Source of the DNA: Eledone cirrhosa
Lineage: Eukaryota
Length of the DNA: 64,000 nt
Direction of reading: 5' to 3'
Assembly (NCBI GenBank): GCA_964016885.1
Contig: OZ024740.1
Coordinates: forward strand, 87,234,001 to 87,298,000
Shown here: positions 1 through 64,000 of the stretch, piece after piece
Numbering within the stretch: position 1 is the first letter of the stretch
How the letters are laid out: each line of letters opens with the position of its first letter
Translations under genes and position numbers: made by a program
The notes under the pieces: model-generated
Database searches by the model: none
The model's input: the letters and a program-made list of their open reading frames with translations, nothing else
Told to the model about the DNA's origin: nothing

Positions 1-220
1 ACACATATAACACACACCCATATATAAAACATACACACACATATAACACAAACACACATATATAACACACACATGCACACACACACACACACACAAAACA
101 CACATATAACACACATATAATACACACACACACACGCATACACACGCATACACACACATATAACACACACACATGCATACACACACATATAACACACACA
201 CACACATATATATATATATT
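1..220. repeat. (CA)n/(ACAT)n/(TA)n compound microsatellite
   Basis: Visible acacacac/catata repeats ending in (TA)n. Confidence 0.95.
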
Positions 221-552
221 ATATCCTCAGCGCAAGTGAGTTGGTTAAAACACCAAAAGCCAGTCTTAAAGTTGTCGTCTGTAAATTCAAAGAACTCGGC
301 TGTGTCTGGCTAGATCTCCATGGTAACTACTCCAAGGTAGCGCGTGTCATGGCTGGGAACGCAGGTGTCACGTGCTGGCCTAGAACGCTGGTTGTTGGAA
401 TCAGTGGTCGACGACATAACATATATATTATATGTGTGTGGAATAGTATAAATATTTCTTCATATTTACTAACATATATATATATATTATATATACATAC
501 ATTATATATATATTATTAATATATTACATACGTACATTTATTTATATATATA

Positions 553-630
553 TATATTTATTAAAATAAAAGATTAAAGTTTAAGCAAAGAATCGCTGCT
601 CTCACCCTTAACGGGATCTTCTGAAACTAA

Positions 631-675
<45 letters not shown>

Positions 676-835
676 ATAATAATAAATTCGAAGACTAAAA
701 TCCAAAGAGGGCTCGATAAGGATAAATATATATCAAATATATAAGAACCGTAGAGCAAATATTTATTAAAATGAAAGCAGGGTGAAAGCAGCGATTCTAT
801 GCTTAAACTTTAATCTGTTATTTTAATAAATATAT
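553..835. mobile_element. Fragments of a hammerhead-bearing Penelope-like pLTR-type repeat (family B), in inverted orientation around a (TA)n tract
   Basis: 553-600 is the reverse complement of ~787-835; 672-772 recurs nearly identically at 15821-15920; element sense shows hammerhead, AATAAA, short tail, then (TA)n. Confidence 0.5.
578..628 (-). ncRNA. Type I hammerhead ribozyme motif, degenerate copy (family B)
   Basis: Minus strand reads agttt-CAGAAGA-t-ccc-gttaa-ggg-t-GAGA-gca-gcgattctt-tgc-TT-aaact: stem I agttt/aaact, stem II ccc/ggg, stem III A-gca/tgc-T. Two core substitutions (U4>A, A14>G); the sibling fragment at 779-809 (+) keeps GAAA. Confidence 0.6.
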
Positions 836-845
836 ATATATATAA

Positions 846-1898
846 AATCAGCAGTGGGGGAGGGTGCTCTGAAAGTACAGTAGCTAGAGTCAGAACTGGA
901 TGGAAAAAGTTCAGAGAGCTTATACCACTATTAGCCGCTAGAGGGTTCTCCCTAAAAATGAAAGGCAGGTTATACGATGCCTGCATACGAACAGCAATGC
1001 TGCATGGCAGTGAGACCTGGGCATTGTGTGCAGAGGATATACGCAGACTAGAGAGGAATGAAGCTTGCATGCTCCGCTGGATGTGCAATAGTAATATATG
1101 TGAACGGCAAAGCATAAACGAACTAAGGAAAAAATTAGAAATAAGAGGGATCAGATGTTGTTTACTCGAGAGAAGGCTACGTTGGTACGGTCACGTGATG
1201 CGCATGAAAGACGACAGCTGTATAACAAAGTGCAGGGCAATAAAGATAGACGGTAGCCACGGAGTAGGCAGACCCAGAAAAACATGGGATGAGCTGATAA
1301 ATTCCGACCTCACACGCTTACACCTCTCCAAGACAATGTCACTGGACCGAGACCTTTGGTGGTACTCAGTAATAGAGAAGACCCGCCTTACCTAAATACA
1401 AAGTAAAAACCTACTACAGTCAGTAGGCATCTCTATCAAAACACCCCCCCGTCCCACCACCTCCAACCCATCCACACCGCCCCTTTCAATGTACAGTTAT
1501 GTTGGTCCCACAACATCCAGGCCGAAACAAATGAGATCGTGTAGGTGTCACGACAAAAAAACACACAGTCCACGCTGTAAATGTGGCCGTGTAGGCAACA
1601 CGGTAAAAACCTCCCAGCCCCACACTGTAAATGTGGTTGGTGTTAGGAAGGGCATCCAGCTGTAGAAAACCCGCCAGACAGTCCACGCTGTAATGTGGCC
1701 GTGTAGGCAACACGGTAAAAACCTCCCAGCCCCACACTGTAAATGTGGTTGGTGTTAGGAAGGGCATCCAACTGTAGAAAACCCGCCAGACAGTCCTATG
1801 CGAGCAAGACAACCACTCTTGCCTCAAGTGGGAAAACCCCCGTCCAAACCCATGCAAGCGTGGAACACGGACGCTAAACCTGATGATGATGATGATGA
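846..1898 (+). mobile_element. RTE-clade LINE, 5'-truncated (ORF2 C-terminus, 3'UTR, (GAT)n tail)
   Basis: ORF 958-1395 KGRLYDACIRTAMLHGSETW...RRLRWYGHVMRM...GRPRKTW is the RTE ORF2 C-terminus; 3'UTR with 113-bp tandem duplication; tgatgatgat tail. Confidence 0.92.
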
Positions 1899-1959
1899 TA
1901 TATATATATATATATATATATATTCCTGGTGATTTCTCAAGAATGAAACAGTTCTAGTC

Positions 1960-2000
1960 TATATATATATATTTCACACACGGAAATGTATATATATTTC

Positions 2001-2045
<45 letters not shown>

Positions 2046-2292
2046 CACACACAGAAATGTATATATATTTCTGTGTGTATATATATATATTACACACGCA
2101 GAAATGTATATATATTTCTGTGTGTATATATATAGATTTCTGTGTGTGTATATATATATATATATTACACACACAGAAATGTATATATATTTCTGTGTGT
2201 ATATATATATATTACACACACAGAAATGTATATATATTTCTGTGTATGTATATATATATATATTACACACACAGAAATGTATATATATTTTT
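1960..2292. repeat. Palindromic minisatellite (~45-50 bp unit)
   Basis: Unit acacacagaaat-gtatatat-atttctgtgtgt separated by (TA)n, roughly seven copies. Confidence 0.9.
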
Positions 2293-2404
2293 TAGAACAA
2301 AATTATTATTAATGTTTTGCTGTTCATAACAATTGGAATTGAAAAATTACTTTTGAAATTATTAGTTATTTTACTAATGCTTAGATATGTAAAAATGAAG
2401 CAAT

Positions 2405-2594
2405 GTTTCTAATAATTGTTTCTACTTTTGGCACAAGGCCAGCAATTACCCAGTACATTACTGGTACTTTATTTTATCGACCCCGTGAGGATGAAAGGCA
2501 AAGTTAACCTCGGCGGTATTTGAACTCAGACCGTAAAAGGACGTAACTCCATGCTATGAAGCATGGTGTCCGACTCTCTACAGATTCTGCCAAT
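2405..2594 (-). mobile_element. tRNA-derived SINE (family with GCCTTTCATCC...GTCGATAAAATAA...GTACCAG core)
   Basis: Minus strand has B-box-like gagttcaaatacc followed by ttgcctttcatcctcacggggtcgataaaataaaagtaccag; sibling copies at 24340-24760, degenerate ones near 4895, 7080 and 62310. Confidence 0.75.
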
Positions 2595-2639
2595 CTACCG
2601 CCCTAATGTCTGTACGTAATGAGGGAGTGAGAGGGGAGA

Positions 2640-2916
2640 GAAAGAAAGGCAGAGGTGAAGTGACAAAGTGACTCTCTCCTCCTCCTCCATCTCCCCATTC
2701 GTCACAGCGATAGAGGGGAGGAATGTTAGTGTGTTAGAAAGAGAAAGAGTGAGAGTGAGAGAAACAGACAGACTAAAAGAGAGGGATAGCTGGAGAGAGA
2801 GAGATAGCAACCACGCGCGCACGTGTTTCCACTATCGGACAGACAGACAGAGAAATTGCTTGTTATATATTATAAGGAGATAGCAGAAAACCACCCGGTG
2901 GGCGGTTTTCTGCTAG
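2640..2916 (-). mobile_element. Helitron-like non-autonomous element 5' region plus terminal hairpin
   Basis: Minus strand a|TCtccttataatatataacaagcaatttctctgtctgtctgtccg resembles Helitron 5' termini; adjacent 16-bp-stem hairpin ending in CTAG at 2881-2916; sibling at 3400-3597. Confidence 0.55.
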
Positions 2917-3399
2917 CAAATCTAGTGTATATACTGAAATTTTAATCATACCATTAGGTGTGAATAAGGAAATATTTTTTTATTGTCAAAACAAATGTTC
3001 AAAAGTTAAACTTCAATTTTTTTAATTATTTCCAATTTTTTCATGAAATTGAACACTGGACATTGGCTGCTGGAAATGGAAATTAAATCGTATTTAATTG
3101 TATTTAAATTTCTAACCTTATTTTATTATTTATATTTTTTCAATAAGAAATAAAAAAAAAACAACAAAAAAAATTGAAGAAAAAAATTGAACAAATCAAA
3201 CGTAGGTTATGGAACTGCACAATCTGATTAATAAATTACCTCATCAGCAGCAACCTTCTTCAAATGGTCCTTATTATCAGCAGCAACAACCACAAATTCA
3301 ATGGCAACCTTCTTCAAATGGTGTCAAGTCAGAACCGCCTCGAACTGGTTACTTCTGGCTTGTGCAAGGTGTCTCTATAGCAACCAGCGATTCCCTCGG

Positions 3400-3597
3400 C
3401 CTCAGTGACCAAAGTCAGTGGAGAGGAGAAGGTAATGTTTCTATAGCACGCGTTTTAGCGTCTATTCACTCTCTCTATCTCCCACTCCCCCTGTCTCGTA
3501 GTCTGTCTCTTTCTTTCACTCTCACTCTCTCTCTATGCACGTGTTTCCACTGTCGGACAGACAGACAGAGAAATTGCTGGTTATATATATAAGTAGA
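3400..3597 (-). mobile_element. Helitron-like non-autonomous element, second copy
   Basis: a|TCtacttatatatataaccagcaatttctctgtctgtctgtccg, same 5' terminus as 2820-2880. Confidence 0.55.
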
Positions 3598-3879
3598 TAT
3601 CACACTGAATAATGATAGTCAAGATTTCAATATTCAATCACTTTTAGATTTAGAATGAATGAACAAATAGATTATTGTCTTTGTAGGAAGAAATATCCTG
3701 TTTCAAAACTAAACTGAAAACGTTTATCTATCATTGAGAAAGATATGTGTGTTGCAGACCTTCACAGTGAGAAGAAATAATACAGAGTTTTACGGAGAAC
3801 GTATCTCAGTCATACATACACTGTTTACTATAAGGAACACGGCTTGAATTTTAAACACACACAAAGTTTACTAGGATAT

Positions 3880-4330
3880 TATACAACCAGTGTTAGTGCC
3901 ATAATAAAATACACCCATTGCACTCTGTAAGGTGGTAGTGGTGGTGCCATGAAAAAAAAAAAAAAAAATAAAACAATGGACATCATCATCATTTAACATC
4001 TATTTTTCCATGCCAGCATGGGTTAGACAAGTTGTCCCATTGTGAGATAAGCCAGATCAGCTGACCATGTCTTGATCATACAGAACTTTTTCTGGCTTGG
4101 TTTCTACAGTTGGATGCCCTACCTAAAGGCAACCACATTTACAGAGTGGACTGAATGCTTTTTGTTGTGACACCTACACGACCCATGATAATATGCACCC
4201 AATTTACTCTAAGAAGTGAGTGTCAGTGATAAAATCTAAAAAGTGGTAGTGCCATGATAAAATGCACCCATTAGAGTCTGTAAAGTGGCAATGCTGATAC
4301 TGTGATAAATGCATCCAGTACACTCTTTAA
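3880..4330. mobile_element. Degenerate RTE 3'UTR-derived repeats
   Basis: catcatcat tail and ggatgccct..aggcaaccacatttacagagtg on minus (3980-4190); ~55-bp repeats gtgccatgataaaatgcaccca...ctctgtaaagtgg on plus. Confidence 0.6.
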
Positions 4331-6954
4331 AATAAATAGTAGATGTAGGAATTGAAAAGTATCTTTACTAATATTTTTTTAATCTGCTTTGATATCTAAA
4401 TTTTTATTGATCAATCAAATATAAGAGACAGACATGTAACATTATATGAATTCACAAGTAATACATTGAACCATTTTAAATACTATTTTCTATAGATCAA
4501 TTGTTAACAATCTTTAACTATATGCCAAAGAACCTCTAATCAAATTCAAATATAACCGATTACAATCTTCCTAATAAGAGATGGTATTTGTAGTTAGATC
4601 TGGTTAAAATTAGATTTTGTTATAGTACCTCTATTTCCCTAATGACACAATATGAATATAAGAGGTATTTCTGAACCTGTAATATATCAGGTTGCAGTTT
4701 AGATTCTTAAGCAGTCAATGTTGCTGTTATGGCTCATATCATGTAAGTTTAGCTGGCTTTCTATGAGGTTGCATTATTATCAATTTATTAGTTGTTATAA
4801 TGATAGGGTCTACAGTCACCATTTTTCCAGTGAGAGGAGATAGAATGGATGGAATTGAAACAAATACCATAAGGAATCTGATGTTCTGCCATGGAGTCGT
4901 ACTTTATGCAGTGACTACAAGATGAAAGACAAAGTTGAGCTTAGTAGGATTTAAATTCAGATTGCAGATACCAGAACAGATACTTCAAAGCATTTAATCC
5001 AATGCAAGATTTGAATTCCTGCCTTGTATTAGTGATGACACTGAGTGCCTCAGTCAATGAAATTGTTGTAGTCTAATCTTCAACAGGATTCAAACTTCTG
5101 TAGGCGTGTGCTAAAAACTATCAAAACAAGAAAAGAAAAAAAAGGCAATAAAAATGGTTGTTAATGCATGTTCTCTCCTACAGATATGATCACGTATTTT
5201 GTTGCAGTACAATTAGTCACATTATCAATAACATAGTTAACCTAGAAAACTTTAATCTTATAAAGAAATAACAAAAATAACACCCCATCCTTTGAAGATT
5301 AGGAACATTGAAGTCAGATAACATATTCTAACAGTAACTTGCACTATTATATCAGCAACATTTTTAATGACATCCATGCACAATGTGGTTAAGAAGTTCA
5401 TTTCACAAGCATGTGGCTTTGAATTCATTCCCACTGCCTGGCATGCCATGTGTATACACACATATACATATACACACATACATACATAGACACATACAGA
5501 AATAAGCATGAAAATAATACTTTGTGTAATTGTTTTACATGATTTTACTTTTTTTAACCCTGAACTATGTGTGTATTTATGTGTCAGGTCGCTCTTCAGT
5601 GCTACTGGTAACATGTAACCCAGTACAATCTGCGCATGGTTGAGTTATCAGCAACTAAACTGGCAACCACACCTAGCTTGCTTGGTTGGTGAGGAGGGTG
5701 ATTTTGGACACCCTGCGGGATGAAAAGCAAATCCAGTCAAGGGGCAGTGGAACTCAGGAGAGTCAACGACCATCCAATCATTTTTTTTTTTTTTGTGGAG
5801 CAAGACTCCTAATCGTCATTAAGACATCTCTCCATCTCTCTATGAGAAGGTCACTCTGATATAAGACCTGCATCTTCATTTGCATCCAATGATATAGACC
5901 AGTTCTTCTCTTTGGGCAAATGCATTCGATGTTCAGAGAGTGGGATTGGCACGATGCAAAGCCTTTGTTTATTTAAAAAAACTCCAAGCACAGGCATTGT
6001 TTGATATGTAACATTTTTGTGGTGCGTGGTAGTGCTGGCCATAGGCAAGTCCCTAGCTGGACTAAAAAAACCCCATCCATGATGCTCATGCTTAAGTATC
6101 AAATGATGGCATTACTTGAAATCGAGTTGCAGCCCTCATCATGTATGTATGTGTAAAGGCATATGTGTTTGCCAGCTTACTGATGATTTATTGATAATAC
6201 TTATTGACACAGTATAGCATTTCAACAAAGATTAGCAATACTTGTAATATGTTGGTTGTCATCAAGAAGATCATCCTGCCATAGAGACTCTGCCTCAAAT
6301 GATAGTATATAAAAATGATGATGATTATTATTATTAATTCTTTTGTTTGTACTGACAATTAGAGAAACAATAAACAAAAACTTGTATATATTCTAACTAA
6401 AGCCTATTGCTATTGAACCTATTGAATGAAGACCCGTGTATTTATGGCATCTTCTTTGATAATAATGCAAATAGAAGCCATCTAAATGAGATGTATAAGA
6501 AATATTAGTTTGGAAAAATGTGTCATCAAACACAAACATCTTAAGATTTTAGCAGTTGAGATTTCTTTTAGCAGTAAATTGCTATTCTTGCTTAAAAGCA
6601 TTACTAGAGTGAAAAAGAATTATTTCTTTAATTTTGCTTTTCTCCTCATAGAAAATTTATTTTCTGACAATTAAACAATTACAGGCTTTAATCCAAAGTT
6701 TAGTTTTAACTAAAGTTAAATGTCCTAAAGTTTGTGTATTTTTTTGTAATTTAGTAAATTCTATTCAACATTTTAATAAAATTATGAAATTCTCATTAAC
6801 TATGGTCATCATTTGTAATTGAGGAAGACTTGGTAGCAGGCACCATGTTTTAGCACTAATGGTTTTAGGTGCCATGTCTATGTAAGCAGACAGACACCTT
6901 CTTGACCCTCCCATCTGTGATCCACCATGCTAGTGTGGAAAAATGTGATGATGA

Positions 6955-6972
6955 TGATAGAGAGGGAGAAAG

Positions 6973-7004
<32 letters not shown>

Positions 7005-7005
7005 C

Positions 7006-7052
<47 letters not shown>
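6955..7052. repeat. (GA)n/(GATA)n microsatellite following an RTE-type tail
   Basis: Visible repeats after ccatgctagtgtggaaaaatgtgatgatgatg. Confidence 0.9.
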
Positions 7053-7054
<2 letters not shown>

Positions 7055-8151
7055 GCATCAGTGTCGGGATGGTACATTAATGACATTGAAAGGATGGAAA
7101 GTAAAATTGGCCTAGGTGAGATGTGAACTTAGAGTGCAGAAAATCAGAGCAAATGTTGCAATGCATTCTATCTGCTGCTCGACCACCTCTATCACAGTAT
7201 CTTATGGGTTTAAACGTCTTTTTAAAAAAAAGAACAAACAAAAATATTGAGAAAGGTATTTGCTAGGAATTACAATTTTAGTCATAGTTTGAAAATTATA
7301 CGATGGCAGAAAAGCAGTTATATCATTATTCATGTATTTATTCCAACAGTCTGTCCTTATATGGGCAAATTATAAACAGTGCTGTCTATCTTTAAAATAA
7401 TTCAAATTTCTTTGAAATTAGCAATAGTTATGCCCATATAAATTCATCAACAGCGATATATTTCATGTTATCAAAGTTCAATGTTTCTTTGAAGTTTTTT
7501 TTTTTATTAGATTTTCTTCAAGGTGAATAATGTTTGTGATTCCCCCACTTTAGGAACTTAAGTTATAATCTAATGTTAAAATTATATTCATGTTCACTTT
7601 TGATATTCAACATTGATTTTTCATGAAAGTCAACAAAAATGTTAGATCTATAAGACCTTTTTCTTACTGTGAGTCAATATAGAATACGAAAAATAAATTA
7701 CAATTTAGCTGATGAGAATATATTTTGATGACTGATTACAGCTTGGTCTTCAAGGAAACGTCTATATAGTTACTTGACCTGTTAAAATAGTAGCTAAATC
7801 TCATTTAACTCAAACTTTGCCATCATCAGAAAATAAAGATATATTGGATTATGTAATCCTGGATAAATTATATTAAGAAAAAAAAAAGTATGAAATGACC
7901 AAGATTTGAATACGTTTGGTCATGTAGCAGATATTTGGCTAAAAATTAAAAATAACAACCACTTTAGATTGAATCAATTTTTAAAATTTTGTATATTAAT
8001 GTTACAGAAGTTTTAAAGATGAATAGTATCTTGTGTGTGGCTCTAATAAGTCTAGCAATCCATGGCTCTTTTACTAACACTGGAACAAAGTGAGAATATT
8101 TTGGGAGAAAGATTAATCGATTAAAATATCCCTAGTATTTTATAGGTACAT

Positions 8152-8253
8152 TATGAGGATTGGCTGAAGGGACTATGTTGAAAAATCAACTTCATTTGCT
8201 CTTTCCTTGAGAGTAACTTGGTCAGCCTATGAACTTTTCAGCTGAACCTTGTA
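8152..8253 (+). mobile_element. Mariner-derived MITE, internally deleted
   Basis: Ends gtcagcctatgaacttttcagctgaaccttgTA, matching TIR consensus TACAAGGGTTGGCTGAAAAGTTCATAGGCTGAC. Confidence 0.7.
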
Positions 8254-8624
8254 TATATGTGACCTTCTGATAAACAGACAAAACTTCAGAGTAATAAGAC
8301 TCACCATGTAGCCTTAATAAAATGAATATTAAAATTCTACTTCCATATTGAGTACACCTTTCTCTCAGACGTCAACCACACACACACACACACACAAACT
8401 TAGGAAAATCAACAAAGAGAGAAGACAACAAACGAAAACAAGGCAAAATGAAAAACAAATTTTTTAAGAGGAAACCTTAAAAAGATATTTTTGAAAATGA
8501 AATTACAAACGAAAGACACAGAACTCCATTGGGATGGACTTTGGCAGTTGCGACACCCTACCAACGGTACTGGTGATGTACCTCGGGTCACAGCGTTTGA
8601 CACACATACACATATATATATATA

Positions 8625-8818
8625 TATAAGGGTTGGCAGAAAGGCTAATAGGCTAACTATGAAGGAGTGATGCTAGTCATGTAAAATCATGACTGCAATT
8701 TCAACTTTTCTTATTAACTGTATTGTTTCTTTCCAGGACTATGTTGAAAAATAAACCTCATTTAGTCATTCAATGAGAATATCTTGGTCAGCTTATGAAC
8801 TTTCAGCCGACGCTTGTA
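8625..8818 (+). mobile_element. Mariner-derived MITE (~200 bp)
   Basis: Imperfect TIRs aagggttggcagaaag / ctttcagccgacgcttg flanked by TA; same internal sequence as 22721-22922. Confidence 0.75.
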
Positions 8819-9402
8819 TCTTGTCAATCCTGAAAGGGCGAAAGCCAGAATGAATGTTGCAAGTATTTTCTTCAACACTTAAACAATTCTGACAATACGC
8901 CATCCTTTTAAAAAAAAGACTAATAATAACTGCACTCAAATAAAAGCTACACCTCTACAAAGAAGACTTCCACAAATGAAATAATGCAAACAAATAAATA
9001 TTTGGAAGAGTAATAACTGAAACCATCAAGACAAAAATCAGTAGAGGAAGTGGGAGAGAAATCTTTTTCCTAATCATTTATTGGAATAATTATACTTTAT
9101 ACCTCAGAAATACTCAAGGAAAGAAACATACTTGATATTATGATATCTAATTACAAAACAATTCTATTTTCCTACATCATCAAATTTGCACTCTGGTATA
9201 TTTCGGTATTTGTTCAACATTAATATGGTAAGTACATTGAAAGCTATACTCCATTAAGGTTACAGCAAAACCCAGTTATATCCAGAGTCATCATCATCAT
9301 CATCATCATCATCGTTTAAGTCATCTTATGTAATTAATGGGAAGAAGGAAAATAATAATCATAGGCTAATATTTTTTCCACTGTGTGTGTGTGTGTGTGT
9401 GT

Positions 9403-10226
9403 ATCATCATCATCGTTTAACGTCTATCTTCCATGCTAGCATGGGTTTAGACGGGAATTGTCCCACTTGAGGCAAGATTGGTCGGGAGACCGTGTCTCGC
9501 TCGTATAGGAGTGTCTGGCAGGTTTTCTACGGTTGGATGCTCTTCCTAACACCAACCACATTTACAGTGTGGACTGGGAGGGTTTTACTGTGTTACCTAC
9601 ACAGTCATATTACAGTGTGGACTGTGTGTTTTTTGTTGTGACACCTATACAACCTTATTTATTTTGGACTGGATGTTGTGGTACCAACATAGCTTTACTG
9701 AGAGAGGGTGGTGTTGGTGGGAGTGGGGTGGGGTGGGGTAGTAGGGGTAGTGGGATGGGGGTGTATATTTGGTTAAGAGGTGCCTACTGATTATAGGTTT
9801 CGCTATGTACATAGGCAAGGTGGGTCTTCTGTATTACTGTGTAGTGCCAAAGATCTCGGTCCAGTGACATTGTCTTAGAGAGGTGTAAGTGTGTAAGGTC
9901 AGAATTTATCAAATCGTCCCAGGTTTTTCTGGGTCTACCTACTCTGTAACTTCCATCAATTTTGATCGCCCTGCACTTTTTTATACAGCTGTCGTCTTTC
10001 ATGTGCATCACGTGACCATACCAACGTAGTCTTCTCTCGAGTAAACAGCATCTGATTCCTCTTATTCCTAATTTCTCAGTTCATTTATGCTTTGCCGTTC
10101 GCATATATTACTATTACACATCCAACAGAGCATGCATGCTTCGTTCCTCTCCAGTCTGCGCAGGTCCTCTGCACACAATGCCCACGTCTCACGGCCATGT
10201 AACATTGCTGTTCGTATGCACGCATG
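9403..10226 (-). mobile_element. RTE-clade LINE 3' fragment
   Basis: MKDDSCIKKCRAIKIDG..GRPRKTWDDLINSDL; same subfamily as 846-1898; (CAT)n tail at 9403; 5' end breaks at a (TA)n tract. Confidence 0.9.
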
Positions 10227-10251
10227 ATATATATATACATATATATATATA

Positions 10252-11030
10252 TACAGGGTGTGTCAGTTTTTTGAGGACACCTTTTACTTGAGCCCTAACA
10301 TTTTTATTACTAATTCTTTTTTTTAAAGATAAATAATGGCAGACATTAAATTCACTCAGCAAATGAAAAGTCACACCGTAATCGTTACCTCAAAAGCACA
10401 GTATACTGATACAGCGACAGCTTCCTTCTTGAAAGTTGCCCAATCCTCTGTCATTCAAAGTTAGAAAGGATCTGGAAGCTGCTAGGGGGGATCCAACATC
10501 CAAAGCCAAGTGCAAAACACATGCACAAGGTCCTATTAAAATCAAAACGCCGAAGCTTGTAAATAAAGTTAAAAAATTAATCAATAAAACCACACGAAAG
10601 TCAATCAGAGCAATTGCAAAGAGCCTTAACTTTTCCTAATGCACCATGAAGACACCAATACAAGTTGTATGTAATGTGGAGAGGCCAATTTATGTCGGAT
10701 GAGACAAAAGAAAATTGTTTGGTCCATGCAAAATGCTTACTGAATAAGATAAAACATCAAGAAGCTGGAATGCTTTAGTTCTTTTCTGATGAGAAAAACT
10801 TTAATCAAAACCAAAAGATGAACTGAAGAAACAATAAATGGCTCTGCCGAACCCAAATGAGATTCCAACAGTCATGCACATCAAATTTCAAGTGATTTTG
10901 ATGGCTTTGGGTGTCATGAGCAGTGATGTCATGCTTCCGCATATTTTTCTCAGGGTTTAAGAGTCAATGCTACTGTCTAGAAAGAGATGTTGGAAACAGT
11001 TGTGAAGCCCTAGATATTCAGGGTAAGCAA
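10252..11030 (+). pseudogene. Tc1/mariner superfamily transposon fossil (DD37D/maT-like)
   Basis: TA + CAGGGTGTGTC terminus; disrupted transposase RKSIRAIAKSL, FFSDEKNFNQNQK, VMHIKF..VILMALGVMS, QGLRVNA..EMLETVVKP with stops; truncated before the second catalytic D. Confidence 0.75.
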
Positions 11031-11039
11031 CGTCCAGTG

Positions 11040-11295
11040 TTGATAGAGGTCATCTGATTCGGGCATGCCAATGCTTCAGACCCAGTATTGAAAGTACAAG
11101 ACTGGGTCTAATGTCTGTCCATCACAGAACCAACACCCAACTAAAGCTGGTACTTATTTTCAGCTGAGTGAGTAGGAACAACATGAAATGAAGTGTCTTG
11201 CTCAAGTAAATAGTGCATCATGCAGTCTAGGGATTGAACTCATAACTTTATAATAGTGAGACTTACATCCTAGCCACTAGGTCATACACCTTCAC
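11040..11295 (-). mobile_element. tRNA-derived SINE
   Basis: Minus strand gaaggtgtatgacctagtggctaggatg (A box)...gagttcaatccc (B box), then cttgagcaagacactt core and tcagctgaaaataagtaccagc. Confidence 0.75.
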
Positions 11296-12224
11296 AAGAC
11301 ATAATAAGGGTGACACCAAATTTGGATAATCATGATTTCTATCATGTACAAATTTTATCACATGCAAGATGAGGAAATATATTATGGTATTACAAATGTA
11401 GTGTGGACGTTATAAACAGCTGTTCAAAAGGAAATTTCAGAGTTGGATGTTTTTCTAATGTATATATTAGGTATTTGATAAAATTGAGAGGAAAAAAATA
11501 AAGAAGCTTTCTGGCTATATAAATAGCCAGAAAGACTTTAAGAAGATGCTTGATCTGCTCTATGTTAAAAGTCAAACCTTTATGTTAACAATAACAAGTT
11601 AGAAGTCAAAATTCTCTATGTTCACAATAAAGACAGTATGGAGATAGACTAGAAACCAAATAGCTTTTTAATTGGTTATTTCTACACAAAAGTTTAAGCA
11701 AAGAGGGTTCCAAACAGCAACACCATATTGGGTGTCAACTATAGTAGTCACCCATAGGTGGCTTCAAGTTTAAGGTTAGAGAACAGGATATTTGTATGGT
11801 CTTTCACACAATACAAAGGTGAAAATAATATGTGAAATTATGACGATGCAGTTCTTGTTATTTGATGGGAGTTTTTTCACCTAAATTCTAAAATTCATGC
11901 AATGTCTATGATTTCACTTATATTCCTTAGTTCTAGTAGGAACATTAAAACTTCAAAGAAATTCTTCACAAATACAGGGCCCATCATTTTGATAGCTATA
12001 GCGGAAATTGTGATAAGCTTGCCAGGTAATATAAAGATATATTTTGAATATTACTGAGTGTCAGTCATTAAAATAATAAAAAAAAGCAGCTGCAGCAAAC
12101 AAGAATGTAGCAAGCAATTGTATGTGATAAAAATGATTTTGAAGCCATGATATTAATCACTAATGCCTCACTGTCATTAAGATAGTGTCTGTTGTAATTG
12201 AAGATAAAGAAGACTTTTGAAGTC

Positions 12225-12583
12225 ATACATATGTGTGTGTGCGTACATGTATATATATATATATATATATACATATATAATGTTTGAATATATATATATA
12301 TGTTTGTATATATATACATATATATATATATGTATATATATATACATATCTATACACACACACACACATATATATATATGTTTGTATATATATACATATA
12401 TATATATATGTATGTATATATACATATCTATATCTATATGTGTATGAATATGTATATATATATATGTATGTATATATATATACATATATATATCTATATG
12501 TGTATGAATATGTATATATATATATATATATACATATGTATATTTGTATGAATATATATATATACACACACATATATGTTTGC

Positions 12584-12648
<65 letters not shown>

Positions 12649-12678
12649 TATATATACACACACACATATATATGAGTT

Positions 12679-12723
<45 letters not shown>

Positions 12724-12772
12724 GTATGTGTGAATATATATATTCACACACACACATATATATATATATTTA
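12225..12772. repeat. Compound (TA)n/(TG)n/(CA)n microsatellite with higher-order and foldback units
   Basis: Visible; source of the YIYI-type ORFs. Confidence 0.95.
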
Positions 12773-12950
12773 TTTAGGTTTGAAGGTTCACCACTGGATA
12801 GAGCTGGTCATTCCGTATGGTCAATCTTGATGTAATATGAAGAGTACTCAACGTAAAGCAGCTCAACAGTCTTCGTTTGCGAGTACGGAGTTAAATATTA
12901 TAATAAAATAACATGAGGCTGGACTTGATTAAATCCTTGAAAAGTTTATT

Positions 12951-13008
12951 ATACTATGATCATTTCAATGACCGGGTTCTGTATGAATCCGGTGATATCA
13001 TCAGGTAT
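12951..13008 (-). ncRNA. Minimal type I hammerhead ribozyme (intact core)
   Basis: atac-CTGATGA-tatcaccggattcatacagaacccggtcatt-GAAA-tgatca-TA-gtat: stem I atac/gtat, stem II accgg/ccggt, palindromic stem III. Confidence 0.8.
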
Positions 13009-14693
13009 TCGAAATATAATAAATGAATGTAACAGATAAAATCCATGGGGCTGAAAATCATAGACCCGAGGACGACCGACCATCTAGCATCTTCCAATTT
13101 AGCTGGTCGCCCTCAAGTGCTGGCTATTTGGTCTACTTAAGGCTATCTGGTGATGGGGTGAAAGCTTATAATGTGCTACTAACCTCCTGGTCAAAGAGAA
13201 AAACAAAGACAGAAAGAAAGAAGAAAAGTCAGCGTTAATGACATGCTACAATCAGGCTAGGAATTGCCGCAAAAAATGTTATTCTAAAGAACCTATATCT
13301 TAATAGAGGTATATATAGTGGGTATATATACTTCCGTTTTACTCCACCACCACCACCACCCTAGCAATGACGGCATTTTATTTATTTTTTTATGTATTTT
13401 TTCATTTATTTATTTATACCTTTTTACTTTATTAATGTGTTTTTATTTTCGTATTCTGCTTTTATTTATCTATGTATTCTTTGTTTTTTGCCTACTGTTC
13501 CATTAATTTAGGTTTTTCCTCGCTTTACTCTCATTAAGTACATATCATTGTACTCATTAGCACACGACACTAGATATAGTATATTTGCGCTTTTCATCGG
13601 GTTTTATAATTGATTACACGCTATCATCCGACTGGTGTGGTGGTTTTCCTGGCTGTGCGCCCGGCGCCCTGGTGTATAAGTCTCCCTTGAGTACTTGGAA
13701 AAATAAATTTCCCCTTCTTTCGGTAAATGAAATTACTCGGAGCGGCCTGTTTTGCCCCAGGGCCCTCCGCGCTGCCGTTTTTGACCGCCATATAATACCT
13801 TTAAATTCTAGGCCTAATCATAACTATTAGCTGTATCATGCCTCCCTCTACTGGCACTTAAACAAATCCCCCTCCTGTGTTAATTAATAGTACTCGTTTG
13901 GTATAACGATGGCCTAACGACAATGGTTGACTTCCCAATAGCACACCCGAAGCCTAGAACAGTTACATTCCTTGAATGCTCGGAGAAATTGATTTCCATA
14001 TCTCTCGCTAGACGGTTTCACTCAAAATGGCTGACACGTGGTTAGGATGGGCTGGCCGGAGTCTGCAGTCGTCGCGTGCTGTTTGACTGCTAAACAAGGA
14101 TTTAATCTTTACTCTATATCCCACCCTGAAAACTTATCGAGGATCTCCATAATACACTTGAAATTTTTTCATAAAAGACTCTCTCTCTGTAAATTCCTTA
14201 ACTAAATCTCGCAACGCAAACCATAAATTTTTTTAAACTGTTTAATTTTTAATTTTCAATTTTTTTTTAATTTTACAATTTTAATCTTTAATTTAATTTT
14301 TTGTAAATTCATCCCATAAATCTAAACAAAAATTTAACGTCTCTATTTTCTGTTCACACATTATACCATGCAGACGCCCACTATATATACCTCTGTTAAG
14401 ATATAGGTTCTTTAGAATAACATTTTTTGCGGCAATTCCTAGCCTGATTGCAGCATGACATTAACGCTGACTTTTCTTCTTTCTTTCTGTCTTTTTTTTT
14501 TTTCTCTTTGACCGTGAGGTTAGTAACACATTATAAGCTTTCGCCCCCTCACCAGATAGCCTTAAGTAGACCGAATATCCAGCACTTGAGGGCGACCGGT
14601 TAAAGTGGAAGATGCTAGATGGTCGGTCGTCCTCGGGTCTATGATTTTCAGCCCTATGGATTTTATCTGTTACATTCATTTATTATATTTTGA

Positions 14694-14751
14694 ATACCTG
14701 ATGATATCACCGGATTCATACGGAACCCGGTCATTGAAATGATCATAGCAT
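14694..14751 (+). ncRNA. Minimal type I hammerhead ribozyme (intact core, one stem I mismatch)
   Basis: CTGATGA 14698-14704, GAAA 14736-14739, tgatca 14740-14745, predicted cleavage after 14747; AATAAA at 14752. Confidence 0.75.
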
Positions 14752-14808
14752 AATAAACCTTTCAAGGATTTACACAAGTCCAGCCTCCTGTTATTTTATT
14801 ATAATATT

Positions 14809-14938
14809 ATATATATATATATATATGAATATATATGTATGTACACAGACATATATATATATATGTATGAATATATATATATATATACACACACATATGT
14901 ATATATATAGATATATACATACACACATATATATACAT

Positions 14939-14974
<36 letters not shown>

Positions 14975-15051
14975 TTGTATGTATATTTATACATGTATAT
15001 ATATATGCATGTATAGATATTTATACATATACATGCATATATATATATATA
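14809..15051. repeat. (TA)n/(CA)n microsatellite
   Basis: Visible. Confidence 0.95.
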
Positions 15052-15639
15052 TGAAAAAGAACACAAGAGCGTCTACAACATCAAAAGATTTTTATTCGCT
15101 TACAATGTAACCGTAGGATTCGTCAGAGCTATAAAAGGGGTTTGATTGGTGTTATGGACTCTACCAACCAAACATTCAAGAACAAAGAGTAAAGAGAGTA
15201 AAGAGCAAAAGTAGGGGACGATAAGTCTAATTTTGGTGCGGGAGGGTGGGGTGTGGGTCCTTGTTTACTAGCTGCGGTCATATTCAATACCTTAATGGGA
15301 CACGGGTATACAATACCTAACTCCTATTAACCTAAGTATATATATATATATATGCATATATATATATATATATATACATGCCTATATGGCGGCTGCCAAC
15401 TCGTTTTCGAGTACGGCCACTACTTTATATCCATGTAGGAGAACCCCTACCGATGCGCTGAACGAGTGTGACTTTTTAGTCCAGCCAGCTACTTAAAAAC
15501 TCTGGTACAAACACTACATTTGTGACAATTATTGACACATAGTGCTGGGCCCATGGTACCATGTGACGACAAGTGCAGAGAGATCTCCAGATATAAAGCA
15601 ATGCCTGTGCCGTGAAGCTTTTATAGTGAGCAAAAGCAC

Positions 15640-15695
15640 TATGTATATATATATATGCATATATACATGCATATATATCTACATATATACATGCA

Positions 15696-15752
<57 letters not shown>

Positions 15753-15762
15753 CATGAATATA

Positions 15763-15820
<58 letters not shown>
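15640..15820. repeat. (TA)n microsatellite
   Basis: Visible. Confidence 0.95.
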
Positions 15821-15823
<3 letters not shown>

Positions 15824-15944
15824 ATAATAATAAATTTGAAGACTAAAATCCAAAGAGGGCTCAATAAGGATAAATATATATCAGATCTATAAGAACCGTA
15901 GAGCAAATATTTATTAAAATACCAGATTAAAGTTTAAGCAAAGA
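15821..15944 (-). mobile_element. Family B pLTR-like 3' fragment
   Basis: Near-identical to 672-772 and continues into agattaaagtttaagcaaagaat (as at 571-593), i.e. truncated inside hammerhead stem III. Confidence 0.6.
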
Positions 15945-17303
15945 ATTATAGGGGTATAAAACTGATGGATCAGGTTATGAAAGTGTCAGAAAGGATATTA
16001 GCACAACTAATTAGAAAAAGGGTCAAACTAGATGAGATGCAGTTTGGTTTTGTGCCTGGGAAGAGTACAACAGATGCCCTCTTCTTGGTGAGACAATTGC
16101 AAGAGAGGTTCTTAGAGAAGAATAAGCCACTATACTTAGCCTTTGTTGACCTAGAGAAGGCCTTTGATAGGGTACCCCGATCTGTCATCTGGTGGTCCCT
16201 AAGGAAACTAGGTGTTGAGGAACAGTGAGGACAGTGCAAACTTTGTACAGAGGTGCTGTCAGTAAATTCAGGGTAGGAATGGAGTTTAGTGAGGAATTCC
16301 AGATATAAGTAGGAGGACATCAAGGTTCGGTCCTCAGCCCGCTCTTGTTCATTATAGTCCTCCAAGCCATAACAGAGGAGTTTAAGACTGGCTGTCCATG
16401 GGAACTTCTCTATGCTGACGATCTGGTTCTTATAGCAGAATCAGTAGAGGAGCTAGAGAATAAATTCTGGCCGTAAAATTAGCAGTTGGAAGCAAGAGGA
16501 CTGAGAGTGAACCTAGCTAAGACAAAAGTGTTGATGAGTAGAAAAGAGGACAAAACTGGCACAAATTCTATAAAATGCATACAATGCAGATCATGGGTAC
16601 ACAAGAGATGTAGTGGGATAGCAGACAAACTAACAGGTAGGGAGAAATACATATGCAGTAGATGTACAGGGAAATTAGACAGTAGAAGTCTCATTGATAG
16701 ACACATTTTTCAAATGCAGGCGGGTGCTATAGAAGTGGTGGATAGCTTCCGGTACCTAGGAGATCAGATTAGCATGGGAGGGAGGGTGTTCTGAGGCCAT
16801 AGTATCTAGAATAAGAATGGGTTGGAAGAAGTTTAGGGAGCTGCTTCCTCTGCTGACGAAGAAGGGTTTCTCCCTGCATAAGAAAGGCCGGTTTTATGAT
16901 GCCTGTGTGAGGAGCGCAATGCTGCATGGTAGTGAGACATGGGCAGCAACTGCAGAGGATATGCAACGGCTGGAGAGAAATGAGGCAAGCAGGCTCTGTT
17001 GGATGTGCAATGTCAATGTGCGTGATAGAATGTAGTGTGCGAGAGAAGAGACTGAGGTGGTATAGACATGTGATGCGCATGGAGCATGACCGATGGGTGA
17101 AAAAGTGCCAGGAAATGCCAGTTGAGGGAAGACGTGGTAGAGGTAGACTACGAAAAACATGGGCGGAGGTGGTGAGAACAGACCTCAGATCACTGAAGCT
17201 CACGGTGGAGATGACGAAGGACCATGACAAGTGGAGAGATGCTGTGCTGAATAAGACCCGTCCCACCCTTGCAAGCAGGGAAAAGCGGACGTATGATGAT
17301 GAT
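15943..17303 (+). mobile_element. RTE-clade LINE fragment (RT domain to 3' end), disrupted
   Basis: NYRGIKLMDQ, QFGFVPGKSTTDA, AFVDLEKAFDRVPR, HQGSVLSPLLF, ELLYADDL, Cys-rich insert, LHGSETW, LRWYRHVMRM; stops and frameshifts; very short 3' end with (GAT)n. Confidence 0.93.
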
Positions 17304-17341
17304 AATATACATATATATATTTATACATGTGTATATATATA

Positions 17342-17397
<56 letters not shown>

Positions 17398-17405
17398 TGT
17401 ATATA

Positions 17406-17737
17406 TCATCATCATTTCATTTTACGTCCACTTTTCCCTGCTTGCAAGGGTGGGACGGGAACTGATGCTGGCTTGATTTCTACAGCTGGATGCCCTTCCT
17501 AACACCAACCTCATTTACAGTGAGTGCTGGGTGCTTTTTTGCCGTGGCACCTCCACGACCACTTTGCAGTGGAATGATAGGGACCCCAGTCAGCTGAGTA
17601 AACTGGAGCAATGTGAAATAAAGTGAAATAAAGCAATGTGAAATAAAGCTCAAGGAAACAACACATCACCCAGTCTGAGAATTGAACTCACAACCTTTCG
17701 ATTGCAAGGCCAATGCTCTAACCCCTAAGCCATGTGC

Positions 17738-17740
<3 letters not shown>
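17406..17740 (-). mobile_element. tRNA-head SINE with RTE-derived 3' tail
   Basis: Head ggcacatggcttaggggttagagc...gagttcaattctc; core ccttgagc..tttatttcacattgctccagtttactcagctg; tail matches the RTE 3'UTR at 53920-54080 plus the terminal hairpin of the 17258-17293 type. Confidence 0.85.
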
Positions 17741-17800
<60 letters not shown>

Positions 17801-17802
17801 CA

Positions 17803-18517
17803 ATTTACGTCTGCTTTTCCCTACTTGCAAGGGTGGGATGGGTCCTATTCAGCACAGCATCTCTCCATTTGTCACAGTCTTTTATCATCTCATCCGTGAG
17901 CTTCAGCGATCTGAGGTCCGCTCTCACCACCTCCGCCCATGTTTTTGGTGGTTTTCCTCTACTACGTCTTCCTTCTACTGGCATTTCTTGGCACTTCTTT
18001 ACTCAGCAGTCATCCTCCATGCGCATCACATGTCCATACCATCGCAGTCTTCTCTGCCAGCCACTACAACTTATCCCTCTTATACATAGTTTCTCTCTCA
18101 ACTCATCCATGCTTGGTTGTTCACGCACATTGACATTACACATCCAGCAGAGCATGCTTGCTTCATTTCTCTCCAGCCATCGCATATCCTCTACTGTTGC
18201 TGCCTATGTCTCACTACCATGCATCTCACACAGGCATCATATAACCATCCTTTCATACGCAGGGAGAAACCCTTCTTTGTCAGCAGGGAAAGCAGCTCCC
18301 TAAACTTCTTCCAACCTGTCATTTTAGATACTATGGCCTCGAAGCCATACTCGAAGCTATCCATCACTTCTATAGAACCTACCTGCATTTGATAAATGTG
18401 TCTATCACTGCGACTTCTACTGTCAAATTTCCCTGTACATCTACTGCATACGTAGGTTTCCCTACCTGTTAGTTTGCTTGCTATCCCACTACATCTCTTG
18501 TGTACCCAAGATCTGCA
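17803..18517 (-). mobile_element. RTE-clade LINE 3' fragment, inverted relative to 15943-17303
   Basis: MQVGSIEVMDSF, GWKKFRELLSLLTKKGFSL, RRLRWYGHVMRMEDD; same subfamily and short tail as the plus copy. Confidence 0.9.
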
Positions 18518-18542
18518 TTATATATATATTTGTATATTGTGT

Positions 18543-18872
18543 ACAGTCCACGCTGTAAATGTGGCCGTGTAGGCAACACGGTAAAAACCTCCCAGCCCCA
18601 CACTGTAAATGTGGTTGGTGTTAGGAAGGGCATCCAGCTGTAGAAAACCCGCCAGACAGTCCACGCTGTAATGTGGCCGTGTAGGCAACACGGTAAAAAC
18701 CTCCCAGCCCCACACTGTAAATGTGGTTGGTGTTAGGAAGGGCATCCAACTGTAGAAAACCCGCCAGACAGTCCTATGCGAGCAAGACAACCACTCTTGC
18801 CTCAAGTGGGAAAACCCCCGTCCAAACCCATGCAAGCGTGGAACACGGACGCTAAACCTGATGATGATGATG
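18543..18872 (+). mobile_element. RTE 3'UTR fragment identical to 1565-1894
   Basis: Same 113-bp tandem duplication with the same diagnostic variants; (GAT)n tail. Confidence 0.92.
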
Positions 18873-18879
18873 TCAAACT

Positions 18880-19078
18880 GAGACATGTCAAACTGAGGGT
18901 ACTTCAAGGGCCACATGGGTCACATATTTGTTATCTGAGCGCCACACACAACTGATTGTGTACATTACAACTAATTTTTTAAATATTAACTTTCAAAGAT
19001 AAAACATGTAAAACACTGTAATAACCTTTGTTCAGGCCACAGGTTTACTTGTAAAGGGCCGCATGTTTGACATGCCTG
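18880..19078. mobile_element. hAT-type MITE
   Basis: Termini gagacatgtcaaac / gtttgacatgcctg with subterminal aagggcc(a/g)catg motifs. Confidence 0.6.
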
Positions 19079-19304
19079 GTGTAGGTGATTCTGTGAATTA
19101 CTGGTGGTGGTACCAGTCGGGGTCCTGACTCTTTTCCTATTACTCATTCTACTACCCTAAGTATCGAGTACTCTGGTGCGTTATGGTCCACCTGGTTTCT
19201 TACCACAACTTCTTTGTTATATATATATATATATATTAATAAAAATAAAGTGTATTTAGTTTCTTATTGTGTATCGACCTGTAATGCATGTTTCACAGAA
19301 GATT

Positions 19305-19695
19305 GGCTCAAGGCCAGGATTGCTGATGAAAGGGGTCTTGTTTTATCATGACCACGGTGGTGGAAATAGCAACAATCTGTGACTGTTGATTCCAACCCTG
19401 TCCCTCACCCTCCATACTCGCCAGACCTTACATCGTCCAACTTCCACATGTTCCTAAACATGAAGCAGGCGATGTCCGAACAAACAACCCCACAGATAAT
19501 TATATCATAGACACTGTTGACACCTACCTGGAGAACCAAACTAAAGAGTTCTACTTCAGTGGGATCCAGTCACTTCACCACTGGTGGAAGAAGTGTGTGG
19601 ATTCAAAGAGAGACTGTGTTAAAAAATAAAACAAGAAAATATCTGTATATGCTACCATTGCTTGGAAACTCAAAACTTTTCAGTCATCCCTCGTA
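19305..19695 (+). pseudogene. Mariner transposon 3' fossil
   Basis: GVLFYHD, PHPPYSPDL..SNFHMF, KCVD; right TIR aaacttttcagtcatccctcg + TA. Confidence 0.75.
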
Positions 19696-20200
19696 TATAT
19701 TCATAATGTAACGTTTTATATTACATTTTATATGAAAGATGATATTTATGTGATATTCTTAGATCCGGACAATATACTTCATTTAGTTTGTTTAAGCTAT
19801 TATGTGATGCTCATTTTCTTTTCAGGGGTTAAATGATTAAGGAAATCCAAAGACTTGTTTAATTATTTACTACAGATCTTTTAGTACCAGAATGACTACT
19901 TTCTTCAGCACAGGCAAGTAGTCGACAGTCGATTGACCTTCGTCAAATCTAACCGAGGAAACAATGTTTCCATTGCTCTTTCCGATTGCTAATACTATCT
20001 ATCAGTCGCAAATCCAGGTAGAAGGAGCAACGTGAAAAATAAAGTGTCTTGCTCAAGGACATAATGAATCACCCGGTCCGTGAATCGAACTCACAACCTC
20101 ACGATAGGCAAGTAGTGGAAGTATATATTTTCTAATAGATTCCTCAGAACCAAAGCAATGATAATTACTGTGGAATTTGTTTTTTTGATTTTTCTAGATA

Positions 20201-20402
20201 TACAAAGGTTGGCTGAAAATCCATAGCCAGACCAAAATACTCTCATGGAATTACAAAATGAGGTCTAGTTTTCAACATAGTCTATGGAAAGAAACAATGT
20301 GATTATATATAAGACAATTTTGAAATTAATGCATGCAAGATGCCACAGACCTAGCAACACTTTTTCATAGTCAGCCTATGAACTTTTCAGCCCACCCTTG
20401 TA
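20201..20402 (-). mobile_element. Mariner-derived MITE
   Basis: TA-caaaggttggctgaaaa ... ttttcagcccacccttg-TA; reverse orientation of 22721-22922. Confidence 0.8.
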
Positions 20403-20629
20403 TATCATCATCAATTCTACATCTGTTTATCCCTTCTCGCATCAAATGTGTGAGACTTTTTAAAGCAGATTTTCCATTTTTTTAAAGTAAGGTATTGATT
20501 TCACATAATAAATCAGAGCCATAGGTCATAAGTGAACGTTAGCACCTGTGCATTTAGAGACAAATGTAAAACAAGACAAAGAAATGAGAAACACACAGAG
20601 TGAGTACTATTCAATTTTCACTTATCAAA

Positions 20630-20760
20630 TTTCACAAGTCATTGGTGAATGTGAGGCTGTAGAAAAATACATGACTAAGATTCCACACAATGAGGTGAAA
20701 CCCAAGACCACACAGTTGTAAAGAAAAAGCTTTAATCATGCAGCCATAACTGTGCCCATA
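20630..20760 (-). mobile_element. Degenerate tRNA-SINE (family also at 45660-45780 - and 59003-59170 +)
   Basis: Minus strand ggttatggctgcatgattaaagc..gggtttcacctc..ttctacagcctcac..ccaatgacttgtga parallels 59003-59150. Confidence 0.5.
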
Positions 20761-21084
20761 TATATTAAAAGAGGCACTAACACGTACATAACAGGGGTAT
20801 AGAAAAATAGTATATACAATATGTTTAAGTATAACAAACATACAGGAGTCTGGCTATGAATGTTTTGAAGCTGTGATCATGTCACAGCTACCTCAGCAGC
20901 CACTGACAATGCCAGGTAGCTGCTTCTCGATTTTTTCCGTCATTTACACACTCGGCACTGAGATGGGAATAAGCTAAAATCGAGAAACAGCTGTTTAAAA
21001 TATTCATTGTGAGACGTATGTTTATTATATACATACACATATACATATATATGTATACATATATACATCCAAACACATACACAC

Positions 21085-21250
21085 ACACATCAACATCATC
21101 ATTGTTCGTTTTAACCTGTTTTTCCATGCTCGCATGGGTTGGACAACTCCTTCCCAGCGTAGCATCTCTCCACTCACTGTGTTCTTTCATCATCTCTTTG
21201 AGTTTCAGTTCTCACCACCAATGCCCAGGTCTTTATTGATCTACCTCTAC
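21085..21250 (-). mobile_element. Short RTE 3' fragment
   Basis: MMKEHSEWRDATLG followed by acccatgcgagcatggaaaaac tail and (GAT)n. Confidence 0.7.
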
Positions 21251-21821
21251 TGTGGCAACTAATATTTTAACTGAATAGAAACAGTAAATAAATTCATAAA
21301 TAAACGAAAACAAAAATTGAAGAGTTACAATACAGCGATTACTATATTATGTTACACCGATAGATAAAGATCTGTCATCCTGAAGATATACATTATGGAA
21401 TCTCTACAACAGCTTCATCCAATAAGCTGTGAAATAATATAATTTTAGAAAGTAGATTAAAATTTTTTTTTCCCAGTCAAAAACGATTTTTTTCTGTCAA
21501 TTTTCATTATTGACAGATGAATTTATTTTTTCTTTACTGAATGCCTATTTTAGGAAATTAATTCTTATCTGTACCTAAATAAATAAAAATATTCAGTTTT
21601 ATTGATTATAATGAAGAATTATATTCCAAAAGATTTACTGGTGCAAAAAATATATTTAAAAAAGAATCATATTTACTGTATTAGATAAACGAGGAAAAAA
21701 CAAACATGAGGACTCCTATGCACACATACTGTATGTATATAATGTATGTGTATGTATGTGTGTGTGTAAATACATATATCATCATATATGTGTGTGTGTA
21801 TATAAAAGTATATATATCATC

Positions 21822-21859
<38 letters not shown>

Positions 21860-22720
21860 TATAGATAATATGAAATAGTAAATATTTGTAAACAACAATT
21901 GAAAAGCAAAATATAACAATGAATTAACTGATATGAATCAAACTATATATATTCTCCTCCTTCCCAGGTAAACATATTTTATAGCTTTTCTCTATTAAAT
22001 TAGTTGGCAAATATCTCCTTATATTTCAAAATGGATTTGAAAAGAAAATATTTAAAATTGTAGCATATATTTAAAATTTGGTCCACATTCTTCATATGCA
22101 TATCCACACACTTAGCCACCAGCTTTCAGAGTACATCCCTAGGCACTTTTGTTTTGAAAGAATGGTGACAACTTGTATGGAGAGGAATTGTTTTGCTATA
22201 TAGGGGCAAAGGAACCTCTCTATTGTTTGAACAGTGATAAAATGCCCCCAATGCACTTTGTATAGTAGTTTACAATTAAATGGAAACAATTTAAGATAGA
22301 AAGGGCTTATTTATTAGTCTTGTGAAATATATGGCAACCTCTCTAGTACTGGAATTCTGATTAAATGCACCCAGTACACTGTTACCTGGTTGGTGTTAGG
22401 AAGGGTATCCAACTAGAGAAACATTGTCAAAAATTGGTATATACAAGCGAGGCATGCTCCTACCCATCTCAACCTGCCTAGAAGAGCAGTATCACCAAAT
22501 ACAAATTTACTCAAAAGGTAATAGTATGTCCAACACATTCCAGCATGGTGAAATGATGATGATGAATTTATTTCACAACTTAAGTAGGAAGAAATAAGTT
22601 TTCTTCGCTAAAATATAGAGGAAATCTCTATGTGGGCATTCGACCTGCTACACATAGCAGCTACATTTTCTGCAAAGCACAACCTATTGTCTTAAAAAGG
22701 GAATAACATATTGATCAATG

Positions 22721-22922
22721 TACAAGGTTTGGCTGAAAAGTTCTTAAGCTGTCTATGAAGGAGTGATGCTAGAGCTGTGGAATCTTGTATGTATTAATTT
22801 CAACTCCTTTTATTAATACCTGCATTATTTCTTTCCAGGGACTATGTTGAAAAATAAACCCCATTTGGTCATTACATGAGAGTATCTTTTTCCGCCTATG
22901 AATGTTTCAGCTGACCCTTGCA
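22721..22922 (+). mobile_element. Mariner-derived MITE
   Basis: TA-caaggtttggctgaaaagttc ... gaatgtttcagctgacccttg. Confidence 0.8.
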
Positions 22923-23399
22923 TGGATCAATGTAGTTTTGGATATACAAACAATGGAATGATCAAAGCTGGGATGTCTTTTGATAACTGAATGGTCAATG
23001 AAGGCTGACTCCAGGCCAAACAATAATAGCTAAGCCCCCAAAACATGAAAGGAATATTTATTAATTGAAGATGTTAGTTTTAATATGGACATTAAATTTT
23101 GCACATTTGTAAACAATTTCAAAGAAAGAACATATTAATGAACTCTCTGATAAAATAAAACCTCATAACAGGGTTTAGTTAATCAGGTTTTTATGGGCAA
23201 AATTAACTGGCAAGAGAACCAGGGGTAGACCCTGAGGACGATGGCTGGATAACATTCAAGAGCTCATATGATCTTTCTTTGGGATCCTGCTGGATCAATT
23301 GGAGATGGTTGCTTCTGACAGGACCTCTAGGAGTGCATGAGGACTTACATATGCATATATATGGTAATTGAAATGAAATATATTTCATTAGAAATATGG

Positions 23400-24300
23400 T
23401 CACAAAAAGGGTTAATTTACAGGACACAAAGAACACTATCATCTAAATATTGATAAAGATTAGTAGAAGGTTCAGTGCACTAGAGAGGTATTAACTACTC
23501 CATCTCTGAATTTCTTATTATTTATTCCTTCAAGATCTTGAGGCAATAATGCAGGAACTCAGGAATAGAAGACTTTCAGAAATATTATGTTCATCTGGTT
23601 TTCATTGCAGAAGGAGTCAAAGAGCTGCAATGTAAATTCCAACTTGGAGAAATGCTATCGAATGAAAAGCTGTAATGGTTAATATAATAAAGATCAAAAT
23701 ACTGATTATTTACCATGATCACAAAATCCGTGTCATCTAGGAAGTGACAATGTGTGATATGTAGGAAAGGCGTGAGAACTCAATATACTCAGATCAAACA
23801 ATGACTACATGAAAGTGTAGTGGATTTGACAAACTGATATAAAATGAGAACTTCAAATGCATTTAAGGCTACAAAGGCTTCATAAACAGCTCAGCTGGTT
23901 TGTGGCTAGTTAAATGTTAATAGTTTCTATGAATGAAATAATTAATGGAGAGTGTAGAAGAGCTTAAGATGTAACTGGAAGAAATATGAGGAAGAACTAC
24001 ACCTGTTCTCAACAATGTGTTTCTTACACTGAAGAAAAAAATGATAAACAGCATATGAAGAATGTGTAAAAAATTGAAAATCCACAAAGGCAGGAAATAA
24101 ATGGATGTAGTAGCATTAGTAGTAGTGTTAGTGGCAGCAGTAGTAGTAGTAATGAAGCATTAAAATGTATGAAAGAGTTGTCACTGAAGATATCAGCTGA
24201 TATATACAAAAAAGACTGCACTGATACATTGTGACAGATCACACAAATGGACAACAGTAAAAACAGATCTTGTGCTGAAATTGAAGAACATTGGTGGCAG
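23400..24300 (+). pseudogene. Highly decayed RTE remnant
   Basis: Patches resembling ILEAIMQELR and SRK*QCVICRKGV (compare RKWPCLICQKGV near 30000). Confidence 0.45.
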
Positions 24301-24339
24301 AGAAAGACAAAAAATAAAATTAATAATAATAATAATAAT

Positions 24340-24760
24340 GGTTTCTGATTTAGGCAAAAGACCAACACATTTGAGGAAGGGGAAAGTTCATTAAATCGAC
24401 ACCAGTGTGATACTCGTACTTTATTTTATCGGCCCCGTAAGGATGAAAGGCAAAGCTAACTTCGAGAGGATTTGAACAAGAAACGTAAAGGATCATAACT
24501 ATATGTCACAAAACATATTGTCCAACACTCTGCTGATACTGCCGATCCACTGCCATAATAATGATTTCTTATATAGGCACAAGGCCAGCAATTTTGGGGG
24601 AGGGGAAAGTCGATTAAATTGACCCCAGTGGTACTTTATTTTATCGACCCCCGTAAGGATGAAAGGCAAAATTAACCTCGGCGGGATTTGAACTCAGATC
24701 ATAAAGGGGCATAACTCTATGCTGCAAAGCATGGTATGTGATGCTCTACTGGCAATGCCC
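24340..24760 (-). mobile_element. Two adjacent tRNA-SINE copies (GCCTTTCATCC core family)
   Basis: gtactttattttatcg.ccccgtaaggatgaaaggcaaa..taac.tcg..gggatttgaac occurs twice; (AAT)n tails. Confidence 0.8.
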
Positions 24761-25604
24761 ATTCCTTTATTAGCCACACAGGGCTCAAGTTAAGAAAAAG
24801 TCAGTGCAGGCTGGCACAATGTGGGATTCCTTGTGTAAAAATAGTGAACAGAAACAACAAACATAAAAAGTTGAAAAGAAAATTCCTCAGCAGATGGGTA
24901 TTTTCCGAAGGTCACTCGTGGAGAAAGCCCACAAAATGCCATGGTCACCCTGACTGTTAAGACAAGTGTCCTCACCCAGTACACTCTGTGAAGAGGTTTG
25001 ATTCAGTTATTCAGCCATAGAAATCATGCCAAGATTGTAACATGTGAATGAGACATGTTCCTGACCTGTCTCAGAGGGCAATAAGTGTGAGTAAAAATCT
25101 GGCTTGAACCATGGTGACCTGTCTAACCCATACAAGTATGGACAGCAAACATGAAATGATGAAGATAACAATTATAACACTCACACACCTATGTATATGC
25201 CACCATATACACACAGACATACTTATGTAGTAACAAACTAGATATAATGATCTGAGACAGAGAACAGAAAATGTTCACAATAGTAGAAATCGGTTGTCCA
25301 GAAGACATTAACATAAAGTTAAAGATAAAAGAAAATGTCTATGGTGCACTAAAGAGAAATTTACAGATACTACAGCTACAGTATACTTTTAGATTTATAT
25401 CACACACACAAATATATATATATAGATGACTTTTACAAGACTAGAATTATGACTAGAATTGTTTCACTTGCATGAAATCATACAAGTGAAACAATTCCAT
25501 TTCTGTAAAGATGCATATACTCTAGCAAGGTATTGAGTACCTTTTTTTAACTGAGGTTATCCTCTAACAACACAATTCGGGATCCTACATACATATATAT
25601 ATAT

Positions 25605-25885
25605 ATCATCATCATCATCATTTTACGTCCGTTCTTCCACGCTAGCATGGCTTAGACGGGTTGTCCTGTTGTGGGCAGTGTCCGGTCGGCTGATCTTGTC
25701 TTGTTCATACAGGAACTGATTCTGGCTTGATTTCTACAGCTGGATGCCCTTCCTAACACCAACCTCATTTACAGTGAGCGGTGGGTGCTTTTTTGTCGTG
25801 GCACCTCCATGACCACTTTGCAGTGGAATGATAGGGACCCCAGTACTATCATCTGATTTCTACAGCTGAGTAAACTGGAGCAATG
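25605..25885 (-). mobile_element. tRNA-SINE with RTE tail, 3' part
   Basis: 25621-25826 closely matches the RTE 3'UTR at 53829-54080; continues into the SINE core cagctgagtaaactggagcaatgt. Confidence 0.85.
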
Positions 25886-26009
25886 TTTTGAAACAGTGAG
25901 CAGGTTTGAAATTAGAAAATAGAATAGCTTTCACCGTATTTTTGACTAAAGGAATTTTAGCCTGATAATAGGGTTTAGAACCCTCAGATAAATGGAAAAC
26001 GATGAGTAT

Positions 26010-26080
26010 TGACGTACATGGGAGTCGAACCCACATCTTTGGTTATCGCGACCACTGTGCTACCATTACACCAACACATC
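26010..26080 (-). tRNA. tRNA-like cloverleaf (71 nt, anticodon position CGA), probably not a decoding tRNA
   Basis: Acceptor gatgtgt/gtacgtc, D arm gtgt-aatggta-gcac, anticodon arm tggt-cgcgata-acca, T arm gtggg-ttcgact-cccat; G at position 33; T-run 10 nt downstream. Confidence 0.6.
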
Positions 26081-26200
26081 ACACATCTCTCTCCATTCAA
26101 ATTAGAAGCTACATTCTTAGCGAGTTTAAATGGCAAGTAAGTATGTTTTGAAACAGTGGAATGATAGGGACCCCAGTACTATCATCTGATTTATATATAG

Positions 26201-26378
26201 TGAAGGTGCATGGCTTAGTGGTTAGAGCATTAGGCTTGCAATCGAAAGGTTGTGAGTTCAATTCTCGGACCAGGTGATGTGTTGTTTCCTTGCACAAGAA
26301 ACTTTATTTCACATTGCTCCAGTTTACTCAGCTGTAGAAATCAGATGATAGTACTGGGGTCCATATCATTCCATTGCA
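26201..26378 (+). mobile_element. tRNA-SINE head and core (same family as 17406-17740)
   Basis: gaaggtgcatggcttagtggttagagcattaggcttgcaatcgaaaggttgtgagttcaattctc with A and B boxes; its 3' end is the reverse complement of 25819-25885. Confidence 0.85.
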
Positions 26379-26512
26379 ATTCCTTTAGTCAAAAATACGG
26401 TGAAAGCTATATATTTTCTAATTTCAAACCTGCTCACTGTTTCAAAACATACTTACTTGCCATTTAAACTCATTAAGAATGTAGCTTCTAATTTGAATGG
26501 AGAAAGATGGGT

Positions 26513-26583
26513 GATGTGTTGGTGTAATGGTAGCACAGTGGTCGTGATAACCAAAGATGTGGGTTCGACTCCCATGTACGTCA
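26513..26583 (+). tRNA. tRNA-like cloverleaf (71 nt, anticodon position TGA), probably not a decoding tRNA
   Basis: Same fold as 26010-26080; A box TGGTGTAATGG, B box GGTTCGACTCC, TTTTT about 10 nt downstream. Confidence 0.6.
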
Positions 26584-27884
26584 ATACTCATCTTTTTCCA
26601 TTTATCTGAGGGTTCTAAACCCCATTATAAAGCTAAAATTCCTTTAGTCAAACATACGGGGAAAGCTATATATATATATATACACATATACACACAGAGA
26701 TACCAAATTATACGGATTCACATACAATTTCAACACTTGCATGCACACATTCTCAGACAGACACACACATACACCCATATACTTGATAACATAAAGAGTC
26801 ATTTTATGGGTTGGGGACCAATTATTCCTCTATTCTTTTAAGAAAATGGACACACACGCACATTCATATTTATTAAATTTCCAAGCACAAATTACTCTAG
26901 TGTATTGATACTATATTTATATGATTGTACACTCTTTCATCATTCATATCAGCATTAAAATAAAAAAGTAATTCAATCCGCTTAATTAGTAACACTGCCT
27001 ATATTCAATCATAGTTGAATTATAATTACAACTTATCTATCTCCAAATCAATGGTGAACTATAACTTTACTTTGACAGTTTTAGCTCAACATCTGTTGCT
27101 TCTGTTCCTAATCTGTAGGATCTATTCTCCTTCCAACTTCTTATAATACCTTTGTCTCCTACTAGTAACAGTCTCTAGCATCATCCTGCAATATCAAATG
27201 GTATGTACAACATTCCTCCCCCAAGTCCACAACCTCAGTAAGGGAATTCAATTTCGTTTTTTTTTTTTTTTTTTTTTTAACTGTTTAGCTCGGGAGGGAA
27301 TGGCAGCAATCATGACCTTTTTCAGAGCATCCATGTATCCTCAAACCAGAGCTGGGCTGAATGCTTGCAACAGGGTGGACTCTGCTAAAGGCATTTACAA
27401 CCAAATGGTAGGATTAAACTGGAAGATTGATTAAACTGGAGGATTGATTAACGCTAATATAAAACACATTATCAAAAATACTTTAAAATTTTGTCTCCAT
27501 TTCTGAGATAAGGAATTAAAATTATTATGCACAGCTTATTTTGGTTGTTATAGCAAGAAAATTAGAGTTGTTGGACTATCTAGATTTCTTCAGGTGCCTG
27601 TTGAATTCTGTAATGTTCTCAGAATTTCAAATAGAACTCTTTATTAATCATTGAGTAGATTATTCTAACTCCACTCTATTGTCCATAACTATGAATGAAC
27701 AAATGATATCACAAGAAACTAATAACTAATACAAGGATATTCTCTAAACATGGACAATGGCATGAGCACAATCTACTCCAATGGTTTGATTAAAAGGTTT
27801 GATCTGAATAAATCAGCATGTAATAAAAATACTTTCTGATAAGATTCAGACGCTACCATACATTTCTTCCATCATAACAGTAGG

Positions 27885-28205
27885 CCCCTTTCAGTCATAA
27901 ATAACCATGTGATTTACACCTAGAAAGTTCCTCTCCAATACACAAACCAGGGCAAGTTTGTTTGTGGAGGACCATCATACCAGACTCCCCTCTCCACACC
28001 ACCAATGTTGTCCAAGGAAAAGGCAACAGCTGATGCAGCCTGGCACCAGTGATGTCACAACTCAGTTTTTCCAGCTGAGTGAACTGGAGCAATGTGAAAT
28101 AAAGAATGTTGTTCAAGGATAAAACAAACCACCTAGACTGATAATCAAACTCGCAACATCATTATTGTGATCCCAAAACTCTTACCACAAAGCTATACAG
28201 CTTTC
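27885..28205 (-). mobile_element. Degenerate tRNA-SINE
   Basis: cagctgagtgaactggagcaatgtgaaataaag core plus decayed head. Confidence 0.65.
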
Positions 28206-29749
28206 ATAACAATACCAGCAAAGAAAATATTCACCACTTGTCATAGTTTGTAGTTGTTTAAACAATCCAAAGCATTGGTGTTAATATTTGTAAAAAAATC
28301 TAATAAAGTTATTTTTCATTTCTAAGTTTTCTACATAAATTGTCAATATGGTGTAAATGTTTCACCATCAATGACATTGGCGTGTTCATCAACATAAACT
28401 GAAGATATAATATGACAAATATTTAACATACGATATTTGAATGGCAGAGTGTAATGGTAGATGTGCATCCACCCATGTAAACATATGTGTCCATGTGAAT
28501 CTTTATACAGAATATTCTTTTATGTGATGGATATCATAGAAACACAACTCTTAATACTGTGGCTTGAAATAAGAGGAATTATGTGTAGTGACTGAATTAG
28601 AAGGAAAGAATTTATTAGTGCTTCAAACCATTATGTACAGAGAAATTACTGAGCGAATGCTATTATCATCACCATTCTAATGTCTGCTTTTATTTTCTGG
28701 CAGAAGTTGGGTTATTCTCCATAATAGCATACTACCATTCTTTTCCATCCTGTCATCTTATCTGTAAAACTTAACATCCTCAGCTCTGATCTCAATACTT
28801 CTTCAATGCCTTCTATGGTATTATTTCTGCCATAATTACCTTCTAAAGTCAGCATGCAACACTTTATTTACCTTGCAAGCATTCTTCATTCATATCTATC
28901 TAGCAACATAGATACTCCAGTCTTAGATTAATTTATCATTCACCAGTAGAATTTTTAAGGTTGCCAGGTTAAGGAAAAGTTTATGGCCATTCATAACTGA
29001 AATAACTAACAGGGTGCTTTCCATGAAATATATCATGTAAAAAGACTTGAAATATAAACTAAGAATTTAACCTTTCATATTTATTCAATAACAATATAAA
29101 GGATACACTCCTGCATTTAAGTTTGTGTATGATAAATGTCAACACAATAATTAAAAGGGTGATTCATATTTTGGAAACTTATCTTGATGTAAGAAACCTA
29201 CAACACAACAAAAAAAGAAAAGTGTCTGAAGACCATTCTCCCAGGGCTTCTTCAATTTGTCCTACCCTCTACAGCACGTCACCCCATCCCACCTGTCATT
29301 TCATCCTCTTGTCATCTTTAGCCAAGTCTAATCTGGCCGTACCTATTTTCTACATGCATCCACATTCACTTCCATTATTCCTATCACACAATCGGTTTTA
29401 TCCTTCTGCAACATACGACCCAGCCATCTCTTTTGCTTTCTCTTTACAACATTTATTACTGGCTTTAATTCCATTACACTCTGTAATCCATTATGCCCCC
29501 CTTCTCTCAGTGATACTCATGCCAAGTCAGCATTTTATCATGGTACAAGCACTAAGGATGTTGTCATGTCATTGACACACCTGAAGAGTTTTCCTGGCAA
29601 GTTTTCTCCTGTGGAATACCCTTTCTATTAACCATCCACTTTACAGAGTGTGCTAGCTGCATTTGCCATGAAGATAACCAACACTGGGGAGGTTGTTGTG
29701 CTCTTCACAAGAATCCTCTTGATCCTTTTTTGGCATGATTCCTACCCTG

Positions 29750-30990
29750 GCTACTATGCTTTCACAGCATCCTCACCTAATTCTAATTTGATCTTCAAAG
29801 TAATAAAAGCTGTCAACAATTTCTGAGGAGCTTCTCTGGCAATTCAAGGAATCAGTTTCACATGTGCTCTTAGTGTTTACATCTTGAATGAATCTGCAAC
29901 ATACAAAGTCTATCTTCTCCATCAACCTAACCATAATCCCACCACACCTCTTATGTTGTCCACAGGTTACATGTGTGCACCATACAGAATTTGTGCCAAC
30001 ACCTTTTTGACATATCAAACAAGGCCACTTCCTTGATGACACCAGCTTTCTGTGTTTTTTCCTTCTTATTAAGATTTTAGTCTTTGCTAAGTTTACTTTT
30101 AGGCTTTTCAATTCTAGATTTTTCTTCCATGTCTGGAATTGTGCCTCTAACTCTCTCATGGATTTAGCTTTAAGAAGTAGATCATCAACATTTAGAAAAT
30201 CTCATGGAATGCCAATATTAATCTCCTCAGTCATGGCCTAAAGAATAATGATAAACAGAAATGGTTTGAAGTCTGAACCCTGGTGAACCTCTACCTGCAT
30301 TTCAGCTTCATCACTGAACTCATTGCCAACTCTCACCTTGCTGGTTGCACCTATATGTATATATATGGCTTACATATCCTTCACAAGCCAATCGTCTACA
30401 CAACTTCCTTAGCCCTAACCAGATTACTGAGAATGGAACCATATAAAAGCCTTTTCCAAGTACTTCTGCAGTTGTCTCACAGGAAGAGGGTATCAGTAGT
30501 CTCTCTACCGAACAGAAAGCTGAACTGCATCTCACTTAGCTTGATTTTGTCCTTAATTAGTTGTGCTATAGCTCTTTTAGTAATTTTTATGACTTGATAT
30601 CTCTGCAGTTACTTCTCTTTTGTGCATACTCTTTGCCCTCAAAGCAGTTTCCAATGATAATGTTGTACCTGTCATTGGGTAAGGCTCCATCCTGTACTAC
30701 TTGATTAATTATACATCTGACTAACATGTAACCTACCATACCAGATATTTTTACCATCTCAGTAACTATACTAGATGGTCCAGCCACCTTCTTTACCATC
30801 AAATCAATCACTTTATCTGTCACACTGCTGTCAACTGTTATAGACAGTCCATCGCTGTCCCATTTATTCTATGCATTCAGCAATCTCTCATAGTGTGACT
30901 TTCTTTCTGGCAACACAGAGCAAGTGCTTTACTAACATTTTGGACAAACCTTTCCACAACATCTTGATTTTCTTGAACACACTTTCCATC
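29750..30990 (-). pseudogene. Decayed RTE RT region
   Basis: KVAGPSSIVTEMVK, DGALPND, LKVNLAKTKIL, KWPCLICQKGVGTNS, EIVDSFYYFEDQI; many disruptions. Confidence 0.85.
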
Positions 30991-32086
30991 CATAATGCTT
31001 CTAATCCTCATGACACTATACATGCATTCTCACATAAACATATGTATATAAATAGCTACCTAAGCATAATAAGCATATGCAACTTGACCCTGATGTAGTG
31101 CATCTAACTTCTAATCCACATTCCAAGAGTAAAAGTAAAAAGGAAGTTGAAATGCAAAAGCAAAAAAAAAAAGAAACAAAAACTACAAACTTCATCCCAC
31201 AAAAAAAAAAAAATTAAATCTCCAAAATAAGAATGTAAACAACTTGATATTATGGACTGTTAGATTTACAGCAGAATTTAGAATACTATAATTTTCAATT
31301 ATAATTCAGTAGTTTTAAGGAAAAAAAATGTAACGCAGAGTGTTGAGTGAAGCATAGAATTCTTTGAGCTAAGTGCACCAAACAGTTCTATAGAAATGCT
31401 GCATTAAACTGCAAAAAGCTACAACAAAACACAGCAATTAAATTTGCATTTTGACATTCAATAAACAAAACAAAAATCTGTTTTCAGCTTTCTATTAAAT
31501 ATTTCTTTTCCTTCAGAATGTATGTGTGCATGTATGCATATATACACAAACAAATCTAAATATATAAATAAGAAAATTCTCTTGCATGTAAGCATGTTAT
31601 ATATTACTGATATGTAATTTTTTTTCTGTATATTATTCAGTCGAACAGTACCTATCATGGAAGTTTTAGCATAAGTAATTACATGTTTTATCTTTGTTTT
31701 TTAAGCAACATTAAATTGCCAGTAGATTTGTTAATTGGTGGAGCCAAGAGGTATGATGTAATGAAATTCCTTAAAGCCAAGCTGAAATAATAAAAATGGC
31801 CTTCTCTTTTTTTCTATAATTTTCCATTGAAGATATTAAAGCTCATCAAAAATCCATTTTCAAATTTCACTTCACTCTCATGTGTGGAAGAGAATTGTGC
31901 ATTAGCATATAAGAACCAATAAGTTAGAATAAAAGTTAAGGATCATACTGAAAATAATGTTCTTGCTAAAAAGTAATTGAGTATTAAGCCCTGGCATCAT
32001 CAACATCTATGTATGTATATGCATGTGTATTACAATTTTCGCTCTCACATATATATAGAGGGGGATAGATAGATATAGATAAATAT

Positions 32087-33028
32087 TAGGGATGCACTGA
32101 TAAGCAAATTTGCCAATTATTGATTACGGATTTATCGACCTTGCCTGATAGGCTGATACCAATTAATCGGCTGCCAATTATCATCATCATCGTCATTTTA
32201 CGTCTATCTTCCATGCTAGCATGGGTTTAGACGGGAATTGTCCCACATGAGGCAAGATTTGGTTGTCTTGCTCGTATAGGACTGTCTGGCGGGTTTTCTA
32301 CGGCTGGGTGCCTTCCTAACACCAACCACATTTACAGTGTATCTATGAGGTAATTATGTATTGTGATATGAAATGCATATTGTCATTAACTGAAAGTAAT
32401 ATATTATATTATTTCATAAATAATTACAATTTTGGAGTTAAAGAGCACATGATGACAGAATTAGTCTGATTTTACTGCAGGAGATAACATATAGGAGCCT
32501 ACGAGAAATTGGCTATGTTTTGAAAATTGAGAAATTTCGATATCTTTACATTATAATTTATGAGTTCTTAAATTTGATTATTATTTTTTTTTTTATTAAA
32601 TTAAGATGACAGGGTTCATTATAACTGGAAAGCATTTTCATGCCATTAAAAATATTATCGGAATCTTTATAATTTTAAAATTAATTCCATTTTAAAAGAT
32701 CAATTATACACACATTCTCTCAGAGAGGTAGGAGGGTCCCTCTCTTACTTCGACACTCTTTAACCTACAGGGATTTACACTCCTGAGTAGTCCCAGCACT
32801 AGGAATATAGTTATATAGTTACACTGGTAGGCTTAGAGTGTGTGTCCTAAGAATTAATGTAGGGTTCCTTATGTATTTCTATGTGTTGTATCTAATGTAC
32901 TTTTCAAATTTCTTTCATCCATGATTTTCTTGCTGACGCATACGTGCCTATCAATAAAATAATTCTGGTCGATTATCAAAACTGATTGATCAACAAAAAC
33001 ACTGATAGTGATTAATCAGTGTAATCCT

Positions 33029-33029
<1 letters not shown>
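32087..33029. mobile_element. hAT-like non-autonomous element with nested RTE tail (32180-32340)
   Basis: Imperfect TIRs tagggatgcactgat / atcagtgtaatccta with subterminal ccgat/atcg repeats; nested catcatcat..ttacagtgt RTE tail. Confidence 0.5.
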
Positions 33030-33121
<92 letters not shown>

Positions 33122-33959
33122 CATACACTCAGAGTGTAAAAGAGAAAGAGATAAATGAACAGACAGGGAGAGAAAGAAAGAACATTTTGAGAAAATCACT
33201 GATTTAAAAAAAAACATTCATTATGACCTTTAAGATGCAAAAATGAGAAACATGCTAAGTTTGATCAAAGACAGAAGGGTGGTGAGGCTTGAAATTAGAC
33301 ACTGCAAATGTTTCAGAACAGGTATTTTATTTTATTGACACTTTAAGTGAAGATAGCTGGAACAAATACCCTTGTCACATTATTGATTACAAAGTATGAA
33401 CTGATGATGTGTATAGTTGCTGATTCCAAGAAACCCTCATTGAGCTGATGTCAAATAGGATTGAAACGAAATGGAAAAAAAATCAAATTTACATCTCATA
33501 CATATGCAGGTTTAGTTGGCTTACTATGGTGTTGCATCTGATAGGAGGTTTCTTACATGTTTTAATGGTAGGGGTCACAGTCCTATCATGAAATACAATG
33601 TCAAATGAAGCACCTTGCTCAAGAATACAATGTACCACCTGGTCAGAGAATCAAACCCATGACCTTATGATCATGAGTCTAGGTTAGATAAGATTCTGAG
33701 TAAATAGATCACATAGAAGAATCTAAAGAGATAAATGCAGAAATATGATATTTCATATTCAACAGATAACACTGAGAAATGCTCTCAATTATAAAACATA
33801 TGTTAAATCATTTTTACTAATACAAAACTATCTGAATGCGCTTTGATTGAAAACTAGTCAAAATGTTAAAAAAATCAATATATATTATCATTATTTTGTA
33901 TATTCATCATCTTCAAACGCAAAAATAAAAATGAAGCTTTTGACAGTGTTTTTTGCTTT

Positions 33960-34700
33960 GTAGTCTGGAGGATGATGCAGATTAATTATTCATGAGAGTA
34001 GTTATAGTTATATATATGCAAGAATAGGATTCACAGTGATTTCAGAGATAAATTTTGAATATAGGATGGTATTCACTATGGCTTGGTATTCTACCACCTT
34101 CCTTTCATTGTCGCCTTAAATGCAATAAAATAAAAGTATAGGACTAGCTGTTCTTGATTATCAAATACCAGTGTAACTTCTATCGAAGAGGAAGATAAAA
34201 CTTTCAAACCTAGATGAGTTGTCTACAAACAAAAGACTTCAAGGGAAATATCAGGAAGATCATACTAGTTTAAAAAATGAAGAGCAGGAACATTTCGTGT
34301 CTTCTGGGATATTGAAGAAAACAGTGTGCTAAAACTGAGTACTATATACACTGTGTCAGCAATTAATGCACAAATGCACTGCATGACAAAAGAAATGGAG
34401 ATTTTCTAAGTACTCAATTAATGTCATTATTTATGTTATATGGTAATAAGAAACTGTACCCCACTCCAAATGTGAGTTTGTATGTGGGGAGCAGATAATT
34501 AAATAGATAATTTTATTGGATAAGCCATGATTATCTTGCTTCTTAAAAATACATACCACTGTTGATGGAAATGGTGATACTAAAAAATATATGTAATAGC
34601 TAGGACATGAAAATGAGTGAAGAAATGTGTGTCCCAGACAAGATGACATAGAATTGCTGGAGAGGATAGCAGAAGTACCAGCAATTGAAAGACCTAAGAA
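33960..34700 (+). pseudogene. Highly decayed RTE remnant
   Basis: PFIVALNAIK*KYRTSCS resembles LFIIVLQAITEEFKTGCPW. Confidence 0.4.
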
Positions 34701-36877
34701 AATATTGTTTCTTTAGCACAATTGTATATTAAAATGATGCTACTAATATTGCTTCTATGTTTTCTGAGCTGTCCTTTTCTTAATAAATTCTATAAAAATA
34801 TTAGGTCCCAATCAAAAATCAATAAATCATAGTGTTATAATAAAATTCATATCCACTTGTAAATCATAACTAGTATTCAACCTTTCAAAACAAGAGAGCT
34901 ACATAGAGGTCCACAAATAAAATACCACATATACTTGTATTTAAGCTAAGAAATATGTGACAAAAATAAAACTGACGGTAAAATGGTGGTTGGCTTATAT
35001 ACGAGATCAATATTTTGCCAATTTTCACCAATTTCAAAATTCTACATAAATAAGGAGCTAAAATATTTTTTATTTGGAGGTAAATATTACACCAGTTTCA
35101 CTTTCGACATGGAATTTCTATTTCCTATTATTCTTTTTAATATATTTTGAATATTTTCAAAACGGTTGGAAATTGATTTTTAAAAAATCATTATAAAATA
35201 TTTTAAATATCAAAATGTTAAAACTTCATAAATATATTCTTCATTCATGATAATTTCAAAACTGCACCATCTAAGTGTTGCACCATCCAAACCGTGCTTA
35301 TAAGCATGGTTTGAATTTTTGCCTATTTCTCCGACATAAAATGGAGGGTCATCTTATTTCTGCGTATATACGATAAGTCCAACAATATCATGCTGTTATG
35401 AAAATAAAAAATAAATTACAAAAATACTTTAAGCTATAGTTAAAAATAACTATGATAAAGAATGTTGAAGTTAAGTAACATTAACCAGAAGCAATAATAA
35501 TTTCTAATACACAAAATAGTCAGGATTTGCATTCCTGCAGCATTAAAAATCATCTCAATGCACTCAATATACTAATATCAGAAATAAATATAATCAACAT
35601 ATGGAGAATAGAAATTGTCTAAACGTAGTTAAGCCTACTCCGTAGACAATTTAACTGTAATATGTCCACCGTTGATTTTGCATAGTTGCCAGAAAATCGA
35701 AGATTGGTTTAGTATTATATTTTCTTCACCATATAATTATTTCTTGTTATTTTATAATGTTTTGTGCATTAAAACTGATAACAGTATTGTAACTGTTGGT
35801 TTTCATTGGGATGTTGATTTTTTGTTATTTTTTATTTTTAAATTTCACAATAATTCCAATTCTCTGTCACCAACACTTATATTTATTTAGTCATTTTTTT
35901 TCATCACTATCTCAACAACTATAGTAAAAGCTATGATTTGTTGATCAGATTATAATACAGAAACATGCCCAAAATTGTCTCTCGTATCCCCCCCCCCCCA
36001 AAAAAAAAAGAAAATATAACAATTGAGGAAGAGTGTGTGAGAGGGGTGAATTTATCTATGTAAAAGGGGTTCTTGGTAGTGAAAAGGTTGGGATCCACTG
36101 CACCATCTTTCTTTTAAAATGTTAACATTAATTTAACTATTAACTTTAATAATATCACTATATTATATAAGCTTAAATATAATGTTGGCCATTCTTTGTT
36201 GTGAGGAATTTATAACAATATAAGTAATAACAAGGTGCATAGTCCAAAAGTGTAATAATTTATATGGCAGTGAAATATGGACGATACAAATATAAAGCAT
36301 GCTTTAACTCAGCAATATGATAACTATTTATGGAACATATAACATAAATTTAAGCAATAAGGAATTATGAATATGGCTGAAAATTAGCTGCTTTAGATAT
36401 TACATGTAGGATAGAAAACCTAAATAATGGGGAAGTATGAAGAGAATAAATAATTAAAACAAGGTAATAGTGGAATGGCTTACATTGAGTGTTAGATTGT
36501 TATCAGAAGTGGTTAGACTGTATGGAATGATAAACTAAATGGGAAGACAACTTAACAGGATCACCTACTTCAGGGTATTATAAAAATAATTGTTTCTAGT
36601 TTTTGGCACAAGGCATTACCAGTGCATTACTGGTACACAAATAATGAATATAAAAAACGGAAGTTTTGGTAAAAGTGGAATGTTATAATGGAAACCATAT
36701 TTAATGATTAAAAATATGTCTTTCCTTACAATTGACTCTTACAGCAATATAATGAATAGTTGAGTATTATCATGCTCTCAAATTGGTAGTTCTAAAAGTG
36801 TCATAACAAAACTTGATATAAAAACATCATTTCTTTATTATATTCTTTTCAGCAACATTTATCACAACAATGATCAA

Positions 36878-37142
36878 TTAACCATTTTGATACCAAACCT
36901 CCTGAAATTGGCTCTAGTTTTATGATACAAAATTGCCCAGTTTAAAGTGTTTGTATTTATATTAAAAACTTCCATCATAATTTTTCAAAAGAAAGTTTTT
37001 GTTAAATGGTACTTCAAATAGCAGCTTACTAATGAAAATGTTAGTTATTTTATTATATTTTTTCAAATATCTTTATTATTTTGAAAATTATTTGAAACAT
37101 AAGCAGTGTATTTCATCAGAAATATGATAAGAAAAGGGTTAA
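36878..37142. mobile_element. piggyBac-type MITE
   Basis: TTAA-ccattttgatacca ... tgataagaaaaggg-TTAA; related left end at 49080 (ttaaccactttgatacc). Confidence 0.55.
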
Positions 37143-40100
37143 GATATGAGACCAGAACCTAATTTCACATACCATTATCATTTTTACATTTGCTCTTTCA
37201 AGCTGGCATGAATTGGATGATATTTGAGGCAGTGTTTTGTAGTTGAAACTCATTCCTAACATCAACCTGTTTAGTTACATCTTATGATGGACCTATTCTA
37301 AAACCAGGGCATGTTTAACAAAATATGTCAGAGATTCGAAAACTACTTTTTATTTAACACATTTTATTTAATACATTTTTTTTATAGAAAAATGCTAATA
37401 CGATGAATTCAAGAAGAATTTTAAAAAAAAGAGATCAGAGAAAACATTATCAGTATGGAATATTCAATTCAATCTACATTTGGCTTGAATAAAAAAACAA
37501 AAACTAAAAAAAAAACAAACAATCATTACATTCCTCACTGATGAAAAAAACAGTGCCAAATTTATTCTGCTTCTTTAATAAATGTCAAATACACTTTTGG
37601 ATAAAAAAAAGTTCTCTGTTATTGTGTTATACTGAAGTACTTTTCAATTCATAACAAACACACATACATACTGATATATAACATAGGAACATATTGCAAG
37701 TTTAGATATATTCTATGTTTAGGGCAAATATTTAAACACACAAATCTAACAAATACATTGTAAAACAATACAACGAAAAGTAAGACGTTTTGAAAGTAAC
37801 TGAATTCATAAAAATTCCACTTCACATTTCAAGTTCATTTGTAGATTCATGTGTGACATTTAAAATAAATTAAGTGAAGATGCATATGGAAAAATGAATA
37901 AATATACTCAATGTTGGAAAACAGGAAAATTTTGATTAGATCTGACATTTAAAAAGTTAGGCCAGTAGAATGTTGAAATATTTTCTAATTACAAACCTGT
38001 GAACTAAACCAACCATGTTTACTTTACATTTATTTACTTTTTTTAAGAACATAAAGTAGGAATCCTTGCAATAATATTTTCCATTGCCTTAGATTGAAAC
38101 TTTCATACACACAAATATGATTCTTAAAGAACATCTTGTAGGCTAGTTCATTGAATTTATTGAAATATTTTCTATGATAACTTATTTATTCTTTATCAGT
38201 ATTAATGACATGAATTATTAATCAACTTCAGAATATTGTAGATATGTAAATAACCTAACCATTCAAAAGTATATGCTATGGACTATGAAATCAACATAAA
38301 TCATACATAAATTTTGCATATGGAATTTTAGTATTACAGATTGTGAAACTTAATACTTACAAAGATTCTTTGCAAATTTTATCAGTACTTAAAGTGTTTT
38401 TCAAAGGGACACTAAGAACTGTTTTCCCTTACTCAGAAATATGAATGTAAAATAAATGTAATCACCAATAATCAAAATATGATGAACCAATGTATATTTT
38501 TGCCTGCCTTAAGAAATATACACAAAAGAGACTAAGATTGATCTAAAACCTAAACGAAAATGGTCTAAATGAAAATAGAATGGACACTTCTATAAACATT
38601 TGAATATATTTGGACTGTTGAAACTGCTGCTGCATTGCATAATATCTACAAAAGAAGGCTATTCCTGATTACCTTCTTTTGTTTAACAATAAATTAAATC
38701 CTGAATCGGATTGGGCATTATACCTCATGAATAAGTTCTTTAGTTTTTTAATATCAATATCTTTGTCTGAACACAAAAAGCATACATTTAATATTTTCGT
38801 CTGAGATTCTATTTTCTTGTTTAGGTTAAATGTTGTATTCCAATTTACTCTCCAAATTATGATGACTGAATTTAGTCAGAATCCATTTTTCACACTGCTT
38901 ATCAATTGTATCTGAATTTTGTCTAAATGCATCTCTTCCTTATCTATCTAAAGTCATTTATTTTTACTTCTACTAGAACTCTCTCAATTACCAACAAATG
39001 TTATGCACTAAGTATTTCACCTCAGCTGCAAGTTAGCTATGACTAGCTTGTCAACATGTTGCACAATACATCTATGACTAGATCATTCACTGTTCATCTT
39101 CCTTTAAATAAAGTATGGTGTAATTTGAGGTAGATTTAGCTGCTACTTTCCTTTGGCTTATCTCCTTAAATTCATTTTGCATTGTGATTTGAATATGCAC
39201 AATTTTTGTTAGATCTCTCTCTCTCTCACACACATACACACAACGCAAGTAAATCACAACAAAAACCTTCACAAACTTAATAAATGTATGTTCCATATTT
39301 GCCATGGATGCCCTTCCTAAAATCAACCACTGTACAGATTGTACTGGGTAGATTTTTTTCATGGCCCCAGCACTATCACTTTACATAGTGTACTAGGTAC
39401 TTTTTTCATGGCATCAGCACTACAACTTTACTGCAGGTTAGAAATTCTTTTGATTCATTAGCAATCATACTACAACCACTGCTACACCAGTTGTTCTGTT
39501 TGTCTATTCTAAAGATACTAAAATAGTCCCCACTCCATTAAACCAATGAACTGTGCATAAGTCTTCTTCTCACTATTCTATCCTCCTATCCTATCTTATT
39601 ATTTCTATCATGTCTGAACATCAAAACAATGTACAAAACAAGTTTCTCAATGTATTCCCCTCAGAAAAGCAGCTTTCTGGAGCCCATCCCTATTTATTAT
39701 TGACACCAACAGTATCAATATCACCAATCTATGAGTGTCTCATAGGCTATGACTACTTCTTCCACCTCCAAATCTGACTCAAACATATAAACATATTCTG
39801 AATCATAATGCTGTTGTACTTAACATTTCAAATTTAAAAAAAAGACAAAATATAATATTCCATTTTCTTGAAATATCAACCAATAATGGTGGATATTTGC
39901 AATTGTCTTGTACTTGAAACTTCAGAGTAAATAGTAAACAACATGGCCTCAGCCGGATGGTTGAAACAGGTAAAAGAGTAAACGAGTATTTAAAACGATG
40001 AGGAATTACACACATAGATGTACATATTTTTATATATAAACGCATTCATATGTATAGATACATGTATCGATACATGTATCAATACACACATCATATATAT

Positions 40101-40699
40101 ATGTTATGGTATTTGTCCATTTACATTTAGTATTTTCGTATAGCTAATATATAACAAAATTTAAATCAATTTGGAAAATTTAAAAGCAAAGAAAAATACT
40201 AAAAGCTGCCAAAACATCTATATAGAAAGGTAATTTTCAGAGTAAAATATACTGCAAACATAGCAAAATATTGCTTCAGATAATTTTCAGTTTCTCTTTT
40301 CATATGTGAAATAACTTTGAAAACATGAAATTACCATCTTATTACAGAGGAATTGGTGAATGCTATGGTTAGATACATAATACAAAAATAGACAATATAA
40401 AATATATCATGCTATGATTATTCAGTCACTTATTCCTAAACTACACATAATTGTTTTAGAAAAGTAGAAGAATGAAAGATTAATTTAACTTTAGGTGAAA
40501 TCAAACACAGGGTGTATAGTATAACACTTCACTCACCAGGTAAATAATTCCATGTCAATATCTAAACATTATGTAATAAAATTTAGAAATATATACGAGA
40601 TGTATATCATTCAGTTTTGTAAAGAATTCTATATCTCCCAAAGTTCTGTACGATCAAAAATGTTTGTCTAAAGGCATCTTGATGAGTAACATCAACTTG

Positions 40700-41005
40700 A
40701 CTAAGCAATAACGGTTGTTTTAAGATATGGGCATGATTTTTTATTTATTTATTTATGATTCTGAGTGTAGGGCACATATATGTTATATCTTTGTAAGAAC
40801 CCTATCAAAACCAACCATTTCTGGTTGAAAAGGGAGTTAAGCACAATGATCTCAAAGCACTGATACTTCTCCATATATTTTGTGGCTATTTCTATCAAAT
40901 ATATATTTCTAAATACAACTGTAATTTCAACAGATGACATCTATATATGATACGTTCTTTGGGTAAAAGTGTTTAATCTGTCAAGAATGAACTTCAAATC
41001 TAGTA
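40700..41005 (+). pseudogene. Decayed RTE/BovB-like RT remnant
   Basis: Patches GVKHND and IYI*Y..KVFNLSRMNFKS resemble GVKQG and GIYIRYRxxGKLFNLRRL. Confidence 0.4.
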
Positions 41006-41409
41006 GTAAGAAATTCTCAGGAGAGCGAGACAGCAGAAAGTCTTCAGGGAAGAACAGCAAGTGTTTCAGCCCTTAATTTTGAACACTCTAAGGGGGCTCA
41101 GCCACATCCAATCATGAGTAATGGTGCCCTTCTGCTAACATTTAGTCATTTGAGTGTCAGAGATTTGTTGTGCATTTAAGTCATATGGAGATTGTATTGA
41201 CGGGATCTAGCTGGAACTCATCTCCATTGCCTCTGCTTTCAAACTTATATTTAAATGCTTTTTTTTAGTTTGGAAAAATAACGTTGGTAGTCATAGTAGC
41301 AGTGAGATATCAATAATGTCACTACTACTACCAACACTACAACCATGACATACTTCCATTAACATGTGTTAAAATACAAACATAATGCCTTCAAATGGTA
41401 AGGAGGTCG

Positions 41410-42110
41410 TTTTTGTTCCTCCTAAAATAGATCCAGCTGGAATTCCTCTTCGCTGCCTCACATATTGCTTTTAGGTCTTGTTCTTCCAAGCAACTGAAAG
41501 TTGTTTAATGAGATTGTAGGTAGATTTGCCCACAAAGCCTCTAGCTCAAATTCTATGGTGAGAACTTTGACCTAGAAGTTGGCTTCCCTCAGCTGTTGGT
41601 CAAACTGCCATATTTTTTTTTTTTTACATGTATGCTTCTTCAGATCTACTTTTGAATGTCTTAGTGAGTTCAATCAAAATCAGCTGTTTTGATGAACTAG
41701 AATAGAGTACGATATGTGATCTCAAGCCACCCTTCCTGATGATTTCTGGTTGTTTCACTGATCCTGGGAGGTCTGCTGTGCCCTCCCCATCGTCTGCACC
41801 GCCCAGAAGACTCTACTTCCACGCCCTCTTTGGCACAGCTGTCCTTGGTCATTTCCTGCCTCCTGCTGTATAGAATGTTGTTGGAGATTCTCATGCACAA
41901 TTTCCTTAAGCCCTTGATTGTACCTCCACATGTATCTTCCTCGGGATAATGCTACTCTGCATGAGCTCAGAACATGTCCCAATGTCTGTCTACCCTGGCA
42001 AAGAGAGTACTCAGAGTTATCTGATTTACTTGTGTAGTACTTGGTCTTTTATATGCAGATGACTGTCAGCTAGTAAATCACACTGAACAAGGCTTACAGA
42101 ACCTGTTTAG
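41410..42110 (-). pseudogene. RLE-type non-LTR retrotransposon 3' remnant (HERO-like)
   Basis: LCQGRQTLGHVLSSCRVALSRGRYMWRYNQGLKEI (zinc knuckle + RHD-like), LRSHIVLYSSSSKQLILIELT (RPD..IELT), ARGFVGKS, LKAICEAAKRNSSWIYFRR; frameshifted. Confidence 0.8.
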
Positions 42111-43906
42111 ATTATTTTATACTGCATGTGACATATTTAGTCTAACAATCAATCTTGTTTCAAAACATGTATGCCAACTTGGAAAATTGATGTAAAACGA
42201 TTAAATATATATATACACATACATGCGCATACACAAATATATCATTCATCATTTTACATGTTTTTCTATGCTTGTATAAGTTTGACAATATATGCACACA
42301 CACTGATATATAATATGTTTCTTAGGCACATGCATCATTCATACTTATACAAGTACAACTAGATAATGGGTGAAGCCCAATAATATCAAAGAATTACAAA
42401 ATAAAATGGATACTCATATTTTTGGTGTTTATAGTCTTCTAGGAAAGCATTCACGCTTAGCTGAATATTTCAATCATTGAAACAGATATACAACAATAAA
42501 TATAAAATTAAAAAGAAAAAAGAAACCTTAACTCAGAAATCATTCTATTGGTAAATATTTTAAATTCATAACATCCATATGACTATATTCTAATTCAGCT
42601 CATACTTATCTCCAGTTATTCTCATTTTATCAATAAACTCTAATGAACCAAAAGCTGACTATTTAAAGAAAATATTTAAAAGATATTATTAATTTCTTTA
42701 AAAATCAGGCTTTCTTTTATCTAAAGAAATGCATCAAAATTATGCAAAATCAAAATTTAGAGCATAATATTTTAAGAAGAAATGTAATTTCTTTCAGTAA
42801 TATTTAAAATGCTGTTAAAATAACAATTTATTCTTTTTCAAATTCTCAAGATATTATTTCAATAAAAACCATTATAATTTGAAAATTCCTCAGAAACGAT
42901 AATCAAAGATTCTAAAAATAACTGTTTTATGCAATCTTTTAAATTGTATAGAATTTTACACACAAGATGGTCTACGATGATAAATGGCTTTTTTGGATTG
43001 CTGTATATTTATTAAATTAGATGACAACTACTTTAAAATATATCTCAAAGTGAATAATATTTCATAATATCAACAAAGGAACTGTGTATGAAAAAAGTAA
43101 TACCATACAGTCATGAAAACCAAAATGCTAAATTTATTGAAACTTTTTCTTTTGTTTGTTTGTTTAATCTGAGTAGCATATAATTTAGCTTTGAGCTCTT
43201 ATCCCATTCTAAACCAGTATTATAATTGATAAATCATCCAATAGTTATTTCACTACAAAGATTCTATAAACTAGAAAAAAAGGTATGGAGTAGAGCATAG
43301 ATATATATTATGGAATAAATTCATACAGTTGTATTCAGAAAATATATTTTTTTCTAATAAAATGCTTAAAGTTTTACATTCAACAGTAGCAGTGATTGAA
43401 TGGTTATGCAGTTCGATGTTACAGAATTTAATGCATCAATAGTTATTCACCCTTCAGTACAATGAGCTCTTCAATTCAACAGATCCCTTTCAGGCTTAAT
43501 ATCAATTTTTAACGTTGACACAATTTCATCATATGAAAAAAATTCTTTTTTTTTCAATCAACTTTTCATGTCAAAAGCAAAACAGTGTAGAAAATACCCA
43601 CATATAATATAGAAATTCTTAAGCCAATTTGTATTGATTTTTACTATGGCAAGAAGTTTTCTTTGCAAATTTGAATATTTCCATATTAATTGTTCAAACA
43701 AGAATTCTTTTTGAGATCAATAAATTTCTTACCACTAACTACTTAACATGTACCCATAATCATGTACACTTTGATAAAAGTAATGTTTCTTCTCTCAATG
43801 TTTCTTATCTAAAGAAGTACATATGGGAATAAAATCTATTCTAAAATTATTTGCAGTGAGTTCAATATAAACTGTTAATACCAGGTGCTTTTTTAAAGTA
43901 CATTTT

Positions 43907-44982
43907 TATTGGGTTGGACAGAAAGTTCCCACCACTTTTCAAAGGGAGGTATTTTGGTGGAGTCTTCTGGAAATATAAGAAGTGATATTGGTATACATTA
44001 TGTGCATTTCTCATTTTCTATTACTCTGTCAAAGGTGAAGTAATATGGATCTATCCAAATCACTTATTTGTGACTGTTAACTTTATGACTGCAAATTTAG
44101 CCTAAGTAAAGCAGCATCAAGTTGTTACATTAACAATGCATTTTGGGTCAAACTCCATGTCTGAATGCAGTGCCAGGGACTGGTTTGCAGGCTTTTGTTC
44201 CAGTGATTACAGTTTTGAAAATCGACCTCACGCGAGGTGTCCATCTGACTTCAATGACAAGCAACTGTGTGACCTGTTGGAAGCTAACGCACCACAGACA
44301 TCATGTCAACTCTCTGAAGTGCTTGGGTCATTGAAAACAATCATTCTCAATCACTTGCATGCAATAGGGAATGGGTCCTCCACAATTTGACTGACCATAA
44401 TTGTGAATGTTGGATGGCAACTGCAACTTCTCTGCTCTCCTGCCATTGCACAACCAACTGGTTATGTTTCATTGTCATTGGTAATGAAAAACGGTGTCTG
44501 TATATTAATGTCAAGAGCAAGTGATCATGGGTTGACAAAGAGAATGCACCACAAAGGCAAGCAAAGGCTGGTCTCCACCATTAGAAGGCCTTACTAAGCA
44601 TCTGGTGGTACTGAAAAGGTGTTATCCACTATTAGCTGCTCCCATCAAACACCAGCATAACCACTGATGTCTATTACCAACAACTTAAATGATTAGCAGC
44701 ACAAATCACACAGGTGTACCCACACCAGGGTGCTGTTCAATTCCTTCATGATAACTCTTGGCCGCACACATTAAGCATGACCCCTGAGAAGCTGTTGGAC
44801 CTAGGTTGGGAGGTTCTACTCGGCCCTCCATATTTGCCCAACCTCATGCCTACAAACTATCACTTTTTCCTCTCAATGAGCAATGCAATGCAGTCAAAGA
44901 CCTCTGCTATTTAAGACCATTTAAATCAGTGGGTGACAGAATTTTTTGCATCTAATAATCACCAAATGTTTACGAATATAGC
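43907..44982 (+). pseudogene. Mariner (DD34D-type) transposon fossil
   Basis: TA + TTGGGTTGG TIR; DWFAGF HTH, WVLHNLT, VIGNEKRCLY, LSIWW, FLHDNSWPH, GWEVLLGPPYLPNLMPTNYHFF; multiple stops; 3' end interrupted by an RTE-tail repeat. Confidence 0.9.
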
Positions 44983-47193
44983 ATCATCATCATCATATCC
45001 ACCACTGTTTAACATCTAATTTCTATATTTGCATAGGTTTGAGAGGCTGTCATGTGCTGAGGCTAGATTGGTTAGATGAGTATGTCTTACTAATACACTG
45101 TTTTGGCTTGGTTTAAATGAATGGATGCTTTTCCTAATGTCAACCTCTTTATAGCATGCACTGGGAGCATTTTATCATGAGTCAAGCACTAATACTATAC
45201 AGGCTGAACAAGGTGCTTTTTTCTCATGGCACCAACACTACCTCTTAACTTGATAGACTGGATGTATATGAATGTATATATGATATAATAACAAGATAAA
45301 CACATAAAAGGAGAAACACTATCAATAATAAATTGATATATAACTAAAACACTAATGTATACCAATATGTTGGAAAATATCTTAACAATTCTTATCAATA
45401 GTACCCAAACATCTGTAATAATATACAAAATACACATTCTCTATATCACATACAACCCTCTGATTGATATCAAGTACATCAGTTTTGACAATGAACACTC
45501 TAGATAGTCAATCAATGTAACGGCCTACATGTTAAATCTAAAACTGGCTAAATATTCTAGAAACATATACTCCTCATGGAAATCTCAGAAAAATTCATTG
45601 ACATGCTGACTGACAAGGCTGACTCTTTGAATTACAGGTACAGTCCATCCAGTAGGCTTGCAAACAGTTTTTGTCTACCCAATTCCACTCACAAGGCTTG
45701 GGAAGAGCTGGGGTTATGGTAAAAGATGACACATGGTGAGATAGAACCTAGAACTTTATGATTATGGCCATGCAGCCTACACCTGGTTGATTATGTCAAT
45801 CAGGCTTACTTCTTATTGAAATATAACTGATGTATAGTTAAACTATTCACTGTGTCTTTTCTAGCACAAATTTATTGGCCTCTTTTTGCCCCCTCCTAAA
45901 ACAATTCTATTTAACTCCATGAGAGAGGGGAATCATTGCAGTTGTTTCTTGCATCCTTTTCTCCTCTTTGTGTATCAGATCACAGATCTGTAATAAACAA
46001 TCTCCATTCTTCCTTCTTAGAAGCACATACCTTTTGAATCCTCTTTCCAACTCATATTTTGCTTCCATTTAATTTGCAAGGTCAGCTGTCTTTGCAAAAG
46101 AGCTGACTGCACAAGATTTAACTAGCATGCAAACAAATGAGATTCTGAATGAAGAAAAGTTGATTTAATAGTATAAGGTACATGAAACAGATTCAAGGAT
46201 TAGAAGACATATAAAAACTAGGATGTTCAAATAATAATGATACAGGATTAATGTATATGGAATTAAGAGGGAATGAGAAATAGAAAGAAATTCCAATCAG
46301 GTGATCATAGTAATCCACAATAACAAAGGAGAATTCAATGTTATAAACAGTATATTGGCTTATTGTCTCCTTAAAACTTGGGCAATTGTTTCAAATTTCG
46401 GTTCTATGGAAAAGATTGCTTTTAGGAGCATGTGATAACTAAATATATTCATAAAAAGAGATGGACAGAAATCAGATTGTGAATGAGGGGTCAGCAATAG
46501 GAGAAAGAAAGAGATGAGAGAGAAGATAGGGGAGAAGAGGATTCAGAAGGGAGGTGAAGAGAAAGGGTAAAAAAAAGATGGAAAGTATAGCAGTAGGAAG
46601 AAGGCTCTGTTTCTAAATCTACCCCTTTCTCACTTATTCTATTCTCTTTGCCATCCATTGTTTCTCCCCACTCTATTGTTGATTTACCTAGTTTATCTAA
46701 TTTTATTGCCCTCTACTTTTACACAGAGTAGCATAGATAAGGTTCAGCAAAGAAGTAGCAATACAGAACAATAGACTAGAGGGAGAGCTAGTAAACAAAT
46801 TAGAAGAAACAACTAGAAAAGGTATTGTGATCAACATGATAGTGATGAAAAGGGCCCCCAGCTATTTCTTCCCCATGAAACACAAAGGCTACATTGTCAG
46901 AGCTAAGGCACATGCCCTAAAACACAAAATAATGAAAGCTGCTCAATGGACCTGAGTGGTTGATGCATGCATTGAAATAAAGCCACAATTCGATCTTTCT
47001 TAGACATGAATGGGTAGAGTTGCTCCATTCTAAGCAGATGTGAACAACCATCCAGCAACATTTTGCTCAACTATTTGGTCCTGTTTTCATAGCAAAGCAC
47101 AACAGCAATACTAGCTTTGTGATAAAAGTAAAAGGCTACCTCTCAGTATTGTTTTGTTTTGAGGGCTTTGTTCCACGTAGGTCACATTAACCG

Positions 47194-48250
47194 CATATAC
47201 TGGCTCTCCTCTCAAGTCACTGGATTGGAGGTTAGAGCAGTTGAGGGGCAGCCTTTTCAAACTGGGATGTGAGAGGGAAGTTTTGGCATATGTGGATGAC
47301 ACCACCACCATGGAGTTGGACACCACAAAATTGGATGGGGTTGGAATCTCTCTAAAGGAATATGAGGTGGGGGAAGGAACAAAGATCAGCCTAGTCCATG
47401 CCTTCAGACAGTGATGTGGGGTGTTGAACTGAAAATAAAACTGCTTAGGGTCTAGTTAAGTCTAAATATCCAGGAGGACAGAAACTGGGAAGAGGTTATG
47501 AGCAGAGTGGCAGGTGTCATTTAGAAATGTCAGGCCAAGGTAGTGAATGGTTTTATTTACTACCTGACTGACATGCCTTTTCCTAGTCTTCATCTAAACA
47601 GATTGCTATGTCATTTAAACAGATTAGTTGTGGAAAAGACGTGTTCCATTGGTCAAACAGTCCATATGTTGTCAGTACCAAGCAATTATGCATTGAGGCT
47701 GAAACATTTGCAGAAATTTCTGGGTAGTGAATGGGTGTGATTAACATGCTTTTCTGTAGCTCAATTCCCTGACAGAGCTGCTGTCCTGGGTAAAGAAAAT
47801 ATCAAGGTAAGGCACCTGGCATTTAGAATGCTGTCAGGTGCCTACAGACCACTACCATTAAGGCATTGTGATTAGTGGAAGTTCCGCATTAGCAATTTAT
47901 AGAGTATTAGTGACATGGAAGCATGACAATGTTTTCAGAAATGTTCTTGGTGTCACTTTTGCTCTAGAGAGTATGAATATTTTCCAAAAATCTTAGGCTT
48001 GGTAGAACTATTGGGGATCATTGTCAGTTCAAGATAATCCCAACAGGCATTGAAGTGTTATCAGACAGGCTTGTCCGAGAACTGTGCAGAATGACGAAAC
48101 TGTTCTGCATACATTCGATCAATGCCCATGTTTGCTGATTTGCAGAGTTATGTTGAAAAACTGTTGACTCTGTCCATTATGAAGGTAGCCTCACTACCCT
48201 CCTTTAACAGAGAAGGGTGAGAAATTTTGCTGTGTCTGGTGGCTTTGGCA
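47194..48250 (+). pseudogene. L1/Tx1-clade LINE ORF2 remnant
   Basis: RLEQLRG..LGCEREVLAYVDDTT..LKEYEVGEGTKIS (YADD region, 47286-47300), NWEEVMSRV, WKRRVPLVKQSICCQ, ALRLKHL, and NDETVLHTFDQCP zinc-knuckle remnant. Confidence 0.7.
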
Positions 48251-48329
48251 AAAAAGGTTTTTGTGGTGGACAAAACTGAAAGGACTGGAGATAGATACAT
48301 ACCTTTTCAGTCAAGCTCTCACCAACTTT

Positions 48330-48520
48330 TGCAAGTTTCAATTGGAAAGGAAGTGAGGATGGAGAGGGAGTTGTTCTTCCCCAGAAAATTTACCAGAAGA
48401 TGGGTGAAAGTAATAGATGAAGTGTTGAAAACTGATCTCAGGAATCTGACTATCACTAAAGAGATGACAAAAGTCCATTGCAAGTGGCAATTTATAAGGC
48501 TCAAGAAGACCCACTACCAA
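48330..48520 (+). pseudogene. Decayed RTE C-terminal fragment
   Basis: DEVLKTDLRNLTITKEMTK..KW..LKKTH parallels 17160-17260. Confidence 0.6.
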
Positions 48521-51500
48521 TTAAAGTTGTAAAAATGATGGAGGAATGGGGTTTTGGGTTTGTTGGTATTGAATTACAGCTGCTATCAGCCTTCTTTATT
48601 CCTAGGGATCATTCTATGTCTTCTCTTTCTTCTCCTCTTATCCATCATTGATATATATTACTTTCTCACTTCCACTACGCCTTCTTCCACCAGTATTATT
48701 AGAGTTCCTCACTCTTTAATCATATTATTACCAATCTTCTGTCTAGAAACAAAGTTGTAAGAAGACACTATACTATATATATATATGTGTTTGTGTGTGT
48801 GTGTGTGCATGTGTGAAAGTGAGAGAGAGAGAGAGAAAGAGAGTCTGTTTGTTAGATATATGTGAACACTAATAATACATAATATAAAAAAGTTCATTTA
48901 TAAAAGACACTTTGTTCCATGAAAACTAGATAGGAAAGTAACTATAAATGAAGCTAATAGCTTTCTTTGAGAAGAAAAGATGTGGTCACTTAGTTTAATG
49001 GTGATTGGTATTGAATGTGATATACTGGTAGAAAACATACTATGAAACATAAATATGCTAATACATGAAATCTGTCATTTTAACCACTTTGATACCAAGC
49101 CAACAAAAAACAGCCCCTGTTTTTATGATAGAAAAACGTTTGTTCACATTCAAATTTATACCTTCTACTATAAATTTTTGCAAGAATATTTTCTTAAGTT
49201 ATGTTCTAGACACCAATTTATTAAGAAAGAAGTTTATTATATTACTAACTCTGTCCACATTTTTAACTATTTTCAAAATTATAAGCAATGTTCTTCATTA
49301 GTAACAAGTGTGCATGTGTCTATGTGCACATGTGTATGTGAATGCATGAGTGCATATGTATTATTATATGTATGATTTTATGCGAGCATGTATATTTGTG
49401 TGTATATAAGCTTGTAGACGGGTATGTGTGTATCCATGCACGGAGAATTTTCATAGAATTTAAGCCAGTATGTATGAATGTGTATATGATTATGTATGTA
49501 TCTATTATGTTCCAAGGTTTAGGCCACAGTTTGCCACTTATATAATTGCAATTGTTGTATATAAAGACACAACTTTTCAAGGAGAAGGTCATATGCTATG
49601 TGATTTCTTTTTCTGAAATTTCTGACAATGCAAAACAAAATAAAATAAAATAAAATATAGTATAGCCCTAAGCAACAGACATTGGAAGAAGTTACTGATT
49701 AGAAAAATAATTCAGAGTAATTATGTAAATTAGTAGAGTATTTTGAAGAGAAATAAAAAGCAAGTTTTCCCATAAGATAAAAAAACATGAAGTAAAATTT
49801 TTATTTTAGGTTCAATATTTGCTCATTTATTTATTTATTATTTCATTTTTTAGTGTAGGGGTGGAGCATTTTTATGAAGTTCACATGAAACATTTTTCTG
49901 ATTGCTTAGATGTAACATTTCTAAGTGAATCAACATTTTCAGATCAACAAAAGATTACCACTATCTTTTTAAATTAACTTACACAAAATATAGTGAATTC
50001 ATGTGATATTAATTCATTTAGTTGATAATAAGTCCTGGCAAGATCAGGTATTGCTGCTAGTTATGTTCGCAGAGAATAGATAATTAGTCAGTTGTCACCC
50101 TTAAATGCATCAGATTCAGACTCATATTTGAGTATTCAGATAACTTGAGTATAACCTAATCATTATGGGATCTCTGTTTACATACTGAGGGTTCCGATAT
50201 TTAAATTTGACAAAACTAACATATATTCATATCATAGTCTGAAGGGAACAACTTAGATTTGTCAGATACTGACCCATAACAAGTTTTAGTTATATTGTAT
50301 TATTTGATTTATTCCATGCAATATATATATAAATGTGTACAAGCACTTTAATACACACACATGTGAAACTGCATGAAATATATACTATATATGTTTGTGT
50401 ATTTGTTTCTGTGTCTTTGTGTGTGTGTTATTTATTTATTATAGGCATGCATACCAACATTTAGTCACATGTATAGAAATAGAAATATATTTCTTAATCT
50501 CATGTTTGCTGTAAGACTAGGTCAGCGATCATCCTATTATTATGCATAATAAAGTTAGAGCACAGTGAAAAGCTCCAGTGAATCACAGCTAAATAAGTGC
50601 AATGAGATGAAATATAAACTTCTTACAATACTATATAGAGCTAAACATAACTCACATCATTGATTTCGTACAATAAAGCCAGAAATCAGACATAATAAAA
50701 TAATACTATAAATACTTTTCTTCTAGTTATTTTTTAGTCAGAAAGTAGGGGGACAGTACTCATACCTTTTTTTTTTCAAGCTTCCAAAAGACTTATGGTT
50801 TTAAGGATAGTTGAATAGAGTTGATACTGTTAGATCTTCAGTTTTTAAGTATACAAGTATAAGTACATTGGGTATTTTTGTGTTTGAGGAGAAAGAAAGA
50901 TAAGATAGGAGAAAGGATGTTCCTGGGGGAAGAAATTCAGAGAAATGTTGAGGGACATATGAAAAATATAGACATGATGAATTGGGGATTATATATTGTT
51001 CTCTACACATTTTAATAGGGGTTGTTGTTCACATCTCAATAGGTTCAGCTGTCCTCCTCCTGAACTTGCATCTCACAAGAGGTTTCTTAGGTGTTTGTAA
51101 TAACAGGACACCCTTGTTCTATCATACCACTATTTTTTCCAGGGAGAAGAAGCGAGATTTGAACATAGAATGCCCATTACTGGAATGGATACCATAAGCC
51201 ACATCGTCTGCCCTGGACTGCTACTTACTTTAGCTACCCTGAAAGGGCAAAAAATAAAGTTGACCTCAGTAAAATCCACTCACTCCCTTTTGTAAGCTTA
51301 AGCAAGGGTAGTATGTAATTGTTAGAAGAGAGGTGTGTAGAAGCAACTCTCACAAAAACAGAAGTGTTGTAGGACAGAGATCATGTAGAGTTGGATTGTG
51401 AGGATTTGCTTATTATGCATCCCCTTGCATACATATATGGCAGCTACATGCTAAGAAATATGTAAGCAGTTCTTTTTTCAGGTAGAATGCCTTGTTAAGA

Positions 51501-53323
51501 GACAATAACAGAAAGTACCCTATTTGTTATGAACCTTTTCAAAAACAGTTCCCTAGGTTTTGTCTTAATGAATCAACTAATGCAAGTGAGTGGCAACACC
51601 CTACATTTTTTTTACTAATTTTCTACATCACTAAGCTAGAGGGATGAGTAGTACCCAAAACCCATTTCAAGGCCTCCATGACTGGTGTGAAGAAGAGAGG
51701 AATGTAACTTGAAATTGGAGATCTGGTCCAAATACCTGTGACACACCAGACTTTACTAAATCAGGCGAGGAGTATGATGCCCAATAATAGGTAATTTAAT
51801 AATTTTACATGACCTGAAGCAAAAATATATGTGGGCTACTTGCCAAAACATTTTACCATATCACACTGATACTGATATGTTTGAGTCACCTTTATAGGAC
51901 AGGTTATGAAAGAAGACAATAACTATATTTATTTGAGTAAATCAGTTATTTTCATAGAAAAAAAAAGACAAAATGAAAAACAAAAACAATGGAAAATGAT
52001 TTATAAGTACACATGTTTAACAGCAACAATAATTTTTCATACACTACACATCTTACCCAGAATATGATGAATACAAATAATCAAATGAAAATAAAATAAA
52101 AATTATCTTCGATGTACAATAAAACACAAAATAATAATAATAAGTTATTCATCACACATAAAGCCCTGAAGTTATATAAATGAAGGTAAATGACACGTTA
52201 TGACATTCATACCTTTATTCCAATGATAATAATGAAATAAGTAAAATAATGATTTCAATAGGCAATTAGTTACAGATTCATCTCATTGAGACCTACAACT
52301 GCACAAAAATGCCTGCATTAAAGGTCAAAATATAGGATTATCAACCAACTAAAGGTACAACCAAACTATAATATTCATTCTTCCTTTGATAAATAATAAG
52401 TTTTTTTGTTAGTATTGATAATAGAGATAACTCTCTCATACAACAGGCCAAGAAAGTAGATTATGGCTGACCTTTATTTGCATAGAAGACACCATTATAC
52501 ATAGTATTCACTACTATAACAATGTTTCACACAGGTATACCAATGGAACAACTACTTAGAAATTTGCAGACTGTAAATTCTATATGTTGCAGTTATCAAG
52601 TAGTAAACAGTTTCATAAAATGTTTTAACAAACATAAACATGGATATAGCTAAGTTCCCACTAAGGTTTTGTTTTTATATACTGTCATTCACTAAATTAT
52701 TATGCATCCTTAGAGCTAGGTCCTATTTTACATTTGCATTGACCCTGCAACTTTTTGATGACTTATTTGTATGAACAACTAGAAAGTCTGGTCAATATTA
52801 AATTCACTCTGCAATCCTGTTGTCAGGCTGCATTGCCCAAATCACTTGGTGGGTTTACATAAATGCTTTTCAATCTATTTCCTTTACTTCCTTTCTTCCA
52901 TTTATGCATGCACTTTACTGAGCAGCAACAGTATCTTTCCAACATTAACTGGCTCTAAACAAAGAGGTGGATGATGCTTTACTACTGTAAAGGGAGCTAG
53001 GTTTGTTAGTTCCATAGCAGCATAATTGATAATTTACAGTTGAAACATGTTTTAGTTTATTTTAAATCAATCGGATCAACATTTAAAGTGTCACCTATTC
53101 TGTGTAAGTGCTATATTTCTGAGGTTGGGTTGATGTTTTACCTGTGGTGAATATCAGTGGCTTACTTAGACCAGAATATCTCTAAACCACCATTGCATTA
53201 CGATTTACCATTTGATCTTGCGTTGGAGGTAGACGCCTCATACAGAACACTACTGTTACTAACTCTTACACTCAATGATATATCCTCAATGCTATAAAGG
53301 AGAAGAGGATTACTGCATCCATA

Positions 53324-53551
53324 GCGGAATGGAATAAGTTACTGAAATACCATAATTTGTTAGTGAATTATATTTTTCATCCTTTGGCATTTGAGATGCT
53401 CAGAGAAGTGAGGCTGCTGTCAACAAAGATTTTATCATAGTTGGAGACTTGTCTTACTGAAACATGAGGTGACTCTGGTGAGGATGCTTGTCTGTTCTTG
53501 TGCCTCAACCTTGCTATCACTAGCAGTAATGCCATGAGTGTTTTGGGTTGC
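53324..53551 (+). pseudogene. CRE-like non-LTR retrotransposon RLE C-terminal remnant
   Basis: AEWNKLLKYHNLLVNYIFHPLAFEML...GDSGEDACLFLCLNLAITSSNAMSVLGC parallels AExxKxxKY..YxFxPxAFET.G..GDxRExxxLFQRLSxAIxRGNAxSVLG; two stops. Confidence 0.6.
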
Positions 53552-53806
53552 CTTTAAAATGTTTCAAGGGAAAACACCAGTATCTCCTGTTATAGTGTAT
53601 AATTGAGTGTGCATGCTTTTTCCTATATTTATCTTTTTCCAACTCATTTTTATTGTTAGTGTCCATTTGGTTCATTGATTGTATATATATATACATTTCA
53701 CATTTAAATACTGAAATAAAAAATGTGACAGACTGCATAAATTACTCAACTTCCAAATAAGAATGATACATTTTATTTATTTGTTTATTCTGTCATTTCA
53801 TTTTGA

Positions 53807-56246
53807 ATCATCATCATCATCATCACCATTTTACGTCCGTTCTTCCACGCTAGCATGGGTTAGATGGGTTGTCCTGTTGTGGGCAGTGTCTGGTTGGCTG
53901 ACCATGCCTTGCTCATACAGGAACTGATTTGGCTTGATTTCTACAGCTGGATGCCCGTCCTAACACCAACCTCATTTACAGTGAGTGTTGGGTGCTTTTT
54001 CGTGGCGCCTTAACGTCCACTTTACAGTGTGGGCTGGGTGCTTTTTTGCCGTGGCACCTCCACGACCACCTTGCAGTGGGAGGGTGTGGGGCATATTGTC
54101 TATATGCTTCAGCTTGTACCCATGGGAGGTCGGGTACTCTGTATTACTGCGTGATGCCAGAGGTCACGGTCGTGTGTCATCGCCTTTGAGAGGTGTAATT
54201 GGGTAAGGTCGGCTTTTATCACCTCATCCCAGGTCATCTTGGGTCTCCCCACTCCGCGGTTTCCATCAACTTCTAGTGCTCTGCACCTTTTTATGCAGCT
54301 GTGATCCTTCATATGCATCACATGTCCATACCAACGCAGCCGCCTCTCCTGCACACAGCATTTGATTCCTCTTATGCTCAGTCTCTCTCTCAATTCATTT
54401 ATGCTTTGTCGATCGCGTATATTACTATACACATCCATCGGAGCATGCAGGCTTCGTTTCTCTCTAATCTACGTAAGTCTTCCACCTTCAGCGCCCAGGT
54501 CTCACTACCATGTAACATTGCTGTTCGGATACACGCATCATACAGTCTGCCTTTCATTTTGAGGGAGAAGCCTTTTGCAGCTAGCAGTGTTAGTAGTTCC
54601 CTGAACTTCTTCCATCCCGTTCTTACCCTAGTTATTGTACTTTCTGAACACCCACCTCCGCTGCTAATTCGGTCACTCACCTAGGTAGCAGAAGCTGTCT
54701 ACTGTCTCTACAGAGCCCTCCCAGAGATTGGTGCTACTTATTTTCTGTGGCTGTTTGCTGTCCCAGTACAGCTGCTGCATGTGAAGCCTACATTCTTAAT
54801 TAAGCTTCCTGAGATCCTGCTACATCTCTTGTGTACCCATTGTTTGCATTTGGGGCAGAGAATGGAGTTCCTACCTACACCTTTCTTACATACTGACCCT
54901 TTCTTTCTAGTTCCTGCTTCCAAGTTTGGAATTTCTTCTCTAGTTCTACCATAGATTCAGCTATAAGTGCGAGGTCATCAGCATACAGGAGTTCCCATGG
55001 GCACCTGGTCTTAAACTCCTCCGTTATTGCCTGCAGGACTATGATGAACAGGAGAGGGCTAAGAACAGAGCCCTGGTGGACCCCAACAGGTACGCTAAAT
55101 TCCTCGCTATACTCATTGCTAATCCTAACTTTGCTGACTGCTCCCCTATACATGGCTTGTACAGCTTTCACAAGCCATTCATCTACTCCTAATTTTCTAA
55201 GAGCCCACCAGATTACAGCACGTGGAACTCTGTCAAAGGCTTTCTTGAGATCGACGAATGCCAGGTAGGGTGGCTTACTTTTAGCTAGGTACTTTTCCTC
55301 ACAAGGAAGAGAGCATCAGTGGTGCCTCTTCCTGGTACAAACCCAAATTGCATCTCATCTAGTTTCACCCGGTTCCTAATCAACTGTGCTATAACTCTTT
55401 CTGTTACTTTCATGACCTAGTCCATCAGCTTTATACCTCTATAGTTTCCTCTATCGAGTGCGTCCCCTTTACCTTTGTAGCAGTTGACAATGATGCTACT
55501 GCACCAATCTTTTGGTGTGACACCTTCTAGTATTACCCGGTTAACAATACGTGTGGTTATAGTGTGACCTACAGACCCAGATGCCTTCAGCATCTCGGCA
55601 GCTATACCCGATGGACCGGTTGCCTTCCCCATCTTCATATCTTTGATTGCCTTACTTACTACGCTGCTGCTGACTTGTACTGCTGACTTGTACTGCTGGC
55701 CCCTCTATAGGGTCTACTGGGGGTAGGGTCTCTTCTTCCCATGCATTCTCCTCATTTAGTAATCTATCATAATGACTCTTCCATGCATCTTTCTTCTCAG
55801 CATTTGTGAGGGCAAGCTCACCTTTATCATTCCGGATACACTTCTCTCCAATGACATCACAATTCTCTCTGACACACTGCCTCAAGATCTTGAACACCTG
55901 TTTTTGGTCCTCACGTTGCAAAACATGCTTGAATTTTCTATCCTCTACTTCCCTCCTAGCTAAGTATACTTGTAGCCTAGCTTCCCTCTTGGTCTCTATG
56001 TAATGTACCCTGCTCCCCCCATTCTTCCATTCTTTCCATGCCTGTCTCTTGGCCTTAACTGCCTCATCTACCTTATTGTTCCACCACCAAGTCACTCTCC
56101 TCCTGCTTGTGGTCTTACTCCAGCCACAGACCTCATCTGTTGCCTCTAGTAAGTTATTTTTTAGGAACTCCCAGTGCTCTTCTACATTGAATGTCTCTAT
56201 CTGTTCTTCTTTACTGTCGTAGGCGTTGAGTAAAATATCTTTGAAT
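53807..56246 (-). mobile_element. RTE-clade LINE, ~2.4 kb, 5'-truncated
   Basis: WWWNNKV, KATGPSGIAAEMLK, NYRGIKLMD, VGVHQGSVLSPLLF, ELLYADDL, Cys-rich insert, LHGSETW, RWYGHV; 3'UTR and (GAT)n tail; frameshifts and small deletions. Confidence 0.95.
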
Positions 56247-59002
56247 ACATATAATTTTTATGAATTGCTATATGTGCTCTCAGCAGTAATTAACCTATAG
56301 CATATATCTAATTAAGTTATCAATGACTATCATTTTCTGAAAATGATGAAATAGTTGTTTTCAATTGATCACTGGCATTAATCCATCTGATATGACTTCA
56401 ATGACAATGAAAACAAAATGAATGTGTCCAGTTAGCAACCTAAATGTATATTTATTAATCATTAGATAAAACAGAAATGAATTTAAACACTAAGAAGTGT
56501 TTATAACTTTAAAAAATGCTATTAATGTAATTTATTCAGACAATGACTGATCTTTTGGCATGTATCTTAAAGAAAGCACTGGCTATAAAGAACAAATAAG
56601 TGGATGTTAATGGGGCTTGTTTTTCTGATATATGACTATTAATGAAATTTGACAAGGTTTTGTTCGAATGGTTTTCCTAGCCCATCTAGCCCATATATTT
56701 GTGGCAGGGTTTTTCAGACTGGATGCCCATCCTATCACCAACCATTTTACAGTGTGGACTGGGTGCATTATTCATGTCACCAACACTAGAGAGGTTGTTT
56801 TACTGAACTCAAGAGCTCTTTCAACACTATAATCAGATTTTGTTTAGAGTGTCTGCTCTCCTAGAGATTATGGATCTTACTATATGATTATTATTGTTTG
56901 GTTCCAGGCTAGCTCTAAAGACCAAACCTATTATAAAAGATGTTTCAGATGCAAATATACTGTTTTGCTTCCAGAGTACATTTCCCAATTTGTTCTTACT
57001 TTTTTTTAAAGATAGTGTGGTGGGTTTTTTTTGAGATTGGCTGCTATTTCTAATGCATCATGGAAGTCTCATGAACAATTTAAAAATTTGCTCAAACAGG
57101 GTTCAAATAACATGGTCTGTTTTTATACATTTCTTTTTCTATTCCTATTTTTTACACACACACATACACAATAGATATGGAACACACAATTAAATAAAGA
57201 CAAAGCGTTGAATATAATTTCATGGACGTTAAATGTACAAAAATGTATTTTACAGCAACACATACACATTTTAATAGAAAGAATGATGTCTCGACTAACA
57301 TTTCTAAAGACAATGGCACTAATATGAATGGTTCTAGTGACACAGCTGGTAATGTTAACATTCACACACATTTTATCAAACAGAGGTGCAAGTTTGACCT
57401 TGCCCTTTGCTAGTGTCATCACTAAAGTTTAGATATCAACCAGCTGTCTGAAAGAAAATAATAGTTTGGCAGCACTACATAATGAAAACAAGTGTGCCTT
57501 TACCTGAAACCATAAAAAAATTGCAAGAAAGAAAAAAATGTGAACTATTCATGCATTGCTAAAGCTAGAGTAATGTCCATTGTGTCCTCAAAATAATAAT
57601 TCGAGAGAACCCTAGTCAATGCATTAAATGAGAAGATTTTTAATTACAAATGAGAAGAATTACATGGAACCATATCATATTTAAAAATGAGAATTGGGAG
57701 AGAAGCCAAGCCAAGCAAAAGTGCCACATGTCTGCTCATAGGCTAATCCCCCAAAAGACCAGATGAAGAAAAATGAGGATCAATATGAGAAACACCAGCT
57801 ATGATATTGACCCTGGAATCATTTTAACTTTTGTGTGAAATATAACTTTTAACAATATGTGCTTGGATGGAGTTTCTATGGAAATACAATTCCAGCTGGT
57901 CAGAAAAATTTGGCTGCTATTCTTCACAAAAGGATTGGCTACATAAAGATTATTTTGTTACAGATGTACAGCACCTACAGCAATAATGGAAATACTTATG
58001 TTAAATCAATTATTAAATCAAGATTAACATTATGTTGTCAAGAAGTAATCAAGCTGCAATAACATTATCTTATGTCAAATGAAGCCAAACAGTGCACAAT
58101 ATTGACAATGTTCAAATTGTTGGGCTTTCCCTATCATCTTGTTTTATTTTAAAAATATTGAACTTACAAGCTCTTATGGATTTTAACTCAATGCTTCTGG
58201 GATATTATATTTTTTACTTGAGTTTTTTAATGTTCTAGTTATCACTTGACCTTTTGGTTATACTTTACAAACCATGAAGGTTTCTTATAAAAAAAACAAA
58301 ACAATTTATAGAAAATATGACCTTTTATATTAAAAAGCAGTCATGGTATTCACATTTATATAAGCAGGGCCTGTATGTCACCTGAGGCTATGGATCTGCA
58401 CCGGGAAAGGTTTTGTGGAAGACCAGCAGTTGCACATGCATGCACGTTTCTTATCTCCATGCCTCTGATGTTGCCCAAGGGAAAGAAAGATACTAAATTA
58501 ATATATCCAAGACCATATTGTGTACATTTTTATATCACTAACAATTCTATTGTAATTCACCAATGATTATATTGAAACAACTTAGGCAAAATCATCCAAT
58601 ACATTTTATAGCAATATTCTCTATATAACATGATTCCTACACAAGCTTGAATCACAATATTATCTTATACCCATTTAATGTAATTATATTAAATTATAAA
58701 ATATAATAACTTGTGATCAGCAGGTAATAGATAATTGCTACTCAAGCACTGCTTTCTGAAAGAACATCAAAGTTAGTCAAAAAGCAATTTATTTCAACAA
58801 CCATTAACTCAACAATTGCAGATAATGCAGAGAAATGTCATGACACAATATGTTCACCATCTTGAAAATTACAAGATTTATTGCTCATAGGGAGAATTGT
58901 TAGATAATTTCATTTTATTTCAGTTCATATGCATGTTTTGTTATCTCAGATTGGGATTTCTTATTCTAGCTAGTTCTGATCTATATAGACTAATAAGGAT
59001 AG

Positions 59003-59170
59003 AGCATGGTTGGGTGGTTAAAAAGGTTTGCTTCTCAATCGCGTGATTCTAGGTTCAATCGCCCTGCTTGACATCTCAGGCAAGTGTTTTTTACAATAAA
59101 CTTGAGCCGACTCAAACTCTTTGAGTAAAAGTAGGCAGGCAGAAATTGTGTAAAAAAATGGTGGATGGAC
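59003..59170 (+). mobile_element. tRNA-derived SINE
   Basis: tggttgggtggtt (A box), ggttcaatcgc (B box), caggcaagtgtt core. Confidence 0.6.
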
Positions 59171-61085
59171 TTTACCTTTAATTCAAAATCATGCAACAGG
59201 TATATATGCCTGTGGAATACTCTAACACAATTTCTCATTGTGTTTGCTTATTATTCTGAATGGTCCTCTGTTGATTTCAACAATGAATGTTTCAGTTATT
59301 CACCAAATATCCTACTCATTAAATTAATGTCATAAATATCCCATAGAAGGTTCAGTAAGGTACATAAGTAACTGAAGTGTGAGTCCTAGAATAAGTGAAT
59401 TAGCTACTTCATGCAGGCATTTTCAACTATTGTGATATGGCACACTTGTTCTACATATAGTCCACAAGTGTGTTATGAGTATCTTTTAGGTAAATCAAAA
59501 GATGCAAGGATATTGAGAAAATTTTGGAAATTTTAATGCACCACACCAGTGCATGAGTATCTCTTTCTACAAGTGCAAAGAGTGGAAGTATTTGTTTTAG
59601 TATTTGTCTTTTATATAAAAAGCTTTTAAAAAGCTGATGATTTACCAGAAAACTTTTAGTTCCTTATTCAGTTTCCTGTGGAGTGTAAAATGTTGAAAAA
59701 TCGCTGACTAAAACATTTCCCAATTTTCTGTAGAGATACATAGGATACAATAATTTCCAATTTAAAATTTTCCAAAAGTCAGCATTCATTAAATAAGAAT
59801 TACGAAATATATATAAAATTTAACTAATCTATCTACACTTTTCTATTTTCTCTTTCCTATAAAAAAAAACAACACATATTTTAATGGAGAGTGCATGTGC
59901 ATATGTGCACACACATATATACTAATATATACACTCAATTTACTACTGACTTGCTGTGGAATGACAATGATTTAAACATAGGATGGTGTTAGTCTAAAAC
60001 TGAAATCTTTCAATTGTTAAGCCTTTCAAGTTTTTTAATTTTCCTATGAAAAATACGAGAAAATTTAGCTTCAGAGTTATCTTTTTATTTATAGTCAGAC
60101 AATCTATAATTCAATGTCCTTGCATCCAAACCATATCCTCATTAGCATGTCTCTATCGTGCTTTGGCTTCAATTTGCAAAATAAACACGAATCAAGTAAG
60201 AATGTCAAACATTCAGCGTTAAATTGGAACAGAGCCTATTTTAGCCACTCAAAAACTTAGACTCTTAACCAATTAGATTAGATTATGCTGACAACCGCTA
60301 TCAAATTAAGTAGAATCAAGAAGGAGAAAGTAAATTTCCAGAGAAGAAAACTTATCACCATGTGATAAGCTGTTGGTTTGAAGACGTGTAAAACTGATTC
60401 TAAGTCATTTTGTTTGCGGACAAATTTAAAAAAAAACCTAATATATAATCATGGTTCTGGAGATAGAAAATTGGCATCTGGTTAGGAATAAAAGCTGACT
60501 TTCTCTCAATTAGCAGTTGTGGTTTAAATTTAGTATACCCAAATGCAGCAAGACATCTTTGAAAATTAGCCTATAAATAAAATTAAGGAAGCTTAAAAAC
60601 ATTTAAAAAAAAAACTAAATGTCACTAAAAATTCCATGACCAAGTTTTTCTATTTTTCTTCATATATAGCAAATGTTCATCTTGTTACCTGATTAGCTTT
60701 TTCCCTGTAGAAAACAACATTTTTTTCACATCAGATCAATACCTCATTTGAAGAAGAAAAAATATTCTGAAAACGTCAAATCCAATCTAATACCAAACAT
60801 ATCGTACTTACAAAAGGCTACTTTCTTCAAGAATGAAGATTCTGTTTCATCTATCCTCAAACATTCTAATAACATGTTAATTTGTCAGTAGTTTAATTTA
60901 AAAAAATACAAAACAAACAGGGAAAATAGCAGCAACGAAATGAAGATTCTGGGAGAATTTTACTTGCCTTAGCATTTAATAAATGGCATCCAAAATACCT
61001 ATAGAAAACTAATCACATATCATTTTTCTTCATTTAATAATGCATGCTTAATTTTTCATTATTTATCCCAAGCTCAGTACTGATT

Positions 61086-61340
61086 GTGGAGGCATGTGAC
61101 CTAGTGGTAAGGGTGTTGGTCTTATGATGATAATGTCATGGGTTCGATTCTTGGAGTGCGTTGCGTGTTGTGTTCTTGAACAAAACATTTGATATTGCTC
61201 AGCTGAAAATGAGTACCAGCAATAGCTGGGGGTTTAACTCTGTGATGGACTGGCATCCTGTCCATGGAGGAGTCTTGTACTTTCAGTAACTTCATTACAA
61301 ACACCAGCCTGATGAGCCTCTGGGCTTGAGACAGACTTTA
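61086..61340 (+). mobile_element. tRNA-derived SINE, near full length
   Basis: tgacctagtggt (A box), ggttcgattc (B box), tcagctgaaaatgagtaccagc, ctgtgatggactggcatcctgtcc; same family as 11040-11295. Confidence 0.75.
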
Positions 61341-63789
61341 GAATTTCAGTACAAATCGATCATGCTTATAACCAAATAGCGTTCTTGATGTGACTAGTGT
61401 TTTGTATATTAGGGCCTAAATGATGCAGTATGTCCTTTTTCTTTTAAGATGAAAGGAAATTTTTGGCTACTATTTTTAGCAGGTAAAGAAATCCCAAAGT
61501 GGTTTGGTGTATCAGAAATAAGTAGCCATTTGGGGAACCAAGTTTGCAAGCTGTTAATGCTCGAAAAATCATGTAGATCATAGAATCTCATTGCAATGTA
61601 AAGGCTAAGTCAATAATTCAAAAGATATTTACAATACTATCAACTCTTAAATGATGTTTGAGTCAATGTATTAGTCCACTATTCTAGAAAGACTACACAA
61701 CAGACTTCTTCAAAAATGTATTTTCCAATGTCTATTGAAATTCAGATATTTATCTTACACATTTTTATTTTTGGATCATGTAGAAATAGCTCAGTCTTCT
61801 TTAATGTAGAAGCAGCAGTAGGTATCACCTGATACCTATTTTTTTTAAATGATGTTTTAATATTTCTAGTTAGCATATATTTTTGTATCAGTTGACCCTG
61901 GTCCCAATCATGCATGTTTGTTGTCTTCATTAAGAGTTGAGGGATCTTTTATTTGCTATATTTTACAGGAGGCACTTTTACATGTTTTTTTTTTTTTTTC
62001 TTATTTTTTCAGTCAGAAATAGAAGGTAGTGTCCATGACACTTTTCAGGGCATTTGGAACTGGTGGGAAGGAGACCTGGCTTAAATGCTTGAATAGAGTA
62101 GACTTCACTAAAGAACCCCAAAGGACAATTTGTGGGATTAAGTCTACCATCTAGAGCTTTAAACAGTTCCTGAACAGGGATTAACTTTGCATTTTGACTG
62201 CTGCCAATAGTCTATAAATCATTTGCTTTATCCTGATAATACTGGGTTTTCACATACACACAGGTCAGAAATTTACAGAAAGTGATGTTTCATTAGGTGG
62301 ACTCCTCATAATCAACTGATACTTATTTTATTGACTCAAGAAAGACAAAGATTAAAGTCAACCTTTGTGGGATTTAAACTTAAAGTGTAAAAATATCTGA
62401 TTTCAGTGCATGCACAATAGCCTACTTTGCATTTATTATTGATATTTTAGCAAGGATAGAGGCCTACCTCAACAGGATTTGAACTCAGAAGGTAAAGGTA
62501 TTCAATTCTGTTCATTGCTCTACCAATTCTGTAAAAGCACTGCCCTAATTTCACCAGATAGTCTCAATGTTTCTAGTTCTGTTTCTAATACATCTATGAT
62601 GGCCTAGTTTATATTTTTTATTGCTGGTATTTTATCATTAAATTATCATTGCCAAAGCCACAATTTTCATCTTTAGATCTGTCTGCCAAAACATCATTCT
62701 CATATTCAATTGTTTTTATATTTTTGTCAGTTCTAGTTTGTTTCTCTTTGTATAAGTTGAAGTTGACTTTCTCGCAACAATATCTGTTACTTTATTTGTT
62801 TATTATTTGATTCAGTGAATATATTCTTCTGATTTATGCTGCAAATGATTATATTTTAAATACTCTCATTTTCATAGTTTATATTCTATCTGGTTTTTAT
62901 TATTATTATTCATTAGTTTTCTTTTAAGTCTTCTATTTCTATGGCTGATTACCTTTAGGATACACCTTGTTAAATTAGCTAGACTATTAGGATCCAAAGC
63001 TACTTGGAAAACAGTTTTTTTTTTTAAATCTCTATACAAAGTATGTGCATAATGTGGTCAAATCTTTTTTTTTTATATGTAGAAAGCAGTTTGTTATAAG
63101 ATATGCTTGTAGTATGGAGGTGTTCTTCTCTTATATCTATTCTGTTTTTATTAACAGGTTTCTACAAGAGTAAAGACTGACCCTTTTATTTAGCTTGATA
63201 TTTTTATCAAGTACTGGTTTATTTCTTGAAGCTCCAGCATGTTTTCACGCTTCTATTTTTTAATACTTTTTTTTTATGCATCAATTTCAAAGATGCTCTA
63301 AGCATTGTTTTTATTGTTTGTTATAAGTAGACTTGTTCTAGTGTTGATTTCATTTGCACTCCATTAGTAAATTTATTTTACACATGGTAGCCAGACAAAA
63401 GGGTAAATATCAGCAATACATGTGAAGAAAACAGAAATAACATAAGAAAATTAAACAACTTAATACAAAAACAAGTTAAACAGATATCCATCAACATGAT
63501 TTGGTTTTTCATAAACACATTTGTTAATATCTTTGTTGTTATATTATTTGATGTTAATGGATATTTTTAGGGTTGTTAATAACTATACCAAACATTCTTT
63601 AGCCTTGTACTACTCTCCCGACACTTTATTCTCTCATTGATATTAATGTCATTATCCTACACCTGTTGTTGATATTATTATTAAGAATATGCAAATGTGG
63701 TATAATCCCTTCAATTGTTGCCTTTGTGGCAAATAGAATAAATCATCAGTTCACTTGCCACATGTTTTAGATTACATATGCAAAAAAGT

Positions 63790-64000
63790 ATACACATACA
63801 CATACATACATATACACACACATATATACATACATACATATACACACACATATATACATACATACATATACACACATATGTGTACATATATATATACACA
63901 AATACATATATATATATATATATATATACATGTATATATATATATGTACATGCATATATCTACATATACATATATACACCCACACAGACATATACACACA
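63790..64000. repeat. (CATA)n/(TA)n/(CA)n microsatellite
   Basis: Visible. Confidence 0.95.

Follow-up and report, generated by a model that had tools for sequence, protein, structure and literature searches.

A non-coding, ribozyme-free repeat with a tRNA-type promoter as a probable passenger of Penelope-like elements in Eledone cirrhosa

How does a short repeat with a tRNA-like core come to lie twice in one place, on opposite strands and opened at different points of the same circular sequence? The question is raised by a locus in the genome of Eledone cirrhosa, within a stretch of 64,000 nucleotides (contig OZ024740.1, positions 87,234,001 to 87,298,000) that was analysed as a whole and is called the window here. 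A preliminary description of the window had reported the two copies, and its observations on them were borne out. The minus copy (25883-26158) has a 16-nt direct repeat at its bounds with a spacing of 260, the plus copy (26378-26669) has a 33-nt repeat (37 nt including the TA run) with a spacing of 259, and a dimer made of the plus monomer gives 96% identity with the minus copy over 276 nt. The plus copy continues into (TA)n, as described.

With the unit numbered from the first cloverleaf base (+1, tRNA G1; period 260), sequence comparison places the left arm (25883-26158, minus strand) from +183 round to +198 and the right arm (26378-26669, plus strand) from +125 round to +157, which is the short 3' end. 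Repeat inspection puts the (TA)n target tract of the right-arm 3' end at 26670-26681 (plus), while the left-arm 3' end meets a SINE via 3-nt microhomology, not (TA)n. The left arm alone carries a "tail" 3' of the tRNA (+158 to +198; 25883-25923, minus), and the inverted repeat ends at 25924. The SINE is a tRNA-headed host element in two halves: the 5' half lies inverted between the arms (26200-26379, plus; Rfam tRNA 30.2 bits) and the 3' half, recognised by comparison with an intact copy, at 25605-25886 (minus). Once joined, the halves are 93% identical to the intact copy over 384 nt, and a direct and inverted repeat search found a 42-nt piece from the SINE middle duplicated at the arm junction (26154-26195, minus). 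The copies had been taken for independent permuted monomers; most likely they are the inverted arms of one insertion, which also broke the host SINE, and on the simplest reading a single complex event took place where the TA tract adjoins the SINE. The arms share one uncommon variant and disagree at one subfamily site, so that two templates or two events are conceivable. No piece crossing the junctions of this locus was found in contigs and RAD reads. Elsewhere in the window, a SINE occurs in two nearly identical copies 17 kb apart (1556-1903 and 18543-18872), each with 112 bp duplicated internally.

The preliminary description had allowed for the possibility that the unit has no other copies, or only copies with fixed ends, but there are thousands of copies and their ends vary. 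In the 3.0-Gb genome, a DNA search with the unit gave 1,794 candidate places, of which 40 were scored; a D-arm 23-mer has 444 + 713 exact matches, and a trailer 22-mer that is not in subfamily B has 984 + 989 = 1,973. At least five subfamilies can be distinguished, in sets of which C and D each contain one mis-binned copy. A1 and A0 have a period of 260 bp and diverge from their own consensus by 2.4% and 5.5%; the period is 290 bp in B, about 271 bp in C and about 286 bp in D, with divergences of 2.4%, 4.6% and 6.4%. The core of D is 82-84% identical to that of A, and a search with D gave 1,456 candidates in the genome. Pieces of the unit with a tandem junction also occur in contigs from two studies, in runs that bear the names of three other organisms and may represent relatives or mixed samples; the contigs of one run, with no library type on record, served solely as a pointer to divergent subfamilies.

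The anatomy of insertions was determined on C1, in 135 loci from two pattern searches, taken in the order of their positions. Duplicate loci of one place, array loci and, in some analyses, segments below 88-92% identity were excluded before counting. The near-identical segmental copy L105 was left out of the 3'-end, allele and anatomy counts and kept in the 5'-end count; the near-identical insertion pairs with matching flanks (L104/L105, L009/L010 and L213/L214) are probably segmental duplications. Inverted head-to-head arrangements, with the 3' ends outward, made up 87 of the 135 loci, 47 were single-strand, one was complex and none was tail-to-tail. A run longer than one monomer was present in 62 loci, the longest runs reaching 5.4 monomers. 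(TA)3 lay within 25 nt of 188 of 221 outer 3' ends, compared to 399 of 5,000 random window positions (8%).

These 3' ends contradict the free choice of opening point that the permuted copies had suggested, since they are confined to two zones, at about +155 to +172 and +203 to +211 in A and about +158 to +176 and +232 to +243 in B. Among the TA-flanked ends of A, 65 of 69 fall within 150-215, a region with just 6 of the 21 TA-like trinucleotides, and the commonest long end (+207) has no homology to the TA tract. The 87 inverted pairs comprise 64 that combine a long and a short end, 12 with two short ends, 11 with an end elsewhere and none with two long ends; the expectation for long with short is 43% (excess, p = 5e-9). 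This pairing, long with short and never two long, suggests that each target strand starts its own cDNA and that the two start sites differ. The median tail is 42 nt in A (n = 18) and 64 nt in B (n = 8). Monomers of subfamily D (L237-L265) have an internal TA-rich tract at the long 3' zone, possibly a captured target.

Insertions of Penelope-like elements (PLEs) are described as 5'-truncated and partly tandem, with an inverted 5' copy, a tail of 30-40 bp at one end and a bias towards (TA)n (PMC8557442), and the PLE protein cuts and extends both strands, the cDNA starting inside the RNA at two sites whose interval corresponds to the tail (PMC11167929). Tested for the structural marks of a non-autonomous PLE, the unit shows all four: 5' truncation or partial tandems, inverted 5' copies, a one-end tail and a microsatellite target. 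The genome itself contains an autonomous PLE family that has an RT plus, at the C terminus, a GIY-YIG domain (10,596 GIY-YIG candidates, 150 scored), and its PLEs carry a cysteine linker that we take to be Neptune-type. The tail signature also shows in an autonomous PLE of this genome, an inverted one whose two ends lie on (TA)n at 531 and 591 nt beyond the ORF.

The window also holds a hammerhead-bearing PLE-type element (12774-14808) with inverted ends on (TA)n. Its hammerhead cores lie near 13004 (minus) and 14698 (plus), with 3' ends 64 and 189 nt beyond the core; there are 4,505 candidate places for it in the genome, of which 40 were scored, and one copy is present in locus L172, some 1.2 kb beyond the ORF of an autonomous PLE. 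The suggestion that the unit is mobilised by the machinery of this element holds in that both bear the same kind of marks, but no sequence link was detected, either to the hammerhead family or to any sampled PLE. A BLAST search of the A dimer against 50 PLE loci, all of the C-terminal-endonuclease type, gave no match, and the best agreements with PLE 3'-UTRs (16/18 and 15/16 nt) were AT-rich, came after many comparisons and were not convincing. Hammerhead cores were absent from either strand of four consensus dimers in a search that detected its positive control, and no ribozyme family matched the unit at E values up to 10. A match to MIR7533 was far below the cut-off, reflects the inverted arms and was rejected.

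Because the PLE-type layout recurs in thousands of copies but the hammerhead is absent, the unit is likely a PLE passenger copied from its own RNA. The full reading, in which it is a non-coding, ribozyme-free passenger of the PLE machinery with a tRNA-type promoter and is copied from a linear or end-joined template, is probably correct. The mobilisation step by PLE enzymes, taken alone, is very likely, and the nature of the template is the least secure part.

The tRNA-like part was described as an internal rather than 5'-terminal cloverleaf. This applies to the window copies, each with 71 nt that are recognised by ARAGORN and by the Rfam tRNA model (left arm, 26010-26080, minus, 41.2 bits; right arm, 26513-26583, plus, 41.8 bits), but in other copies the cloverleaf is often 5'-terminal. 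The Pol III A box (26520-26530), B box (26562-26572) and following T5 (26593-26597) are all present in the plus copy; the minus copy has T4 in place of T5. Both boxes are intact in subfamilies A, B and C, while D lacks A58 of the B box, and subfamily B has lost two outer acceptor pairs. Since T5 (T6 in D) closely follows the tRNA, much Pol III transcription should end early, which, like the missing A58 of D, speaks against the passenger reading.

ARAGORN does read Ser(tga) and Ser(cga) in the window, as the preliminary description had it, but these anticodons and G33 are merely alleles of the youngest subfamily. Among 69 pattern-sampled copies the anticodon loop is CTGGATA in 41 and CGCGATA in 14, and the anticodon of the oldest subfamily, D, is GGC. 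We regard G33 and the Ser anticodon as incidental recent alleles without meaning. Across the subfamily consensuses the loop always has C at its first position, G at its fourth and A at its last, and the remaining loop bases vary. The drifting anticodon, the loss of A58 in D and the loss of acceptor pairs in B all count against a tRNA role. Nor does the unit look like a conventional tRNA gene, the anticodons CGA, GGA and GGC occurring on a single body without a long variable arm. The cloverleaf is identical to host tRNA-Gln at 42 of 72 positions, with a resemblance in the D arm that does not extend to the rest, and in the partial set of host tRNA genes compared there was no match to it that would make the unit part of a plain tandem tRNA cluster. 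ARAGORN nevertheless labels 91 of 141 intact unit copies as tRNAs, and such copies swell tRNA gene counts.

The genome has other tRNA-like sequences. Conventional tRNA-Gln and tRNA-Thr genes with pseudogenes form tandem clusters at C1:168.21-168.28 Mb (L188-L198) and C1:243.65-243.68 Mb (L362, L364). Ten of the 16 top Rfam tRNA matches belong to a different dispersed repeat, about 1.7 kb long and with copies 91-95% identical (L363, L365-L373; e.g. L366:1175-2860), which has an internal tRNA-like gene with the loop anticodon GGC, as in subfamily D, an internal inverted repeat of about 170 bp and no ORF of 130 codons.

The preliminary description overlooked a long stem around the cloverleaf. The 19 nt before it (-19 to -1; 26494-26512 in the right arm, plus; 26081-26099 in the left, minus) are predicted to pair with +74 to +92 after it (26586-26604, plus; 25989-26007, minus), so that the T run would be buried in the stem. 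The predicted stem is 19-22 bp long, both strands being 2 nt longer in D. Over 34 copies pairing holds in 90.8% of cells, against 39-50% in slid structures. Two-sided covariation was no better than in shuffles (448 of 500 at least as high), and the support for the stems consists of one-sided changes and one paired indel, the differences among subfamilies being chiefly swaps between G-U and Watson-Crick pairs. Folding z-scores of the core were -3.6 in A, -2.8 in C, -4.6 in D and a weak -1.1 in B. A and D share 61 of 71 positions in the cloverleaf and 106 of 179 in the spacer. On this comparison, the better preservation of the cloverleaf and the lengthening of both stem strands in D count as support for selection on the fold.

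The 5' ends of the copies bear on the template. Stops numbered 24 per 1,187 nt at risk at -10 to +9 and 0 per 1,020 at -11 to -30 (p = 7e-5 against -11 to -40; 113/114 segments anchored at +59), and a smaller, overlapping set pointed in the same direction (rate ratio 2.1, p = 0.02). This pile-up implies that the 5' end of the RNA lies close to the tRNA head, as expected of Pol III initiation. Of the 113 segments, 24 stop at the head and 51 extend into the previous monomer, and together with the two 3' zones this is not the pattern of a single-monomer SINE. A second hotspot in the T loop (19/113, p = 9e-4) is weaker evidence because it adjoins the +59 anchor, and is consistent with a folded template. 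We rejected m1A58 as the cause of the T-loop stop, D having no A58 and still showing the hotspot (5/13).

The junction between monomers is seamless, with no excess of indels. Within a locus, alleles match in 145 of 148 comparisons between tandem monomers and in 274 of 282 between inverted ones (419/430), against 24,126 of 46,223 (52%) across loci; one of the 11 disagreements in 430 is that between the window arms. An apparent case of position-specific alleles at +157 to +159 was an artefact of gap placement and disappeared with motif-based calls. Since runs cross the junction and monomers of one locus share alleles, some step must repeat one monomer, the alternatives being read-through of homogeneous tandems, a jump across RNA ends that are held together, or a true circle. 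A linear multimer template alone does not account for new alleles reaching every monomer. The allele agreement, the seamless runs and the PLE-type architecture together support the earlier proposal of a mobile Pol III-type module spread through a multimeric or circular template.

The strongest rival retains mobilisation by PLEs and assumes rolling-circle reverse transcription of a monomer RNA that tRNA-processing enzymes of the host have closed covalently into a circle; we consider it possible but unlikely. These enzymes would cut either at one tRNA head after the next, in the manner of RNase P, or, as the splicing endonuclease does, in successive anticodon loops, and ligation would follow. 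Such a circle would fit the seamless junctions, the allele agreement within loci and the presence of subfamily indels in every monomer. It also gains from the constant loop bases and from a modelled read-through A transcript in which the trailer pairs with the leader of the next monomer. A splicing endonuclease is reported to have cut a tandem-tRNA transcript in vitro (PMC3978253), and retrozymes are described as employing such circles (PMC7229834). A circle has no 5' end, however, and the stops cluster around the head and disappear upstream of it, scattered over about 20 nt instead of lying at +1. Tandem monomers have a private variant in common in 2 of 128 cases and inverted arms in 12 of 210 (p = 0.09), with no tandem excess, and subfamily B lacks a full acceptor stem. 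If true, which we hold only as a tentative possibility, the unit would be a ribozyme-free retrozyme, a tRNA mimic with its own Pol III promoter in which tRNA enzymes replace the hammerhead, cutting multimers to monomers and closing these, and the PLE RT goes round the circles more than once. PLEs would then have their own equivalent of SINEs, and circular RNAs in animals a third way of arising.

It is improbable that the unit is the pLTR of an unsampled autonomous PLE, for example a Naiad, that bears a tRNA-like fold, the copies being its truncated ends. Naiads are described as lacking hammerheads, favouring (TA)n and occurring in cephalopods (PMC8557442), and our PLE sampling covered the C-terminal-endonuclease type only. 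Upstream, however, the unit is preceded by further unit sequence, by an inverted arm, by (TA)n or by unique DNA. PLE protein matches, present in 3 of the unit loci searched, stand apart from the unit, and the runs of several monomers are likewise against it.

Very improbable is an origin as satellite DNA, with monomers dispersed at the DNA level by extrachromosomal circles or recombination, or from array transcripts. Two arrays do exist. The one on C1 has 25 monomers and an inverted 5' segment, and each of its ends lies on (TA)n. The other, of B type, extends over about 276 kb with about 950 monomers (C28:19440624-19716546; L349-L358), and 8 of 8 sampled inner 10-kb blocks consist entirely of the unit. 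It begins after (TA)n at the A box and is cut at +81 at its 3' end, so that both arrays start after (TA)n, as insertions do. Many variants of intermediate frequency in the C28 array suggest a higher-order structure. Three alleles are near fixation in that array (59, 54 and 59 of 60 monomers) and absent from dispersed B copies (0/27, 0/28 and 0/28), which argues that the array is a product and not a source; the dispersed copies, moreover, are strictly polar. The 276-kb array is thereby a documented case of a satellite derived from a single insertion. An ordinary tRNA-headed SINE, mobilised by a LINE with twin-priming inversions, is hardly credible: the A and B boxes and the surplus of starts at the tRNA head would fit, but so many loci exceed one monomer, both arms end in defined zones on (TA)n, there is no poly(A) or fixed simple tail, and the pairing of long with short ends disfavours twin priming, in which inner breakpoints are random and one 3' end is primed.

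For the preferred reading, a PLE passenger with a linear or end-joined template, we propose the following course. The unit RNA would likely be a Pol III transcript from its own A and B boxes, starting near -5. The PLE enzyme would nick both strands of a TA tract, two cDNAs would begin inside the RNA, one at each 3' zone, and these would be united head to head through microhomology. To copy more than one monomer, the enzyme would cross monomers on a read-through transcript or jump between RNA ends kept together by the 19-22-bp leader-trailer stem. Some insertions would afterwards amplify locally into satellites.

Among known systems, metazoan non-LTR retrozymes are described as short (150-450 bp) non-coding monomers that form multimers and arrays and are proposed to be PLE passengers (PMC7229834; bioRxiv 10.64898/2026.07.22.740005), and the unit's periods of 260, 271, 286 and 290, tandem and dispersed, lie within that range. 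Retrozymes differ in having, according to that description, a type I hammerhead in each monomer and a relation to pLTRs (PMC7229834); the unit has no hammerhead and no detected pLTR homology, and its tRNA fold lies inside a long stem. Judged by sequence, the unit appears to behave like a non-LTR retrozyme but fails on the hammerhead that defines them. Non-autonomous PLEs such as MRC1 of Chlamydomonas, as characterised in PMC8557442, share the pLTR-like partial tandems, head-to-tail multimers, inverted 5' copies, one-end tail, microsatellite targets and lack of a hammerhead. They are said there generally to resemble their autonomous family at the 3' end, for which the 50 sampled PLE loci gave no convincing candidate in the case of the unit, and the passages describing them mention no tRNA-derived or Pol III module, the sole occurrence of "tRNA" concerning selenocysteine (PMC8557442).

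Among such repeats with a Pol III module, the one that comes closest is, from its description, the SINE-like hammerhead repeat of Schistosoma, with a Pol III promoter in a tandem monomer and multimeric transcripts (PMC6765202). There the hammerhead frees the monomers, whereas the unit has none and its cloverleaf is predicted still to fold; PLE-type tail and inversion marks have been quantified for the unit, unlike for those repeats as presented in PMC6765202. tRNA-derived SINEs, including octopus families, are similar, by description only, in their A and B boxes and in many copies starting at the tRNA head (PMC4758252), and differ by a single monomer, a fixed 3' tail and a LINE partner, in contrast to the circular continuity and two internal 3' zones of the unit. 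In circularly permuted tRNA genes, host tRNA enzymes are reported to circularise a tRNA-like precursor (PMC3978253), but those are host genes for working tRNAs and the unit is a mobile repeat with a drifting anticodon. In searches of the open-access literature, we found no tRNA-based, ribozyme-free PLE passenger. Set beside these systems, the unit suggests that neither a hammerhead nor pLTR homology is indispensable for hitch-hiking on PLEs. Its roughly 2,000 short copies are a natural record of how PLEs work, which is poorly understood, and it offers a 260-nt template for testing PLE enzymes.
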